In this document: positions 1 to 64,000 of the stretch, piece by piece
Numbering within the stretch: position 1 is the stretch's first letter
Layout: each line of letters begins with the position of its first letter
Assembly (NCBI GenBank): GCA_000990565.1
Contig: LBQC01000002.1
Coordinates: 6,182-70,181, forward strand
From: Candidatus Roizmanbacteria bacterium GW2011_GWA2_35_19
GTDB lineage: Bacteria > Patescibacteriota > Microgenomatia > UBA1406 > GWC2-37-13
Length of the DNA: 64,000 bases
Direction of reading: 5' to 3'
Position numbers and translations under genes: made by a program
Notes under the pieces: model-generated
Database searches by the model: none
What the model was told of the DNA's origin: nothing
The model's input: the letters and a program-made list of their open reading frames with translations, nothing else

Positions 1-18
1 GAGTCGGGAACAGACTCT

Positions 19-46
19 AAAAAAAATCCCCGCTGAGGCGGGGTTT
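19..46 (-). terminator. Intrinsic terminator of a Trp attenuator
   Basis: The minus strand reads AAACCCCGC-CTCA-GCGGGGA followed by 8 T, directly downstream of the Trp-rich leader ORF. Confidence 0.85.
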
Positions 47-63
47 GTAATTTAATTATTACA

Positions 64-132
64 CTAAAAATATACCCGCCAACAGCAGGAATCCCAACTT
101 TGCCAATTATTTACTGAATTTATATATTTCAT
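64..132 (-). CDS. trpL: Trp attenuator leader peptide MKYINSVNNWQSWDSCCWRVYF
   Basis: 22-codon ORF with three TGG codons lying between trpR and a terminator. Its GGCGGG segment can pair with CCCGCC in the terminator 5' arm as an antiterminator. Confidence 0.8.
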   Translation of the reverse strand: MKYINSVNNWQSWDSCCWRVYF

Positions 133-199
133 ATTGCTTTAGGCGACTCTACCGGCCAATTTCTGACCCCGCAGGTCAGATACGGCCCGTTGTAATAAT

Positions 200-445
200 C
201 TAGATATTCTTAAAACGGCCCATTTTTAATTCTCTTGACCCTCGAGTCACTGTTGCCACCCCGACTTTAAGCCGTCGGGCGATCTCTTGGTGGGGGAGGC
301 CTTTTTTCAAAAGTTTGACAATTTGTAAACGGGTAACTATTTCATCAAACTCACTCGGCGTCAAAATGCCTCTTAAAAAATCAAGCATTTCGGCCCTTGT
401 CTTATTTTTCAAAAATGCCTCAACTAACTCCCCTACTTTATCCAT
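200..445 (-). CDS. trpR: Trp repressor family protein (TrpR/YerC)
   Basis: LTPSE...RLQIVKLL...EIARRLKVGVATVTRGSREL matches the TrpR helix-turn-helix signature. Confidence 0.85.
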   Translation of the reverse strand: MDKVGELVEAFLKNKTRAEMLDFLRGILTPSEFDEIVTRLQIVKLLKKGLPHQEIARRLKVGVATVTRGSRELKMGRFKNI

Positions 446-451
446 AATTTG

Positions 452-475
452 GTACTAGTATACTAGTATGTTATA
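452..475 (-). promoter_or_regulatory. TrpR operator and -10 box of trpR
   Basis: The palindrome TACTAGTATACTAGTA (453-468) resembles the E. coli trp operator GTACTAGTTAACTAGTAC. It lies between TATAAC (470-475, minus strand) and the trpR start codon. Confidence 0.85.
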
Positions 476-481
476 AGTTTG

Positions 482-871
482 TCAAGAGGATTTTTTGTGC
501 TCTTTCATCATGCACATATTCATGACGACGGTTAGGCCGGCAGCGCGGGCTTTTTGGGCACCTTTAATATCTTCAACGCCTTCTTGCATCCAGATTGATT
601 TAGCGCCGATTTTAATTGCTTCATCAACTATCAGGGAGACAAATTCTGACTTTCTAAATATATCTACGACGTCAATTTTATCTTGTATTTCAGAAAGAGT
701 TTTATAGCTTTTTATTCCTAAAAAATTGTCAATATTAGGATTTACCGGAAAGATTTTATATCCATGGTCAATTAAATATTTACCAACTTTGTATGATGGA
801 CGGTCGGGTTTATCAGATAAGCCAACGATAGCGATGGTTTTAATAGATTTAAAGAGAATTGAATTATTCAT
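482..871 (-). CDS. CoA-binding protein (YccU family)
   Basis: KTIAIVGLSDKPDRPSYKVGKYL...VNP...DVVDIFRKS...WMQEG motifs. Confidence 0.9.
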   Translation of the reverse strand: MNNSILFKSIKTIAIVGLSDKPDRPSYKVGKYLIDHGYKIFPVNPNIDNFLGIKSYKTLSEIQDKIDVVDIFRKSEFVSLIVDEAIKIGAKSIWMQEGVEDIKGAQKARAAGLTVVMNMCMMKEHKKSS

Positions 872-926
872 TTAATAATTTCTAAAATTCGAATTTGTTT
901 TGGATTTCGGATTTTAGGCTTTGTAT

Positions 927-3019
927 TTACAGTTTAATATTCTGATATGGCTCATTTTCGTGACTACAATCGACGCAGTAGTTCACGAACATATCTTTAA
1001 TTATTGTTTTTTCTTTCATTTCAACCTCAGGCCAATTTGCGGGAGCTAATTTGTCATCCTTAGTTATGGCGATTGTTTGTTTAGAAATATGGGGTTCTTT
1101 TGGTTCAGTTCCTTTTATAAAATATTCAAATCTTGGCGAGCAGCTATCACTTTATTCCAAATTGGCGCAGCTCCGGAGACTCCCGAAGTAAGCCACGGAT
1201 TCATTGGCGAATTATCATTATTCCCGACCCAGACTGCGGTCAAAAAGTTTGGCGTATATCCAATTGTCCAGTTGTCTCGCTTATCATCAGTTGTTCCGGT
1301 CTTGACAGATACCGCGTGCCCTGATACTGATAAATACGATCCCGTCCCAAATGATTGTGACCTAGCATTGTCATCAAGTAGGATATGCGAAATTATAAAT
1401 GCAGTTTCAGGAGAAATGGCATTCTTACCAGATATTGAAAGCGAGCTTGGAGCGGTCATTGGCTTTTTTATATCTTTTACATAATTTGGATCAGAAAATT
1501 TATAAAGAATTTTTCCAAGCTTATCTTCAACTTTCAAAATTTCAGTCAGTTTTTTTACCTTACCTCGATTAGCGAAGCTTGAAAATGCCTGTGCCATTTC
1601 CGTCATCTTAACTTCACCACCTCCTAGAGTAAGGGCAAGGCCGTAATTTTTTGGATCTTTAAATGATGTAATTCCAAATGCTGATGAGGAGGCAACAAAC
1701 TCCTTAACTCCGTTAAACGCCAGCATTTTAACCGCAGGAATATTGAAAGAATTACCAAGTGAAAATCTTAAAGCTTGAGGACCATGGAATTTACCGTCGT
1801 AATTTACCGGGCAATAGCCTTTGGGCTGTCCACTGGCAGAAAAGCAAGTTGGGGAGTCAATAAATACAGTCGCCGCCGTCACTAGTTTCCGGTCAATTCC
1901 AATCGCATAATTTATGGGTTTAATCGATGAACCTGGCTGTCTTTCTGCTGTTACGACATTGAAAGCTCCAGAACCTGTTGCGAAATAATCGACCGATCCG
2001 ATCATGGCCAATATTTCGCCGGTAGGCGGTCGAGTGACTAATACAGCACCATTTGAAATATTTAAGTCCTCTACTTTTTCTAATTCTTCCTTCAAGGTTT
2101 TTTCGGCCGCTTCCTGAATGTCAAGATCGAGAGTCGTCGTCACTTTAAGTCCACCCACTTCAACAGTTTCAACCCCATACTTTTCTTCAAGCAGTTTTTT
2201 AATATAAAAAACAAAATGGGGCGCTTTTATTATGTTTTTTGGCGGCCTAATGTCAAGTTTTTGAGATATTGCTTTATCATAAGTTTTTTTATCGATGTAT
2301 TTTTGATCAAACATTTTTTTGAGAACGGTATTTTTACGGGAAAACGAAAGCTTAGGATTAAGATATGGTGAATAAAGCGAAGGAGCCTGTGGTAGACCGG
2401 CAAGAAAAGCGGCCTCAGGAAGATTTAGTTCTTTTGCTGGTTTATTAAAATAAAGCAGACTTGCCTGCTCGATCCCATATGCTGCGCCGCCATATGGGAC
2501 CTGATTTAAGTACATTTCAAGAATCTCATCTTTTCCATATATTTTTTCCGTCATCATCGCCAAAATAATCTCTCTTATTTTTCGTCTTATGGTTCTTTCT
2601 GAAGTTAAAAGTGAAGTCTTTATAAGTTGCTGGGTCAAGGTCGAGCCGCCCTGAACACGACCGGTAAGAAGACTATCTTTGAAAGCGCGGAGCATTCCAC
2701 TAAAAAATGAAATCCCTCCATGTTTATAAAAATCTTTATCCTCAATCGCGATTGTAGCTTCAGATACAAATTTTGGAATATTTTTTAGTTGAATAGAGGT
2801 GCGATTCTGCTCTTTATATATGTCATATAGAAGCTTGCCATTTCGATCCAGTATTTGAGTCGATAAGGGAGTCGTTTGGAAATCTTTTAGTTTATACGGA
2901 TTCGGTAACTGGTAAAAAATATAAAAAAATACTAAAAAAAATCCTGACAGTAATCCAAAGATAAAGATTATTCTTTTTCTCTTATTTATAACGCTTTTGA
3001 TTTGTTGAAAATTTGTCAT
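927..3019 (-). CDS. Class A penicillin-binding protein (transglycosylase/transpeptidase); C-terminal part (927-1151) out of frame
   Basis: EDKDFYKHGG, QGGSTLTQQ, SSIK, SFN and KTGT motifs in ORF 1115-3019. A second frame at 927-1151 reads SDSCSPRFEYFIKGTEPK...YCVDC, which looks like the usual C-terminal tail. Confidence 0.9.
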
Positions 3020-4461
3020 ATTGTATAGATTTGTGATGGCGAGGGGGTAAGTCGAGGAAATAAAGGAGCGATTTTTTTGACTTTCCCTTTTATAACTTTT
3101 AGAATTTTTTCGGATGTTTCTGGCAAAAAAGGCTGAAGATTATAAGAGATTGATTTCAATGTTTTAAAACATTGAAGCAGAAAATCCTTCCTTTCTTCAG
3201 GTGATTTTTTCCAGGGTGCAAAGTCGTCAATGGCTTTATTTAAAGCTTTTATTTCTTTCCAAATTAATTCAAGAATAAGATTGAATTGGAAAGAATTAAA
3301 TAGTTCTTTTGTCCTATTGTCAATTGTCAATTGCCAATTGCCAATTGTTTTTATTTCGTCTTTTTCGGCGAGGGTGGTAAGCCTTGAGACTAAATTTCCA
3401 AGTTCATTGGCAAGATCGGAGTTATAAACCTCGTCCATTCTTCGATACGAAAAATCCCCATCATCGGCAGGCGGGATCTCTTTCAGCAAGTAGTATCTTA
3501 CGGCATCAGTCCCGTATTTTTTGACCAATTTAAAAGGATCAACGACGTTTCCTAAGCTCTTACTCATTTTTTGACCGTTTGATGTAATAAAACCGTGTAT
3601 AAATATTTGGGTTGAATTTGGAAGTCCGGCTGACATAAGCATTGCCTGCCAAATTGCTGATTGCTGTCTTAAATTATCCTTACCGGCAACCTGCATCCCT
3701 GGCCAAAAAATCGAGTAATCGCCTTTTTCATCTGGCCAGCCCAAAGTTGAAATATAAAAAACCAAGGCGTCAAACCAAACGTACATTACGTGATCAGGGT
3801 CGTCAGGAACCGGTACCCCCCAAGGCATCTTATTTTTAAGTCTGGAAACGCTAAAATCCTCAAGACCGGACTTTACAAAAGCCTCGATCTCATCTAGCCG
3901 ATAGTCAGGGACAACAAAGTCAGGGTGATCTTCATAAAGCTGCAGAAGCCTTTTTTGATATTTAGAAAATTTGAAGAAATAATTTTCTTCTTCGATTATT
4001 TCAATCACGAGGTTTGGATGAATAGGACATTTACCCGCATTTAATTCTGAGTCAGTCTTTTCAAGCTCGCACCCGACGCAATATTTTGTTTTATAATTTT
4101 TTTTGTAAATATCACCGTTTTTAAAGCATCGACGCCATAATTCTTGCGCCGCCTTCATATGAGCTTCATCGGTCGTCCTTATGAAATGAGTCGTGCTCAA
4201 ATTGAGAGTTTTTTTTAAATCGTCAAATCGTGAAGAAAACTCTTTGCAGTATTGAAGGGGGTCTTTCTTTGCTTCAAGCGCCTTCCTGTATATTTTTAAT
4301 CCATGTTCATCTGTCCCAAAACCAAAGGCAACTTTGGCGCCAATCAAACGATTAAACCGGGCCAGCACATCAGCCTGGACTATCTCAAGGGCAAAACCGA
4401 TATGCGGATCAGCATTGACATATGGAGCAGTGGTAGTAATATAGAAAGTTTTTTTGGCCAT
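3016..4461 (-). CDS. metG: Methionyl-tRNA synthetase
   Basis: FYITTTAPYVNADPHIG, YVWFDAL and KMSKS motifs. Confidence 0.97.
   Translation of the reverse strand: MAKKTFYITTTAPYVNADPHIGFALEIVQADVLARFNRLIGAKVAFGFGTDEHGLKIYRKALEAKKDPLQYCKEFSSRFDDLKKTLNLSTTHFIRTTDEAHMKAAQELWRRCFKNGDIYKKNYKTKYCVGCELEKTDSELNAGKCPIHPNLVIEIIEEENYFFKFSKYQKRLLQLYEDHPDFVVPDYRLDEIEAFVKSGLEDFSVSRLKNKMPWGVPVPDDPDHVMYVWFDALVFYISTLGWPDEKGDYSIFWPGMQVAGKDNLRQQSAIWQAMLMSAGLPNSTQIFIHGFITSNGQKMSKSLGNVVDPFKLVKKYGTDAVRYYLLKEIPPADDGDFSYRRMDEVYNSDLANELGNLVSRLTTLAEKDEIKTIGNWQLTIDNRTKELFNSFQFNLILELIWKEIKALNKAIDDFAPWKKSPEERKDFLLQCFKTLKSISYNLQPFLPETSEKILKVIKGKVKKIAPLFPRLTPSPSQIYTI
3314..3348. repeat. Five tandem 7-mers (CAATTGY) inside metG
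   Basis: ctattgt caattgt caattgc caattgc caattgt, encoding TIGNWQLTIDNR. Confidence 0.8.
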
Positions 4462-4496
4462 AAACTAAATTATAACATTTCCAGGAGTGTACGTGA

Positions 4497-4787
4497 CTAT
4501 TTATTTAATAATGAATAGACACCAATTATAAATCCGAGGGCTAATAAACCGTTTACGATATCAAGAAGCGATAGAGCTATTAAACTTATAAAAATGAAGA
4601 AAAACAAAAAAGTTACCACCGCAATTTTATGATTAGTGAAAGATTTTATAAGCAAACTTAAAAAAAGGCTGAATAAAAAAATTACAATCAAAATGATTGA
4701 GGGACTACTTGGCGGAACTAGTATAATCAGCAGTAAAATAGCTATAAAAAGCAGGATAATAGGGGTTGCATCTCTCATTGTTATCAA
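4497..4787 (-). CDS. Small membrane protein (about 4 transmembrane helices)
   Basis: Almost entirely hydrophobic ORF with TATAAT upstream; the true start may be the ATG at 4778. Confidence 0.7.
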   Translation of the reverse strand: MITMRDATPIILLFIAILLLIILVPPSSPSIILIVIFLFSLFLSLLIKSFTNHKIAVVTFLFFFIFISLIALSLLDIVNGLLALGFIIGVYSLLNK

Positions 4788-4802
4788 TTATAATGTTTTA
4801 CC

Positions 4803-5174
4803 ATGAAGAAAACAGAGGCCAAAAAAAAGACCGTAAAGAAGACAAGTGTCAAGTCGGTTACCAAAACTCCCTCGGTTAAAAAACCAGCAAAATCCGCTCC
4901 AGTTAATACCACTCTTTTAGAAGATAAAGATAAAATAATTGAGAAATTTGCTCAAAGGAAGGGAGATACTGGGTCACCTGAAGTCCAGATTGCCCTCCTT
5001 TCTCACAAAATAATTAAATTAAGTGGACATTTAGACATCAATAAAAAAGACAATCATTCACGTCGAGGACTTTTAAAGGTAATTGCAAAAAGAAGAAGAA
5101 TATTGAATTACCTTCAAAAATTGGACGAAAAAAGATATAAATCATTAATTAAAGAATTAGGGTTAAAAAGATAA
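4803..5174 (+). CDS. rpsO: 30S ribosomal protein S15 with Lys/Thr-rich N-terminal extension
   Basis: DTGSPEVQIALL...KKDNHSRRGLLK motif; lies upstream of pnp. Confidence 0.97.
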   Translation: MKKTEAKKKTVKKTSVKSVTKTPSVKKPAKSAPVNTTLLEDKDKIIEKFAQRKGDTGSPEVQIALLSHKIIKLSGHLDINKKDNHSRRGLLKVIAKRRRILNYLQKLDEKRYKSLIKELGLKR

Positions 5175-5305
5175 ATTCGAATACCGAATATCGAAATCCG
5201 AAATCACCGCCAAAGCGGGATCCCGCAAAGGCGGGACAATTTTTAAATTTGAAAATTTAATATTAGAACTTTTTTCGAGTTTCGTATTTCGAGCTTCGAG
5301 TTTCA
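5175..5305. repeat. 7-nt-periodic imperfect palindromic element containing a GC-rich hairpin insert
   Basis: Left arm ttcgaataccgaatatcgaaatccgaaat and right arm ttcgagtttcgtatttcgagcttcgagtttc; internal ccgccaaagcgggatcccgcaaaggcggg. Confidence 0.75.
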
Positions 5306-5327
5306 ACCCTTACATTATTAAATATCT

Positions 5328-7415
5328 ATGAAAATTACAGAAAAGTCTACGGAGATTGATGGTCAGAAGTTAACTTTGCAGTTTGGAAGACTTGCAACTG
5401 CGGTTGACACTTCAGTATATGCAACCTTAGGTGATACGGCCGTCTTAGTAACGGTAGCAATCGGTCCAGTTAATCCTAACCTTGATTATTTTCCACTCTC
5501 GGTTGAATACGCGGAAAAATTATATGCCGGAGGACTAATTAAGGGCTCACGATGGATTAAACGCGAAGGCCGGCCATCGGATGAGGCAGTATTGACAGGA
5601 CGATTAATCGACCGATCAATTCGACCCCTTTTCCCGAAAAGCTATAAAAAACAAGTTCAAGTAGTCATAACCCTCCTTTCAATAGATGGAGTCAATGCTC
5701 CAGAGATTTTGTCAGCAATTGCGGTATCAGCAGCTTTGTCTGTTTCCTCAGTCCCATGGTCAGGGCCGATTTCAACAGCTCGTATTGGTTATGTCACATC
5801 TTCTGAAAAAAAGGAATCTGCATTCATACTAAACCCGACTGAAACTGAAAAGGAATTCTCTGATCTTGACCTGGTTGTTTCTTCGACCAAAGAAAAAGTA
5901 TTAATGATTGAAACTGAGGCAAACATTGTACCAGATTTCGTAATTCAAGAGGGAATAGAAATGGCTAAAACAGAAAACAGAAAGATAATTGCTTTCATTG
6001 AAACTTTAGTTAAAGAGATTGGCAAGAAAAAGGACGAAACGCCTGAAGAAACCGATTATTCAGAAATATTAAAGCTCGTAAAATCAAAATACGCAAAACC
6101 AGTTGAGGATTCAGTAAAACAAGCAGCTGAGACAGCCGGATCAGAAGACAAAATGCTTCAGGAAATTGTCAATTCAATTTATGAAGACCTTGAGAAAAAG
6201 TTCGATATAAAACAGATAATGGCGGCAATCACGAAGAATAATTATGAAAATATAAAAAATAACATTTTAGATAAAAAAATTAGACCGGATGGCAGGAAAT
6301 TTGATGAGGTAAGAAACTTGCTTTCTGAAGTGTCGGTACTTCCAAGAACACATGGATCTGCCCTATTTCAAAGAGGACAAACTCAGGTACTTTCAATCGC
6401 AACCTTAGGATCAACAACTTTAGAACAGTTGATTGAGGGACCCGAGGGGAAAGAGGCAAAAAGATATATCCACCACTATTCAGATGGACCATACTCATAC
6501 GGTCAGGTCGGGAGATTTTTTGGACCTTCAAGACGTGCGATAGGTCATGGAGCACTAGCCGAAAAAGCAATTGAACCAGTTCTTCCAAAGACTGAAGATT
6601 TTCCATATGCAATAAGAGTCGTCTCAGAAATTTTATCTGAAAATGGGTCGTCATCAATGGGAGGTGTCTGCGGATCCTCACTTGCCTTAATGGACGCTGG
6701 CGTCCCGCTCAAGCAGGCTGTCGCCGGAATTGCGATGGGAATAATGACTAAATCTGACGATGAATACGTTGTCATGACAGATATTGTCGGTCTTGAAGAT
6801 TTCTCTGGAGAGATGGACTTCAAAATAGCAGGAACTGACAATGGAATTACTGCGATCCAGCTTGATGTAAAAAATAAGGGTTTAACTAAAAAAATGATCG
6901 CAGATATTTTTGCCCAGGCGAAAGTTGCCCGGCTCCAGATTCTTGCTACGATGAATTCAGTGATTGATAAACCACGAAAAGAGGTTTCAAAATATGCTCC
7001 AAAAGTTGTCGTCCTTACTCCTCCACCTGATAAAATTGGAGAAATAATCGGTCCCGGTGGTAAGAATATAAGAGCGTTGATTGCGCGGACCCAGACTGAA
7101 ATTAATGTCGATGATGACGGAAAGGTCACCATATCGGGACTTGATCGGGCGAAAGTCGATGAAGCAGCCGCTCACATTGGTAATATTACTCGCGAGATTC
7201 AAGTTGGAGAAGAGTTTGAAGGTGAAGTCAAAAGAATTTTAGCATTCGGGGCATTTGTCGAAATGGTCCCGGGCAAAGAGGGGCTTGTCCATGTGTCAAA
7301 GATGGGTAAAGGATTTGTGAAGCATCCAGAAGATGTCGTCAAAATAGGGCAAAAAGTAAAAGTCAAAGTCTATCAGGTCGACAACATGGGAAGAATAAAT
7401 CTTCAGATGATTTAA
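5328..7415 (+). CDS. pnp: Polyribonucleotide nucleotidyltransferase (PNPase)
   Basis: RLIDRSIRPLFP, HGSALFQRGQTQ and GEMDFKIAGT motifs, plus KH and S1 domains. Confidence 0.98.
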   Translation: MKITEKSTEIDGQKLTLQFGRLATAVDTSVYATLGDTAVLVTVAIGPVNPNLDYFPLSVEYAEKLYAGGLIKGSRWIKREGRPSDEAVLTGRLIDRSIRPLFPKSYKKQVQVVITLLSIDGVNAPEILSAIAVSAALSVSSVPWSGPISTARIGYVTSSEKKESAFILNPTETEKEFSDLDLVVSSTKEKVLMIETEANIVPDFVIQEGIEMAKTENRKIIAFIETLVKEIGKKKDETPEETDYSEILKLVKSKYAKPVEDSVKQAAETAGSEDKMLQEIVNSIYEDLEKKFDIKQIMAAITKNNYENIKNNILDKKIRPDGRKFDEVRNLLSEVSVLPRTHGSALFQRGQTQVLSIATLGSTTLEQLIEGPEGKEAKRYIHHYSDGPYSYGQVGRFFGPSRRAIGHGALAEKAIEPVLPKTEDFPYAIRVVSEILSENGSSSMGGVCGSSLALMDAGVPLKQAVAGIAMGIMTKSDDEYVVMTDIVGLEDFSGEMDFKIAGTDNGITAIQLDVKNKGLTKKMIADIFAQAKVARLQILATMNSVIDKPRKEVSKYAPKVVVLTPPPDKIGEIIGPGGKNIRALIARTQTEINVDDDGKVTISGLDRAKVDEAAAHIGNITREIQVGEEFEGEVKRILAFGAFVEMVPGKEGLVHVSKMGKGFVKHPEDVVKIGQKVKVKVYQVDNMGRINLQMI

Positions 7416-7423
7416 TTCAAAGA

Positions 7424-7786
7424 TTATTTTGTATTTTTTCTTATATCATCGACAATGTATCTTATGTCTCCCTCAAAATACCAGTAGGTAATGCTTGGCT
7501 TGTCAAATGGATTTGAATGGATGTGCCATGTTCCTTCGGGAACAATCCGAAGCTTGTCTTTCTCGTTCAGCTTATGAGTACTTCCTTCAGGTTTATCAAA
7601 TACTATCATCACACAACTATTTTTGACCTGTGTTAAATTTTCAAATCCTTTTGGACGATTATGAATAAGCAATGAAGAAAATGGTTTAAGTTCAAGGTAT
7701 CCTTGACTAAATATCTCATTTGATTCGCCTAGGTAAAATTTCCCTTGGGGAATTTCAACTACTTCGCATGTGCCAATATCTTGCAT
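7424..7786 (-). CDS. Cupin-fold protein
   Basis: H-N-R..E motif and IVPEGTWHIHSN (cupin motif 2). Confidence 0.7.
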   Translation of the reverse strand: MQDIGTCEVVEIPQGKFYLGESNEIFSQGYLELKPFSSLLIHNRPKGFENLTQVKNSCVMIVFDKPEGSTHKLNEKDKLRIVPEGTWHIHSNPFDKPSITYWYFEGDIRYIVDDIRKNTK

Positions 7787-7803
7787 ATGTGTATCATCTT
7801 ATC

Positions 7804-7817
7804 ACACCCTACGGGTG
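7804..7817. repeat. REP-like palindrome ACACCCTACGGGTG downstream of the RAYT gene
   Basis: An identical 14-mer occurs at 8496-8509; CACCC/GGGTG hairpin. Confidence 0.85.
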
Positions 7818-7825
7818 AAATGAGG

Positions 7826-8491
7826 CTAATCAATTAATAAATCTTTAATTTTTTTTAATTTGCGCTGATAGTCAACTTGATTTTGGTGGAATTTTTTAAA
7901 TGAATCAATAGACTTAAAATAACTTGTAATTAAATCAGTATTCACAAATTTATTTAAATCCTTGTTTATGTACCATGAATAAGAGGAGTAAGGGTAATTA
8001 GCTAAATCTTCAAAGTCAATTAAATATGAAGTAACATGATTAAGGTGAATATAACGACAAGCATGAAGTAATTCCTCTTCATTGGTTATTCGCTTACACT
8101 TAAAGCTGTTTAAAAAAAGCGATCCTTCGCGATTATTTATAAGATTAAAGCATTTGGCAAAACTGTTTTGGATATTACTAATAAATCTTTTAACTCCAAA
8201 GTCAGCGAGTTGTTTAAGTAGAAAATGATAATGGTTTGGCATAAAGGAATGAGCGTAAATATCAATTAGAGGAGCTGAATCTTTTACTTTTTTTATATAT
8301 GCATTCTGAATTAGAAAATTCATCTTATTATAAATTGATAGTCTGATTTTTTGGTCATACCTATAAAAATCAACAATATTTAAAATTTTGTTTAAGTCCG
8401 ATGTTTCCTTAAAAATACTTTCACTTGCAATCGACTTATTGTAAACATGATAAATTTCCCCAGTTACTATGAGTGGTCTCCTATATGTCAT
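7826..8491 (-). mobile_element. REP-associated tyrosine transposase (RAYT, Y1 HUH family)
   Basis: GEIYHVYNK, MPNHYHFLL (HUH motif), RYIHLN and YPYSSY; flanked by identical palindromes. Confidence 0.9.
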
Positions 8492-8495
8492 AATT

Positions 8496-8509
8496 ACACC
8501 CTACGGGTG
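8496..8509. repeat. REP-like palindrome ACACCCTACGGGTG upstream of the RAYT gene
   Basis: Identical to 7804-7817, 4 bp before the RAYT start codon. Confidence 0.85.
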
Positions 8510-8562
8510 TTAGAAAAAGAAGTCAGTTGATTTTCATTGCGGCTATAAGTAGAATCAATTAT

Positions 8563-10731
8563 ATGGCACGAAGAAGAAGTCTAATAAAAATACCTTTTCT
8601 GAAATTTAAAATAAACCAACATACGATCTTCAATATTTTTGGTTTTTTACTAATAGGCATATCTCTAGTTTTTTTACTTTCTTACGCTAAAAATTTTTCA
8701 AATGAAGGGACGGGCAGAGTGTTATTCCGTCTCAATCAATTCGTACTTTCTCGATTCGGGGGACTTTCGATAATTATTCCATTCATACTGATTTTAATTT
8801 CCGGTCATTTTTTTAATTCAAAAAAATTAAAGATTGTTAAGACAAACATGACCGGTGGAATTACTATGGTTTTTATCTCATTGCTTGGTATATTTCAATC
8901 AGGAGATTGGGGAAAGATAATCTTTGGAAACTTGAGCCTTGATTTTTCTATGATTGGAGCAATCATTATTTTATCGGTTATTTTTATAATTGGCTTAGTT
9001 CTATTTTTAGATACTTCAATAGATGTCTTTTTAATTTTTGTTTTTAATTTGATAAAAGGCGCTTTCAATTTCTTAAAAAACTACTTTTTCAGATCGGCTT
9101 TTGAAGAGCAAAATAGTAAAAATCAGAAAGTGCAAAAAGAAGAAAAACAATTTATTTTTGGCAAGAAAAATGAAGATAAAATCAAATATCAGCCAAGCCA
9201 AGCCGCACCTTCTCTTTTTTCTCAAATTGAAAAAAGCGATATCGGAATACAGATCAGACCGTTGCCAAGTGGGGCAAAATCAACCTGGGTTTACCCTCCT
9301 CTATCTCTTCTTGCCGATGTTTCCCAAAAAGGGGCCGATCGCGGGGATGTAAAAGAAAATGCTTCAATTATTGAAAATACGCTGGATTCATTCGGAATAA
9401 GAGCCCGAGTGGCTGACGTCAACTTTGGCCCGGCTGTTACTCAATATGCACTTGATATCACGATGGGAACCAAGCTTTCAAAAATCACGACCCTTTCTGA
9501 CAATCTAGCTTTGGCTCTCGCAGCTTCAACTGGCCAGGTGAGAATTGAAGCTCCAATCCCAGGGAAGAAGCTCGTCGGGATAGAGCTACCTAACAAAAGA
9601 CCTGAAATTGTAACTGAAAAGGCCCTACTTTCCTCATCTGTTTTCACTTCAAATAATGATCCGCTCCTTGTCCCTCTTGGGCTTGACGTCTCGGGTCAAC
9701 CGGTCGCGGCAAGCATCGCCAAAATGCCGCATGTACTCATAGCTGGAGCTACCGGATCAGGTAAATCCGTGCTTTTGAATTCTTGGATTTGCTCATGGCT
9801 TTTTAGGACGAAGCCTGAGGATTTGAGAATGATTTTAGTTGATCCAAAACGAGTTGAGCTTTCTGTTTATAATGATACTCCTCATTTGTTAACTCCTGTA
9901 ATCACCGATGCTGATAAAATAATTTCGGCTCTCAAATGGACAGTTGGTGAGATGGAACAGAGATATAAAACTTTTGCAGCCGCTGGAGCCCGTAATCTTG
10001 AAAGCTATAATTTAATAGCAGGAGTAGAAAAAAAACCTTACATTATATTCGTAATTGATGAGTTAGCTGACTTGATGATCTTTGCACCTGGAGAAGCTGA
10101 AGAATTAATCACCCGGGTCGCCCAGATGGCCCGAGCAACTGGCATTCATCTTGTCCTTGCGACTCAACGCCCATCTGTTGATGTCATTACCGGATTAATG
10201 AAGGCAAATATTCCTACTCGCGTCGCATTCAATGTTTCCTCAATGATCGACTCAAGAGTCATTATAGATATGCCTGGAGCAGAAAAATTATTAGGTCGAG
10301 GAGACATGTTATTTTTACCGCCTGACAAAGCAAAGCCAGTCCGTATTCAAGGACCATATATTACTGAAAAAGAAGTCGTTGACCTTGTAAAATTCCTTAA
10401 ATCCCAATCTCCAGAAGTCCACTACACCGAAGAGGTGACAGAACAAGCAGTGACTATAAAATCAGGAGTAGCAGGGACGATTACAGTAAATGGTGGGGAG
10501 AATGATAATTTATTTAATCAAGCACTAGAAATTATTATGCAACAAGACAAAGCTTCAGCTTCGTTGCTTCAAAGACGACTCTCAATCGGTTATGCCCGTG
10601 CGGCAAGAATATTGGATCAAATGGAGGCGGCTGGTTATGTAAGTCCGGCTGAGGGGTCAAAGCCAAGAGATGTCATCAAACGTCCAAGTAACCCGGAGCC
10701 GACGGATATGCAGATGGGAGATATCCACTAA
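8563..10731 (+). CDS. ftsK: DNA translocase FtsK/SpoIIIE
   Basis: N-terminal TM region, Walker A GATGSGKS, IDELADLM, ATQRPSVDV and the gamma domain LLQRRLSIGYARAARI. Start placed at ATG 8563, after TTGATT-17-TAGAAT. Confidence 0.97.
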   Translation: MARRRSLIKIPFLKFKINQHTIFNIFGFLLIGISLVFLLSYAKNFSNEGTGRVLFRLNQFVLSRFGGLSIIIPFILILISGHFFNSKKLKIVKTNMTGGITMVFISLLGIFQSGDWGKIIFGNLSLDFSMIGAIIILSVIFIIGLVLFLDTSIDVFLIFVFNLIKGAFNFLKNYFFRSAFEEQNSKNQKVQKEEKQFIFGKKNEDKIKYQPSQAAPSLFSQIEKSDIGIQIRPLPSGAKSTWVYPPLSLLADVSQKGADRGDVKENASIIENTLDSFGIRARVADVNFGPAVTQYALDITMGTKLSKITTLSDNLALALAASTGQVRIEAPIPGKKLVGIELPNKRPEIVTEKALLSSSVFTSNNDPLLVPLGLDVSGQPVAASIAKMPHVLIAGATGSGKSVLLNSWICSWLFRTKPEDLRMILVDPKRVELSVYNDTPHLLTPVITDADKIISALKWTVGEMEQRYKTFAAAGARNLESYNLIAGVEKKPYIIFVIDELADLMIFAPGEAEELITRVAQMARATGIHLVLATQRPSVDVITGLMKANIPTRVAFNVSSMIDSRVIIDMPGAEKLLGRGDMLFLPPDKAKPVRIQGPYITEKEVVDLVKFLKSQSPEVHYTEEVTEQAVTIKSGVAGTITVNGGENDNLFNQALEIIMQQDKASASLLQRRLSIGYARAARILDQMEAAGYVSPAEGSKPRDVIKRPSNPEPTDMQMGDIH

Positions 10732-10732
10732 T

Positions 10733-10850
10733 CGAATTTTCAATTTAAAATTTTCAATTTTCATTGAATTTTAAATAAACAAGTTTTCAAACTGAAAATT
10801 TCCTAAATTAAAATTTATTGAAAAATGCAAATTAAAAACTGAAAACTTTC
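10733..10850. repeat. AT-rich 7-nt-periodic palindromic element between convergent ftsK and mltG
   Basis: Units of aattttc/tttcaat are mirrored by gaaaatt/ttgaaaa units. A related half copy occurs at 50180-50238. Confidence 0.7.
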
Positions 10851-11813
10851 TTATTTTAGGTATTTATCAATATTCGCTTGGTGTTCTTCATCAGACTTTG
10901 CGTAGTGCATATTACCTTTTTTGTCGGAAATATAATACCAGTAAGGGGTTGAAGAGTCGGCCTCAACGACGGCGTTAAGTGAAGCTAAGCCTGGATTACA
11001 AATCGGAGTAGGTGGTAAACCTTTATTTTTGTAAGAATTATATGGTGAATCAATTTTTAAATCATCAAATGATAACGTAGTCTTCCACCAGCTTTTTTCG
11101 GCCGATTGATAGCCTAGTCCATATTGAATCGTTGCATCAACTTGGAGTGGCCAGTCTTCTTCTAGTCTTTTGAGCAATATTCCTGCCACAATTTTTTTAT
11201 CGCTTTCTTTTCTAGCCTCCTTTTCAACAATTGAGGCAAGGGTAACGGCTTCTTCAAGAGTTAGTCCTTTCTTTTCGGCTTTATTCTTCATACTCTCTGT
11301 AAATTTATTATCAAAATTATTTGTCATTATTGAAATGACTGATCCAGCACTAGCGTCTTTTGGAAAAAGATATGTATCTGGGAAAAGAAAACCTTCTTCC
11401 GATTCTTTAATAAACTCGACTTCTGGGATGTTTAACTCCCGAGAAATTATTTGGGCCATTTCTTCGCGCCTTGTCCCCTCAATCAAAGTTACCCATAGAT
11501 CAAGAGTGCCATGAGTGAGAGTATTTGCGATCTCATATGCATTCATTGAAGGGGAGAGTCGGAAATCTCCAGCTTGTATTTTTCTTTCAAGACCAAGCTG
11601 TCTCACAATCAGGAAGAAGACAATTTTATTTCGTATAAGATCATTCTTTTCTAGATTATTAACAATTGTCTGTAACGGAGCGCCCCTTTCTATAACGAAT
11701 ATTTTCAAAGAATTATCTTCTTTACTAAAAGGCATAGTGCCTTCTTTGTAAAAAAGAAAGAAAAAAATACCTAACATTAAAATTATTAGAGAAATAATAT
11801 ATCCTTTTTTCAT
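10851..11813 (-). CDS. mltG: Endolytic transglycosylase MltG
   Basis: EGFLFPDTY, LASIVEKEA, LQVDAT and SPYNSY..GLPPTPICNPG motifs. Confidence 0.96.
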   Translation of the reverse strand: MKKGYIISLIILMLGIFFFLFYKEGTMPFSKEDNSLKIFVIERGAPLQTIVNNLEKNDLIRNKIVFFLIVRQLGLERKIQAGDFRLSPSMNAYEIANTLTHGTLDLWVTLIEGTRREEMAQIISRELNIPEVEFIKESEEGFLFPDTYLFPKDASAGSVISIMTNNFDNKFTESMKNKAEKKGLTLEEAVTLASIVEKEARKESDKKIVAGILLKRLEEDWPLQVDATIQYGLGYQSAEKSWWKTTLSFDDLKIDSPYNSYKNKGLPPTPICNPGLASLNAVVEADSSTPYWYYISDKKGNMHYAKSDEEHQANIDKYLK

Positions 11814-11817
11814 TATT

Positions 11818-13095
11818 TTATCTTTCTATTTTAAAAATTGGTAAATTATGGAGCGTAACTTCAGCTTCTTTTAGCCTGTATTTATCTCCCGAATAAAGTA
11901 TCAGCATATCTTCTTTTTTATCTACACTATGATCTAATTTTTTAAGCATATAGATTCCAGCTTGTTTATCATCCGGCGACCCTAGTACTTTTGCGACTGT
12001 ATTGAGGTTGTAATTGTTAATATCCTTTATTTTACCAGAAACAAGTGATTTAATTTCTTTTTTATGACTAGAAAGCTTCAAGTTTCCGCTTGAAACATCT
12101 TTGTTCCCGTTTTGGGCGTGGACGATTTCCCTAAATTTTTTAAGAGCTGCACCTGATTCCAAAATTTTCCGGGCTTCGTCTTCTCCCGATTTAATTTTTG
12201 ATTTCATCTTTTTGTCTTTGTAACAAATATCAAGAAGCATTCCCGCCAGTCTTAAAGCTTTAGCTTCAAGACGCAGCGGACGGTCTTTATCTTGTTCAAG
12301 AACGTATAAGACATCGCGTGCTTCAAGAATCGGTCCAATTCCACGACCGGCCGGTTCAAGCATTTCGTTTATATCAATTACTGTCTTTATTCCAAAATGA
12401 GCCGCCAAGTTTTTAAATTTAGTTGCCACTTTTTCAGCATCGGTAAAATGGTGAATTTTTGCAGTTTTACCAATTGGAAGGTCAAGGGCAAGGTGAGTAG
12501 TTCCCGCAGCTATTTTTTTGGCCATTACCGATATTATAACTTTGTCAAAAGACTCAAATGATAATGGTTCTTCAACCCGGATTATGATGTCGTCAGCTGG
12601 GGCGATACCAAGTTGCCCATTCCAGACAATACACCCGCCAACTTTATCAATTATTTTATAAATCTGAGATGGGGTAAAGTCAACATCTGCAATTGCCTCC
12701 ATTACATCAGCGGTCCCAGCCGGAGACGTGATAGCCCGAGATGATATTTTGGGGATGATAAATCCGGCTGCCGCAACAATTGGCACGATGATCATAGTCG
12801 CTCTCGTCCCAGCGATACCACCGACCGAGTGTTTGTCAGCTACAATTCCTTTAAAGTGGAGTTTATTCCCGGTTTCTACCATTGCTTTAGTGAACTGAAA
12901 AAGCTCAGTTGGCGAGTATCCGTCTTTGAAAGATGAGGCGACAAAATAAGTCGTTAATATATCAGTTAGGTGCTCGTGGGCAATCTCATCCATGATTGCA
13001 TATATTTCCCTATAAGTTAACTTTTTTCCTAATAGTTTTTTTTGAATGGCCGAAATTGCAATAGATTTTACTTTATCTTCGACAGATTTATTCAT
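11818..13095 (-). CDS. AMP phosphorylase-like enzyme (thymidine phosphorylase family, archaeal type)
   Basis: DKHSVGG, PKISSRAITSPAGTADVME and GRGIGPILEARDVL are typical of the AMP phosphorylase subfamily. Confidence 0.85.
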   Translation of the reverse strand: MNKSVEDKVKSIAISAIQKKLLGKKLTYREIYAIMDEIAHEHLTDILTTYFVASSFKDGYSPTELFQFTKAMVETGNKLHFKGIVADKHSVGGIAGTRATMIIVPIVAAAGFIIPKISSRAITSPAGTADVMEAIADVDFTPSQIYKIIDKVGGCIVWNGQLGIAPADDIIIRVEEPLSFESFDKVIISVMAKKIAAGTTHLALDLPIGKTAKIHHFTDAEKVATKFKNLAAHFGIKTVIDINEMLEPAGRGIGPILEARDVLYVLEQDKDRPLRLEAKALRLAGMLLDICYKDKKMKSKIKSGEDEARKILESGAALKKFREIVHAQNGNKDVSSGNLKLSSHKKEIKSLVSGKIKDINNYNLNTVAKVLGSPDDKQAGIYMLKKLDHSVDKKEDMLILYSGDKYRLKEAEVTLHNLPIFKIER

Positions 13096-14716
13096 ATGAT
13101 TGGATTATTTCGGTAATTCTTTTTTGAAACAGCTTTGCCTTGAGAATTAATTTTGAAATGAGATATATTTCTTTTAGATCAACGGCCCAAGATACGAATA
13201 GATAAAGTAGTCCATAAATTATAAAGGTAGTAGCAAGCAGAAAGAAAACATTGATTGTGAAAGATGTATCAAAAATCAAACCATCAAATAATTTCATTAT
13301 AAAATAAGCTATAACAGCCGATGCTCCACTTGCAAAAGCTATTTTCCCAATCTCGCTAAACATAAATTTCAAATCAAAGCCCTTCGTCTTTTTCCATAAT
13401 ATTGTAAACAACGCAGCGCTATTTAAGGTAATTGCGACTGAGAAGGCTATTGCGAGCGACCAAACTGGAAAGTGAAAATAAAAGACAAAAAGGACACTTA
13501 AAATCGTATTTACCAAAATTGATGAAACACTTACATAGAATGGGGTTTTACTATCCATAAACGAGTAAAAGCATCTAGTCAGTAGGTAATAAATGCTATG
13601 AAATGGAAGCGATATTGAAAAATATGAGAGAGTCACTGCAGTCTGGACGGTTGCATCCCAATCGAATTTTTGTCCCCCGAAAAAGAGACGAACAATCGGG
13701 GTTCTGGCAAAGATAAAAAATAATGCCAAAGGTATTGTCAAGAATAAAATATTTAAAATAGAATCAGTAATAATTTTCTTAAACTCGTCGATTTTTTGCT
13801 GCCTGTATATTTCAGTCAAGTATGGGAGTGAAGCCTGACCGAAAGCAATCCCGATGACTGAAACCGGTAAAAGTTGTAAATGCTGGGCCAAATAAAAAAT
13901 AGTGTATGCCCCACCACCTAAAAGTGTAGCCAATGAAAGGTCGATTGTTGCATCAATCTGGGCGACTACAACCGTAAAAGCTCGGGGGATAACCAACCTA
14001 ATAAACTCAATAAGGCCTTGGGTTTTTTTAAGTATAAATTTATACTGAAAGTCAGACTTCAAAAGTAGGGGTAATTGGATAGAAAAAAGTAAAAAAGCCC
14101 CAAATACTACTCCCCAAATCGGAGCTAATAGTGAAATAGTTGGATAGAAAAAAATTGTTACGCCAATAATGGTCAGATTATAGATAATCGGGGCGGTAGC
14201 CGAAAGTAAAAAAGTCTTGTTAGCCTGTCCAATTCCTGTTAAAAAATTTCCAAGGACAAAAAAAGGTAATTGGCCTAAAAGTAAAATTCTAGAGTAAGCT
14301 ATTATTTGCTCCATTTTTTCCACTCCATAACCTGGTGTGATCAGTGGAATTAATTGGTCAAGAAAAAGTGAAATGATTACAACAAAAAGGAGTAAAAAAA
14401 CCAATATCAAATTAATAATAGACGAAATATTTTCACTTAATTCTTTTTTATTCTCCTGATATTTTAAATAAATAGGGATAAATGTTGAAGTTAGGGCGCC
14501 AGTAATCAATACTTCAAAAATTAGATCGGGGATTCGAAACGATGCAAAAAAAATATCAAGTTCTTCTGTCCCAAAAAAACCGGCGAGTATCCTATATCTC
14601 AAAAATCCTGATAACGAAGTCAAAACAATCATAAACGACAGTAAAACCGCCGAAGAAAAAATGCTTTTTTGTTTTTGGAAAATAAAATCGGAAGTCTTCC
14701 TTATAAATCGCTCCAT
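13088..14716 (-). CDS. murJ: Lipid II flippase MurJ
   Basis: ASFRIPDLIF..GAL...FIP motif, QLLPVSVIG, and many TM helices. Confidence 0.95.
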   Translation of the reverse strand: MERFIRKTSDFIFQKQKSIFSSAVLLSFMIVLTSLSGFLRYRILAGFFGTEELDIFFASFRIPDLIFEVLITGALTSTFIPIYLKYQENKKELSENISSIINLILVFLLLFVVIISLFLDQLIPLITPGYGVEKMEQIIAYSRILLLGQLPFFVLGNFLTGIGQANKTFLLSATAPIIYNLTIIGVTIFFYPTISLLAPIWGVVFGAFLLFSIQLPLLLKSDFQYKFILKKTQGLIEFIRLVIPRAFTVVVAQIDATIDLSLATLLGGGAYTIFYLAQHLQLLPVSVIGIAFGQASLPYLTEIYRQQKIDEFKKIITDSILNILFLTIPLALFFIFARTPIVRLFFGGQKFDWDATVQTAVTLSYFSISLPFHSIYYLLTRCFYSFMDSKTPFYVSVSSILVNTILSVLFVFYFHFPVWSLAIAFSVAITLNSAALFTILWKKTKGFDLKFMFSEIGKIAFASGASAVIAYFIMKLFDGLIFDTSFTINVFFLLATTFIIYGLLYLFVSWAVDLKEIYLISKLILKAKLFQKRITEIIQSYE

Positions 14717-14803
14717 GATCTTTATTATATAACTTTAGACTGCATATTTTATACGTGATTAAACTTAATTTTTTTAAGTAAGAATATTTTTATGTTCTGG
14801 TAA

Positions 14804-14833
14804 ACCTATTGACATCGGCCGTCACAAATAGGT
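14804..14833. repeat. 30-bp palindromic site overlapping the promoter of the PaaX/Cas2-like gene
   Basis: ACCTATT-gaca-TCGGCCGT-caca-AATAGGT; overlaps TTGACA (14809-14814) and TATAGT (14833-14838). Confidence 0.8.
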
Positions 14834-14843
14834 ATAGTCAATT

Positions 14844-15431
14844 ATGGCTAAGATGAAAAAGTTTAAAAAAGGAGAAATTGCGAAAATAATTTTAGCCACA
14901 ATCGGAATTGGAGCTATTCTAGGAGGGACAGTATTAATAACACCTAACTTCCCCATCATAATTGGTTCATTCATAAAACTCATTAAGGAAATCAAGGGAA
15001 TCAAACTGCCAAAATTAAAAGTGAAAAGAACTCTGAAACTATTAGAAAAAAGAAAGATACTAAATTTAGTAATAAAAAATAGCGAAGTTTATATTGAGGT
15101 GGAAGATGCCTGGAATATAGAAATTCTCAAATATTCGATTCAAAGTTTACTTGCAATGAGAAAAAAATTAAAATGGCAAGGTAAGTGGTTTTTGGTGATA
15201 TTTGATGTGCCTGAAGAACAAAGAAATAAACGATATTATTTACGGAAATTTTTGAAAGAAATCGGTTTTTATCAGTATCAACAAAGCGTTTACGTCTTTC
15301 CATATGAATGCGAAAAAGAAATCATTTTAATAAAAAAAATAATTGAGGGAGGAAAATATCTAAGTTATATAGTTGCAGAAAAAGTTGAATACGAAGATAA
15401 ATTAAAAACCTACTTTCATCTACCTATTTGA
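14844..15431 (+). CDS. PaaX-like protein (putative winged helix plus Cas2-like C-terminal domain)
   Basis: WQGKWFLVIFDVPEEQRNKRYYLRKFLKEIGFYQYQQSVYVFPY matches the PaaX central/Cas2-like motif. No CRISPR array or cas1 in the window. Confidence 0.8.
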   Translation: MAKMKKFKKGEIAKIILATIGIGAILGGTVLITPNFPIIIGSFIKLIKEIKGIKLPKLKVKRTLKLLEKRKILNLVIKNSEVYIEVEDAWNIEILKYSIQSLLAMRKKLKWQGKWFLVIFDVPEEQRNKRYYLRKFLKEIGFYQYQQSVYVFPYECEKEIILIKKIIEGGKYLSYIVAEKVEYEDKLKTYFHLPI

Positions 15432-15451
15432 AACGGCCGTTGGAGATAGGT
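15422..15451. repeat. Second 30-bp palindromic site, overlapping the stop codon of the PaaX/Cas2-like gene
   Basis: ACCTATT-tgaa-ACGGCCGT-tgga-GATAGGT; same geometry as 14804-14833. Confidence 0.8.
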
Positions 15452-15585
15452 GAGGCTAATTTATTTTCCTTATGAAGATATAATCAAACAATTTTTATTT
15501 CACGAGTCTTTCTACAGAGAGTTTTAATATATTTAAACGATCTATTTTTTTCTATACGTTCATTTGATTTAAATAAATGTGCGTG

Positions 15586-15602
15586 GACACCCTTAGGGTG
15601 AC
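15586..15602. repeat. Solo REP (CACCC-N3-GGGTG family)
   Basis: GACACCCTTAGGGTGAC is the exact reverse complement of 48008-48024. Confidence 0.75.
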
Positions 15603-15624
15603 TAGGATGTTATGGGAGATTCGC

Positions 15625-15653
15625 TTGACAAGATGTGTAAAATGGTGTGTAAT
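15625..15653 (+). promoter_or_regulatory. Sigma70-type promoter of the dcw cluster
   Basis: TTGACA-17 bp-TGTAAT, ending 8 bp before the mraZ ATG. Confidence 0.65.
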
Positions 15654-15661
15654 GAAAACAT

Positions 15662-16081
15662 ATGGTGTTTTTTGGTGAATATCAAATTAATTTCTCCGGA
15701 TCTGGCCGTTTATTACTACCAAAAAAAGTCCGAGATCTTATAAAAGGAAATGTATTTATATTGACAAAAGGTTTTGGAAACTGCTTGTCAGGATATGATA
15801 AAGACGATTGGGAAAAAAGAGCCTCGGAATTATTAAATCCCTCGCTTCTTCAGCCGACTGACATGGATCAAAGAAGGTCCATTTTCTCCGCTTTGGCATA
15901 CCTAGAAATTGACGATCAAGGTAGATTTGTCATCCCAAAAAATTTACTTGAATATGGCCAACTTAAAGAAAAAGCGGTTGTAATCGGAGTTGGCGACCAT
16001 TTCGAGGTCTGGGACGCGAAGAAGTGGGAGGAATACACAAAAAATTCGAAATCCAAAGTTCAAATGTCAAATGTCAAATGA
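15662..16081 (+). CDS. mraZ: Transcriptional regulator MraZ
   Basis: FFGEY, GRLLLP, DDQGRFVIP and GVGDHFEVW motifs; first gene of the dcw cluster. Confidence 0.95.
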   Translation: MVFFGEYQINFSGSGRLLLPKKVRDLIKGNVFILTKGFGNCLSGYDKDDWEKRASELLNPSLLQPTDMDQRRSIFSALAYLEIDDQGRFVIPKNLLEYGQLKEKAVVIGVGDHFEVWDAKKWEEYTKNSKSKVQMSNVK

Positions 16082-16128
16082 ATTATATGAGCTTTGTAGT
16101 TTGTCATTTGATTTTTTGATTTAAATTT

Positions 16129-16974
16129 ATGCACACGCCAGTACTTTTACAACAAGCGATTGATAGTCTTGACGTTAAAGAAGATGGTAAGTACATAGAT
16201 GCCACATTTGGCGAAAGCGGATATAGTCAAGAAATCATGAGCAGAGGCGGAAAAGTTTTAGCGATTGATTTAGACATTAGTCAATTAAAAGGTCATTCTG
16301 AAACCGCTCACTCGCAGTTTGCTCGTTCACTTTCCAGAATGACTTTGAAGCTGGTTCAGGGGAATTTTGCTGATATTGAAAGAATCGCAAAAGAAAATAA
16401 TTTTGATAGCGTAGACGGCATAATTTTTGACCTAGGATTGTCAATGGGCCAACTTGGAAGTCTTGGTCGGGGGTTTTCGTACAAAAACTTAGATGACCCA
16501 TTGGATATGAGGATTGATGTGAATAGTGGGGAAACAGCCGCAGATTTAATCTGGAGATTGAAAGAAAGCGAGCTCTATGAACTATTTGCAAAAAATTCTG
16601 AAGAGCTTAGGTCGAAAGAAATTGCTCACGAAGTCAAAATTAGCAAGAAAATAATTAGTGTTTCAAACTTAATTACAGCAATTAATAGGGTTATACCCTA
16701 TAAAAGCTATAATACGTACGCCAAAATTTTTCAGGCTTTGAGGATAGAGGTAAATGATGAATTTTCAAATTTAAGGCGAGGACTAGAAGGAGCTGTAAAA
16801 ATTATTAATAAGGATGGAAAAATAGTCGTCGTTACTTTTCATTCGCTTGAAGATCGAATCGTAAAAAATTTTGTTAAAAATAACAATTATAAATTATCTG
16901 AGAAAAAACCAATTAGAAGTAAATCGGGTTATAAATTTGAGAGAAGCGCCAAAATCAGGGCGTTTTCGATATGA
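16129..16974 (+). CDS. rsmH: 16S rRNA C1402 methyltransferase
   Basis: HTPVLL, DATFG, FDLGLS, PLDMR, FQALRIEVNDE and FHSLEDRIVK motifs. Confidence 0.96.
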   Translation: MHTPVLLQQAIDSLDVKEDGKYIDATFGESGYSQEIMSRGGKVLAIDLDISQLKGHSETAHSQFARSLSRMTLKLVQGNFADIERIAKENNFDSVDGIIFDLGLSMGQLGSLGRGFSYKNLDDPLDMRIDVNSGETAADLIWRLKESELYELFAKNSEELRSKEIAHEVKISKKIISVSNLITAINRVIPYKSYNTYAKIFQALRIEVNDEFSNLRRGLEGAVKIINKDGKIVVVTFHSLEDRIVKNFVKNNNYKLSEKKPIRSKSGYKFERSAKIRAFSI

Positions 16975-17246
16975 GTAAACTATATAAACTACTGTTTTGG
17001 ATGACAATTTTAGCCATGGTGGTTGCTAATATTTATCTTTTTGGCCACTCCATCAAAGTAAGCGACGAAATCTTGGCTCTTGAAAAAAAAACCAGAGATT
17101 TACATGTTGCAAATATTGGTCTTGTAAAAGAGGTGTCTTTTTTATCTTCGCTCGTTTACGCCGAAAAAGCAGCTATCGATCTTCAATTTGTCAAAAAAGG
17201 GACTCCGACTTTCCTAAATAAATTAGGAGTAGCACTTAAGAATTAA
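16971..17246 (+). CDS. ftsL: Cell division protein FtsL-like
   Basis: Single TM helix plus coiled coil, positioned between rsmH and ftsI. Confidence 0.7.
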   Translation: MSKLYKLLFWMTILAMVVANIYLFGHSIKVSDEILALEKKTRDLHVANIGLVKEVSFLSSLVYAEKAAIDLQFVKKGTPTFLNKLGVALKN

Positions 17247-17248
17247 AG

Positions 17249-18907
17249 ATGAAAATAAAAATTTTATTTTCTGTTTTTTTGCTTTTTTACATAGCAATAA
17301 TCGTCAGGTTGGTATACATCCAAGTCATATCAAGGGACTTTGTAGGGAGCGATCTATACTTAAAGACCAAACGACTGACGAGTGAAAGGGGGAAGATATT
17401 TGACTCTTCTCTTAACCCGTTAGTGCTAAATCAGAATAGCTACTTGTTATATCTTGAACCAAAAAAAATAACCGATAAATTAAAATTAATAAAATTTTTA
17501 TCAGAAAAACTTAAGATGGAAGAAGCTTCGCTTTCGTCCTACATTGACGAAAAAAAGGTTTACCAAGCGGTGGCTGGAGGGTTAGATGAAACGAAAAAAA
17601 AGGAAATTGAAGCCCTTAAACTAGAAGGGGTTAACTTTGAATATCAAATGAAGAGATACTATCCGGAAGCTTCTCTCTCTGCCCATTTATTAGGATTTGT
17701 AGGCAAAAATGAAAAAGGCGAAGACCTGGGTTATTTCGGTTTAGAAGGCTACTACGATAAAGATTTAGTAGGATTACCTGGATTTTTAGAATCTGAAAGG
17801 GACGCCTCGGGAAAACCTATTTTTATCGGTGCGCAAAAAAAAGTTGATCCTGAAAATGGAAGAGATTTAGTCTTAACAATTGATAAGTCAATCCAGGAAA
17901 TAGCAAAAAGGAAGTTAAAAGAAGGAATAGAAAATTATAAAGCTCGCCAAGGCTGTGTAATCATAGCCGACCCATACACAATGGCAATATTAGCCTTAAC
18001 TTGTTTACCTGACTATGATATCGATAAATATTTTGACTTCTCTGAAAACTATTTTAAAAACTCAGCAATTTCTGACGTAGTTGAGCCAGGATCTATTTTT
18101 AAACCATTGATTATGGCGGCTGCAATCAATGAAAAAAAAATTTCGCCTAATTCGGAGATGAATGAAGATGGAGCAGTCCGAGTAGGCGAATACTCGATTA
18201 AAACATGGAATGATAAGTATGAAGGGAGAGTTTCGATGACAAGAATCTTAGAAAAATCATCCAACGTGGGTATGGTTTGGGTTGGGGAAAAGCTAGGTCA
18301 AGATGAGCTTTATTCATATATGCAAAAATATGGATTTGGAGAGTTAACTGGTATTGATCTTCAAGGTGAATCTCCGACCTATTTAAAACCAAAAAATAAT
18401 TGGTATAAGATAGATTTTGCAACGGCAACATTCGGTCAAGGGATTGGAATTACACCAATTCAGATGATTCGAGCATTTGCGGCTGTAATTAATGGTGGAA
18501 ACTTAATGAAGCCCTATATTGTCGAAAAAATAAAATCTGCTGACAAAATTGATATAGTAAAGCCAAAAGTAGAGAGAAAAGTCGTATCAGGATTAACTTC
18601 TGAAATTATTAAAAAAATGTTAGTTTCAACTGTTGAAAACGCTGAGGCAAAGTGGGATCGGCCAAAAGGCTATAAAATAGGTGGGAAAACAGGTACCGCG
18701 CAAATTCCGATTGCAGGCATTTATGATCCCTCAAAGACAATTGCTTCATTTATTGGATTTGCACCTGCTTTGAGACCAAAATTTTTAACGTTGGTAATTC
18801 TTAAGGAGCCGGGGACTTCGCCATGGGGCTCAGAAACTGCTGCGCCATTATTTTTTGAAATAGCCAAAGAACTTATAGTTTATTATAATATAGTACCAGA
18901 ACAATGA
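17249..18907 (+). CDS. ftsI: Class B PBP (FtsI/PBP2 family)
   Basis: ERGKIFD, RYYP, EPGSIFK, SSN and KTGT motifs. Confidence 0.93.
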   Translation: MKIKILFSVFLLFYIAIIVRLVYIQVISRDFVGSDLYLKTKRLTSERGKIFDSSLNPLVLNQNSYLLYLEPKKITDKLKLIKFLSEKLKMEEASLSSYIDEKKVYQAVAGGLDETKKKEIEALKLEGVNFEYQMKRYYPEASLSAHLLGFVGKNEKGEDLGYFGLEGYYDKDLVGLPGFLESERDASGKPIFIGAQKKVDPENGRDLVLTIDKSIQEIAKRKLKEGIENYKARQGCVIIADPYTMAILALTCLPDYDIDKYFDFSENYFKNSAISDVVEPGSIFKPLIMAAAINEKKISPNSEMNEDGAVRVGEYSIKTWNDKYEGRVSMTRILEKSSNVGMVWVGEKLGQDELYSYMQKYGFGELTGIDLQGESPTYLKPKNNWYKIDFATATFGQGIGITPIQMIRAFAAVINGGNLMKPYIVEKIKSADKIDIVKPKVERKVVSGLTSEIIKKMLVSTVENAEAKWDRPKGYKIGGKTGTAQIPIAGIYDPSKTIASFIGFAPALRPKFLTLVILKEPGTSPWGSETAAPLFFEIAKELIVYYNIVPEQ

Positions 18908-19029
18908 GAATATAGAAGATGGGTTTTGAGGCGGGACAAGAAAACAGAAAAGGAAAGTGGTAATAATTATCTAATTTCTATAAGCCAGCTTCCTAACCCG
19001 TTTCCAAGCCCAATTTCAAACACAAATAT

Positions 19030-20208
19030 ATGACCATTCAAAAACTAAAAAACATATACCATTTGTTCCAAGCCATATTGGCTAATCTTTGGTATGGTTT
19101 TCCGAGCCGAAAAATTAAAGTGATAGGAATTACTGGTACCGATGGTAAGACAACAACGACACACTTAATTTATCATGTGTTAAAAAAAGCCGGATTCAGA
19201 ATTTCGATGATTTCAACTGTTTTAGCCCGTGTGGCCGGTCAAGAATATGAAACGGGCCTTCATACGACTACTTCTTCTTCGTTTTTAATTCAAAAAATGC
19301 TAAAAAAAGCCGTTTTGAATAATGATGAATATTTTATTTTGGAAACTACATCTCATGGACTTGATCAAAATCGGGTATGGGGAATAAGTTTTTATATTGG
19401 CCTGATTACGAATATCACTCATGAGCATTTGGATTACCATAAAAACTATGAAGAATACTTATTAGTAAAAATGAAGCTATTGAAAATGTCAAAGATTTCT
19501 ATAGTGAATAAAGATGACCAATCGTATAAACATATCAAAAATCAATCCGCCAGCTGGCGGACAAATCTCAAATCTACAACTCAAAACTTAAAAACCATAG
19601 ATAAAATCACAAAATTAACCAAGTTTAATAAATATAATTATTCGGCTGCATATACAGTGTGTAAAACAATTGGAATATCTGATAAAAAAATAAAATCCGC
19701 GCTAAAAACTTTCATATTACCGAAGGGGCGGTTAGAAATAGTTTATGATAAAAAATTTAAAGTAATTATAGACTTTGCCCATACTCCCAATGCATTTGAA
19801 AACTTATTATCAGAAATTAAGGGTCCGCTTTTGAAAAATAAGGGAAAATTGATTCACGTTTTCGGATCGGCCGGGCTACGGGACAAAAGTAAAAGACCGC
19901 TAATGGGAAAAGCTTCAAGCCGATACAGCGACTATATTATCTTGACAGAAGAGGATTATAGAACAGAAAAGCCAGGAGATATTTTTAAAGGTATTATTTC
20001 AGGGATGGCCAGTTTTTCAAACTTTGAAACACTAGTTGATAGGCAGAACGCTATAAATAGAGCCATTTCATTAGCGAAAGAAGATGATGTGGTAGTGCTA
20101 ACAGGAAAAGGTCATGAAAAAAGTTTATGTCGTGGTGAAAGAGAATATCCCTGGAGCGAGCATGAAGCAGTAATAATAGCCATAAAAATTCTAAATACTA
20201 AATTCTAA
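19030..20208 (+). CDS. murE: MurE-family amino acid ligase lacking the usual N-terminal domain
   Basis: GITGTDGKTTT, ETTSHGLDQ, DFAHTP, RDKSKRPLMG and GKGHE motifs. Confidence 0.88.
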   Translation: MTIQKLKNIYHLFQAILANLWYGFPSRKIKVIGITGTDGKTTTTHLIYHVLKKAGFRISMISTVLARVAGQEYETGLHTTTSSSFLIQKMLKKAVLNNDEYFILETTSHGLDQNRVWGISFYIGLITNITHEHLDYHKNYEEYLLVKMKLLKMSKISIVNKDDQSYKHIKNQSASWRTNLKSTTQNLKTIDKITKLTKFNKYNYSAAYTVCKTIGISDKKIKSALKTFILPKGRLEIVYDKKFKVIIDFAHTPNAFENLLSEIKGPLLKNKGKLIHVFGSAGLRDKSKRPLMGKASSRYSDYIILTEEDYRTEKPGDIFKGIISGMASFSNFETLVDRQNAINRAISLAKEDDVVVLTGKGHEKSLCRGEREYPWSEHEAVIIAIKILNTKF

Positions 20209-20300
20209 GACCCAAACAATTTTTAAATTTTAAATACTAAACAGTTTAGTATTTAGAGCTTAGTATTTATTTGGTTATTAGTATTTAGAATTTAGGATTT
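20186..20300. repeat. 115-bp 7-nt-periodic palindromic element, copy 1
   Basis: aaattctaaatactaaattctaag...gtatttagaatttaggattt; close copies at 23364-23478 and 34708-34828. Confidence 0.85.
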
Positions 20301-20306
20301 AAAAAA

Positions 20307-21047
20307 ATGATTACCTACGATTCCAATCTAAAAATCTTTTACTCATCTTTAATAAACGATGAAGGATATTTTTCCGGTTTTTCAACCCGGGAATTACAAG
20401 ATGGTAGAAAAATTGAAAACATACTCAATTTTTTTCATTCAAATGGCATAAATTTCAAAAAATTAGTTTTTTTGGAACAGATCCATTCAACAAATATTTC
20501 AATATACAGTTCTAAAACTTCTGATAACGTTGAAAAAATTGTCGAAACAGACGGAGTTATTACATCTGAAAAAAATATTATATTGACGGCTCGGACTGGC
20601 GACTGCTGCCCGTTAGTATTTGTAGATAAGAATAATGGTGTAATTGGAGTTTCACACCAGGGGTGGAGAGGGTCTGTCAAAAGAATGGCTCAGAAAATGG
20701 TTGGCAAAATGATCGGATGTGGAGCAAAAGAGGAATCAATAAAAGTAGCCATAGGCCCGACTATTGGAGAATGCTGTTACGATATAGACGAAGATAGGTA
20801 CTATGAATTCTTGGAAGAATTCGACGGATATTCAAAAAAAATATTTCATCATCGAGGCGGCAAAATACATCTAAATTTAACATTATTAAATTATTTACTT
20901 TTATTAGAGAGTGGGATTTCAAAAAAGAACATTGATTATTTTCCCTTTTGTACAAAATGTGACAAGGCTAGATTCTTTTCCTTCAGAAGGACTAATAAAA
21001 AGGAAAATTTTGGCGAAATGTTCAGTTTTGTCATAAAAAGTGTATAA
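20307..21047 (+). CDS. pgeF: Peptidoglycan editing factor / YfiH-family protein
   Basis: QIHS, DGVIT, TGDCCP, HQGWRG, IGPTIGECCY and FFSFRR motifs. Confidence 0.92.
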   Translation: MITYDSNLKIFYSSLINDEGYFSGFSTRELQDGRKIENILNFFHSNGINFKKLVFLEQIHSTNISIYSSKTSDNVEKIVETDGVITSEKNIILTARTGDCCPLVFVDKNNGVIGVSHQGWRGSVKRMAQKMVGKMIGCGAKEESIKVAIGPTIGECCYDIDEDRYYEFLEEFDGYSKKIFHHRGGKIHLNLTLLNYLLLLESGISKKNIDYFPFCTKCDKARFFSFRRTNKKENFGEMFSFVIKSV

Positions 21048-21058
21048 TAAGTCATTAA

Positions 21059-23350
21059 ATGCTAGACGGAATAAAACATATATTTTTCGTAGGTATTAAA
21101 GGGGTGGCGATGGCGAATCTAGCAGTGTTTCTTAAAAAGGCTGGAAAAATAGTAACAGGCTCGGATATCGACGAAGAATTCATCACCGATCGACTTTTAA
21201 AAAAAAATAAAATAAATTGGAGTAAAGACTTCAGTCTAAAAAATCTACCAAAAGAGATTGATTTGATCGTATATTCAGCTGCAAACAAAGGGCTACAAAA
21301 CAGCCAGCTAATCGAAGGAAAGAAAAGAGGGTATAAATTGATCTCACAAGCGGAACTACTCGGACTTATAATGAAGGAATTTGAGCTTAGAATCGCAATC
21401 TCAGGATGTCATGGAAAAACCACAACCTCAAGTCTTTTGGCCTATACGTTGAATAAACTCGGTGCTTATCCGAGCTATATTGTTGGGGTACCATTTTTTA
21501 CCGATTATCAAGGTGGCGACTTTCAAAAGGGTAAATATTTTGTAGTTGAAGCTGATGAATATGGGATTAATCCACCTTATGATCTAACTCCAAAATTTCA
21601 TAAACTTGATCCTGACTATATCATCTGTACAAATATTGACTTTGATCATCCAGACGTTTACAAAAATTTGAATGAGACAAAACAAGCCTTTTTGAAATTC
21701 TTTGACAATAAAAAGCTATTTTTAGACATTGATAATAAAAACATAAAAGAAATTTATCATAAACTCAATAAAAAAAACGTTACCACTTACGGATTTTCTT
21801 TGAATGCAGAATTTCAAATAATTAACCCTATTATAGATAGCGAAGGCTCATCATTTGAGATAAGCGGAATCGGTAAATTCAAAATATCACTTTATGGAAA
21901 AATGAATGTAAGTAACGCAGCTTCAGTGATAGTTGTTTTACATAAAATGGGATATAAATCAAAAGAAATTCAAAAAGCGATTTCACAGTTTAAAGGGTCT
22001 GAGCGTAGATTTGAACAAAAATATCAAGAAAGCGATACCTACCTTTTTGACGACTATGCCCATCATCCGACTGAAATTGAGGCAACAATTGAAGCCGCCC
22101 GGGAGCGCTTTAAAGGTAGAAGGATTTTGGTTATATTCCAACCTCATACTTTTTCAAGAACTAAATTTCTATTAAAAGAATTTTCGGAAACACTGTCAAA
22201 AGCAGATTATACTTTTCTACTTCCAATATTCTCCTCATCCCGGGAAAATAGAGGAGATTTTAAAATAACAACTGACGATATAATAAATATTTCTTCAAAA
22301 AAAAATTTACTACGTTTTCACAACGTTTTCGAATTACTTTCAAAACTACAAAAAGTTTTGAAAAAAGGAGATATAATCTTTACTATGGGTGCCGGTAGCG
22401 TATATAAATTAAAAGATGTGATTGCTCGGATTATCAAGCATGGAAAATGGAATATAAAGGAAGAAGTAGATCTTTATCATTATTTGACTTTAAGAACTCA
22501 CGTAATTGCAGAATATTTTATAGACGCGGAAACTAGGGAAGACATTGTCTCTGCAAAAAAATTCTCGATCGAAAAAAAACTCCCCATATTTTTATTTGGG
22601 GGAGGATCAAACGTCGCAATAACGAGAAAAAAAATTTATGGATTAGTAATAAAAAATAGTTATATTAAGAAAACAGTCGTTGCTGAAACGAATGAATACG
22701 TTGATATTAATGTATCCTCTGGCTATCCTGTGTCATTACTTATCAATAAGACTATTGATCGTGGGTTATCAGGATTTGAATATCACAAAGGGCTACCTGG
22801 TACCGTAGGAGGGGCGGTTGCGATGAATTCAAAATGGACAAGACCTATTACTTATTTTTCAGACAACTTAATATACGCGTATCTTGTAGACAATAAGGGT
22901 AGGGTAAAAAAAGTGACTAGAAAATATTTTAAGTTTGCATATGATTATTCAATTCTTAAGGACACAAGAGAGTTTGTACTTGAAGCGGTATTTCGTATGA
23001 AAAAAGAAGATCCAGAAGTTTTAAAAAAGCGAGCAGAAGTTGCACTAAACTATCGAAAACAAACCCAACCTCACGGAATTTCATCATCAGGCTGTTTTTT
23101 CAAAAACATCTCAATAGAAGAAAAGTTGAAACTTGATGTACCAACTACCTCAGCTGGTTATTTAATCGATAAGGCAGGTATGAAAGGATACACAGTTGGC
23201 GACTTTTATGTTTCAAAACTCCATGCTAACTTTATTATTAATAAAGGTCAGGGAAAAAGAGAAGAGCTGCTCAAAATAATATCTGATATTAAGGAAAGAG
23301 TTAAGCTAAAATTTGGAATAGAGTTGGAAGAAGAAGTAGTCGTCGTTTAA
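21059..23350 (+). CDS. murC: Fused MurC-MurB (UDP-MurNAc-L-Ala ligase plus UDP-GlcNAc-enolpyruvate reductase)
   Basis: MurC motifs GIKGVAM, GCHGKTTT, EADEY and DDYAHHPTEI are followed in frame by MurB motifs GGGSN, LPGTVGGAVAMN, SGCFFKN and HANF. Confidence 0.93.
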   Translation: MLDGIKHIFFVGIKGVAMANLAVFLKKAGKIVTGSDIDEEFITDRLLKKNKINWSKDFSLKNLPKEIDLIVYSAANKGLQNSQLIEGKKRGYKLISQAELLGLIMKEFELRIAISGCHGKTTTSSLLAYTLNKLGAYPSYIVGVPFFTDYQGGDFQKGKYFVVEADEYGINPPYDLTPKFHKLDPDYIICTNIDFDHPDVYKNLNETKQAFLKFFDNKKLFLDIDNKNIKEIYHKLNKKNVTTYGFSLNAEFQIINPIIDSEGSSFEISGIGKFKISLYGKMNVSNAASVIVVLHKMGYKSKEIQKAISQFKGSERRFEQKYQESDTYLFDDYAHHPTEIEATIEAARERFKGRRILVIFQPHTFSRTKFLLKEFSETLSKADYTFLLPIFSSSRENRGDFKITTDDIINISSKKNLLRFHNVFELLSKLQKVLKKGDIIFTMGAGSVYKLKDVIARIIKHGKWNIKEEVDLYHYLTLRTHVIAEYFIDAETREDIVSAKKFSIEKKLPIFLFGGGSNVAITRKKIYGLVIKNSYIKKTVVAETNEYVDINVSSGYPVSLLINKTIDRGLSGFEYHKGLPGTVGGAVAMNSKWTRPITYFSDNLIYAYLVDNKGRVKKVTRKYFKFAYDYSILKDTREFVLEAVFRMKKEDPEVLKKRAEVALNYRKQTQPHGISSSGCFFKNISIEEKLKLDVPTTSAGYLIDKAGMKGYTVGDFYVSKLHANFIINKGQGKREELLKIISDIKERVKLKFGIELEEEVVVV

Positions 23351-23363
23351 ATAGGCATTCACA

Positions 23364-23478
23364 AAATTCTAAATACTAAATCCTAAGATCCAAATAAATT
23401 CTAAATCGTAAACACTAAACTGTTTAGTATTTAGTGCTTAGTTATTATTTGGTTATTAATATTTAGAATTTAAGATTT
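23364..23478. repeat. 115-bp 7-nt-periodic palindromic element, copy 2
   Basis: Aligns without gaps to 20186-20300, with about 14 mismatches by eye. Confidence 0.85.
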
Positions 23479-23484
23479 TATAAT

Positions 23485-24810
23485 ATGGCTGATTCATATT
23501 TAATCAAGGGTGGCAAACCTTTAAAGGGAGAAGTAATTTTGTCAGGGGCAAAGAATGTAGCGCTGAAGACTATTATTGCGTCTCTCATGTTCAAAACGCC
23601 TGTAGTACTTGATAATATTCCACGGATTAACGACGTATTGGATTTGATTGAGCTAATTAAATCTCTTGGTGCAAAAGCAGAATTTGAAAGCAAAAATCGA
23701 CTTATTGTCGATGGGTCGACTCTTCATAATAATAAAGTCGATTTAGTATATGGATCAAAAATTAGAGTCTCATTCATGCTTTTTGCCCCTTTGCTTTACC
23801 ATTTTAAAGAATGCTATGTTCCAAATCCAGGAGGTTGCCGTATAGGAGCTCGTCCAATTGACAGAATAATCGATGGAATGAAAGCTTTAGGGATTGAAGT
23901 TGATTACGATTCTGAATCTGGCTATTATCACGCGAAGCTTCAGAGGTCCCCTTCTGGCAATTTTATGTTTAATAAGCCGACTCACACAGGTACGGAATTA
24001 CTAATGCTTATTTCACTAATGACTCAATCAAGTGTTGAAATAGAAAACGTAGCCACTGAGCCAGAAATTGATGACTTAATTAAATTTCTTAATTCATCTG
24101 GTGCACTGATCACAAAAAATGACAACTTATTAAAAGTAAATAAGAATAACGGTTTAAAGCAATTATTACCTTATTCGATAATGCCTGATCGGAATGAGTT
24201 TGTGACTTATGCGACTTTGGCAGTTGCCTCAGGTGGTGATGTCACCATAAAGAAAATAGATAAGACACTAGTTTACTCGTTTATTGAAATTATCAAAAAA
24301 ACCGGGGCAGGCGTTGAGGAAAAGGAAAACGGAGTATTTCGTTTTTTTTATCAAGGAGAACTTAAATCAATCGATATCGAAACACTTCCTCATCCTGGAT
24401 TTATGACCGATTGGCAGCCAAGCTGGGCGATATTAATGCTTAAAACCAAAGGCTCAGCGATCATTCATGAAAGGGTTTTTGAAAATAGATTTTCATATGT
24501 CGAAGAATTAAAAAAGTTGGGGGCGAATATTGACTTTATTGATTTAAAGGTCAGTGAGCCACATATTTTTTATCATTTTAATCACGAAAAAGATAAAAGT
24601 TATCAGCAAATCATTAGGATTAAAGGTCAGCAAGAATTACATAATGCCATTTTAAAAATATCAGATTTAAGAGCGGGGGCAGCATTAGCCTGCGCAGCAC
24701 TGCTTTCACCTGGCGAAACCGTCGTCAATGGCGCTTCAATTCTTGAACGGGGATACGAAGATTTTGTTGAAAAAATTCTAAAACTTGGCGGCAATATCAA
24801 AAAGATTTAA
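23485..24810 (+). CDS. murA: UDP-GlcNAc 1-carboxyvinyltransferase
   Basis: SGAKN, PGGCRIGARP, PGFMTDWQ, FENRF and DLRAGAAL motifs. Confidence 0.96.
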   Translation: MADSYLIKGGKPLKGEVILSGAKNVALKTIIASLMFKTPVVLDNIPRINDVLDLIELIKSLGAKAEFESKNRLIVDGSTLHNNKVDLVYGSKIRVSFMLFAPLLYHFKECYVPNPGGCRIGARPIDRIIDGMKALGIEVDYDSESGYYHAKLQRSPSGNFMFNKPTHTGTELLMLISLMTQSSVEIENVATEPEIDDLIKFLNSSGALITKNDNLLKVNKNNGLKQLLPYSIMPDRNEFVTYATLAVASGGDVTIKKIDKTLVYSFIEIIKKTGAGVEEKENGVFRFFYQGELKSIDIETLPHPGFMTDWQPSWAILMLKTKGSAIIHERVFENRFSYVEELKKLGANIDFIDLKVSEPHIFYHFNHEKDKSYQQIIRIKGQQELHNAILKISDLRAGAALACAALLSPGETVVNGASILERGYEDFVEKILKLGGNIKKI

Positions 24811-24886
24811 CTTCATACAAATATTATCAGTGTAATGTTACACTGGAAAAAGGGCAGAGAAGCAGGGTTTGTGTTAAAATACAACT

Positions 24887-26161
24887 ATGAGAAGGATAAA
24901 AAATGCTTTAATTTTGGCCGGCGGTGACTCTACGCGTTTCTGGCCACTTTCTGAGAAGTCTTTTTTCACTTTCTTAGGCAAACCATTGATAATGTATCAA
25001 ATCGAAGAGTTAGCCAAATATGCTGCTAACTTGACAATTATTGCCAATAAGAATAATGCGGTTGCGATTAAAAGATTAATTGATAATTCAAATATTGGAT
25101 TAACCGCTCAAGTTATTATTCAAAAAGACACTTTGACCGGACAAGCGGGAGCAATATATACACTGAAAAGTCTTATAAAAGGAGAAATAATTATTGTTAA
25201 TGCAAACGATGTAATCGATTACTCGATAATTAAAAAAATTGCAGGGACTGCAATATCAAAAAACAAAATGGTCTTCGTCGGTAAAAAGAAAAATGAATAC
25301 TTTCCTGGTGGGTACCTAAGGTTTGCTAAAAATAAAGAGCTGGTCGAGATTGTAGAAAAACCAAAAAAGGAAAATATTCCCTCTAATTATGTAAAACTGA
25401 TGGCCGATTATTACTCAGATTTTGGGGAATTAATTAAAGCCTTGGAACAGACAACTGCTGTAAATGATGACCATTATGAACAAGCAATTAATTATCTGTT
25501 AAGTACAGAAATTAAGCGGGACTATATTATTTACGAGGGTTATTGGCGAAGTCTCAAATACCCATGGCATGTACTTACAATGATGGGGACTCAGCTTGAA
25601 AGTATTAAAGAAGCTAAGATTTCTAAAGTAGCCGAGATCGCAAAAAGTGCAATTATTACAGGACCGGTCGTAATTGAAGATGGCGTAAGAATAGGCGATC
25701 ATGCGAAAATAGCCGGACCTACCTTTATCGGTAAAGGGTCTGTAATAAGCGATTTTTGCTTAGTGAGAAACAGCGAGATAGGCGAAGATTGCCTGATTGG
25801 GTCATACACTGAAGTCGCGCGAAGCTATATTGGAAATAAGGTTTTTTTACACAGAAACTATATAGGGGATTCAGTCCTTGACGACGGAGTAATGTTTGGA
25901 GCTCAGGCAGTGACTGCTAATTTACGCTTTGATGGTCAATCAGTGACATCTTTAATAGGTGACGAAAAGGTTAACACCGATTTGGTAAAAATGGGTTCGA
26001 TTGTTGGAAAAAACTCAAAAATTGGCGTCAACTCAACACTAACTCCTGGTGTTAAGGTAGGGGTTAATTGCTTGATTATGTCACGTGAGATTGCTCGCTT
26101 TGATTTAGAAGATAACACTTATTTAATTGGAGGGGAAGAAAGAGAGAATACTAACAAATGA
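24887..26161 (+). CDS. glmU: Bifunctional sugar-1-phosphate nucleotidyltransferase/acetyltransferase (archaeal GlmU-like)
   Basis: LILAGGDSTRFWPL and EKP motifs, hexapeptide repeats, YIGDSV and TANLRFD. Confidence 0.8.
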   Translation: MRRIKNALILAGGDSTRFWPLSEKSFFTFLGKPLIMYQIEELAKYAANLTIIANKNNAVAIKRLIDNSNIGLTAQVIIQKDTLTGQAGAIYTLKSLIKGEIIIVNANDVIDYSIIKKIAGTAISKNKMVFVGKKKNEYFPGGYLRFAKNKELVEIVEKPKKENIPSNYVKLMADYYSDFGELIKALEQTTAVNDDHYEQAINYLLSTEIKRDYIIYEGYWRSLKYPWHVLTMMGTQLESIKEAKISKVAEIAKSAIITGPVVIEDGVRIGDHAKIAGPTFIGKGSVISDFCLVRNSEIGEDCLIGSYTEVARSYIGNKVFLHRNYIGDSVLDDGVMFGAQAVTANLRFDGQSVTSLIGDEKVNTDLVKMGSIVGKNSKIGVNSTLTPGVKVGVNCLIMSREIARFDLEDNTYLIGGEERENTNK

Positions 26162-27126
26162 AAAAAATTACTGTAATCGGTGGCGGAACCGGCGCTTATG
26201 TGGTTTTGTCAGGACTTAAGGATTTAAACGAAAATCTATCGGTCGTTGTTTCGATGATGGATTCGGGTGGATCAACCGGTCGACTTCGTGACCAGTTAGG
26301 AATCCTGCCTCCTGGTGATTTGCGTCAGTGTCTTGTAGCACTTTCTGATGCACCTGTTTTATGGAGAAAACTTTTTTTATATCGATTTGAGAAGGGCGAC
26401 TTAGAAGGACATAATTTTGGAAATTTGTTTTTAGCTGCTCTTGAAAAAGTAAGCGCTACATATGATCAAGCTCTTGATACTGCCTCTTATGTCCTTAAAA
26501 CCAAAGGAAAAGTTATCCCGGTGACTTTAGATAAACTCCATCTTTCAGCCGAGTATGAAAATGGAAAAATAGTCAACGGAGAAGGACTAATTGACGAGAA
26601 TCATGCTGAACGATCAAAAATCAAAAAAGCCTATTTAAGTCCCGAAGGAACTGCAAACATAAATGCTATTCACGCAATAGAATCTACTGAATATCTTGTA
26701 ATTGGTCCCGGAGATTTATATACGAGTATAATCCCAGTCCTTCTAGTTAAAGGAATTCGTGAGGCGATACTAAAAACTAATCTAAAAATCATCTATATAC
26801 TTAATTTGATGACAAAAAACGGACAGACTACAAATTATAAAGCTTCAGATCATCTCATAGATCTTAAAAAATATTTAGGAAGAGCTCCCGACTTTGTTCT
26901 CATTAATAATGGGGAGATAGATGAAGAGATTAAGGCATGGTACAAGAAAAATAATGAAGTCCAGGTAGAAAACGACTTGACAAAGAAAGCATTTACAGTG
27001 ATATCAAGCGACTTAGTCGATAATGATAAAATTGAGAAAAGTAAATCAGATATTTTATACCGAAGTATATTAAGGCATGATTCAAAAAAAATTACGGAAG
27101 TTCTAAAAAAAATATTTTATGCTTAA
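26158..27126 (+). CDS. YvcK/GlmR (CofD-like) gluconeogenesis factor
   Basis: IGGGTG, DSGGSTGRLRD, PPGDLRQCL and GPGDLYTSIIP motifs. Confidence 0.92.
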   Translation: MKKITVIGGGTGAYVVLSGLKDLNENLSVVVSMMDSGGSTGRLRDQLGILPPGDLRQCLVALSDAPVLWRKLFLYRFEKGDLEGHNFGNLFLAALEKVSATYDQALDTASYVLKTKGKVIPVTLDKLHLSAEYENGKIVNGEGLIDENHAERSKIKKAYLSPEGTANINAIHAIESTEYLVIGPGDLYTSIIPVLLVKGIREAILKTNLKIIYILNLMTKNGQTTNYKASDHLIDLKKYLGRAPDFVLINNGEIDEEIKAWYKKNNEVQVENDLTKKAFTVISSDLVDNDKIEKSKSDILYRSILRHDSKKITEVLKKIFYA

Positions 27127-27481
27127 GCGTCATACAATTTCTTTTAAACATGCTTTAAACGGATTATTATGGTCACTCAAGACTCAGCCTAATTATAGAA
27201 TTCATATTTTTTTATCAATTTTGTCAATTGTTGGAGGATTTGTTTATAAAATTTCTTATTACGAATTTTTATTTATAATTTTTTTGATCACGGTGGGACT
27301 TGTAATTGAGACAATCAATACTGGCCTTGAAGAGACGACGGATGCAATCGATACAAAAATACGGGAAGATATAAAAATTGCAAAGGATGTAGCGGCTGCC
27401 GCAATGCTCATTTATGCGCTTGGAGCTTTAACAATCGCGTCAATCATTTTTATACCGAAAATATTTATTAATTTTTATTAA
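27119..27481 (+). CDS. dgkA: Diacylglycerol/undecaprenol kinase
   Basis: SFKHALNG, ETINTGLEETTD and AKDVAAAA motifs. Confidence 0.92.
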   Translation: MLKRHTISFKHALNGLLWSLKTQPNYRIHIFLSILSIVGGFVYKISYYEFLFIIFLITVGLVIETINTGLEETTDAIDTKIREDIKIAKDVAAAAMLIYALGALTIASIIFIPKIFINFY

Positions 27482-27502
27482 CTAACTACTAGTAGTTGAA
27501 TT

Positions 27503-28543
27503 ATGATTTCAATCTATTTATTGGCTGTCTTTGCATCTTTGATATTAAACTTTACTTTAATTGTCCCCTTTATTGATTTTTTATATAAATTAAAATTTCA
27601 AAGGGCTCACCAGAAGACGAAGGACGCTTTCAATAAGCCGACGCCAATTTTTGATAAGTTTAATAAACATAAAAAGGGGACCCCGGTCGGAGGTGGGATA
27701 CTTATATTAATCACAACAATAATTGTCTTTATTCTATTTATTTTGATGTATTGGATACTGCAAAAAAAGATTTTAACCAATTACCCCTCAATTGCATCAG
27801 AAATAAAAATTTTAATTTTTACTTTTGTTTCGTTCGGACTCCTAGGTTTATTTGATGACTTAAAGAAGATTTTTGTTTGGAGGAAAGATCAGTTTATAGG
27901 TTTACGGATGCGGCATAAAGCAATAATAGAAGTAATTTTGTCGTTAATAATATCTTATTGGCTTTATTCAGAACTTAAAATACAGATAATCCATGTTCCA
28001 TTCTTCGGAGTTTTTGACATGGGGATACTCTATATGATTTTTTCTTCTTTTGTAATTGTAGCTTTCGCCAATGCGGTCAATATTTCTGACGGATTGGATG
28101 GTCTGGCTTCAGGGATCTTGACATTTTCATTAATAGGATTTTGGGTAATTTCACGCTCGATTCTTGACGTCCCTACCTCTCTTTTCATTGCCGCCTGGCT
28201 TGGAGGGCTTCTGGCATTTTTGTATTTTAATATTTACCCGGCGAGAATTTTTTTGGGAGACACGGGATCGCTTTCATTCGGCGCTACATTTGCGGTCGTT
28301 GGCTTAGTTCTTGGCAAGACTTTTGCCCTTCCCATTATGGGTGGAGTTTTTATTATTGAAATAGCCTCATCGTTAATTCAGCTTTTAGGCAAAAAATTCT
28401 TGAAAAAGAAAATTTTCCCGGTTGCACCATTTCATCTATATCTTCAAAATAAAGGCTGGGAAGAGCCTAAAGTAGTCATGCGTCTCTGGCTCTTTTCCAT
28501 CATCTTCGTCATGTTCGGCCTCATGATCGCGTTTATGAAATGA
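27503..28543 (+). CDS. mraY: Phospho-MurNAc-pentapeptide transferase
   Basis: KKGTPVGGG, DD, NAVNISDGLDGLA, FLGDTGS and APFH motifs. Confidence 0.96.
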   Translation: MISIYLLAVFASLILNFTLIVPFIDFLYKLKFQRAHQKTKDAFNKPTPIFDKFNKHKKGTPVGGGILILITTIIVFILFILMYWILQKKILTNYPSIASEIKILIFTFVSFGLLGLFDDLKKIFVWRKDQFIGLRMRHKAIIEVILSLIISYWLYSELKIQIIHVPFFGVFDMGILYMIFSSFVIVAFANAVNISDGLDGLASGILTFSLIGFWVISRSILDVPTSLFIAAWLGGLLAFLYFNIYPARIFLGDTGSLSFGATFAVVGLVLGKTFALPIMGGVFIIEIASSLIQLLGKKFLKKKIFPVAPFHLYLQNKGWEEPKVVMRLWLFSIIFVMFGLMIAFMK

Positions 28544-28564
28544 TATTTTTGATTTTTAAGCCTT

Positions 28565-28801
28565 CTATTTTCGATAAGTAATAATTATTTTTGTCTTTGG
28601 AGGTGATTTTTGACCATTTGAAGCAGGTCTCGAAGGATTATGTTTTGAAGTTCGGCTAAGGTTTTCTGAGATAAAAAATAGGTAAGGAATATCAGTGAGT
28701 AAGGCGAAGTCAAGTGGGCATATAAATAATTTTGGTTCATCGACCCTTCCACCGCAGGGTAATCTAAAAACTTCCCAATCAACAGGCTCAACTTCTACCA
28801 T
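28565..28801 (-). CDS. Small hypothetical protein
   Basis: 78-aa ORF whose ATG lies about 12 nt after a TGATAAAAT box; no recognisable motif. Confidence 0.35.
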   Translation of the reverse strand: MVEVEPVDWEVFRLPCGGRVDEPKLFICPLDFALLTDIPYLFFISENLSRTSKHNPSRPASNGQKSPPKTKIIITYRK

Positions 28802-28910
28802 AATGAAAGACTATTTTATCATAACTATAGGCTTTATTCAACTTAATAAAACAAGTGTAAGAGTTCAGGGTCTTTGACAAAACTATTATAGTATGTCAAT
28901 CAATATTTAG

Positions 28911-28996
28911 TGTCATCCCCGCGGAGGCGGGGATCCAGTCGAACAATACCTTATAAAGTATATTTAGTCTGGATTCCCTCCTTCGAGGGAATGACA
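28911..28996. repeat. GTCATCCCCGCG..GCGGGGATCC / GGATTCCC..GGGAATGAC doublet palindrome
   Basis: Two inverted hairpin units of the ATTCCC-N8-GGGAAT (dRS3/RPE-like) type. Confidence 0.85.
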
Positions 28997-29090
28997 ATCT
29001 GTGTCAAGACTTGTGAACTCTTATAAACAAGCAAGGTCAAGCAAAGAGAACTAATTATGTTAATACGGTTAAATCTTATATAATCAAGAT

Positions 29091-30533
29091 ATGAATGAAA
29101 AATTAATAGATGAATTAAGGCAAAAGTATGAAGGTAAGAAAGTTCTTGTGGTAGGCCTTGGGTTGCAGATGGGGGGAGTTGGGTTGGCAAAATTCTTCAA
29201 TGAGCTCGGAGCCAAAGTGACAGTGACCGACAAAAAAACTAAAGAACAGTTAAGGACTTCAATAGAACTGTTAAAAGACTATCCGATTGAACTACATTTA
29301 GGTGGTCATAATATTGACGACTTCACAAATACTGATTATATTTTTAAGGGGCCGTCGGTATTGTGGGATGCTCCAGAAATTTCCTCGGCTTTGAAAAAAG
29401 GAATTCCGGTCGAGATGGAGATGTCATATGTTGCCAAGTATTATCCCGGTAAAATAATCGGGATTACCGGTACCCGGGGAAAATCAACGACAACTAATTT
29501 AATATTTAATCTTCTTAAGTTGTCCGGTTTTCCGGTCGTCCTAGGTGGCGGTCTACCCGGAATCTCGACGATTGAATATCTTAAGACTGCCACTCCTAAA
29601 GATTATTTAGTCGCAGAATTATCATCATGGGCCCTTTCAGGATTTCACCGCGAAAAAGTAAGTCCCCATATTGCCGTTCTAACAAATATTTATCCTGACC
29701 ATCTAAATTACTATAAAAATATCGAAGAATACATTTACGACAAACAGGCAATATTTACGTATCAAAAAAAGGGTGACTATTTTTTGCTAAATGATAATTT
29801 ATCAAACCAAATAGAAAAAGTTCGACCCCTTTTTTTCGACCGCCTCACCCCAAGGGGGCCCCAGGCGATTGTCTCAAAAAAAGTATCTTCACTTTTTCAA
29901 AATAAAAAAATTGCTTTTACCTCGTCACAAGAATATTTTTCAAAAAAAGATTTTCCTTATAACCTAAAGTATTTAAGAGGGGATCATAATTTAGAAAATG
30001 CGGCAGCGGCACTTCAGGTTGCAAAAATTCTTGGCATCGATGAAAAAAAAGCGATAAACATTATTTCCAATTTTAAAGGGTTGCCTTTTAGGCAGGAGAT
30101 AATCGGGGAGAAAAATAATATTATCTTTGTCAATGACACGACTTCAACGACGCCGATTGCAACAGAGAAAGCAATAGAGGCATTTTCCGACCGCGATATT
30201 TATCTTGTTCTCGGAGGGAATTCAAAAAATCTCCCTTATGAAAAATTATTGAGCAAATTGAGCAAGGTAAAGAAGATTATTTTATTAGCCGGTTCTTTCA
30301 CCGATCAAATCTTGGCCACCCTGAGAGAGTCTAGCCTTGACAAATTAAGTAAGGAGATCTTTAATGATTTAGAAAAGGCGGTAGAAGAAGCTTATAGTCA
30401 AGCGTCAAGTCACAAAGAAAAAGCTTATATATTATTTTCACCAGGCGCCACTTCATTCGCGATGTTTAATAATGAATTCCATAGGGGGAGAGAGTTTAAC
30501 AGAATTGTTAAAAAATTAATCAAATTAACCTAA
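29091..30533 (+). CDS. murD: UDP-MurNAc-L-Ala:D-Glu ligase
   Basis: VVGLG, GITGTRGKSTTT, ELSSW, NIYPDHL and SPGATSF..F...RG motifs. Confidence 0.94.
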   Translation: MNEKLIDELRQKYEGKKVLVVGLGLQMGGVGLAKFFNELGAKVTVTDKKTKEQLRTSIELLKDYPIELHLGGHNIDDFTNTDYIFKGPSVLWDAPEISSALKKGIPVEMEMSYVAKYYPGKIIGITGTRGKSTTTNLIFNLLKLSGFPVVLGGGLPGISTIEYLKTATPKDYLVAELSSWALSGFHREKVSPHIAVLTNIYPDHLNYYKNIEEYIYDKQAIFTYQKKGDYFLLNDNLSNQIEKVRPLFFDRLTPRGPQAIVSKKVSSLFQNKKIAFTSSQEYFSKKDFPYNLKYLRGDHNLENAAAALQVAKILGIDEKKAINIISNFKGLPFRQEIIGEKNNIIFVNDTTSTTPIATEKAIEAFSDRDIYLVLGGNSKNLPYEKLLSKLSKVKKIILLAGSFTDQILATLRESSLDKLSKEIFNDLEKAVEEAYSQASSHKEKAYILFSPGATSFAMFNNEFHRGREFNRIVKKLIKLT

Positions 30534-30668
30534 TTTCTAATTATTCTAAATAAGTTTCAAGATCCAATTCACAAGAAACAAATAAATCGCAATTCATTTG
30601 GATGTTGGTACTTGTAATTTGAGATTTCTTTAGGTTAATTAGATTAATTAGAAATTAGAATTTTTTTA

Positions 30669-31760
30669 ATGTTTAAAAAGCTTTTCATCCGTAACAAGTT
30701 CTTCGTACCTCTCCTTACCATACCATTAATTTTAAGCATTTTAGGTTTATTATTTATCTTCGAAGCTTCATCAATCAGAGCTGCAAATGAATTTGGGGAT
30801 AGTCTACACTATTTGAAAGTTCAGTCTGTGTGGCTGGGACTTGCTCTTGGTCTTGCTTTCTTTTTTTCGATATTTGATTACAAAAATCTTTATCCCTTAT
30901 CTTTTATCAGCATGACGATAACAATATTATTACTATGTGTTGTTTTGATTCCGGGGATTGGGTTTACGTCAGGCGGCGCCAGGCGTTGGATTGATTTCGG
31001 ACTATTTAATGTACAGCCTACTGAAATAGCAAAATTTTCAATTATTATTTACCTCGCATCATGGTTTGTGAATAAAGAAAGACGAAAGTTCACTTCGTTT
31101 ATTTTCTTAGTTAGCATGTTGGTTTTTCTGATAATTTTGCAGCCAGACATGGGTACGGCGATGATCGTTTTCTTATTAAGTATGGTCATGTATTACGCTT
31201 CGGGAATGAGCCTCTTAAACTTGCTGGCACTATTTCCAATTGCCTTAGGAGGATTTTATTTATTAATTAAAGTTTCACCATATAGATTGAATCGATTATT
31301 AGCCTATCTTAACCCGGCGACCGATCCGCAGGGAATAGGCTATCATATAAATCAGATTTTAATTTCGCTTTCAAACGGCGGGATATTTGGGGCCGGGTTT
31401 GGAGCGTCCCGTCAAAAGTATTTATTTTTACCGGAGGCACACACAGATTCAATATTTGCAATAATTTCAGAAGAATATGGATTTATTGGTGGAATTGCAT
31501 TGCTATCACTCTATTTTATCTTTGTATATAAAATATATCATTTAATTAGGTTGGCCCCGGATAAATTATCTCGATTTATTGCCTGTGGGATATTTGCTTT
31601 TTTCAATTTGCAGATAATCATAAATTTGGCGGGGATGACAGGTCTTTTTCCCTTGACAGGTGTCCCCCTACCTTTTCTTTCCTACGGCGGAAGCAATCTA
31701 CTTATATCTTTTGCCCTGATTGGGATACTTCTTAACATTGAGAAAAGAGTCAAAGTTTGA
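30669..31760 (+). CDS. ftsW: Peptidoglycan glycosyltransferase FtsW
   Basis: GARRW, QPTEIAK, QPDMG, LPEAHTDSIF and LPFLSYGGS motifs. Confidence 0.95.
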   Translation: MFKKLFIRNKFFVPLLTIPLILSILGLLFIFEASSIRAANEFGDSLHYLKVQSVWLGLALGLAFFFSIFDYKNLYPLSFISMTITILLLCVVLIPGIGFTSGGARRWIDFGLFNVQPTEIAKFSIIIYLASWFVNKERRKFTSFIFLVSMLVFLIILQPDMGTAMIVFLLSMVMYYASGMSLLNLLALFPIALGGFYLLIKVSPYRLNRLLAYLNPATDPQGIGYHINQILISLSNGGIFGAGFGASRQKYLFLPEAHTDSIFAIISEEYGFIGGIALLSLYFIFVYKIYHLIRLAPDKLSRFIACGIFAFFNLQIIINLAGMTGLFPLTGVPLPFLSYGGSNLLISFALIGILLNIEKRVKV

Positions 31761-31815
31761 AAACCAATTGACTTTCTATAAATATAAGATTATATTTTTT
31801 CTGTTGAAATTTAAG

Positions 31816-32016
31816 ATCTTGTTTTTTGTCATTCTGTTACCAAAAAGCAGGAGAAGACAGGCCCAAAATATTTTTTGGGAATGGGAACACGGTGTGAATC
31901 CGTGACTGTGCCGCAGCGGTATTTTGAAGAGCTTGCACTGAGCGAGCAAAGCGAATCGAAAAGTCCGAAGACCGACAAGATTCTGAAAATGCTCGAGCAG
32001 AGTAGCACCAAAATGC
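31816..32016 (+). ncRNA. Cobalamin riboswitch
   Basis: GGGAACACGGTGTGAATCCGTGACTGTGCCGCAGCGGTA...AAGTCCGAAGACC closely matches the btuB-type core (GGGAA..GTG..AATC...CTG...GCAGCGGTA...AAGCCCGAAGACC). P1 is ATCTTGT/ACAAGAT and P2 is CCAAAA/TTTTGG. Confidence 0.82.
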
Positions 32017-33131
32017 TGTCTTATACTAATCGTGAGGGATATAATTTAAGAAAATATTCTGTCAATCCAGGGGCAGAATCTGATTATATAAAATCTATCG
32101 GGAGAGAAAAAAGAATTGAGTTTTTTCAAAGAAACTTAAACTCGTATGTCAATCATGTTCTTGAAGACAATGTTGTTTCCTTACCATATTTTTACAGATT
32201 GAGCGCAGATAATGATATAACGGTTTATCCATCAGGAGCCAAAGTGCATCTTGATCAAAGAGAAAGAGGCGGTGGATATATTTTAGGGTTAACAACTGCT
32301 TTAAGACAGTCGGTTGAAACGCCTAATACTGTTATTTCGCTTTATAGTCCACCTGGCCCTACAAGCTTTGACCACGACCCAGATAATCCATATACTGAGG
32401 TTGGGAGTTACCATGATGGCCAGCTTTATCTTATGTATTTTGATGGAAAAAAAATACATAATGTTGCAGTAAGTATATCTGAAAGAGGGGAAAATTTTGT
32501 CAGACGAATATTGGGTGATATTTACCTTGAAGCACAAAATAAACCGACGGAAAAAGAAAAAATTTTTCATCTAATCACTAGCCCAAAATCCACCAAATTA
32601 ACAATAGATCAGTTTTTTGATTTTTATCAAAGATTTAATCTTGACGAGGTAATATATAAGAATAACAAAGGTCACGAATTTACTTTGTGGGAAACATTAG
32701 CTTCATTAAGATCTTCTTTTTCGGGACAACTTGAAACGGGAATTAAAGCAAATATTAATCATCAAAAACTAGCAAATGGTGAATATTCAGGAAAAGAAAT
32801 TTTGTTGGCGTATAAAAGCTTAATCATCAACTACATGTCTAAGAAAGGGTTAAAAAGTTTAAAGTTAGGCGGAAGCTGTGGATCAGATCAAAAATTTTCT
32901 TTTGAGGAAATGATAAATAATTATGAAAATCACCTAAATAATCTTTCCTCGCTGGATCGTTTTTTAAAAGGAAACCTGTCTAAAGAGGTATTAATGAACG
33001 CAGACGATGAAGAAAAGCATGATGATTACAGTTGTCCTAATTGTGGTCATACTTTTAGAGGAGAAAAAAAAGGAAGTGATTCAAATACCTGGGTAAAAAG
33101 TTGTCAGTGTGGTCACAAATTTAATTGTTAA
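32013..33131 (+). CDS. Hypothetical protein with C-terminal zinc ribbon
   Basis: Long ORF with GGSCG, CPNCGH and CQCGHKFNC. The start was moved from TTG 31875 to an in-frame ATG (31989 or 32013) after the riboswitch. Confidence 0.75.
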   Translation: MLSYTNREGYNLRKYSVNPGAESDYIKSIGREKRIEFFQRNLNSYVNHVLEDNVVSLPYFYRLSADNDITVYPSGAKVHLDQRERGGGYILGLTTALRQSVETPNTVISLYSPPGPTSFDHDPDNPYTEVGSYHDGQLYLMYFDGKKIHNVAVSISERGENFVRRILGDIYLEAQNKPTEKEKIFHLITSPKSTKLTIDQFFDFYQRFNLDEVIYKNNKGHEFTLWETLASLRSSFSGQLETGIKANINHQKLANGEYSGKEILLAYKSLIINYMSKKGLKSLKLGGSCGSDQKFSFEEMINNYENHLNNLSSLDRFLKGNLSKEVLMNADDEEKHDDYSCPNCGHTFRGEKKGSDSNTWVKSCQCGHKFNC

Positions 33132-33150
33132 AAATAGTTTATAATGAATT

Positions 33151-34136
33151 ATGAAGATTTTGATTACAGGAGGCCATTTGGCTCCGGCACTTGCAATCAT
33201 TGAGGAACTAAAGAACATTAATCCTAATGTAGAAATAATATTTGTTGGGCGAAAATATGCTCTTGATTCAGAAAAAACAATATCCCTTGAGTACAAAGAA
33301 ATAGAGAAACTTAAAATGAGAGGCCAGACAAAGTAATATCTTTTGGAAGTTATCTGGCCTTGCCAATTGTAATATGGTCTGCCATCTTTAAAATACCGAT
33401 CTTTACTCATGAGCAGACAATAAAACCAGGTTTAGCAAACAGATTAATTAGTAAATTTGCAATAAAAATCTTTGTAGCATTTGATGAGGCAACCCGGTAT
33501 TTTAACTTGAAAAAGACTATTATTTGTGGAAATCCTGTTCGAGCCGCAGTTTTTAAAACGATAAAAAAACCTTTTGTTATAAAAAAAGACAGACCTGTCA
33601 TTTACATAACTGGAGGAAGTCTTGGTTCTCACAGCATAAATGAACATATAAAAAAAATAATTAGCCAATTACTCAATGACTACATTATTGTTCATCAGGT
33701 TGGAGATACCAAAGAATATCAAGACTTTGAAAAACTTGAAGACTTAAAGAAATTAATGCCAGGGACTCTTAAAAATAGATACTATCTTAGAAAACACTTT
33801 TTTGAAGATGAAATTGGATATATTTATTCGATTTCTGATTTGGTCGTGGGAAGATCAGGCGCCAATACTTTTTTTGAACTTTTATATCTCGCTACACCAG
33901 CACTTTTTATACCACTCCCATGGTCTTCAGGACGCGAGCAACAAAAGCACGCCGAAATTTTTGCTAAAAAAGGGATCGGAGAAATCTTTCACCAGATTGA
34001 ACCAAGCGATAAATTGCTTCGACTGATAAACTTAATGATAAAAAATAAAATTAAATATAAGGAAAATTTTAAAAAGTTAAGTACTTTATATAAAAAAAAT
34101 GCCGCAAAAATTATGGTATCCCAAATTCTTGGTTAA
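33151..34136 (+). pseudogene. murG: MurG glycosyltransferase, split by an internal deletion and frameshift near 33316 (probably an assembly error)
   Basis: The N-terminal ILITGGHLAPALA is in one frame. RPDKVISFGSY, HEQT, GNPVR, GGSLGS, GRSGA and EQQKHA are in another; the intervening region is missing. Confidence 0.85.
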
Positions 34137-34716
34137 CTTGAAGAAATTATTCTTTAGTATTTTATCTTTTGTTTTTGTATTTAGCATCTTATATTTTTGT
34201 GACTTGATATTTACAATTAATAAAATCAATATAAAATCTCTCGGAGCTCCAATGAAATTAAATATTTCTGGTCTTGAAGAATTAAACAACAAGAATATTC
34301 TATTAATTAACATAAAAAAAACAGAAGAATTACTTATAAAAATAAATCCACAAATTAAAAAGTTAACAGTCAAAAAAAATTATCCTTCTCACCAATTACC
34401 TAAAATAAATTACTATCAAAAGCTAAATTATTTCTCCTTTTTACCGGGAGACTTTATTAAGTATGAAGATATTAAATCAGGCCTATTTTTCTTGCGATTT
34501 TTGAAAGATTCCGGTCTTCAAGTTAATGATCTTGATATTGCCGACTTCGATATGCTACTATTTAACGTAGGTGATAAAAAAATAATTTTTACCACTTTAA
34601 AGAATAAGGAAAAACAGATTATCGAGGCGGAAAGTATATTGCATCAGTTTAAAATTGAAGGCAAATACTGGCAGTCAATTGATATGAGGTTTGATAAACC
34701 AATAGTAAAATTCTAA
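34099..34716 (+). CDS. ftsQ: FtsQ/DivIB-like protein, apparently shortened internally
   Basis: TM helix, POTRA-like segment ending KKNYPS, and C-terminal IDMRFDKP; lies between murG and ftsA. Confidence 0.8.
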   Translation: MPQKLWYPKFLVNLKKLFFSILSFVFVFSILYFCDLIFTINKINIKSLGAPMKLNISGLEELNNKNILLINIKKTEELLIKINPQIKKLTVKKNYPSHQLPKINYYQKLNYFSFLPGDFIKYEDIKSGLFFLRFLKDSGLQVNDLDIADFDMLLFNVGDKKIIFTTLKNKEKQIIEAESILHQFKIEGKYWQSIDMRFDKPIVKF

Positions 34717-34828
34717 ATACTAAATTCGAATAACCAAATAATATCTAAATTCAAAATTCTAAACAAAAAGAGTTTAGAGTTTAGAAATTATAATTTGTTT
34801 GGATTTCAGAATTTAGTGTTTAGGGTTT
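34708..34828. repeat. 7-nt-periodic palindromic element, copy 3
   Basis: Begins aaattctaaatactaaattc like 20186 and 23364; supplies the ftsQ stop codon. Confidence 0.8.
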
Positions 34829-34835
34829 ATTTATT

Positions 34836-35980
34836 ATGTCAGATAATTTGATTTGTGGGATTGATATTGGAAGCAGTAAGGTAGCAACTGTCGTCGGGAT
34901 AAAGGCCGAGGAAGTAAATGAACTTAAAATAATCGGCTTTAATACGACGGAGTCTCGTGGAGTGAGAAAAGGACTAATTGTCGATATACAAGACGTCACT
35001 TCATCTGTCGAAGAAAGCGTTGAAAAAGCTGAGAGAATGGCCGGATTGAAGCAGCACGAGCGATATCTTTATCAACAACGAGACAGATTATTGATGTCTC
35101 ATCGCGTGATTTTATGGTCGACGGACAAGGTGGAATAAAAAATGCAAGTGGAATGAGCGGAGTCCGCCTTGAGGTTGATACTCATATTATTACCGCCTCA
35201 CAAACTAACCTAAAAAACATTGATAAGGTATTTGACGATTTGGGTCTAGAAAATCGTGGGTTTGTATTTTCCGGTAAAGCTTCTTCAGAAGCGGTTCTTA
35301 CTCATACCGAAAAAGAGCTTGGAGTAGTACTTGTTGATATTGGAGGAGGAAAAATAGACATCGCATTATATGTTGATGGTTCTTTGTCATATTCTTCATC
35401 AATCGCAGTTGGTGCCAGACACATAACTAATGACATAGCGGTTGGACTTCGAATATCACTGGACTCAGCCGAAAAAATAAAACTTCATCTCAGTAAAAGT
35501 TTATTGAGCAGGGAGGCAATGAAAAAGAAAACTCCGCAACTTGATTTCAGAGAGCTCAATCTTCCGGAAGATGTAAATGAGGTGTCATTAAAAACTCTGG
35601 TTGACGGAATAATTGCTCCTCGACTTGAAGAAATTTTTAAATTAATTTTTGAAGAAATTGAAAAAAGTGGATTCGGTCAGCTAGTGCCATCAGGACTTGT
35701 GATAACTGGCGGTGGAGCGCTTACTGTTGGAATGCTTGAAACAGGTAAGAAAGTAGTCGGTCTTCCAATTAGACTTGGGTATCCTGAGGGAGTATCGGGC
35801 TTGATTGATGAAATAATTGATCCACAGTTTGCAACTACCGTCGGTTTGCTTTTATATGGCAAAAGAAATATAATGACTGAAAAAACAGGATTTAAGAATT
35901 TTAATAGAATCTGGAAAGATTTTTCACTCGGTGGACAGATGGGAAGTTTAAAGAATTTTTTTAAACAATTTATACCATAA
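34836..35980 (+). pseudogene. ftsA: Cell division protein FtsA, split by an internal deletion and frameshift near 35045 (probably an assembly error)
   Basis: GIDIGSSKV...KAERMAG jumps to IEAARAIS...GMSGVRLEVD, VDIGGG and VITGGG in another frame. Confidence 0.88.
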
Positions 35981-36087
35981 ATATCTCAAAAATCAAATCT
36001 CAAATCTCAAAATTACATTTCAAATCTAAAAGATTTTAGATTTTTAGATGTAGATTTGACATTTAACATTTGAAATTTGAGATTAAA
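35981..36087. repeat. 7-nt-periodic palindromic element between ftsA and ftsZ
   Basis: Units of tctcaaa/atcaaat are mirrored by atttga/tttgaga units. Confidence 0.75.
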
Positions 36088-36089
36088 TT

Positions 36090-37220
36090 ATGTTAATCAA
36101 ACCAAGAGCGGGGCAAGCTGCTCGAATTAAAGTCGTTGGAGTCGGTGGAGGAGGTGGAAACGCTTTATCCTCGATGATCGCTGAGGGAGGAATAGCTGGG
36201 GTAGAATTTATTGCAGTAAACACTGACGCTCAAGCCCTATTGAGTAATAAAGCTTCAATAAAAATTCAAATTGGGGAAAATCTTACCCGGGGCCTTGGAT
36301 CAGGAGGCGACCCTGAAGTTGGAAGGCAGGCGGCTGAGGAATCTCGCGAGCGACTTAAAGAAGATTTATCAGGTGCGGACATGGTATTTATTACCGCAGG
36401 AGAAGGCGGAGGCACAGGTACAGGGGCATCACCATTGATCGCAGAGATTGCAAAGGAAACTGGTGCACTTACGGTTGGCGTCGTTACAAAGCCATTTGAT
36501 TTTGAAGGATCAAAAAGAAAATTTGCCGCTGATGAAGGGACAATTAAACTTAAAGAAAAAGTTGACACTCTCATTATTGTTCCTAATCAAAAGGTTCTTT
36601 CTATAATTGACAAGAAAACTCCAATTCTTGAGGCATTTAAAAAAATTGACGGAGTACTTCATCAGGGTGTTAAAGGGATTGCTGAATTGATTACAACTCC
36701 TGGATTAATTAATGTAGACTTTGCTGATGTTCGGGCAATTATGCAGAATGCTGGTACGGCCCTTATGGGAATGGGAGTTGGGTCGGGAGACAAGCGGGCG
36801 ATTGCCGCAATTAAACAAGCTATATCATCGCAGCTTTTGGACGTCTCAATTGAAGGCGCCAAAGGAGTCCTGTTTAACATTGTTGGAGGCCCTGATTTAT
36901 CAATGACGGAAATTGATGAGGCGGCTTCAATAATCGCAAAAAGTGCCGATCCTGACGCTGATATTATTTTTGGAGCTGTAATTGATGACAGGATGATGGA
37001 TCAGATAAAAGTCACAATTATAGCCACAAAATTTGATGATACAAAAATGAGATTTTTTAGTTTTAAAAAAGAGCCTGAAGAGTCATCTTTTAATAAATCG
37101 AACGATAAACAAAAGCCGACCCTATCTTCGCTTCAGGAGAATGAAGAAAATATTGAAGATGAAGATCTCGTTGATGATTCCCTTGAATTTGACATCCCCG
37201 CTTTCTTAAGAAAAAAATAA
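36090..37220 (+). CDS. ftsZ: Cell division protein FtsZ
   Basis: [24 protein letters not shown] and C-terminal DIPAFLRK motifs. Confidence 0.99.
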
Positions 37221-37222
37221 CC

Positions 37223-39691
37223 ATGTGGCGTAACAAAATCTGCATTGATAAAAAGTTTTTATTCGTTTTTTTGTTATTATTATCATTTATATCAGCTAGT
37301 TTTTTAACCAAATCAAAAATATTATTCAAAAGTAAAGCAAGTCCTAAGAATTCTTCATTAGGTTCAACCTTATTAAGAAATAGCCCGAATGATTTAATCG
37401 CTGACTTAATATTAGGACACAGCGACTTTGGCGAAGTTATACCAAAAGAAACAGTCCCATTCAAATTGGCAGGTCCTGGTGGTGTAGCGGTTGATAAAAG
37501 TATTAAACCATACCGAGTGTACGTGTTTGATGGTCAAAATAGTAGGATTTTAGGGTATAAACATCTTGGTTATTGTTCAACTGATTCTAATAGACCGTGC
37601 ACGGGAGATAGTGATTGCGAAAGTGTCGTCGGTCAAGGTAGACCAACAAAAATTGGAAAATGTAATATTGATCTAGGAAAGGATGGAACTAAGCTTCCGG
37701 ACTTAGTAATTGGTCAAAATAGTTTTTATGGAAAATCATCATGTAATCAAGACGCTTCTTTTCAAAGTTATCCAGTTAAAATATCTTCAAGTGGATCAAC
37801 GATTTGTAGTATTAGAGACGATGAACATAGCTATTTTGAAGGGGGATCGACTGCTCATATGTTTATAGATAAAGCTGGAAATTTATATTTTCCAGATAGT
37901 TTTAATAATAGGGTTTTAAAATATATCAATCCGTTTGAGACTGACACAATTGCTGACGATGTCTGGGGTCAACTAGATTATAAATCAAGAAGCTGCAATA
38001 AGGATAAAAATGCACCTGATGAATCAACTTTATGTTTAGGAATTAATTTTGCAAAATCTGGGGTTGATATAGATAATTTAGGTAATTTATGGATTGCTGA
38101 CGTCGGCAATAATAGAGTTTTACGATTTAAAAATGTGAATGGTGTTATTCAAAAAGCTGCGGATTTAGTACTAGGTCAAAAAGATTTTTTTAGCAATATT
38201 GCTGGTAACTCTCTAAATAATTTAAATTCTCCATCTGCCATAAGAGTAGACAGTAAAGGTAGACCAATTGTATTAGACTCCTTCAATAACCGAGTATTAA
38301 TTTATGACTCGAATGCTACTAGTGGTGGCAATGGTAGAATTTTACAGACTGGCGAGCTTCCTCAATCTTTACTTATCGTTGAGACAAAACCAGAATTTAA
38401 TAGAATTGTAGTTTCTTATAAAGATAAAATAATAATTAAAGACTATAACAAAGAATGGAAGAATGTTCAAAACGCAACTGCGATTATAAAAAATATTATA
38501 GACTCCCACGGAGAAATAGGCTCAATTACAGAAAATAGTTTTTTGATACCTGTTTCTGGAGGATCGCAAAATATCCTTTATCTTCGATCTATTTATGATA
38601 ACGGCGATTTTTTATATAAAAAGCCTGACTCTTTTGATAATGGAGAGGATAATCATAACTATATTGGTATGTCGGGTTTTAGATCATTACGAGGAGTTAC
38701 GGTAACGGATTCTCAAGTGATTGTAAGCGACACTAATAGATTAGCTTTTTGGAATAATATTAACCTTAACACCTTAACAAAGGGAAAAGAATATGATGGT
38801 TATTTTGGCAATTTTGAAGCGAATTTAAAATTTCGACATGATAGTTCTTCGTACATGAGAATTTTTGCTGACGAAAAGGTACTATGGGCTATAGTAAATA
38901 ATTTTAATGCTGCAGATTCTAACACTATTGAGCAATATCATTTACCTGTAAAGAAAAATGATAGGCCTTTTAATATTATTAAGTTGAATGAATTGCTAGT
39001 GGAAGGTAAGAAGGTAGATAAAAATTTTATTAGTATTGCATCTGATATCTATGTAGATGATAAAAAAGGATATATTTGGTTATCATTACCTTTTAACGAT
39101 AGAGTTATTAGGATAAAAATACCAAGTTCAGGAAATGAGTATATCGTCGATTTGATTATAGGAGGAAAAGATATTCCTGACATAATTTTACCCATATGGG
39201 GAAGAAAGTGCGATGCAAATAAAGATTTCCCAAAAACTCTATGTTATCCTGGCTCAATTGCTTTTGACAAAAATGGAGATCTTTATATTTCGGAACATTA
39301 CTTAGAAAATTTTGGTGGAGGAAGGTTGATTAAATATAGTAAAGATGTAATTTCTAAAGAAAACATTACATCAATTCCTATATCGCAAATGTCAGAGAAT
39401 GCAGAGGTTATTTTCTATAATTTTAATGGATGGAAACCGAGCTTTAATTCAAAGAATGTTATGGTTTATGGAAAAAATGGTTTAGACGGACCAGACTCTC
39501 GATTTTTAAATTTTGTGAATGATATTTCTAATCAGAAAGGTCAAAAAGGAATCAACATTTACTTAAATAATAATGGGCAGTTAAAGGATTTTTATGCTCA
39601 ACCTTTTTCAACATATTTTGATAAAAACGATAATTTGTATGTAACTGACCTAAATAGAGGAAGTCTCTACATTTATAAAAAACCTTTTTAG
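37223..39691 (+). CDS. Secreted or membrane-anchored NHL-repeat beta-propeller protein
   Basis: N-terminal TM helix, repeated GNLYFPDSFNNRVL / GNLWIADVGNNRVL / ADLVLGQ units, and Cys-rich inserts. Confidence 0.85.
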   Translation: MWRNKICIDKKFLFVFLLLLSFISASFLTKSKILFKSKASPKNSSLGSTLLRNSPNDLIADLILGHSDFGEVIPKETVPFKLAGPGGVAVDKSIKPYRVYVFDGQNSRILGYKHLGYCSTDSNRPCTGDSDCESVVGQGRPTKIGKCNIDLGKDGTKLPDLVIGQNSFYGKSSCNQDASFQSYPVKISSSGSTICSIRDDEHSYFEGGSTAHMFIDKAGNLYFPDSFNNRVLKYINPFETDTIADDVWGQLDYKSRSCNKDKNAPDESTLCLGINFAKSGVDIDNLGNLWIADVGNNRVLRFKNVNGVIQKAADLVLGQKDFFSNIAGNSLNNLNSPSAIRVDSKGRPIVLDSFNNRVLIYDSNATSGGNGRILQTGELPQSLLIVETKPEFNRIVVSYKDKIIIKDYNKEWKNVQNATAIIKNIIDSHGEIGSITENSFLIPVSGGSQNILYLRSIYDNGDFLYKKPDSFDNGEDNHNYIGMSGFRSLRGVTVTDSQVIVSDTNRLAFWNNINLNTLTKGKEYDGYFGNFEANLKFRHDSSSYMRIFADEKVLWAIVNNFNAADSNTIEQYHLPVKKNDRPFNIIKLNELLVEGKKVDKNFISIASDIYVDDKKGYIWLSLPFNDRVIRIKIPSSGNEYIVDLIIGGKDIPDIILPIWGRKCDANKDFPKTLCYPGSIAFDKNGDLYISEHYLENFGGGRLIKYSKDVISKENITSIPISQMSENAEVIFYNFNGWKPSFNSKNVMVYGKNGLDGPDSRFLNFVNDISNQKGQKGINIYLNNNGQLKDFYAQPFSTYFDKNDNLYVTDLNRGSLYIYKKPF

Positions 39692-39959
39692 AAGTTAACT
39701 TAAAATACATAGTTAATATTTATTTGCAGACAAATAATTACTTAGTATATAAATAAATCCAGTAAGGAAAAAAATAGGAAAGTGTAAGGCTGGAGAGTTA
39801 TTAATAGAATTTGCAACTGATGACTATTCATTTTAATCATAATTTGTTGGCCCCTTTAACACGCAATAAGCTAAAAGGATGTAAATTATAAAAAAAGTTG
39901 TATAAATTAGTATCATATAAACAAAATTTACCTTACATTCACTCTTTCTGCTTGAAGGT

Positions 39960-39986
39960 TATATTACCTAATCCTGAAGATTCTGA
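39960..39986. repeat. 27-bp direct repeat, left copy
   Basis: TATATTACCTAATCCTGAAGATTCTGA is identical to 45803-45829; both copies are preceded by TGCTTGA. Confidence 0.9.
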
Positions 39987-39990
39987 GTTG

Positions 39991-41298
39991 TTATATTTCG
40001 TTAGAGAAAGAAAAACCCCTTCTTTTAAGTGTGGTTAATTTTTGTCCTGAAAAACCGATATTAGAGAGTTTTTTCCTTAAAACCGATATTATTTTATCAA
40101 TAGACCAATCTGAATATTTATCAATATAATTTTTTCCCCATAAAATCCTTCCTATTTCATCACGTGAAATTACTTTATTTTCGTTCTTAATAAAATAAGT
40201 AAACATTTTAAATTCCTGTAAGGTGAATTTGTCTCCGCAACTTTTCCCACCAAAAAATATTCGGTCAGTTTTTTCGTCATAAATTATCTTTTCTTTCGGA
40301 ACTTGTGAACGAATAAAATGGTCGAATATCTGACCAAAAATCACATAATGATTATCTTCAGATTTCTTAACAATGCCCGTTTTAACAAGAAAATCACTTT
40401 TGGGTAAAAGACTTTGTGGGATATCACCCGATACGCATATTTTTGTCAAAATTTCCTTTTCAAAATCATTTAAACTATGCCAAATATCGAAACATATATT
40501 CTTTAATTGATGGTTATTAAGAAGATAAAGCTTAGTTTCTGCCAAACTTATAATTTTACCTACCTTATTTTCTTTTAATATATGCGTACAATACTTTAAA
40601 AGTTGAGCGTGTCCACCGCAAAGCTCATATATCAGCTTTTTAAGATTGTCTCCAATTTTAACCGATAATTTTTCTTCAATACTATCAAAAATATATGCGC
40701 TTTCCTTTTGATTAAGTAATTCATTATAGTAGGAGCTTTGAGTAACAGCATACTTAAAGTTATGCAATTTATCTAAAATACTATTTTCGAGTAAATTAAC
40801 ACTGGAGAAAAAAAGAAAATTGACTCGATTCTTATTAACTGCTAATACTGACTCAAGGTTACGAAAAATGGTCTCAGGAAATTGCAGTAAAAATTCAAAG
40901 TCGTTTAGTAAAAATATTATGCAATATCCTTTAGTTATCAATAATTCGAGACCCACCTTTATTGAGGAGAATGTAGAATCTAAATTGGGCGGTAATTTTA
41001 AATTCAACTTTTTTATTTGAATATTAATTGAGTTTAGTATCAGGGATAGGTAATTATCGCTTGAAGCATTAGACATTTGGTCAGGATTAATGTAGATGAA
41101 CAATGTTTTTTTATAGGTTTTACCGAATATTTTATGAATAATTGTTTTTTCATTTAAAAAATAATTTATTAAAGTCCTTCGACCAGATCCTTCCACAAAA
41201 AAGCAAGTTAAACAAAGTTTATTTTTGATCGGAATAAACATCTTATTGGCTATTTTTTCCAACGAATCTTTTGGTAAAGGGTCTTTAAGTGTTATCAT
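39991..41298 (-). CDS. Degenerate P-loop (AAA/STAND-like) protein with C-terminal OmpR-type winged helix
   Basis: Degenerate Walker A GSGRRT, Walker B FLLNDFE, LCGGHAQL, and C-terminal VISRDEIGRILWG...SDWSIDKIISVLRKKL...TLKRRGF. Confidence 0.8.
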   Translation of the reverse strand: MITLKDPLPKDSLEKIANKMFIPIKNKLCLTCFFVEGSGRRTLINYFLNEKTIIHKIFGKTYKKTLFIYINPDQMSNASSDNYLSLILNSINIQIKKLNLKLPPNLDSTFSSIKVGLELLITKGYCIIFLLNDFEFLLQFPETIFRNLESVLAVNKNRVNFLFFSSVNLLENSILDKLHNFKYAVTQSSYYNELLNQKESAYIFDSIEEKLSVKIGDNLKKLIYELCGGHAQLLKYCTHILKENKVGKIISLAETKLYLLNNHQLKNICFDIWHSLNDFEKEILTKICVSGDIPQSLLPKSDFLVKTGIVKKSEDNHYVIFGQIFDHFIRSQVPKEKIIYDEKTDRIFFGGKSCGDKFTLQEFKMFTYFIKNENKVISRDEIGRILWGKNYIDKYSDWSIDKIISVLRKKLSNIGFSGQKLTTLKRRGFSFSNEI

Positions 41299-41396
41299 CG
41301 GTATTCAGAATTGAGTAAGGATTTACTCAGATTAGCTTATTTTATCTTCGACAACATAAAAAGTCAAATATTTTTGACTTGGATAAATAGTTATAT

Positions 41397-42410
41397 TTAA
41401 ACAGCAAGGTAATTGAGCCATATAATTGGCATAACATCTCGATAGCCAATAGATCGTGTCAGATTAATGGAAAAGGAATTTGCATCAGCTACGACAAGTT
41501 GATTTCCTGGAGTTTTGAAATAATCATCTAATAACGCTACTCTAGCTGCAGTTGCGTATCCCTTCCCTCTTTCATTTACATCAGTTTTTGTATCTCCTGA
41601 TATAAAAATGGAAAATAATTCTGATTCAATATCAATTATTATCTTTAACGGATAACCGCCAACAAGGGCTATAAGTTTATCATCCCTGAAGACACCAGTA
41701 TGATTCCCTAAACTTAATCGTTCTGCCGAGATTTTTGTATCAGAAAGTTGGTTAACTGACTCAGCGTCCGCTATATCTAATTTTCTCATATGTAAACCAA
41801 CAGAACCTCTAACGCTCTGTGATATTTTGGTCAATTTCTCAGGATGATGGTAGTTCCGAGAGTTCATTACAATCTGTGTAGTCTGAGAAGAATCACCAGC
41901 TGTAAAATCCGTCGGTGAAATCATTTCGTTCACTGTTTGTTTGGAAAAAAGTAAGCCATTAAGAACAAATTTAATTCCGTTTTGTGCGTTTTCATTTGAC
42001 GCATTTATTAATGGTACGTTTTTAACAAATTCTTTAATTGGTTCACTAGCTCCATAACAATAATAAATAGTATTTCCCTGGTGTCGCGGCAGATATTCCA
42101 TTACTAAGCCTGTTTTTCCTTTGCTTTCCAAAATTAACCAATTGCATCTATTTTTAAGTTCCTGGTCATAAAGATTAAAAATTGGCAAAGATGCTCTTGC
42201 GGCAATATTTTCGCTTCGAGTTTTTTTGTCGAATTTTATAGGAAAGCTCTCATATATTTCGGAAGTAACTGCATTTATAATTGTTCTATGGACAACATCG
42301 ATAGTTTCTGATTTAAGTTTTTCACCGTTAAATCGAAATATTTTAGCTCCCGAAAGATCATAATATTTATCGGGTAAAACTCCAAAATATAAATTAGGCC
42401 TTTCGGGCAT
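41397..42410 (-). CDS. GNAT-family acetyltransferase (C-terminal domain)
   Basis: TDVNERGKGYATA acetyl-CoA binding motif A, followed by N..S..L...IGY. Confidence 0.7.
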   Translation of the reverse strand: MPERPNLYFGVLPDKYYDLSGAKIFRFNGEKLKSETIDVVHRTIINAVTSEIYESFPIKFDKKTRSENIAARASLPIFNLYDQELKNRCNWLILESKGKTGLVMEYLPRHQGNTIYYCYGASEPIKEFVKNVPLINASNENAQNGIKFVLNGLLFSKQTVNEMISPTDFTAGDSSQTTQIVMNSRNYHHPEKLTKISQSVRGSVGLHMRKLDIADAESVNQLSDTKISAERLSLGNHTGVFRDDKLIALVGGYPLKIIIDIESELFSIFISGDTKTDVNERGKGYATAARVALLDDYFKTPGNQLVVADANSFSINLTRSIGYRDVMPIIWLNYLAV

Positions 42411-42489
42411 GTATTGATTATAACAAAAATAACCCTATAATATTGATAATTATACTTAATAATGATAAAATTCTGTATTTTTTCAAGGT

Positions 42490-45400
42490 ATGGGAACAGA
42501 AGAAAAATACGATTTAATCAATAATCACAAGACTTCAATAGGAGAAGTTATCCAGATTCTTTGCCCTTCAGAAAAACCCAGAGAATTTACTTTTGGTGAA
42601 ATGTTTTCTGAGATATTTAGACCTCATTTTAAATATTTTAGGCAGATACATGCAACAATAGATGGAGTTTATCTACCTGCAAAAACCCGTGAAATAGAAA
42701 AAAATTTCAAACTGGTTGATTTTTCAAATAGTCAAGAGGCTGGATTAAACCTAGCGTCCTTATTGGCTGTAAGCGCCGCCTTACAAGGATCAAGAATCAG
42801 TGTTCAAAAAAAATGTGAAGAGTGGGGAATTCCTGAAATTGAAAGGCCAATGAGCTATGAGGACTCTTTTAAAAGCGAACTTGAAGCTTGGATAAAAAAG
42901 AGCGGTGAAAATGCCTTAAAAACAAGTTTTAAAGATTCGAATAAGGTTTCATTTTATATTGCATTATCCGAAATGATTGGAATGTATTTAAAAGGAAATA
43001 ATCCAAGAGAAGCTTTTGATTATTTTATGAAGTCAGAGCATAATATCAAAGGTTTTTCAATATTTGCCAGCTATTTTCCAAATATTGCTTCTTTGATAGA
43101 TGAAAGAGGAATTAGAGAAATGCTGATAAAAGATTTAAGAAGAGATTTGAGCTTTGAGAATGTGCTAAGGGGTTTTATTCAAAATAATCCTACTAAATTC
43201 TTTACCATTCAAAGTGGAATAGAAATAGCTATTTTATTAGACTTTCCAATTGAAGTAATAAAAAAACTAACAAGCATAGAGGAAGAAAATCCGAATATAT
43301 ACATTGACTGGAGCGGCTCTAAAGAAGCGATCATAAATGAAATACTGAGTCGCGATTTTGCAGAAAAGCCTGAAGTTAAGGCGTTGCCAGAAGAACGATT
43401 TTCGGATAAGTTAGTTTTACCAGAAAACTTTGGAATGAAGAGAAATATAACAGAAACAAACTTCATGAGAGAATATTTTGGAAAGACAGACGCAATTGTT
43501 ATTTCGCCTGAGCAAATAAGGAAGAACCCGAGTAAATTTTGGGAATACCAAAGAGCGTTGGTATTTGAAATTGCTGAAAATCAGGGAATTAAAATAGACG
43601 AAGGAATCGAGTTGCCTTTACCGATAAATTACGATCAAGATCAAGTGCGATCTTTTAGATCCACAGAAAAATTATTAAAAGATATGAGTGATTGGGTTTG
43701 GCTACTACTATACCCTAAAGTACAAGAAGAATTTTTTAAAAGGATGCCATACTTAAGAGTGCCTCCATATGTGTTAATTGACGGTAAAGCAGTTTCGGTA
43801 CTAGATATGGAAAGGCAGAAGGAAATCAAAGCAATCATGCTTGAAGATGAACAAAAAGTTATTAATGAACTGCCATTTTTGAATACTGTTGATACAGAGC
43901 TTTTTACTCGAGGAAGGCAGAATAGATTTACTCGAAATTTAACATTACCTGGTTTGTTTATTCAAAATATTATCAACAAAAAAGGTTTTGTCTTAATAAA
44001 CCATGGAATAGCTCGATGGACTCTTGGGAATTGGGGAAAAAATTTTGATTTAGATAAATTAGGATATGCAGCTTTTGGAAGAGGGTCTTTTGATCATTTG
44101 CCCGTGGTTGATGTCGATATGTTAGTTTTTGGAGTTCCGCAGACCCTAGGTGAAATTGGTAGCGAAATAGTAAAAAGGATAAACCAGCATGTTGCAGGAG
44201 TTGTAATAAGCAATCAAATGAAAGGGATGAGCATGGGTAAAGTTGACTACACGTTTATGGTAAAAAGGGATAATAGCCGTAGTATGTATAGAATCTTGGC
44301 TGATCCCTATCTGCTCGCCCATTCTAAAGCCTGCATTATGCAGGCTCTCAGAGGCTGGCAAGGTGGAAAACCCAAGCAAAAAACAGACTTATTAGTTGAA
44401 TCTCTTGTTGGTTTTTCACAAATTAGAACTTTTGGCTTACTGCCAGAAATAGTTAATGATGCCAATGGTCACGTATCTTTTGCTGTTAAACCGATCGATG
44501 TCTTCGGCGGACTAATGGATTATATGGAGGCTGGTGGGGGAATGGAGGTACTTGGCAAAAGGAAAAACGCAATAAGATTTTTGTCAATGGAGCGAGCATT
44601 TTCTGCCGACTCAATCTGGCATGCTTTGAGAACTATTGGAGACATGGTTTATACAACCGGCGGAGCGGTTCCTCTTCCTGGATTAATAGAAATATCTAGC
44701 GAAAAAACAAATTTTGATGAAGTAATCTTAGAATCAGTGGGCCGATTTAGAAGCATTCTTCAGCCTATTTATCAATATGCTGAAGCTATAAGAAATGGAA
44801 ACGTACGATTGGACGATGTGGTTATAAAAGACTTAAGACGAGAATTAATAAAAAGCGCTCAGGGTTTTATTGAGCATGATCCCAATCAGTTTTTAACATT
44901 AGCCTCAGATGAAACCTCCTTTGATAAGGTGAATATACTATTTGGACTTGAATTAAGTCGATTTTATCCACACTTAGATTTATTAAGGAAAAATAAACTA
45001 ATCTGGCAAATCATAAAAGAAGCCGTACAAACACAAGAAAAACTTCCAGAAGAATCAGCCACTCATTTTTTAGCAAGGACAATATTGGGAATTCAAAGCG
45101 AACCAAGAATTCTTTCGATAATAGCCGATAGTATTAGAGAAGAATTTAGAAAAAACCCCTTTAGAACCGCAAATAAACTGACGACTTTTAAGAAGGTAAA
45201 TGGAAACGAGGAGTCATTTATTGCACATGGTATGATAACGAGAGCTAATTGGGGATTATTAGATCCCTATGGATTAGGATTATATGCAGGTGGCCACAAT
45301 ACTTATACCTGGTTTGACCTCATAGAATTTATTGGGAGTGGGCGATATTCTGAAATCGCACGAGATTTGAGCCAAAATGCAAATATTTTTAAGGTTTTAG

Positions 45401-45534
45401 ATAATTATGGAAAGTGGGGGCATAAAGTAGATAACACTCGATTAAGATTCTCAGGAAAGGGTACGTCTTTATCTAAAATTACAAAAGACCAAATTGAAGC
45501 TTTATCTGATTGGTTAATAGATCCGGGCTTTTAA
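42490..45534 (+). CDS. Large hypothetical protein with a possible class II nucleotidyltransferase-like domain
   Basis: 1014-aa ORF; the segments NHGIARWTLG...DVDMLV and IDVFGGLMDY...IRFL...FSADSIWHALR resemble CCA-adding/poly(A) polymerase motifs. Confidence 0.6.
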   Translation: MGTEEKYDLINNHKTSIGEVIQILCPSEKPREFTFGEMFSEIFRPHFKYFRQIHATIDGVYLPAKTREIEKNFKLVDFSNSQEAGLNLASLLAVSAALQGSRISVQKKCEEWGIPEIERPMSYEDSFKSELEAWIKKSGENALKTSFKDSNKVSFYIALSEMIGMYLKGNNPREAFDYFMKSEHNIKGFSIFASYFPNIASLIDERGIREMLIKDLRRDLSFENVLRGFIQNNPTKFFTIQSGIEIAILLDFPIEVIKKLTSIEEENPNIYIDWSGSKEAIINEILSRDFAEKPEVKALPEERFSDKLVLPENFGMKRNITETNFMREYFGKTDAIVISPEQIRKNPSKFWEYQRALVFEIAENQGIKIDEGIELPLPINYDQDQVRSFRSTEKLLKDMSDWVWLLLYPKVQEEFFKRMPYLRVPPYVLIDGKAVSVLDMERQKEIKAIMLEDEQKVINELPFLNTVDTELFTRGRQNRFTRNLTLPGLFIQNIINKKGFVLINHGIARWTLGNWGKNFDLDKLGYAAFGRGSFDHLPVVDVDMLVFGVPQTLGEIGSEIVKRINQHVAGVVISNQMKGMSMGKVDYTFMVKRDNSRSMYRILADPYLLAHSKACIMQALRGWQGGKPKQKTDLLVESLVGFSQIRTFGLLPEIVNDANGHVSFAVKPIDVFGGLMDYMEAGGGMEVLGKRKNAIRFLSMERAFSADSIWHALRTIGDMVYTTGGAVPLPGLIEISSEKTNFDEVILESVGRFRSILQPIYQYAEAIRNGNVRLDDVVIKDLRRELIKSAQGFIEHDPNQFLTLASDETSFDKVNILFGLELSRFYPHLDLLRKNKLIWQIIKEAVQTQEKLPEESATHFLARTILGIQSEPRILSIIADSIREEFRKNPFRTANKLTTFKKVNGNEESFIAHGMITRANWGLLDPYGLGLYAGGHNTYTWFDLIEFIGSGRYSEIARDLSQNANIFKVLDNYGKWGHKVDNTRLRFSGKGTSLSKITKDQIEALSDWLIDPGF

Positions 45535-45802
45535 CTGTAAATAAAAATGAGAAAGTAAGTAATCAAAATAAACGAAAATAATGGATTAATGTATTCCACG
45601 ACGTTTAATGAACTTTTAATAAATAACCTTTTTTAAATTTCGTTCTACTGGCATTTCTTATGGTCTCTTGTTGGATATACCAGTAATAAATTCTTTGATT
45701 AGAAACAACTGTCCTTAGATTTTGAAAAGTTCTCTGTTTCATATTCATATTAAACTTTTAATAATTTATTTTATAAATTGGTTATAGGCTATGCTTGAGT
45801 GG

Positions 45803-45829
45803 TATATTACCTAATCCTGAAGATTCTGA
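45803..45829. repeat. 27-bp direct repeat, right copy
   Basis: Identical to 39960-39986. Confidence 0.9.
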
Positions 45830-45879
45830 TAGAGAATGCAGATTGTTTTTCAAAGTCGCTTTTACTATAATCTACTGAT

Positions 45880-48804
45880 ATGTTTAAACCAGTTGACCCA
45901 AATATAAATTTTCCTGAGATGGAAAAAAAGTGGCTTGCTCACTGGTATAAAACCGGTGTTGTAAAAAAGTATCTTACAAAAAATAATAAATCTAATAAAT
46001 ATTTTTCTTTCTTAGATGGACCAATAACTGCCAATAATCCAATGGGAGTCCATCACGCTTGGGGACGAACGTATAAGGATTTATGGCCGAAATTTCATAA
46101 TTTATTGGGTTACAAGCAGAGATTTCAAAACGGTTTTGACTGCCAGGGTTTATGGGTCGAAGTTGAGGTAGAAAAAGAATTGGGTTTAAGATCAAAAAAA
46201 GACATTGAGAATTTAGTGCCAGGGGACCGAAAAAAATCAATTGCAAAATTTGTCCAGCTTTGTAAAGACAGAGTGATGAAATTTTCAGCTATCCAGACGG
46301 AACAATCTAAAAGATTGGGATACTTCGCTGATTGGGATCATTCCTATTTCACAATGAGTCCAGAAAATAATTACATGATCTGGCATTTTTTAAAGACATG
46401 CTTTGACCATGGATGGATTTATAAAGGCCATGAATCGGTGCCTTGGTGCCCACGGTGTGAGACTGCAATATCACAGCATGAAATGCTGACAGAGGATTAT
46501 AAAGAACTTGTGCATGAATCAGTAATTCTTGAATTTAAGATCAAAAATTCCTCCTTCGCCAAGGCTTCCCCCTACGTCAAGACTTCGGAGGACAAGTCGG
46601 AGGACAAGCAAAATTCAAAAATAAGTAGCGAATATTTATTAGTGTGGACGACGACGCCGTGGACAATACCTGCTAATATCGCCGTTGCGGTTGATGTAAA
46701 AACTGTAAAAGGTAAAGAGCTTGTTGGGTTAAAATATACCTCTCCTTTTGACAACTTACCGATTGTAAAAGAAGTCGCAGAAGAAAATCCTGATACTTTT
46801 CACACTGTAATACCTACTGATAATCAAATAATGCCGATATCGGCCGCAGAAGGCACGGGCTTAGTACATACTGCAGTAAGCGCCGGTACAGAAGACTTTT
46901 TATTAGGTAAAAAACTTGGACTTCCAATGATACCTGTTATTGCAGACAACGCTGATTATCTTCCCGGACTAGGATTTTTAACTGGAAAAAATGCAAAGAA
47001 ACATCCGGAAATTATATTAGATTTTTTGCGGGAAGAAGATAAAAAAGGAAATGACTGCGTCTTTAGTATTTTTAAATACAAGCACCGTTACCCGGCTTGT
47101 TGGAGATGCAAGACCGAATTAGTTTGGAAAGTCGAGGATGAGTGGTACATCGCGATGGATTTACCATCGCGAAGTCAAAAGTCAACATTGAGGGAAAGAA
47201 TGATGGAGGTGGCAAAGAAAATAAAGTGGATGCCGGAATTTGGATTAGAGCGAGAGCTTGATTGGCTGAAAAATATGCATGATTGGCTTATTTCAAAGAA
47301 AAATCGATATTGGGGTCTAGCTCTTCCAATTTATGAATGTGAGAAATGCGGAAATTTTGAAATAATTGGATCTAAGGAAGAGTTAAAAATACGCGCGGTA
47401 TCCGGCTGGTCAGAATTTGAAGGAAAAACTCCTCATAAGCCATATATAGATGAAGTTAAAATTAAATGTCAAAAATGTGAATCTGTAGTTTCAAGGGTTG
47501 ATGATGTAGGGAATCCATGGCTTGATGCAGGAATCGTAGCATATTCTACAATTGCTGAAAATAATCAGGGAGAACCTTTATATTTAAAAAATAAAAAAGA
47601 ATGGGAAAAATGGTTCCCTGTTGACTTTATTACCGAATCGTTTCCTGGCCAGTTTAAAAACTGGTTTTATGCTTTAATTGCAGAGTCGACCGTACTTGAG
47701 AATAAGCCACCTTTTAAAAGAGTCCTCGGTTTTGGTACTCAACTTGGAGAAGATGGTAGACCGATGCATAAAAGCTGGGGAAATGCGATTGAGTTTAACG
47801 AAGGCGCCGATAAAATTGGAGTTGATGTAATGAGGTGGATGTTTACTCGCCATAACCCTGCCGACAACATGCTATTCGGGTATAAAAAAGCCGACGAAGT
47901 AAGAAGGCAGTTTTATCTTATGCTTTGGAATATATATAAATTTTTCGTTGAATATTCTAATTTAGATGAATGGTCTGGACACCCTCAGGGTGACCAGAAG
48001 CATAGTGGTCACCCTAAGGGTGTCTTGGATAAATGGATTATAAGTCGACTTGCCCAAACAACTCAAAAAGTTGAAGAAAGGATGAGGGAGTTTGATGCTA
48101 AGGATGCAACGCTCGCAATTGAAAAGTTTGTATCAGACCTTTCGACTTGGTTTTTAAGACGAAGTCGTGATCGTGTCTGGGTAAATTCAGATGATGAAAA
48201 AGATAAAAAAGAATTTTATGAAACTTTATATTTTGTCTTAGTTAATCTCTCAATAATTACGTCACCATTTATGCCATTTATTTCTGAGGAAATTTATAAA
48301 AATTTAACGGATGGTGAGTCTGTCCATCTTGAAACATGGCCAAAATTTAATAAAAAAATGGTCGATGATAAATTAATTTTGAATATGGAATTGGCAAGAA
48401 ATATAAGCGAGGCAGGGCATGCAAAGCGAAAAGCCGACGGCCAAAAAGTGAGAATTCCACTTGCTGTGCTTAGCGTAAAACTTGAAGGGAAATTTGATTC
48501 AGTTGTTGACAAAGTTTGGGAATTAATTTTGAAAGAATTAAATGTAAAAAATATTGAGGTTAATGGAAAAAATAAATTTCCTAAAAAATTTATAGAGGTG
48601 TCACCTGATGATTTAGAAAATGAGGGACAACTTAGAGAACTACTTAGAACAATACAATCAAAAAGAAAAGAAATGGGACTTAAGCCAACCGACCATATTA
48701 ATTTGACTATTCCAGATAATTTTTTGGAAAATGTCGAATTCATAAAAAAACGCGTCATGGCACACAAAGTTAGCATCGGGCCTGATATTATGATTTCTAA
48801 ATAA
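45880..48804 (+). CDS. ileS: Isoleucyl-tRNA synthetase (type 2-like) with in-frame palindromic inserts
   Basis: DGPITAN..GVHH, GFDCQGLWVE, WTTTPWT, GTGLVH and MHKSWGN motifs. Confidence 0.95.
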   Translation: MFKPVDPNINFPEMEKKWLAHWYKTGVVKKYLTKNNKSNKYFSFLDGPITANNPMGVHHAWGRTYKDLWPKFHNLLGYKQRFQNGFDCQGLWVEVEVEKELGLRSKKDIENLVPGDRKKSIAKFVQLCKDRVMKFSAIQTEQSKRLGYFADWDHSYFTMSPENNYMIWHFLKTCFDHGWIYKGHESVPWCPRCETAISQHEMLTEDYKELVHESVILEFKIKNSSFAKASPYVKTSEDKSEDKQNSKISSEYLLVWTTTPWTIPANIAVAVDVKTVKGKELVGLKYTSPFDNLPIVKEVAEENPDTFHTVIPTDNQIMPISAAEGTGLVHTAVSAGTEDFLLGKKLGLPMIPVIADNADYLPGLGFLTGKNAKKHPEIILDFLREEDKKGNDCVFSIFKYKHRYPACWRCKTELVWKVEDEWYIAMDLPSRSQKSTLRERMMEVAKKIKWMPEFGLERELDWLKNMHDWLISKKNRYWGLALPIYECEKCGNFEIIGSKEELKIRAVSGWSEFEGKTPHKPYIDEVKIKCQKCESVVSRVDDVGNPWLDAGIVAYSTIAENNQGEPLYLKNKKEWEKWFPVDFITESFPGQFKNWFYALIAESTVLENKPPFKRVLGFGTQLGEDGRPMHKSWGNAIEFNEGADKIGVDVMRWMFTRHNPADNMLFGYKKADEVRRQFYLMLWNIYKFFVEYSNLDEWSGHPQGDQKHSGHPKGVLDKWIISRLAQTTQKVEERMREFDAKDATLAIEKFVSDLSTWFLRRSRDRVWVNSDDEKDKKEFYETLYFVLVNLSIITSPFMPFISEEIYKNLTDGESVHLETWPKFNKKMVDDKLILNMELARNISEAGHAKRKADGQKVRIPLAVLSVKLEGKFDSVVDKVWELILKELNVKNIEVNGKNKFPKKFIEVSPDDLENEGQLRELLRTIQSKRKEMGLKPTDHINLTIPDNFLENVEFIKKRVMAHKVSIGPDIMISK
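47978..48024. repeat. REPIN-like inverted REP doublet in frame inside ileS
   Basis: GACACCCTCAGGGTGACC, an 11-bp spacer, then GGTCACCCTAAGGGTGTC. Confidence 0.8.
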
Positions 48805-49835
48805 TGGAGATATTAATTCCTTCCATTTTACTATCGGTATTTGGACTTTTTAATCTTTTTGGACTAAGCCAAGACCTTTTTTTTAAACAACTAGTTTTTT
48901 TTCTAATAACATTTATTGTCTATTTTATTATAAAGTCCATGGGTCGAAATTTCTTTAAACTTAACTCCAGTTTTTTTTACTGGCTATTGATCGCAATACT
49001 AATAGTTACCTATATCATCGGCCTTGAAGTCAAAGGCTCAAAACGTTGGCTGGATTTATATTTTTTTAATTTTCAGGCGAGTGAATTTTTTAAGGTTGTC
49101 TTCGTCCTTTTTATGGCAAATTATTTTAGAGGAAAAAAGCTCCTCGAAAACAACCTCTCATTTTTTTTAAAAAGCTTTTTATATTTTATTGTGCCGGCTT
49201 TTATAATATTTAAACAACCGGACCTTGGTAACGCGGCGGTTTTTGCCTTTATATATTTGGTAATAATAATTTTTTCAGATCAGCCAAAAAGATATTTGTT
49301 ATATTTATTTTCTATGACCGGTCTTCTTGCGCCTGTTGGGTGGCTCTTCCTTAAAGGTTATCAAAAAGCAAGGATTGCAAGTTTTTTGAATCCACATCTT
49401 GACATTGAGGGGACCTCGTACAACATGATACAGGCAGTCATCACAATCGGGTCTGGCGGTTTTTTTGGTAAAGGACTTGGACTTGGCACCCAGTCCCGAC
49501 TATATTTTTTACCAGAAAATACTACAGATTTTGCCTTTGCCTCGCTAGTTGAACAGTTTGGATTTGTAGGCGGATTTTTCGTAATATTTTTATACGGTTT
49601 AATAATTTATGCGCTTGCAAAAAAAATAATAAAATATTATTTTCAAAACGATATCGAAAATAAAATTAAATTTCTTTATTGTCTAGGTATTCTTTCATAC
49701 TTTGTTTTTCAGGTAGTTATAAATATTGGAATGAATATGGGCCTGCTTCCGATTGCCGGTATTGCTTTGCCATTCATATCATATGGAGGATCATCAGTAC
49801 TTGCGCTTATGATAGGCTTTGCTCTATTGCCTTAA
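48804..49835 (+). CDS. rodA: Rod shape-determining protein RodA (SEDS family)
   Basis: GSKRW, QASEFFK, QPDLG, LPENTTDF and LPFISYGGS motifs; second SEDS gene, outside the dcw cluster. Confidence 0.9.
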   Translation: MEILIPSILLSVFGLFNLFGLSQDLFFKQLVFFLITFIVYFIIKSMGRNFFKLNSSFFYWLLIAILIVTYIIGLEVKGSKRWLDLYFFNFQASEFFKVVFVLFMANYFRGKKLLENNLSFFLKSFLYFIVPAFIIFKQPDLGNAAVFAFIYLVIIIFSDQPKRYLLYLFSMTGLLAPVGWLFLKGYQKARIASFLNPHLDIEGTSYNMIQAVITIGSGGFFGKGLGLGTQSRLYFLPENTTDFAFASLVEQFGFVGGFFVIFLYGLIIYALAKKIIKYYFQNDIENKIKFLYCLGILSYFVFQVVINIGMNMGLLPIAGIALPFISYGGSSVLALMIGFALLP

Positions 49836-49881
49836 AAATGATGATTGCAGAATGCGTTTTATAATGTATAATTTATAGATT

Positions 49882-50193
49882 ATGGTAACTTTTGCAGTCG
49901 TTAAAACAGGCGGACAACAATTTTTAGTTAAGGAAAACGATGTTATAACGGTATCAAAGCTTGAGAAAAAAGAGAAAGAAAAAATAGAACTCGAAACGTT
50001 GGCTATATTTGATGATGAGGGGAAAAGCATAGAAATCGGGACTCCATATTTAACAAAAAAAGTGAGTGTGGAAATAATCGCTCAGGGAAAAGGACTGAAG
50101 ATTAGAGTTGCAAGATTTAAGGCTAAAAGCAGATACCGAAAAGTAACCGGCTTTCGACCACAGTTAACAAGTTTGAAAATATTGAAAATTTGA
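49882..50193 (+). CDS. rplU: 50S ribosomal protein L21
   Basis: FAVVKTGGQQF and KSRYRKVTGFRP motifs. Confidence 0.96.
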   Translation: MVTFAVVKTGGQQFLVKENDVITVSKLEKKEKEKIELETLAIFDDEGKSIEIGTPYLTKKVSVEIIAQGKGLKIRVARFKAKSRYRKVTGFRPQLTSLKILKI

Positions 50194-50242
50194 TGTTAAA
50201 AATTCAATGAAAATTGAAAATTTCAAATTGAAAATTTAAAAA

Positions 50243-50488
50243 ATGGCTCATACAAAAGCACAAAAAACAGTTAAAGGAAATCGAGACTCAAGAAGCAAAA
50301 GACTTGGAGTCAAGATTTATGGAGCGCAAGCTGTAAATCCAGGTAATATAATTATCCGCCAAAGAGGAACAAAGGTAAACGCAGGTCCCGGCACAATGCT
50401 TGGTCGTGACTTCACCATCATGTCTCTCAAAAAGGGAATCGTAAAATTCTACAAAAAGTTGGGAGACGTCTTCGTAAGAGTTGACTGA
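50243..50488 (+). CDS. rpmA: 50S ribosomal protein L27
   Basis: MAHTKA..NRDSRSKRLGVK..GNIIIRQRGT. Confidence 0.97.
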   Translation: MAHTKAQKTVKGNRDSRSKRLGVKIYGAQAVNPGNIIIRQRGTKVNAGPGTMLGRDFTIMSLKKGIVKFYKKLGDVFVRVD

Positions 50489-50553
50489 ATAAGTTCTTAT
50501 AGTCTATATAGTCGAAAGTCTATAAAGTTTTTATTCTGGTGTAAAATATTAGC

Positions 50554-51096
50554 ATGAATGAAAATATTGACGAGATAATACAACAAATAAAAGATGAAAA
50601 AGATGTATTTAGTAAAGCAAAGCTAATAAGATTTTTAATGAGAGAAAAAAACATCAAGGTAAAAGAAATTGCCACAAAACTAAATATTAATTCTTCTTAT
50701 GTTAGTCATTACAACAGAATTTATAAACTACCTGATTTAGTAGTTGATGGTTATTATTCAAAGCTTATTAGCATAAGTCATTTATTTGTTATTTCCCGAA
50801 TTAAAGATCCAAAGAAAATTGTTGAAGTTTATGAAAAAGTATTGGAAAGAAATTTAAATATACTTCAAACTGAGGATTTAATCCGTGAGCAACTGTATGA
50901 GATAAAATCTTATGGGATTTATTTAAAAGACAAAGTTAAAAAAGAAATAATCTTAAATCTTATTAAGAGATATCCTTCTATAAAAATGAAAATAATTCAG
51001 ACAAAAGTTAAAGGAAAAATAATTATCGAAATCCCTGGCAATCTTGAAAAAACCTCAAAATTAATAAGAGAGTTTTTATCTGATAGAGCGAGGTAA
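50554..51096 (+). CDS. ParB-like HTH protein lacking the N-terminal CTPase domain
   Basis: KEIATKLNINSSYVSHYNRIYKLP...ISISH resembles the ParB/Spo0J HTH region. Confidence 0.7.
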   Translation: MNENIDEIIQQIKDEKDVFSKAKLIRFLMREKNIKVKEIATKLNINSSYVSHYNRIYKLPDLVVDGYYSKLISISHLFVISRIKDPKKIVEVYEKVLERNLNILQTEDLIREQLYEIKSYGIYLKDKVKKEIILNLIKRYPSIKMKIIQTKVKGKIIIEIPGNLEKTSKLIREFLSDRAR

Positions 51097-51645
51097 AGGA
51101 TTTACAATTGCACCAACACTATTTGTTGGAAAATATCGGTAGAATACTTGGCCAATCATGCTTTGGGCGGGTACTGCACAAAATTCTCTTGAATCCGAAG
51201 ATCTTGGGCGATTGTCTCCCATTACAAAAAGTTCACCATCGGGCACGCTATATTCAACGTTATTTTTTATGCAACCGGTGTCCCATAGATTAGTCGTTGC
51301 AGAAATATAATTTTCTGTAATCACTTGACCATTAACTGACACGGCTCCATCGTTAATATTTATTTTGTCTCCTGGAAGTCCAATAATTCTCTTGATGTAT
51401 TCTATATCGGGATTTTTAGGGGACTTAAATACAACGACATCACCGCGCTCTGGCCTTCTGAATTTATAGGTAACTCGAGATGTTAAAATATAATCACCTG
51501 ATATAAATGTCGGCTCCATCGAAGCACCCTTAACTTGATTTGGTGTAAGAATAAATAAGTAGACGACAATAAAAAGTGAGCCAATGAATACAATCGTTTC
51601 TAAAATATCCATCACAAAATCAATGACATTTTTTACTAGACCCAT
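51076..51645 (-). CDS. lepB: Signal peptidase I
   Basis: GASMEPT, RGDVVVF, YIKRIIGLPGD and MGDNR..SSDSR motifs. Confidence 0.96.
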   Translation of the reverse strand: MGLVKNVIDFVMDILETIVFIGSLFIVVYLFILTPNQVKGASMEPTFISGDYILTSRVTYKFRRPERGDVVVFKSPKNPDIEYIKRIIGLPGDKININDGAVSVNGQVITENYISATTNLWDTGCIKNNVEYSVPDGELFVMGDNRPRSSDSREFCAVPAQSMIGQVFYRYFPTNSVGAIVNPLPRSIR

Positions 51646-51709
51646 AACTTTTCATTTTAAGAAAAGATATGTTAAAAAACAAGGGATTATATATAATACA
51701 TATATAGTT

Positions 51710-51910
51710 GGATCGTTAGCTCAGCGGTAGACCTGCCCGACTTGCCGAGGACCTGTAGCTCAGTTGGCTAGAGCGTTGCATTCACATTGCAGATGTCAGA
51801 GGTTCGAGTCCTCTCAGGTCCACAAGTCAAGGCAGGCGGGGCGCTGCATTCACATTGCAGATGTCGTAGGTTCAAACCTGCCTGCCGGCAGGCAGGTCCT
51901 GCACAATCCA
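51710..51910 (+). tRNA. tRNA-Val(CAC) interrupted by two palindromic insertions (51732-51840 and 51877-51896)
   Basis: Removing both inserts gives the 72-nt sequence GGATCGTTAGCTCAGCGGTAGAGCGCTGCATTCACATTGCAGATGTCGTAGGTTCAAATCCTGCACAATCCA. It folds as a full cloverleaf with one acceptor-stem mismatch. Confidence 0.75.
51749..51822 (+). tRNA. tRNA-Val(CAC), intact
   Basis: Acceptor stem GGACCTG/CAGGTCC, D arm GCTC/GAGC, anticodon loop TTCACAT, T arm AGAGG-TTCGAGT-CCTCT. Confidence 0.93.
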
Positions 51911-51913
51911 CTA

Positions 51914-52065
51914 TTGCATTCACACCTGCCCGCCTTGCTTCGCAAAGCGATGCTGGTGGGTTGAAGAGGTCGGGGTTTCCGCCAAAGGCGGATTAACTGA
52001 CAGTAAGACTCTCCGCCAACTGGCGGATCGTTAACTGTCAGTTGAACAAGTCCCTCAACGGTCAC
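51914..52065 (+). pseudogene. Third tRNA-Val(CAC) remnant (3' half) with palindromic insertions
   Basis: TTGCATTCACA-[36-bp insert]-TTGAAGAGGTCGGGGTT-[nested hairpins]-CAAGTCCCTCAACGGTCA, followed by a T run. Confidence 0.55.
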
Positions 52066-52144
52066 TTTTTTTGCTCTATTGATTTCATAAAAAGATGCTG
52101 TATACTAGTACAACGTTAGTAATAGTTTAGATTGATGCGCGAGC

Positions 52145-52173
52145 TTGACATTAAAAATATTAGGTGATATAAT
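52145..52173 (+). promoter_or_regulatory. Consensus sigma70 promoter
   Basis: TTGACA-17 bp-TATAAT upstream of the giant surface protein frame. Confidence 0.85.
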
Positions 52174-55100
52174 CAGCGAGAAATAGCCGAAATTACATCT
52201 TCAGTTGAAATAACACCAACTGATGAACCAACCCCAACACAAGAAATCAGCGTCGAACCAACTCAAGAAGTTACACCAACAGTAGAAGTCCTTCCAACAA
52301 TCGAGGTAACCATTGAGCCAACAGTTGAATCAACACCGATCCCAACAGAAACTCCGGTCATTGTTCCTGAAGTTACAACCGAAGTAAGTCCGACAATAGT
52401 TGTAGAGACACCTTTGCAATCCGTCCAGGACACAACGCCGGCACCTAATCCACTAGAAGTCACCAATTCACCTTCACCTCCACAACCTTCACCAACAGAA
52501 GTTATCACGACACATTTAGTCAATGGAGTCGTCGAGACAGCCTTAGTTGAAAGCTACTCATGCCGCGCCGATTCTTTAAACGGGTGTTTAGTTACAGATA
52601 AACCAGATTACGCTCCAACAGATGTAGCTGTAATCACAGGCCATGGTTTTTCAGCAAACACCAGTTACACCCTACGGGTGCTATCTTCAGATCAACCGGC
52701 GGTTGATTCAGAATACCAAATAACAACTGATGTGAATGGTAGTTTTACATATAGTTATCAACTAGATGGAAACTACAGACCAAACTATCTAGTAGAACTA
52801 AAAGATTCTTTTGGCTTTGTCGTTGCCTCAGTGACTTTTACGGATACAGCAAGCTCATCAATATTAGCAACAACAGTTGGTAATTATGATCAGTGGACTG
52901 CAAATTCCGGTACCAAAGAAACCGCTGTTTCAGCTAATGATGGTGATACGACTTATATAACCAACAGCACGAACGCTCAAAGACAATCATTTGTTTTTTC
53001 AAATGCAGGAGTGCCAGCTGGAGCAACAATTAATTCTGTAACACTTTATGCAATTGCTAAAGAGGGAGAGGGTGGATCTAAACTCAAACTTTTAGTTGAA
53101 AAAGGGACTCTAGTTACAGATAGAAGTTTAGGAAGTGATAATAATTTAACAGGTAGTTATGTTGCATACAGTCGCGCAATGACAACTAATCCTTTTACCG
53201 GGGTTGCTTGGTCACTAGCTGAAGTAAATGGTTGGACAGTAAAATTTGGTGTAGAAAATGGAGCAAATAAAATTGCAAGGGTTTCTCAACTATATTTAAT
53301 AATTGATTATACTGAAGCCGGTCCGACTACAACACCAACAAACACGCCAATTCCAACATCTACACCTACAAATACACCAACTCCGACGGTTACGCCTACT
53401 CCGACATCCGCATCAACTCCCACACCAACTATTTCATCGACACCTTCAGGTGTACAAACGGCCATTGGAAGCTGTGTTGAAGATGCTTACGGATCAAATC
53501 TAAATTGTACAGCTAACGATGTATCTATCGCTAACGTAACGGGTATTACCGTTACTGATGATTGTGATTTTCCAGGCGACACAGCCACTTTTACGGCTAC
53601 TTGGAACGTTCAGTCGACAGCCACCGAGCGCTATAATATTGGTCTATATTTTGCTTCACAGGGCCAAACAAGCGCAATGAATGGCACATGCTCAGTCTCA
53701 ACATTGGCTAATAGCCCTGTTCCTCCAAACTATAATTTCGATGGTAACGCTTGTGGAGATATAAGTAGTTCTGCAATGGTTAACCCGGTCATAACAATGA
53801 CGGTTCAATGTGATGATCCAGACGGTGACAATGTACTAAACCTTCCTTACTGTACAAGTTGGAATCAAAACTCAGGTGAAAACATATCATGTTCAGTCCC
53901 AGGAGATGCGATTCCAGGCGCTCCATCGAAATGTAACTGTCAAGACGGTTTTGAACTTCCAATCGTAGTTCCTTTTGAAGCTAAAATTGAGGTTAAAAAA
54001 ACCTTATCACCAACCGATGATCCAGGAAGATTTAATTTGCAAGTTAATGGATCGGATGAAGTAAGCTGTGTTGGAAATAATGGAACAACTGGCCAAGTGA
54101 CAGTTGGAGCAGGGACAAGCTCAAGTCCTGGCGCAACTCACTCAGTCGGAGAAACGGCTTGTACAAGTCCAGCCACGGATCTATCAGACTATAATTCTTC
54201 AATCATCTGTGTTGATAGAGGACTATCAACTTTTGATGGTGGAGCCGCTTTGACACAAAGCGGAACCGGACCATTAAATGTTGACGTTGATAAAGACGAT
54301 GACATAGTATGTACAATCACAAACACACAAAAACAGGGAACTTTGATAGTTAAAAAGGTGGTAGTAAATGATAATGGTGGGACAAAAACTGCCTCCGATT
54401 TTACATTTTCAGTCAATGGTGATACTGCAGTTGCATTTGAAGCTGATGGGCAAAATGATTTAACGGTTGATTCTGGAAATTATACAGTCATAGAACCAGC
54501 GGTATCAGGCTATGTAACGACTTATGACAATTGTACTGACGTCGCAGTCTCGCCTGGTGGAAGTGCAACCTGCACAATCACAAATGACGATATTCAACCA
54601 ATGCTTACTGTCACTAAAGTAGTTATTAATGACAACGGTGGAACTGCAAGTGATTCAGCTTGGACTCTTACTGCGACCGGTACTTTGGTATCACCAACTA
54701 ATTTAAGTGGAACAACCCCAGTTGATAGTGACAGTACTTTTAAAGCTGATACTTATACTCTAGCTGAAACTGGCGGACCAATAGGTTATACCGCTTCATC
54801 ATGGGTCTGTGTCGGTGGAACTCAAAATGGAGATGAGATAACCGTAAATATTGGCGATGATATCACTTGTACAATCACAAATGATGACCAAACAGGAAGA
54901 TTGGTTGTAAAAAAGATCCTCGTAAATGATGATGGTGGGAACAAAGATTTTGAGGATTTTTCTTACAAAGTAAATGGCGGATCTTCGGTACTTTTTGACA
55001 CTGACGGTCAAAATGAGTCAACTGTTGATTCAGGCAACTATACCATAGTTGAAGATCCAGAAACTGGATATGCTACTACTTATGATAATTGTGATAGTGT

Positions 55101-58100
55101 TTTTGTGCCTAATGGTGGATCAGCCACTTGTACAATCACAAATGATGACATTGCTCCAACTTTGAAGCTGGTTAAATTAGTAACTACTGATAATGGCGGT
55201 TCTGCAGTCGCTCATGATTGGACATTGACCGCATCAGGAAGCGCCGGATTTTCCGATTTTGGAGATGCATCAACTTTTCACGAAGTACTTGCAAATGAGT
55301 CATATGTTCTTTCTGAATCAACAGTCCCTGGTTATGAAGCTGGAAGTTGGGATTGTACCAATGCCGGTCTTCAGGGAAATGTTGTCTTACTTGGGTTAGA
55401 TGAGCAAGTTACATGCACAATCACAAATGACGATATTCAACCAATGCTTACTGTCACTAAAGTAGTTATTAATGACAACGGTGGAACAAAAGTAGTTTCT
55501 GATTTCCCATTATTTGTAGATTCAACTAGTGTGACATCGGGAGTTCAAAATGGTTTTAATGCTGGTAATTATGTCATAAGCGAAACTGGCTTGGACGGAT
55601 ATTCTGAATCAATCTCAGGTGACTGCGACGCTCAAGGGAATGTCACTTTAGGATTAGGAGACACAAAGTCATGTACAATCACAAATGATGATGACAGACC
55701 TTCTCTAACCCTTAACAAAGTAGTTGTTAACAACAACGGTGGGACAACTGATGAAAGTGCCTGGACATTAACTGCAACTGGTACAGGAGATACTCCAACT
55801 AATCTATCAGGTCAAGGAGCATCAGGTTCAGCCGATGTTGTCTCTGGAACCTCCTTTAAAGCCGATACCTATACCTTAGATGAATCTGGTCCTTTAAATT
55901 ACACAGAGTCCTCATGGAGCTGTGTTAAAAACGGAGGAGATCCAGTTACAGGTTCAACAATCACGCTTAGCCTAGGTGATTCAGCTGTCTGTACAATCAC
56001 AAATGATGATGACGCACCGACTCTGACACTGGTAAAAGAAGTTGTTGGTGGAACAAGTGTTGCTTCTGACTGGACTCTTACCGCAACAGGTGCAACGGGA
56101 TTTAGTGGATTTGGACCAACTGTCAATAATGGTGACTCGTTTGATTCGGGATCTTATGATCTTTCTGAATCCGGACCATCAGATTATACCGCTAGTGATT
56201 GGGTGTGCGTAGGTGGGAATCAGACAGATGGAGACACAGTAGAGATTAGTCTTGGAGAAGATGTAACCTGTACAATAACAAATACTCGCGATACAGGTGC
56301 TTTAGAAGTAAATAAACAAATTGATTCTGATGGAGACGGAATATTTGAAGGTGGTAATACTGAAGCTAATAGCTTAGGTTTTGTTTGGGGGTTAGATAGT
56401 CAAACTCCAGCTCGGGCAATGGGTTCTACCGCATCGTCTTTAGACACAGGCTCGTATGATGTTGATGAAAACAATGATGTAGCAAATTATCATTTTGTGG
56501 GATGGTTTTATAATGATAGTGATTATTCTTGTGAAGAACCTGAAGAGACGGAGTTGCCAGCTTCAGTCAATGTATTCAAAGACACAACAACCTCAATAAC
56601 TCTATGCAATGCCCGTGATATCGGAATAATTACCGTTGACAAAATTACTGATCCAAGCGAGGCTCCAGATGAGTTTACTATTAACCTAAATCAAGGTTTA
56701 GCTGGGGATCCAACTCTAATAAAAAGCTCGGTATTAGCAGATCAAACAACACCTGATTCATATGCTATTCCAACGGGTGAGTACTGGTTTGAAGAACTTG
56801 TAAAAACAGGTTGGGATCTTACAGATGCTAATTGTGTTGTCAATGAAGATATAGAAAATAATTTTGATCCAAGAGCGGACTCTTTCAATCTAACAACAGA
56901 TACTAATCTTGATTGTACATTTACCAATACTCAAAGAGGAAAAATAATTGTTACAAAATATCAAGATAACGATGGAGACGGCATAAAGGATGAAGATGAG
57001 GCTACTCTTGAGGGATGGGACATGCACTTAAGTCAGGGCGAGGGCTTTAGTGCAAATGAAACTACAGATACTCTAGGAAATGCCACCTTTAACAATCTTC
57101 TAATTGGATCATATGTACTAAGTGAACAGGAACGAGAAGGGTGGTCTCTAACAAATATTAGCTGTTTATCTGATGAGAGTCGCGGTTTAGACACAAGTAA
57201 TGAACATTCAGTGACTGTAGCAGCCGGTGAAAATATAACCTGTGAAATTGGTAACCTGCCGGATAACTCAGAGCTTCAGATTTCAAAATCAAATGACGGA
57301 GTAGATAAATCACCCGGTGGGACTGTTATCTACACAATTAAAATAAAAGCTTTAAATAATAAAGTATTGGGTGTTAAAGTCAAGGATTTGCTTCCAAAAG
57401 GTTTTAGTTTCCAAAATGTCATTTCCATAATTCGAAATGGAGTTGATGATATTACCGCTTTAGTTGGCGATCCCCTTTATGCCTCTCCTGGAACGTATAA
57501 TTTAGGAGACATGGACGCTGACGATGAAGTAATCATTAAATACCAAACTAAAATCGACGGCTCACAGGAATTTGGACTTTATAAAGATGCGGCTTGGGCA
57601 GTCGGGACAAGCGAAACAGATAGTCGAGTTTTGGCACTAGCTCAACCCGAAGGATTTGTGTCAACTAATTTTGTGGGAACTGGGGTACGAGTCAATGGAA
57701 ATCTAACTGAAAGTGGAAATGTAGATGTAGAAGGCGAAGTACTCGGTGCCTCAACTTACTTACCAGCAACAGGTGCTAATTCATTCTGGATCTATTTTGG
57801 ATCAATTATGGCCTTCTTAGGGATATTAATAATTGCAGGAGCTTTTATGATAAGAAAAACAAAGATATTATTAACGACATTGTTAGTTGGTGGCTTAGTT
57901 ACTTGGTTAGTTGGCTCAAGTCCAGTGATGGCTTCTGATCTTACAATCAGACTTTCTGAGCCAAAGACACCTACAAAAATAAATAACTTTAAAATTGACT
58001 TTGTTACACTTGATCTGTCAGAATCGGGCAACCCAATCACTGTAAAATGTTTTTATAAGAAAAATTTGGCAGATGCTTGGACTCAATATGGATCAGATAT

Positions 58101-58851
58101 TGCGGTCACAGCCCCTGGGAACAGTGGTAGCTGTCAAGAAGTATCATCTTTTGTAAACACTAGTGGTTCAACTTATTATTTCAAGTCTACTGCTTCAAAT
58201 GGAGTAGTGTCAGATGACTCTGAAACTCAAGGATTAGTATCGGTCGGTTATGATGATCGCGATCCAACAGTCCCAACTAACTATAAAAAAGAAAAAATCA
58301 GCTCTTGTCAATATAAAGTAACCTTCAAGACTGCAGATGATGGTATGACTTCACGAGTTGAAGTTTATAGATCTGAAACAACTTCAATTGTGCTTGATGG
58401 ATCAACCCGGGTTGGAGATATCACAATCGCCCCAAATACCGAAGGATCATTCACAGAATCAGTACCTGACTGTAATAAGACTTATTACTACATAATCCGA
58501 GCCTTTAATGTGGCTGGAAATGCGTCAGGGCCAATAGGTGATAGTGTGACCGTTGTTTCGGGCACAACTACTACCACAGAACAGGGAGCAATCTCGGTCT
58601 CGGTCGGTACTTTGGCCGGCGAGACAGGCGGATCAGTGCTTGGAGAGGGGACTGCCGAAGGCGAGATTAAGGGCGAGGCCTCAGGATCAGGAAAACCAGA
58701 AGTAATCAATGTAAAAGGCTCAATGACTCAAAAAGTAGTTGACTTTGTCACCAAAAAGAAAAAACTAACTCTCCTTATAGTTGCACTTGTAGCCGCTTTC
58801 GGGTACGCTGTATATTATGTCTTCAAAAAGAGAAAAGACAAGATTGTCTAA
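52168..58851 (+). CDS. Giant surface protein with Pro/Thr linkers, repeated Ig/prealbumin-like domains and an internal LPATG-TM signal; 5' end missing; possibly two fused genes
   Basis: The frame is open from 52168. It has repeated CTITNDD..LxVxKxV.ND.GG domains, LPATG at 57760-57774 followed by a TM helix, a second signal-like segment from ATG 57847, and a terminal TM helix with a basic tail. Confidence 0.85.
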   Translation, partial: YNQREIAEITSSVEITPTDEPTPTQEISVEPTQEVTPTVEVLPTIEVTIEPTVESTPIPTETPVIVPEVTTEVSPTIVVETPLQSVQDTTPAPNPLEVTNSPSPPQPSPTEVITTHLVNGVVETALVESYSCRADSLNGCLVTDKPDYAPTDVAVITGHGFSANTSYTLRVLSSDQPAVDSEYQITTDVNGSFTYSYQLDGNYRPNYLVELKDSFGFVVASVTFTDTASSSILATTVGNYDQWTANSGTKETAVSANDGDTTYITNSTNAQRQSFVFSNAGVPAGATINSVTLYAIAKEGEGGSKLKLLVEKGTLVTDRSLGSDNNLTGSYVAYSRAMTTNPFTGVAWSLAEVNGWTVKFGVENGANKIARVSQLYLIIDYTEAGPTTTPTNTPIPTSTPTNTPTPTVTPTPTSASTPTPTISSTPSGVQTAIGSCVEDAYGSNLNCTANDVSIANVTGITVTDDCDFPGDTATFTATWNVQSTATERYNIGLYFASQGQTSAMNGTCSVSTLANSPVPPNYNFDGNACGDISSSAMVNPVITMTVQCDDPDGDNVLNLPYCTSWNQNSGENISCSVPGDAIPGAPSKCNCQDGFELPIVVPFEAKIEVKKTLSPTDDPGRFNLQVNGSDEVSCVGNNGTTGQVTVGAGTSSSPGATHSVGETACTSPATDLSDYNSSIICVDRGLSTFDGGAALTQSGTGPLNVDVDKDDDIVCTITNTQKQGTLIVKKVVVNDNGGTKTASDFTFSVNGDTAVAFEADGQNDLTVDSGNYTVIEPAVSGYVTTYDNCTDVAVSPGGSATCTITNDDIQPMLTVTKVVINDNGGTASDSAWTLTATGTLVSPTNLSGTTPVDSDSTFKADTYTLAETGGPIGYTASSWVCVGGTQNGDEITVNIGDDITCTITNDDQTGRLVVKKILVNDDGGNKDFEDFSYKVNGGSSVLFDTDGQNESTVDSGNYTIVEDPETGYATTYDNCDSVFVPNGGSATCTITNDDIAPTLKLVKLVTTDNGGSAVAHDWTLTASGSAGFSDFGDASTFHEVLANESYVLSESTVPGYEAGSWDCTNAGLQGNVVLLGLDEQVTCTITNDDIQPMLTVTKVVINDNGGTKVVSDFPLFVDSTSVTSGVQNGFNAGNYVISETGLDGYSESISGDCDAQGNVTLGLGDTKSCTITNDDDRPSLTLNKVVVNNNGGTTDESAWTLTATGTGDTPTNLSGQGASGSADVVSGTSFKADTYTLDESGPLNYTESSWSCVKNGGDPVTGSTITLSLGDSAVCTITNDDDAPTLTLVKEVVGGTSVASDWTLTATGATGFSGFGPTVNNGDSFDSGSYDLSESGPSDYTASDWVCVGGNQTDGDTVEISLGEDVTCTITNTRDTGALEVNKQIDSDGDGIFEGGNTEANSLGFVWGLDSQTPARAMGSTASSLDTGSYDVDENNDVANYHFVGWFYNDSDYSCEEPEETELPASVNVFKDTTTSITLCNARDIGIITVDKITDPSEAPDEFTINLNQGLAGDPTLIKSSVLADQTTPDSYAIPTGEYWFEELVKTGWDLTDANCVVNEDIENNFDPRADSFNLTTDTNLDCTFTNTQRGKIIVTKYQDNDGDGIKDEDEATLEGWDMHLSQGEGFSANETTDTLGNATFNNLLIGSYVLSEQEREGWSLTNISCLSDESRGLDTSNEHSVTVAAGENITCEIGNLPDNSELQISKSNDGVDKSPGGTVIYTIKIKALNNKVLGVKVKDLLPKGFSFQNVISIIRNGVDDITALVGDPLYASPGTYNLGDMDADDEVIIKYQTKIDGSQEFGLYKDAAWAVGTSETDSRVLALAQPEGFVSTNFVGTGVRVNGNLTESGNVDVEGEVLGASTYLPATGANSFWIYFGSIMAFLGILIIAGAFMIRKTKILLTTLLVGGLVTWLVGSSPVMASDLTIRLSEPKTPTKINNFKIDFVTLDLSESGNPITVKCFYKKNLADAWTQYGSDIAVTAPGNSGSCQEVSSFVNTSGSTYYFKSTASNGVVSDDSETQGLVSVGYDDRDPTVPTNYKKEKISSCQYKVTFKTADDGMTSRVEVYRSETTSIVLDGSTRVGDITIAPNTEGSFTESVPDCNKTYYYIIRAFNVAGNASGPIGDSVTVVSGTTTTTEQGAISVSVGTLAGETGGSVLGEGTAEGEIKGEASGSGKPEVINVKGSMTQKVVDFVTKKKKLTLLIVALVAAFGYAVYYVFKKRKDKIV

Positions 58852-59452
58852 AGAAAATCGCTTTTTCAAGCCACTTTTAATTGCAGGGGTTGCTATGGTC
58901 TTTGTTTCTTTTGTAATTTTAAGTTTAACTTTTTATCGCGTCCTATTCGAGGAAACGAGATACTCCCTAAAAAAATTCCAGCGTAATGTTACAGTGATAA
59001 AGCTGGTTGACCGGGAGTTTGGGATCGTCATACCCAAGATCTCAGCTAATGCAAGAGTAATTAGCAATGTTGACCCATTTGACTCTAAAAAATATCAAGT
59101 CGCACTAACCAAAGGAGTAGCTCACGCATTAGGCTCAGGCTACCCAGGAAATGCCGGAAATACCTTCATTTTTGCCCATTCCAGCCGCGATTGGTACACA
59201 GCTAACCAGTATAACTCCGTTTTCTATTTGCTCTATAAACTTGAAAAAGGGGATAAGATTGAGATGTACTACAAAAATAAAAGATATATTTATGAAGTTA
59301 CCGTTAAAAAATTTGTGGAAGCTAGTGAAGTTTCATATCTAAATTCTTTTGCGACTGAAAATACCTCGATTTTGACCCTTATGACTTGTTGGCCTCCAGG
59401 CACGACTTTAAAAAGACTGATAATTCAGGCAAGAATTTCGGATACAAATTAA
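58817..59452 (+). CDS. Sortase
   Basis: IVIPKI, GVAH, GNTFIFAHS and LTLMTCWPPG..KRLI catalytic motifs. Confidence 0.93.
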   Translation: MSSKREKTRLSKENRFFKPLLIAGVAMVFVSFVILSLTFYRVLFEETRYSLKKFQRNVTVIKLVDREFGIVIPKISANARVISNVDPFDSKKYQVALTKGVAHALGSGYPGNAGNTFIFAHSSRDWYTANQYNSVFYLLYKLEKGDKIEMYYKNKRYIYEVTVKKFVEASEVSYLNSFATENTSILTLMTCWPPGTTLKRLIIQARISDTN

Positions 59453-59483
59453 TATAGTTTTTTTTAAAAAGTTATAGGATTTT

Positions 59484-59741
59484 TTAAGTACTACTTACCT
59501 TCGCAGTTTCAGCTGCTTGGCAATGATGGGCTAATCCAAGGCAACCTACACAATAACCCGATGAAATTCTTCCTAAATAGCACGTAATCCAAGTACCCTC
59601 GGGAATTGGACAACTTTTCATACCAGTATCAACCTCAGTTGATGTGGCGCCGTCACGGGATTCAAGTATTAGAGATTCAGTACCTCCAGATCCAGGTTTT
59701 CTAGTACGCTTTTGTGCAACTTTCACTGTTTCCATCTTCAA
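59484..59741 (-). CDS. Small Cys-containing hypothetical protein
   Basis: 85-aa ORF with five Cys; TATAAT lies 6 nt before the in-frame ATG (MET...). Confidence 0.45.
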   Translation of the reverse strand: MKMETVKVAQKRTRKPGSGGTESLILESRDGATSTEVDTGMKSCPIPEGTWITCYLGRISSGYCVGCLGLAHHCQAAETAKVSST

Positions 59742-59777
59742 ATTATATCAGTTTATATTGATTTGACAATATATTAT

Positions 59778-60854
59778 TTATTTTCCTACAAAAAGAAGGG
59801 CATTGGGGAGAGCGCGGCCGGGGCCGGCCTTATAGCCACCAGACCATAGGGCAGTCGATCCACCATTGTCAAGGTTTAGCGCGTTTTGGATGCCCATAGT
59901 CTTGATTACGTGGGCGGCTTCAGCAACGGTCGCATTAAAGACAACTCCAATATAGGCAGTTGACCCTGAGGCGCCAACGAAGCTACGATTTCCCTTACTT
60001 CCTCTCTTTGGTTCACCATCTCCGTTAAATACAATATTTCCGCCTGATACAAGGAGCGGTTGCATAGCAAGTACGGCATCGACGCTTGTGTCTCTTCCCC
60101 ATTCAAGCGATTGGGCGACGAATCGGGCAGAATTGCCAGTGAAAATGACGGCGGGGACAGTACTATAGACGTTATTGTCAGAGTTAAAGTACTTTTTATT
60201 TTTATTCATGGCTAAAGTGTCATAAGAATTCTTTTTATCAGAACAGGATGGGTAATCAGCTGGACAAAAATATGAGCCATTAATGCCAGCGAAAGCTCCT
60301 GAGCGAGATACATAGTCACCAAGGCTTAAAACTGGGCAATCATTCTTACAATCTTCATCAGAAGCAGTGTCGACAATTACACGGGTAGAATTAAGGTCGG
60401 CAGCAACTATTCCAACCAAGAAGTCGCCAACATCGGACTTTACGACCTGACTTGAGTATCCGGCGCCAGGAGGGGTATTATTTTCCGGGACATTGGCAGG
60501 TATTTGAAATGAAGCTAGAATTTTTTGCTTTTCAGCCGTTATTTCCCTCTCAAAAGTTATTAAGTCAGCCTCGGCGGATGAGTAATTCCGCTTTGAAAGG
60601 AGAGTGAGAATATCGGCGTAAGCTGAATCGAATTTCTCCGTCTTTTTAGTAATTACTTTTAGGTCAAGAAGTTTTTCATAGGCAATAGAATTTAGAGTTT
60701 TTTCAGTTTTGGCTTTAATTTGATTAAGCGAAGAGATCTCGGAAGAAGTTTTCTTGTAATAAGAAAAGCCGACGTAACAAGCTGAACCTATCAATACCAG
60801 AGTAATGAGCATTCTAACAGCAAGTAATACTTTTTGTTGCGTCTTTTTAGGCAT
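59778..60854 (-). CDS. Phosphodiester glycosidase (NAGPA/DUF2233) family exported protein
   Basis: TM anchor, AGINGSYF, NRSFVG and ALNLDNGGSTAL motifs. Confidence 0.85.
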   Translation of the reverse strand: MPKKTQQKVLLAVRMLITLVLIGSACYVGFSYYKKTSSEISSLNQIKAKTEKTLNSIAYEKLLDLKVITKKTEKFDSAYADILTLLSKRNYSSAEADLITFEREITAEKQKILASFQIPANVPENNTPPGAGYSSQVVKSDVGDFLVGIVAADLNSTRVIVDTASDEDCKNDCPVLSLGDYVSRSGAFAGINGSYFCPADYPSCSDKKNSYDTLAMNKNKKYFNSDNNVYSTVPAVIFTGNSARFVAQSLEWGRDTSVDAVLAMQPLLVSGGNIVFNGDGEPKRGSKGNRSFVGASGSTAYIGVVFNATVAEAAHVIKTMGIQNALNLDNGGSTALWSGGYKAGPGRALPNALLFVGK

Positions 60855-60903
60855 AAATTCAGTTTAACAGATTGCTTATTACTTTGGTTTAAATTTAATC
60901 TTT

Positions 60904-63594
60904 TCATATTCTATTTAAGAGGTTTTTTAAAGACCCAATTAGTATCTCTTTATAAGAATTTTGATTATTATCAAGAGTTTCATAGATTTTGATTTTTTCA
61001 TCGATTATTTCAAAATAAATCAATTTCTCATCAAAATTTGTATTTTTGTCTTTAAGTTTTAAAAATTTACTTTGTTCCTTCAAAAATTCACTTTTTATGC
61101 GATTTATATCTTTTTCTAAATTCTTTGCATTATTTTCAAAAACAATCATTTTTGAATAAATATTCTCCAATTTCTCAAGTCCGGTAAAATCCCCAATTTT
61201 CACTAATTCTTTATTAATTGCATAAAATAAATGTTTATGATCTTTTACATTAGTTTTGTGAATTTTACCAATGTTTTTAATAATTTGAGTATTTTTTTTG
61301 TAATTATATGATTTCAAATATAAAACAAGTTCATTGATAAGTTTACCAGGATCTGATTTATCAACAAAATATTTAAATGGATTTATACTATCGAAGTATA
61401 TTTTATATGAGTCAGTCTGGAGCGACGGAATTAAGCTGTTGATTTCTCCATAAATCGTATTCCAAGAATCATTATTTTGTCCAACTTGGCCAATTACAAC
61501 TTCGTAATACCCATTATATATCCCGATGACTTTTAACTTATATTCACCCGACCCTGCATTTGGAATATATATTATGCCGTCGGATTCCTTAAATACCCTA
61601 TTATCATATTCAACTTCTATTTTGCCAGGAGACTTAATTAAAAATATAATTGAGGGCGTTATGACGGTTCCTGACCCTTCAACTATTTGGTCATCATGAA
61701 AGACAATCCCAAGCCCATTTAATATTTCTTTTATGCCAAAAGTTTTATATATTAATTCTCCGTGGCTTAAATTCAGTTTTCGGACATTTTGAAGTGAAGC
61801 GCTTTCGGAAAGGACGGTATAATCACCTATGTCGTGATATTCAGAGATAGGGCGTCCGTCGGGATAATTTCCTAAAACTTTATCAAGCATGTTTTGAGGC
61901 ATGACAGTAAAACCTTTTAGTGTATTGCCTCTTTCGCCAACGATTGACTGAATATTAGAGGAATTTGAATTCGCGTACTTGAGGAGTGTTAAATTTTTTA
62001 TATTCATATCATTTACGTTTATTAGTTCTCCTTGGCTTTTGAGAAAATCATATGTTGGGAAAAGATCAATTAATATAGGAAATAATCTATATAACAACTG
62101 CTTATCAGACTCAAGATTTTTCCTATTGAGATTCAGTAAGAGTTTTGCCGAAAGCCAAAGGGAATTATCAGATTTTTCTAATTCCCCCGCCTCAACTAGT
62201 TTGTACATTGCGGCGACTCCTTTATGAGGTGATCCGACTGTTATTATTTTTTCGATATTATTAGGGTTAAATTCTTGGTCGTAAATTCGTGCAATTAGAC
62301 CACCTAGGGAATGACCGACAATATTAAATTGTTGATTGTTAATTGATAATTGTTGAATATAATTGTTGAGATCATTAATAAGTTGTGATAAAGGTTTTCT
62401 CCAATCATAGGCAAAAATAAACAAATCTTTATTGATTTGATATCCTAAATTTTCGTATGTTTTAATGAGGCCTTCGTACTCTTTTACAAACGTAGCTATT
62501 TTCCAAGCGCTTCGGGGAACAATTTGATTATGTAATAGTGCTTCTTTATTCCATGAAGCTAAGAATCCTGGTAAGAGAACGATTGGAATTCGGTCGACGG
62601 GACTTGGAGTAGCGGTTGGAAATAAAGTAATAGTTGGGGTAATTATGATAGGTAAAGTCGGAATAATGGTAGGAGTCGGAGTATATGTTGGTGAAGGCGC
62701 CGATGTAGGTGAAATTTCAGAGTTAAAAGCAAGATTTAGGTGCCATATATTGTCGCTTCCTAGTCCTGTGTAATACAGCAGTTGCTGGTCTCCATTATTT
62801 ATAATTGAAGGAAAAATTATATGTCTTTGATCGTAAGTAGTCGACTTAGTGACGATGTAACCTAGGTTATTAAATATCGAATCACAAGTTAAAGGAAGTG
62901 TGGCTGCGAGCTTTTGGATCCCTGTCGAATTTGATTGGTGGGCATAGATATTTATGTTAGTAGCGTCAATATCTATAAATGCACCGTCTAAGCCAGTTAA
63001 TACAAAATTCGGGCATTTTTGCCAATCTCCAAAATGATCTGAGTGTGCGAGATAAGTGCTAAACCCATTATTTCCCCAACTTCCATAAAATAAAAAATAA
63101 TGACCATTAATTCTTCTTATAAAAGGTGCAAAGTGACCATGGTTTTCATTTAGGTTATTTATATTCGGGTCAAGAAGTAGCTGAGGTGGATCGCAGATAA
63201 ATTCATCGTTGCAATTTATTGAATATATCTTGTAAAAGTCTACCGATTCCCTTTGTGCGTATAAAATTTTTGTCTCAGCTCCATCAATAAATAAACGTGG
63301 GTTAGATATATCTTTATCGCTTGCAATGATTTCTTTAATTAATTTAAAGGAAAAACCATCAATGGATTCGATTAAAACAAGTGAATATCTATCTGTTGGA
63401 GCTTTTTTAGCCGTAAGAATACCACGATAAATATTTCCGTCTTTATAAATATGCGCCTGAAGGAGCGATTGATAACCAAAATCATAGGTGATGGGAAGAG
63501 GATTGCCCGGAAATTTTATATATTCAAAAGCAAATATATTTTTAGTTACAAAGAAACAAGTAATTATAAGTAAATAACGAATGATTTTTTTCAC
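60904..63594 (-). CDS. Secreted protein with glycoside-hydrolase-like beta-propeller, Pro/Thr linker and alpha/beta hydrolase (LCAT/PGAP1-like) domain
   Basis: Signal peptide, KFPGNP propeller start, PIVLLPG, FAYDWR, VGHSLGG and GSPHKG motifs. Confidence 0.8.
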   Translation of the reverse strand: MKKIIRYLLIITCFFVTKNIFAFEYIKFPGNPLPITYDFGYQSLLQAHIYKDGNIYRGILTAKKAPTDRYSLVLIESIDGFSFKLIKEIIASDKDISNPRLFIDGAETKILYAQRESVDFYKIYSINCNDEFICDPPQLLLDPNINNLNENHGHFAPFIRRINGHYFLFYGSWGNNGFSTYLAHSDHFGDWQKCPNFVLTGLDGAFIDIDATNINIYAHQSNSTGIQKLAATLPLTCDSIFNNLGYIVTKSTTYDQRHIIFPSIINNGDQQLLYYTGLGSDNIWHLNLAFNSEISPTSAPSPTYTPTPTIIPTLPIIITPTITLFPTATPSPVDRIPIVLLPGFLASWNKEALLHNQIVPRSAWKIATFVKEYEGLIKTYENLGYQINKDLFIFAYDWRKPLSQLINDLNNYIQQLSINNQQFNIVGHSLGGLIARIYDQEFNPNNIEKIITVGSPHKGVAAMYKLVEAGELEKSDNSLWLSAKLLLNLNRKNLESDKQLLYRLFPILIDLFPTYDFLKSQGELINVNDMNIKNLTLLKYANSNSSNIQSIVGERGNTLKGFTVMPQNMLDKVLGNYPDGRPISEYHDIGDYTVLSESASLQNVRKLNLSHGELIYKTFGIKEILNGLGIVFHDDQIVEGSGTVITPSIIFLIKSPGKIEVEYDNRVFKESDGIIYIPNAGSGEYKLKVIGIYNGYYEVVIGQVGQNNDSWNTIYGEINSLIPSLQTDSYKIYFDSINPFKYFVDKSDPGKLINELVLYLKSYNYKKNTQIIKNIGKIHKTNVKDHKHLFYAINKELVKIGDFTGLEKLENIYSKMIVFENNAKNLEKDINRIKSEFLKEQSKFLKLKDKNTNFDEKLIYFEIIDEKIKIYETLDNNQNSYKEILIGSLKNLLNRI

Positions 63595-63636
63595 TTTAAA
63601 GACTTTATAGGCTTTATAAACTTACTTGTCTATGGA

Positions 63637-64000
63637 CTATTTGCTACAAAGCGTGGGTTTCGGAGCTATTGGAAGCCTAATATTTGCTGATATACACCAT
63701 GCTTTTATAAAGCTAAACCATAATGCAAAACCAGTAATGTTTTGAATTATTTTAATGTAACCAGGGAAAATGTCAGTATTTGGAAAAGCAACCCATGCAA
63801 TGTAATGCGAGAGTAGGTAAATTGTTGATTGAATAATAATGGACAAGGAAAGCTTAGAATTTGTGATTATTAAAAATGGAATAATCCATGATAAATATTG
63901 GATTGAAAATCCGGATGTAAAGGAAAAAAAGAACAAAAAAGAAATTAAGAATTTTTGGAATATATTTTTATTATTATATTTTAGAATAAATAGGGTAAAA
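63637..64000 (-). CDS. C-terminal part of a polytopic membrane protein (GT-C glycosyltransferase-like), truncated by the window edge
   Basis: FFFSFTSGFSIQYLSWIIPF motif followed by TM helices. Confidence 0.55.
   Translation of the reverse strand, partial: FTLFILKYNNKNIFQKFLISFLFFFSFTSGFSIQYLSWIIPFLIITNSKLSLSIIIQSTIYLLSHYIAWVAFPNTDIFPGYIKIIQNITGFALWFSFIKAWCISANIRLPIAPKPTLCSK

Follow-up and report, generated by a model that had tools for sequence, protein, structure and literature searches.

Why should a gene encoding a protein of only 195 amino acids be enclosed between two copies of the same 30-bp palindromic dyad, one placed over its promoter and the other over its stop codon? The question is raised by a locus of the ultra-small (CPR) bacterium Candidatus Roizmanbacteria bacterium GW2011_GWA2_35_19, contained in a stretch of 64,000 nucleotides, hereafter called the window, in which such a gene (px, a name used here) separates murJ from mraZ. 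The earlier note on this DNA had considered that an upstream dyad alone would fit autoregulation, whereas the pair suggested either a single-gene mobile cassette provided with its own end sites, analogous to RAYT/REP, or a DNA-looping repressor. The features on which the following argument is built are:

13088..14716, minus strand: murJ, the left host gene, outside the unit
14804..14833, no strand: upstream 30-bp dyad, made of outer 6-bp arms, 5 loosely conserved bases and an inner 8-bp core around CGGCCG
14809..14838, plus strand: putative sigma-70-like promoter, -35 TTGACA, 18-nt spacer, -10 TATAGT, assigned by consensus match alone
14844..15431, plus strand: px gene, a 195-aa mini-PaaX/Cas2-fold ORF, identified by ORF, profile and homologue searches
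14961..15143, plus strand: predicted winged helix-turn-helix, approximately residues 40–100, from a low-confidence model and weak TrmB matches
15171..15398, plus strand: Cas2-like / PaaX middle domain, residues 110–185, from profile and structure matches
15204..15206, plus strand: Asp121, the Cas2 beta-1 aspartate, shared by 115 of 116 short homologues, the 8 site-less housekeeping paralogues having Glu instead
15282..15284, plus strand: Gln147, which covaries with the two bases at the centre of the dyad (covariation analysis)
15422..15451, no strand: downstream 30-bp dyad, holding the last three codons and the stop; putative right boundary of the unit
15662..16081, plus strand: mraZ, the right host gene, outside the unit

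The px locus, its family and its protein

A search of the whole window for the dyad pattern, with up to 3 mismatches allowed, returned 14804–14833 and 15422–15451 only, and 0 of 100 shuffles of the window sequence contained any match. The claim of the earlier note that the dyad occurs exactly twice holds for the window but not for the genome, in which two further copies lie inside genes that we take to be trpS-like (C1:89633 and C2:2845), a decayed copy is accompanied by the last bases of the px gene (C7:8942) and another decayed copy is found in a presumed leuS-like gene (C30:759). The promoter hexamers match the consensus at 11 of 12 positions. The upstream dyad had been described as extending across both hexamers; in fact it contains the whole -35 (14809–14814), but just the first base of the -10 (14833–14838). 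This overlap with the -35 box would fit repression by a protein bound there, and the dyad is likely, on sequence grounds, to be both an operator and the left boundary of the unit. The second dyad does include the stop codon, as had been noted, the TGA of px (15429–15431) being inside it, and no intrinsic terminator was found there. Two other features of the window may be recorded: the 3′ end of mraZ (16049–16122) carries a 30-nt inverted repeat built of short tandem units, and a RAYT-like Y1 transposase gene is present at 7826–8491 on the minus strand, with 5 such matches in the own genome. The RAYT-like copies of relatives are flanked by perfect 26–33 bp hairpins, unlike the px sites, and the RAYT-like protein of the own genome had no match in the fetched loci that were checked.

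The named homologues of px belong to Ca. Roizmanbacteria or Patescibacteria and bear the database labels “CRISPR-associated endonuclease Cas2” or “PaaX regulator”, both of which are ill-fitting. The family is present in 43 of 251 sampled genomes of the phylum, with up to 11 matches each (E ≤ 1e-12), and no relative was found with this query among the IMG/VR viral contigs. From the fetched loci 126 distinct full-length ORFs were pooled, truncated ORFs and duplicates having been removed, and a fixed automatic rule was applied to all of them for the scoring of paired dyads. A pair of dyads of their own accompanies 91 of the 116 short homologues across Patescibacteria (L051, one of the 91, was scored on another repeat, the true dyad pair being present there), which bears out the expectation that CPR homologues would have clade-specific paired palindromes; among the 10 long homologues the pair is found at the 2 having Asp121 and at 0 of the 8 housekeeping-type members having Glu. 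The own genome contains, in addition to px, two more short paralogues (~50% identity), each between different dyads centred on CGATCG, and a long PaaX-like gene of 265 aa without dyads. At these other short paralogues (C34:14413–14553 and C40:615–760) a third, inverted dyad follows ~50 bp past the second, both loci being at contig ends and having near-identical flanks. In another locus (L036, near 3520–3620) a MITE-like inverted-repeat element of ~80 bp with a short duplication splits the downstream dyad, which is intact in L037. A literature search, with subscription papers and supplements outside its range, found no description of the family; the accessible part of a Roizmanbacteria CRISPR paper (PMC6509639) deals with true CRISPR loci only.

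Residues 110–185 of px match PaaX_M (PF20803, E 1.5e-19) and Cas2 (PF09827, E 2.1e-5), and two Cas2 profiles are above their cut-offs (PF09827, 25.1 bits vs 23.8; TIGR01573, 29.3 vs 24.5); the full-length PaaX profile TIGR02277 is far under threshold (17.6 bits vs 264.55), and px ends 10 residues past PaaX_M. The AlphaFold model is modest (pLDDT 65.8, pTM 0.42) and superimposes on Cas2 8ia4 (Z 9.3, rmsd 2.8, 75 aligned), SSO8090 (8.3) and PaaX 8a39 (Z 7.8, rmsd 2.6, 79 aligned), comparisons that barely covered the fold of the N-terminal part; profiles and structure together uphold the Cas2/PaaX-like nature that had been assigned to the C-terminal domain. Foldseek gave no match in the PDB at E ≤ 0.001, a PDB sequence search returned just one Cas2 (E 0.58) and an ESM Atlas search with the N-terminal part yielded nothing above 0.9. 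This part, modelled with low confidence as helix-helix-beta-hairpin, is likely a winged helix, as suggested by the model and by weak TrmB matches in 47 of 103 relatives. The homodimer prediction scored 0.28 vs a mark of 0.42 and carries weight neither for nor against a dimer. The invariant residues include W111, W115, F120, D121, P123, K129, R130, R134 and S148; among them there is no His, no HUH motif and no Tyr- or Ser-recombinase motif, and the families listed for 103 members (25 of 38) do not include Y1_Tnp. Cas1 (PF01867) had no match in 5 of 5 genomes (the own one, 87% complete, and four relatives) in a search whose controls rang in 7 of 14 cases, and a crude repeat scan of the same 87% complete own genome found no CRISPR array; the statement that neither cas1 nor an array is present here can be extended, as far as cas1 is concerned, to the four relatives.

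Probable reading of the dyad and mobility of the gene

Within loci, the two halves of the dyad are conserved at positions 1–6 and 12–15 (0.82–0.98) and less so at positions 7–11 (0.62–0.70), and of 87 loci 86 have C at position 13; loci that were mis-registered or odd, 6 in number, were excluded from this analysis. A link between residue 147 and the centre of the dyad was first noticed by eye and then scored and scanned: Gln, His, Gly or Ala is found with a GC centre and Lys, Arg or Asp with an AT or TA centre, the two being concordant in 79 of 80 scorable loci (12 of 92 were unscorable). On a tree built without those columns each trait undergoes 8 changes, and 5–6 of 6 independent pairs go in the same direction with 0 opposite, a result that is marginal by the sign test (p 0.03–0.06). 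In an unbiased scan of the 195 columns residue 147 is top for the central base, residue 124 is first for half-site position 14 and residue 127 for position 12, the outer arm giving weaker signals that come mostly from N-terminal residues. Two loci (L034 and L042) harbour the px variants Lys124/Asn127 together with an altered dyad centre, an apparent natural specificity switch.

As to the form in which the DNA is read, the halves of the window class are complementary at positions 7–12 to the extent of 0.422 vs 0.419 for random halves (77 sites), so that reading of the double strand is likelier than that of a hairpin; in the second class there is some excess (0.50 vs 0.40 random, 76 sites). Both the clade-specific pairs and the residue–base covariation speak for the protein recognition that the earlier note had proposed, and the px product likely recognizes the dyad, binding it as a dimer.

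Gene-less murJ–mraZ junctions and homology that ends at the dyads indicate, from sequence comparison, that the px gene is mobile. The neighbouring genes are widely different among 58 px loci, although some clades keep a common locus, and no conserved neighbouring antitoxin was found across the loci compared; the stable synteny that would speak against a mobile unit is not seen. Of 23 other mraZ loci of the same genus, 14 are gene-less, with murJ 53–164 bp away; px is found within 1.5 kb in 2 and other cargo in 1, and murJ is not seen in the remaining 6. The empty alleles anticipated by the earlier note do exist, but not with the single site expected in them: the dyad is found in 0 of 14, the best fit having at least 7 mismatches in each. 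Since these alleles come from other species, small target duplications could have decayed. Three genomes (G002, G017, G058) have px in the murJ–mraZ gap, accompanied by cargo that differs among them, and in the first two the gap contains an extra dyad. A comparison of flanks, for which 120 of 160 homologue pairs having at least 80% identity were kept, 40 being dropped for short flanks, shows that similarity ends no more than 4 bp from the upstream site in 107 of 120 pairs and from the downstream site in 100 of 120, these pairs being not independent. These breaks, the varied neighbours and the gene-less junctions all support the view of a mobile unit that comprises a single gene and has the sites as its boundaries.

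The ends of this unit do not seem to be fixed. One locus (L125) has a single hybrid site, made of the upstream-left and downstream-right halves relative to L175/L141, with the crossover in the shared central 10 bp; in L143, L184, L185 and L194 the crossover is at the outer arm, and the junctions at px sites vary by 0 to ~20 bp. Such variation inside the dyad does not support the cassette with its own end sites as the earlier note had worded it. Nor did circular junctions come to light, no joint between the two sites being found in 8 runs assembled as contigs, which cannot show absence. A joint 15604→14788 that “goes back” was rejected as a circle, since a relative with 95% identity (L176) is arranged in this way; another, 14674→15422, has unknown letters between its ends and is most likely from another species. 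Near-identical px copies occur under different taxon labels in L003 and in the genome G290, a case not counted as gene transfer because mis-binning is possible.

Some further observations concern these junctions. A px remnant is present in L130 (95–150), where px codons 1–4 and a stop come after an upstream-type site. In the murJ–mraZ gap of L001, L051 and L067 ~50–70 bp of the 5′ end of murJ are duplicated past the cargo, be it px or not; judging from sequence, this gap is a general accretion spot at which the gene start is restored. In L063, L070, L072 and L080, 41 bp before mraZ, the -35 region resembles the left arm of the upstream site, and the mraZ -35 region is possibly a pre-existing half-site.

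Solo dyads and their presence in housekeeping genes

In a metagenome collection 99 stretches have the exact window-class pattern; of 88 non-duplicate sites of this class, 23 adjoin a px gene and 26 fall within long ORFs, the other 39 being solitary and in some cases at contig ends. Pairs of solo dyads bracket Phd-PIN (L156) and DUF433-DUF5615 (L193) toxin–antitoxin modules. Within the genus, window-class dyads are present in 17 of 43 genomes, with up to 11 copies, and 24 of 43 have a second class, with up to 28 copies, the reversed-pattern controls giving 0 in both cases. The distant genome G139 contains a class of its own, with 8 sites, 4 of which are away from px genes, and none were found in four other genomes. 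The dyad class present in a genome matches a px clade of its lineage. Among the 25 genomes of the genus covered by both the px and the dyad survey, extra sites are present in each of the 5 that possess a window-clade px and in 4 of the 20 that do not, kin being not independent, and many complete relatives have neither the gene nor window-class sites. G008 and G021 have neither short px genes nor window-class sites, while in G052 (90% complete) there are 9 window-class sites and the window-clade gene was not found. A glmS-derived site occupies an intergenic spot in L146.

The dyads that lie inside genes were studied by comparing alleles, the names of the host genes being derived from weak Pfam matches (SIS, DHHA1, GATase, DCD) and characteristic motifs, and those of trpS and leuS being presumptive. 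Of 30 trpS alleles, 6 have the site at 0–2 mismatches and none at 3–4; the site alleles are gap-free against their closest site-free counterparts, with several residues changed. In glmS 9 of 30 alleles have the site at 0–2 mismatches and all 30 are gap-free, the mismatches forming a continuum of 0–11 that fits stepwise gain or decay equally well as one-step copying. A chance origin of the trpS copies of the own genome was rejected on the basis of the site survey and of the trpS and glmS allele comparison; these copies belong to a duplicated block with trpS-like genes (C1:86000–93000 and C2:476–6109), having the same site in both, which represents either strain mixing or a segmental duplication. 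In recJ 30 of 30 alleles are of equal length between anchors, and a single 30-bp position is occupied by the window's class in 6 alleles, and by the class found around L007/L094 in 5; in the own genome it holds a dyad similar to the class associated with the other paralogues there. One position thus carries, as judged by sequence class, dyads of three different protein clades.

Insertions are seen elsewhere. Of 30 alleles of a dcd-like gene, 22 have 23 codons between anchors, 3 bearing the site have 31–33, 1 has 21 and 4 contain unrelated inserts; of 29 alleles of a carA-like gene, 20 have 26 codons, 4 with a second-class site have 36–37 and 5 carry other inserts. The in-frame dyad insertions in these two genes amount to +24 to +33 bp. 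The loops in which px sites are found also take REP-like hairpins and tandem hexamers (L415, L416, L418, L419, L441, L454, L456, L466), and the unrelated inserts accepted by the host loops and by the murJ junction suggest that hosts of this genus have a general route by which short insertions are acquired. Of the in-gene halves, 20 of 44 are identical at positions 7–12 to a gene-flanking half, compared with 8.8 ± 2.2 under one null (reached by 0 of 5000 shuffles) and 10.5 ± 3.8 under another (67 of 5000), a match that correlated base preferences could inflate. Altogether, the alleles indicate that the solo dyads of housekeeping genes are whole-unit in-frame insertions or length-neutral overwrites, and it is likely that the px protein helps their insertion into, or their writing over, these genes.

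Candidate mechanisms and their implications

Compared with systems already described, the px unit lacks, in its sequence, the defining properties of RAYT, PaaX, CRISPR Cas2 and fixed-end cassettes. It resembles the REPtron (PMC8266576; see also PMC3337134 and PMC3116915) in having one gene between cognate palindromes and dispersed solo copies, and in this layout the RAYT/REP analogy survives; it does not extend to the protein, px being a winged helix plus Cas2 fold without HUH motif or catalytic Tyr pattern, nor to the dyad, which has a symmetric core and a loose middle, with no GTAG tetranucleotide beside the window's sites, no hairpin selection in the window's class and a modest excess in the second. 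Furthermore, many px dyads are inside coding sequence and the px gene itself is multicopy and relocating. With PaaX (PDB 8a39, 3l09; PMC9493321, accessible part) px shares the Cas2-like middle domain, firmly, the N-terminal winged helix, as far as weak matches and a pLDDT-66 model allow, and a site over its own promoter. It differs from PaaX in being without the C-terminal phenylacetyl-CoA-binding domain (195 vs ~280–305 aa), in having murJ and mraZ instead of paa genes as neighbours, in a dyad with a read core that is unlike the TGATTC(N27)GAATCA operator of the same source, in the second site at the stop codon and in its mobility. CRISPR Cas2 and VapD (PF09827, TIGR01573; PDB 8ia4, 3exc) have in common with px the ferredoxin-like domain, the beta-1 Asp and a Q-x-S motif, but px is fused to a predicted DNA-binding domain, has no cas1 or array and appears to read bases in a sequence-specific manner. 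Unlike insertion sequences and site-specific cassettes, px has empty alleles without an att-like site (14 of 14) and junctions varying by 0 to ~20 bp.

In pdif modules and integron cassette arrays cargo, often consisting of toxin–antitoxin pairs, is held between repeated short dyads. Px-type dyads also bound toxin–antitoxin cargo; however, px has no linked tyrosine recombinase, the core is symmetric, the crossover position is not fixed and it is px, rather than a recombinase of the host, with which the sites covary. Finally, RPE (PMC10969869, accessible part) are likewise in-frame palindromic units inside unrelated housekeeping genes, but they measure ~150 bp against the ~30 bp of the px dyad, which moreover can replace host codons in a length-neutral way and is tied to a cognate gene whose specificity it follows.

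That px binds the dyad, that the dyad acts as a boundary and that spread depends on px is, as a joint proposition, very probable. A complete chain in which the protein is a self-repressing dimer, the site a recombination hot spot and the Cas2-like domain a nicking device is a tentative proposal, to which we give somewhat less than an even chance. According to this chain a px dimer would bind the dyad and, by analogy with PaaX, shut off its own promoter, the winged helices presumably reading the outer 6 bp and the paired Cas2-like domains the inner 8 bp of double-stranded DNA through residues 124, 127 and 147. The bound dyad would be a hot spot of recombination, probably through nicking by the Cas2-like domain; since the class of the sites agrees with the px clade resident in the genome, the bound site is presumably recombinogenic in a px-dependent way. 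Short-homology repair by the host would mend the nick or break, whether the site is a full or a near-cognate one, with another copy of the site as template, and the outcome would be either an exchange of flanks, whereby gene or cargo moves and hybrid sites arise, or a local conversion, giving overwrites and insertions; in essential genes only frame-compatible events would survive.

Nicking is favored by the retention of Asp121 in all but one of the 116 short homologues. The accessible text of PMC6182153 reports that the S. pyogenes Cas2 has no nuclease activity despite its aspartate and that Cas2 active-site mutants still support spacer acquisition; since some Cas2 proteins have no nuclease activity, the conservation of Asp121 does not decide catalysis. 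Other data are at odds with the nicking chain: the invariant residues include no Tyr/Ser-recombinase or HUH motif, the crossovers are in the core of some hybrids and in the outer arm of others, the empty alleles are without a target site, the host loops and the murJ junction also accept unrelated inserts, the 0–11 mismatch continuum of glmS fits stepwise change too, the residue-147 sign test is marginal (p 0.03–0.06), the flank-comparison pairs are not independent and a nuclease cutting sites in essential genes should be costly. What would happen if px had no catalytic activity at all? It would only bind, repress and pair sites, protecting 30–45 bp of incoming or degraded DNA as a footprint and tethering it to near-cognate sites, while host recombination or template switching did the copying. 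This fits the size of the transferred unit, about one footprint and often with 5–20 bp of donor flank (the C7 remnant, L146), the variable crossover points, a Cas2 Asp that can be present without catalysis (PMC6182153, as above) and the dimerization of PaaX through the same domain (PMC9493321, accessible part). Yet Asp121 is near-invariant in site-flanked members and Glu in site-less paralogues, and the rewriting of the recJ position by different classes requires efficient targeting of poorly matching DNA; we regard this purely binding role as rather unlikely and rank nicking with templated repair ahead of it, an order that is itself held tentatively.

The remaining explanations have far less to recommend them. 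If px did no more than repress itself with the help of an auxiliary, looping operator, its gene being moved by ordinary transformation and the extra sites being passive scars of direct-repeat indels, the dyad over the promoter would be accounted for, PaaX being a repressor of its own promoter (PMC9493321, same part), as would hybrid single sites, which slippage can make, and a murJ–mraZ gap accreting cargo with or without px; the up to 28 solo sites per genome, the site-only 30-bp insertions, the gap-free amino-acid-changing overwrites in essential genes and the homology ending at sites would not, and this explanation is improbable. Slightly less credit can be given to the idea that the dyads are REP-like and mobilized in trans by RAYT-type HUH proteins of the host, with px as no more than the binder of the dyads. 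Y1 transposase genes do exist in 5 of 5 genomes tested, one at 6.3 kb from the px locus, the layout is REPtron-like (PMC8266576, accessible part) and the second class has some excess pairing (0.50 vs 0.40), but a px-type site is found at 0 of 14 RAYT-like loci, several of which have perfect hairpins of their own, G008 and G021 have RAYT genes and are without short px genes and window-class sites, and the halves of the window class are not self-complementary beyond random, whereas TnpA-REP needs folded single strands (same source). Very improbable, too, are scattered sites that arose by point mutation as a selected regulon or as chromosome-organizing elements of the parS/matS kind: a recJ position re-tuned to the resident protein class and the intermediate match levels in glmS would agree with them, against which stand the whole-unit insertions, the copied loosely conserved positions, the placement in the middle of coding sequences and the many complete relatives without the gene and window-class sites. 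Least credible of all is a self-repressed VapD/Cas2-like RNase toxin or defence gene, to which the fold common to Cas2 RNases and VapD and the toxin–antitoxin pairs between solo sites might point; its Cas2-like domain covaries with DNA bases, there is no conserved antitoxin neighbour, and the downstream and dispersed sites are left unexplained.

In its strongest form, to which we attach a doubtful and slightly smaller chance than to the nicking chain described above, px would be a writer of DNA: a 195-residue dimer with an amino-acid-to-base code would cut a 30-bp site and near-sites, and repair would copy the site into or over host genes. If this were true, the px gene and toxin–antitoxin cargo would be shuttled between sites, a new class of minimal selfish element would extend across Patescibacteria and Cas2 would be a sequence-specific catalytic core working without Cas1, transposase or recombinase. 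If px nicks, it would be a very small site-specific nuclease having natural specificity variants, and the Cas2 fold would have a role outside CRISPR. Even without catalysis, px and its dyads are a phylum-wide system of gene plus site that alters essential protein sequences in reduced genomes. Px is a named candidate for the protein by which short palindromes enter coding sequence, and the residue-147 code makes its role testable by a single point swap. In the related genomes, a DNA motif and the gene tied to it would be spreading by a route not described before.

Follow-up and report, generated by a model that had tools for sequence, protein, structure and literature searches.

How an intact tRNA gene came to lie within a second tRNA gene of the same anticodon is the question raised by the stretch of 64,000 nucleotides analysed here (the window), which belongs to a Candidatus Roizmanbacteria genome of 1.12 Mb (35% GC, 86.7% complete) and holds the nest on contig C2. 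An earlier note had offered two explanations, either a mini-element which enters tRNA genes and carries a replacement copy, or hairpin inserts which are removed at the RNA level so that one transcript yields two tRNAs. With a probability of about three in four, we consider that a gene-less hairpin cassette replaced the tRNA-Val(CAC) in place at the DNA level.

Architecture and assembly of the nested locus

The syntenic anchor of the tRNA-Val(CAC) locus is lepB, the gene of signal peptidase I, on the reverse strand (51076-51645); all features described below lie on the forward strand. The TATAAT remarked upon in the earlier note was found at 51692-51697, 12 nt before 51710, and is the likely -10 box of the tRNA locus; it was not among the promoters listed by a two-hexamer promoter scan. 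The outer tRNA-Val(CAC) starts at 51710. Its 5' part (51710-51731), composed of the 5' strand of the acceptor and the D arm as far as the break, is likely the older resident, and these 22 nt are identical to those of the intact alleles L004 and L027. The D stem is split by a 109-nt insert with hairpin ends (51732-51840), which consists solely of a 17-nt left arm (51732-51748), an intact inner tRNA-Val(CAC) with no encoded CCA (51749-51822) and an 18-nt right arm (51823-51840) complementary to the left one, the two arms pairing together in the fold. The insert is free of overlapping ORFs of 80 aa or more. There follow the middle part of the outer gene (51841-51876), with the end of the D stem, the anticodon arm with CAC, the variable loop and the T arm up to its break, a 20-nt perfect palindrome in the T loop (51877-51896), which is the minimal member of the hairpin family, and the outer 3' part (51897-51910), with two stem-weakening differences from L004 and L027. 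On re-reading, both breaks proved to have been placed exactly in the earlier note.

The inner gene was called by both ARAGORN and Rfam (RF00005, 68.3 bits, E 9e-13) and is the only tRNA which they called in the window; it is also the sole intact Val(CAC) among the 34 tRNAs called in the assembly. When both inserts were deleted in silico, ARAGORN called a tRNA-Val(CAC) from the outer gene; when only the 109-nt insert was deleted, it called none from that gene. Each excision has a single possible register, and therefore there is no target duplication at either insert, as had been claimed. In the restored outer gene the acceptor stem has a C.A mismatch and the T stem a T.G wobble, neither of them remarked upon in the earlier note, and the congener alleles L004 and L027, which have the same acceptor, show Watson-Crick pairs at both of these weakened positions.

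A third tRNA-Val(CAC) remnant, a 3' half missed by the earlier note, lies downstream at 51914-52064. It comprises the 5' side of the anticodon arm to position 37 (51914-51924), then at 37/38 a 36-nt member of the hairpin family (51925-51960), the 3' side of the anticodon stem with the variable loop and the 5' side of the T stem (51961-51977), a 69-nt composite hairpin of other families in the T loop (51978-52046; DNA fold z -6.45), and the 3' sides of the T stem and acceptor (52047-52064). An insert like the 69-nt hairpin is present at the identical T-loop position behind tRNA-Leu(TAG) on contig C12. Of the 46 bases of the remnant, 41 agree with the congener allele L006; its 5' half was sought upstream and was not found.

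A nest of this kind could be an artefact in which two tRNA-Val alleles from different organisms were joined in the assembly. The mapping over the locus called for in the earlier note was made with assembled contigs. A contig of run X1, which may be the source sample, spans 51674-51785, and one of run X4, another sample of the same study, spans 51674-51781, neither with any difference from the window; a further X1 contig, again without difference, spans 51793-52186 and takes in all the remaining junctions. The public contigs jointly bridge every junction. A chimera would accord with the fact that the nest is nowhere covered from end to end by one contig, 7 nt of the inner anticodon arm (51786-51792) lying between the pieces, and with the evidence being that of contigs; however, independent unitigs cross every junction and agree with the window throughout, at the left junction in two samples, and the identical architecture occurs in many unrelated assemblies. 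Because of this recurrence we regard a chimeric assembly as scarcely credible. At 97%, runs X3, X4, X8 and X10 gave no contig over 51816-51863, a hole which proves nothing. A contig joint from 51731 to 51846 was considered as an empty allele and rejected, its short side being of 24 letters, with 5 foreign letters between and 85% likeness; it was taken as the tRNA of another organism.

Further downstream, the X1 and X3 contigs have 122 extra letters at 52186/52187, where the X4 pieces break, and the window may be missing 122 nt at the start of a SpaA-repeat surface protein gene. This large gene (ORF 52414-58851) has a perfect TTGACA-17-TATAAT promoter at 52145-52173.

Recurrence of the inserts and decay of the interrupted genes

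The 20-mer of the outer T loop has 10 exact copies in the host genome, and its pattern was found in 87 of 401 genomes of the phylum, as against 0 for the reversed control. It is made up of two 10-nt ends placed head to head, and the longer members of the family add apex sequence between the same ends. The ends of the cassette are common to this dispersed family of 20-46-nt palindromes, which bears out the kinship of the two inserts proposed earlier. Among the 25 host-genome copies with family ends, 16 lie outside tRNA contexts, 8 lie in tRNA remnants and 1 is doubtful; the hairpin family is therefore not tRNA-specific, and confinement to tRNA genes is a feature of the tRNA-carrying form only. 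Inspection by eye revealed no common motif in the flanks of the insertions. At 7 of the 16 non-tRNA sites the fold is better than in at least 90% of the windows nearby, and 3 of the 7 belong to a single repeat family; a preference of the hairpins for hairpin targets is only suggestive. No Rfam family was found for the cassette arms.

Other palindromes were seen in passing. At C3:37309, C9:14474 and C25:19134 the 20-mer stands inside a REP-like palindrome, each time two bases away from its loop, and this REP-like palindrome also flanks a Y1 transposase on C34. The ileS-type class I aminoacyl-tRNA synthetase gene of the window (45880-48804) contains two in-frame GC-rich palindromic stretches, at about 46549-46605 and at 47980-48023, the second of which is a long near-perfect hairpin with an end motif that also flanks Y1 transposase genes.

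The D-stem junction was scanned for in 19 of the 64 parts of the genome collection, and the 120 loci obtained were composed of 74 non-tRNA loci, 22 tRNA-less hairpins, 15 nests and 9 unresolved rows, several of the last being nests which were recovered in the pooled set. Of the 15 tRNA-carrying inserts, 11 could be removed by a single excision to give a full tRNA, as against none of the 22 tRNA-less hairpins, two rows of which had been misfiled as empty (L071 is a double nest and L088 is cut by the contig end). The search of related tRNA genes for family inserts, suggested in the earlier note, was also made with a context-free signature, namely the left end of the element followed by a tRNA start. 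This signature was present in 29 of the 401 phylum genomes, or about 7% of those sampled, as against 2 for the reversed control, a few of the 29 being due to chance; it was present in 2 of 43 genus genomes and at 119 metagenome loci, many of which are due to chance. Viral contigs contained 35 tRNAs with a left-end match and 3 with a loose right end, none of them a true-looking cassette.

The pooled sets contained 53 tRNAs with both cassette ends, of which 7 rows look like chance (L187, L199, L207, L265, L331 twice, and L354), none of these being among the 21 nests that could be restored. The insert was exactly 110 nt long in 17 of the 53 rows, and the insertion sites were in the D stem or in the anticodon loop at 35/36 or 37/38. 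In all of the 21 restorable nests the inner and outer anticodons match (permutation mean 4.0, with 0 of 20,000 permutations as high). Manual reading of the phylum set placed all 18 closed cassettes, the Val nest included, in tRNA remnants: 13 had the same anticodon, 4 were unreadable and 1 read CAT in a Thr-type stem.

Two more nests are present in the host genome. The second involves tRNA-Met (C1:76473-76661), with a 117-nt cassette in the anticodon loop and a 58-nt hairpin in the D loop, and the removal of both restored a Met(CAT); the third involves tRNA-Leu(CAG) (C20:39898-40115) and was not restorable. The contig ends C13 (33900-34090) and C20 (40120-40218) have the same sequence of about 95 nt, each beside a tRNA remnant, the one on C13 consisting of a 3' half alone, with a short palindrome for its anticodon arm. 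At locus L060, the left arm and the first 23 nt of an inner tRNA-Lys are tandemly repeated with one right arm, which is either a re-insertion into the D stem of the inner gene or an assembly slip. The outer genes of two different nests, L054 and L158, have a second short palindrome at the same position of the anticodon loop.

Comparison of the stems within the 21 restorable pairs showed more mismatches in the outer gene in 12 and fewer in 0, with 9 ties (sign test p 0.0005). The outers were free of stem mismatch in 7 of the 21, which fits recent insertion but also function. These figures bear on the second explanation of the earlier note, in which both hairpins would be cut from the transcript and the outer tRNA ligated, giving two tRNA-Val(CAC). 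That precise excision restores a tRNA called by ARAGORN and that perfect stems occur in these 7 outers elsewhere are what splicing would lead one to expect, and the anticodon site 37/38 used by some of the cassettes is the classical intron position. Nevertheless, the outers decay, the outer Val gene itself having its acceptor mismatch, a tRNA-less hairpin in a whole gene was met at 0 of the 22 loci, and 16 of the 25 family copies are not in tRNA contexts at all. No bulge-helix-bulge was found at the junctions, the RNA fold ending both inserts at their own helix foot with no paired 3-nt bulges, and neither the splicing endonuclease EndA (PF01974) nor the ligase RtcB (PF01139) was found in the 86.7% complete genome. 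The claim of removal at the RNA level found no support in this comparison, and we judge splicing to be very improbable. Since the anticodons match, the outers decay and tRNA-less hairpins are absent from whole genes, replacement at the DNA level is favoured.

Archaeal and eukaryal tRNA introns and bacterial group I tRNA introns also break tRNA genes at exact points, 37/38 and the D arm among them, and group I introns have reportedly been described in tRNA genes of Patescibacteria in a preprint. The cassettes differ from tRNA introns in that no splicing motif and, in the incomplete genome, no splicing machinery was found here and the interrupted genes decay. Group I and group II introns have a catalytic core of some hundred nt, while the inserts at this locus are of 20 nt and of 109 nt, 74 of which are tRNA, and Rfam gave no intron family at E up to 5. 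A relaxed ARAGORN run with introns allowed produced 1,762 spurious calls, which were discarded. If the genes were replaced at the DNA level, the split shells would be scars, for which annotation as introns or split tRNAs is inappropriate.

The probable older copy and the proposed course of the replacement

A search of 61 genomes for the locus yielded 30 loci, and 26 from relatives held lepB. Empty alleles, which the earlier note had proposed to look for at the orthologous lepB locus, are the rule there: one uninterrupted tRNA-Val(CAC) was found in 24 of the 25 same-genus loci, the 25th being cut by the contig end, and in 24 of 25 relatives the orthologous tRNA is preceded by a TATAAT at a distance of 35 nt or less. 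The 26th locus (L019, same order), read by eye, contains a GIY-YIG-like ORF together with tRNA fragments that are split by hairpins. The alleles L004 and L027 have their acceptor and T arms in common with the outer gene, and because they match it, with Watson-Crick pairs where the outer gene is weakened, the latter is most probably the resident gene, now decaying. The inner tRNA, described in the earlier note as differently sequenced, is identical to the restored outer gene at 56 of 74 positions and to the congener allele L005 at 68 of 75, and therefore it is no recent duplicate of the gene which it splits. In the anticodon arm the inner and outer genes agree at 30 of 33 nt, above the agreement found there between the outer gene and L004 or L027 of the same acceptor, which hints at arm-level exchange among tRNA-Val(CAC) alleles.

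This agreement makes some local exchange plausible, and it is the point on which a local tandem duplication of the resident tRNA could be argued, the copies having diverged and hairpins having come to stand around one of them by chance. The acceptor and T stems, however, differ wholesale with their pairing kept, a tandem duplication would not nest one copy within the other, and the same junction and arm family are found in many genomes, so that a local origin appears highly unlikely.

The 26 lepB loci display 11 acceptor types, for which 15 changes are needed on the lepB tree. The minimum of acceptor-type changes on the lepB tree was 10, with a shuffled mean of 17.2 and 3 of 200 shuffles as low. 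The 15 changes fit, weakly, with repeated allele swapping. The mean identity among alleles was 0.77 for Val(CAC), 0.87 for Pro(TGG), 0.85 for Trp, 0.79 for Pro(GGG) and 0.78 for Arg(GCG); the support from allele diversity is weak, since the control tRNAs were picked, with bias, by their likeness to the alleles of the host genome and are only partly less diverse. Cassettes may help to explain how 11 acceptor-stem types came to occupy one syntenic locus in 26 related genomes.

Under replacement at the DNA level, the cassette of 109 bases, 35 of which are hairpin arms, would likely have entered the D stem of the resident tRNA-Val(CAC) as DNA. The insertion was precise and without target duplication, the ends are those of a dispersed palindrome family, and cassettes of about 110 nt occur across the phylum with a cargo that differs in sequence from the split gene and has the same anticodon. 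Such an insertion would kill the resident gene and would be lethal unless a replacement were supplied; the cassette likely takes over both the job and the promoter. It may move between genomes as a unit and be placed by homology between cargo and target, with selection purging those insertions which fail to rescue the broken gene. The dead outer gene would subsequently gain further hairpins, such as the 20-mer here, together with point mutations, and would finally be deleted to leave a swapped allele. Placement by homology is likelier than promiscuous insertion followed by selection alone, because the free hairpins are mostly outside tRNAs and none of the 18 closed cassettes is. The first explanation of the earlier note, that of a mini-element with a replacement copy, thus stands on the empty alleles, the recurrence, the anticodon match in 21 of 21 nests and the decay of the outer genes. 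Its consequence would be that a core gene of translation is swapped in place for a foreign allele without an integrase or a target duplication, and without an enzyme gene being moved along.

Several pairs of nests inform on whether arms and cargo move together. L089 and L093 have identical arms, cargo 93% identical and outer genes 67% alike, and in L048 and L158 the cargo is 90% identical and the outers are 62% alike. By contrast, the arms of L033 and L166 are identical although their anticodons differ and their cargo is only 68% identical, so the two parts of a cassette need not be inherited as one; over 437 non-independent pairs, arms and cargo correlate weakly (Spearman 0.25). Outside this locus no cassette nearly identical to that of Val was found, and the signature itself occurs in only 2 of the 43 genus genomes. 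One may ask whether the replacement took place in two steps and without a travelling unit, a tRNA-less hairpin of 35-37 nt landing first in a tRNA gene, either a spare one or one where it could be tolerated for a short time, after which a foreign allele recombined into its apex. The arms add up to 35-37 nt in 24 of the 53 rows, which is the length of the free 36-nt hairpins, hairpins do accept apex inserts, and the identical arms with different cargo of L033 and L166 would find a ready explanation; yet none of the 22 loci showed the intermediate required, in which a gene is whole apart from a tRNA-less hairpin, and L089 and L093 have the same arms and cargo in different outer genes. We consider this course unlikely.

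Replacement by a cassette which arrives whole may be taken further, tentatively and with more doubt than confidence, to a gene-less mobile element of Patescibacteria, about 110 nt long, whose sole cargo, a tRNA gene, acts both as homing guide, by pairing with the cognate gene, and as antidote, which is inserted without duplication by a small single-strand GIY-YIG nuclease supplied in trans and which drives repeated horizontal replacement of tRNA alleles at fixed loci. If true, this would establish a novel class of selfish element, and with it a site-specific insertion system that is minimal and can be retargeted.

Candidate enzymes and known systems

The best candidates for the mobilising enzyme are small GIY-YIG nucleases. 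The host genome has 13 GIY-YIG matches, 12 of them in frames of 80-128 aa, and 7 of the 13 are at most 200 nt from a tRNA, as against 1.9% for random windows. Among the tRNA-adjacent ones are those at C15:2844-3059, C28:35025-35228 and C5:17517-17732. The mean number of matches per genome was at least 5.7 with the 20-mer and at least 3.2 without it, in related genomes which are not independent; at most one GIY-YIG was found in 2 of 87 palindrome-positive and in 107 of 313 palindrome-negative genomes (G214, which counts as one negative in the 401-genome tallies, being left out of this one). The co-occurrence is confounded by kinship and by the general load of mobile DNA. There is no GIY-YIG on the contig of the nest. 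Within 300-500 nt, GIY-YIG genes accompany 0 of 20 nests as against 8 of 20 tRNA-less hairpins in tRNA fragments, for which reason the nuclease would act in trans; within 1.5 kb they accompany 2 of 18 nests. A hairpin of the family adjoins GIY-YIG genes at C15 and C28 in the host genome. The least certain step of the scheme, to which we would give somewhat less than an even chance, is that a small single-domain GIY-YIG nuclease encoded elsewhere cuts hairpin ssDNA in trans, probably during DNA uptake and recombination. A Competence domain (ComEC-type) with one internal TAA stop is found at C6:17355-18116. The GIY-YIG proteins belong to the Pfam family GIY-YIG, with UPF0213 proteins as their solved relatives, and the tRNA-adjacent nucleases may be another subfamily, Slx1-like. 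What the numerous small GIY-YIG genes next to tRNAs do becomes directly testable with short oligonucleotide substrates.

The order hairpin-split tRNA 5' fragment, small GIY-YIG ORF and intact tRNA was observed at C15:2731-3170, C5:17480-17834, C28:34918-35290 and C16:2620-2969. The intact tRNA has the 5' end of the fragment, which is clear at Lys, Asn and Gln; at Glu there is no clear fragment.

Y1 transposases are an alternative enzyme, five of their genes being present in the host genome, but these are flanked by other palindromes (by eye). No reverse transcriptase was found in the incomplete genome.

The inner tRNA needs the removal of a leader of about 40 nt and the addition of CCA. A search of 43 genomes of the genus yielded neither the protein of RNase P nor its type A RNA in any of them. 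A PIN_5 (HARP-type) protein, from the family of protein-only RNase P, is encoded at C39:8179-8790, and a PolyA_pol/CCA-family protein is present in the host genome. It is predicted that the inner tRNA is released from the longer transcript by the HARP-type protein-only RNase P and that the nucleotidyltransferase adds the CCA.

No description of nested tRNA genes or of the palindrome was found in the open-access literature (main texts, with few subscription journals), in keeping with the remark of the earlier note that it knew of no described bacterial case; the nested cassette architecture is real and recurs, and is apparently unpublished. Integrative elements which target tRNA genes (prophages, ICEs and genomic islands) also leave one working copy and a fragment; in the cases described they measure about 9-23 kb, and the target is directly repeated, complete at one end of the element and partial at the other (PMC9897764). 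The cassette, on the other hand, is of 109 nt, gene-less, with inverted ends, no duplication and no integrase gene, and holds a whole different allele nested between the halves of the old gene. With MITEs it has in common the terminal inverted repeats, the lack of coding capacity and the many copies (25, one of them doubtful), and it departs from them in that neither insert shows a target-site duplication. The hairpin ends and the absence of target duplication are also those of REP and IS200-IS605 (Y1 HUH) elements, but no cognate Y1 gene flanked by the same repeat and no fixed short target motif were found.

GC-rich gene-less palindromes which spread, merge and enter genes are likewise known as Rickettsia palindromic elements (RPEs), REP/BIME and yeast mitochondrial GC clusters (PMC1779305, PMC4478555). 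RPEs are of 100-150 bp, GC42 has a target-site footprint of two bases (AG), and in the available text of these sources no tRNA cargo or replacement of tRNA genes is described for RPEs and GC clusters (PMC1779305, PMC4478555). In the main text of a paper on CPR rRNA insertions the words tRNA, palindrome and hairpin are absent (PMC11270868). A GIY-YIG nuclease that does drive the spread of tRNA genes is SegB of phage T4, a free-standing homing endonuclease which recognises a tRNA T-arm motif in DNA; according to the available text, however, SegB moves its own gene and the flanking tRNAs by gene conversion between phages, with no nesting (PMC2330249), while the cassette encodes no nuclease.

Ssn single-domain GIY-YIG nucleases cut ssDNA near a hairpin and have been linked to natural transformation, and their NTS/SRM resemble the present family in being dispersed 20-50-nt hairpin repeats alongside small single-domain GIY-YIG genes (PMC11893778). 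A hairpin beside a GIY-YIG gene was found here for the tRNA-less hairpins and not for the nests, and the cassette hairpin does not match the NTS consensus. The word tRNA is absent from the main text of the Ssn paper, and no insertion activity or cargo is described in the available text of it (PMC11893778). Small GIY-YIG genes flanked by repeats like the NTS consensus, as given in the available text of that paper, were noted in the host genome at C48:5922, C18:3122 and C12:24716 (PMC11893778); these three loci are likely to be true Ssn-type elements.
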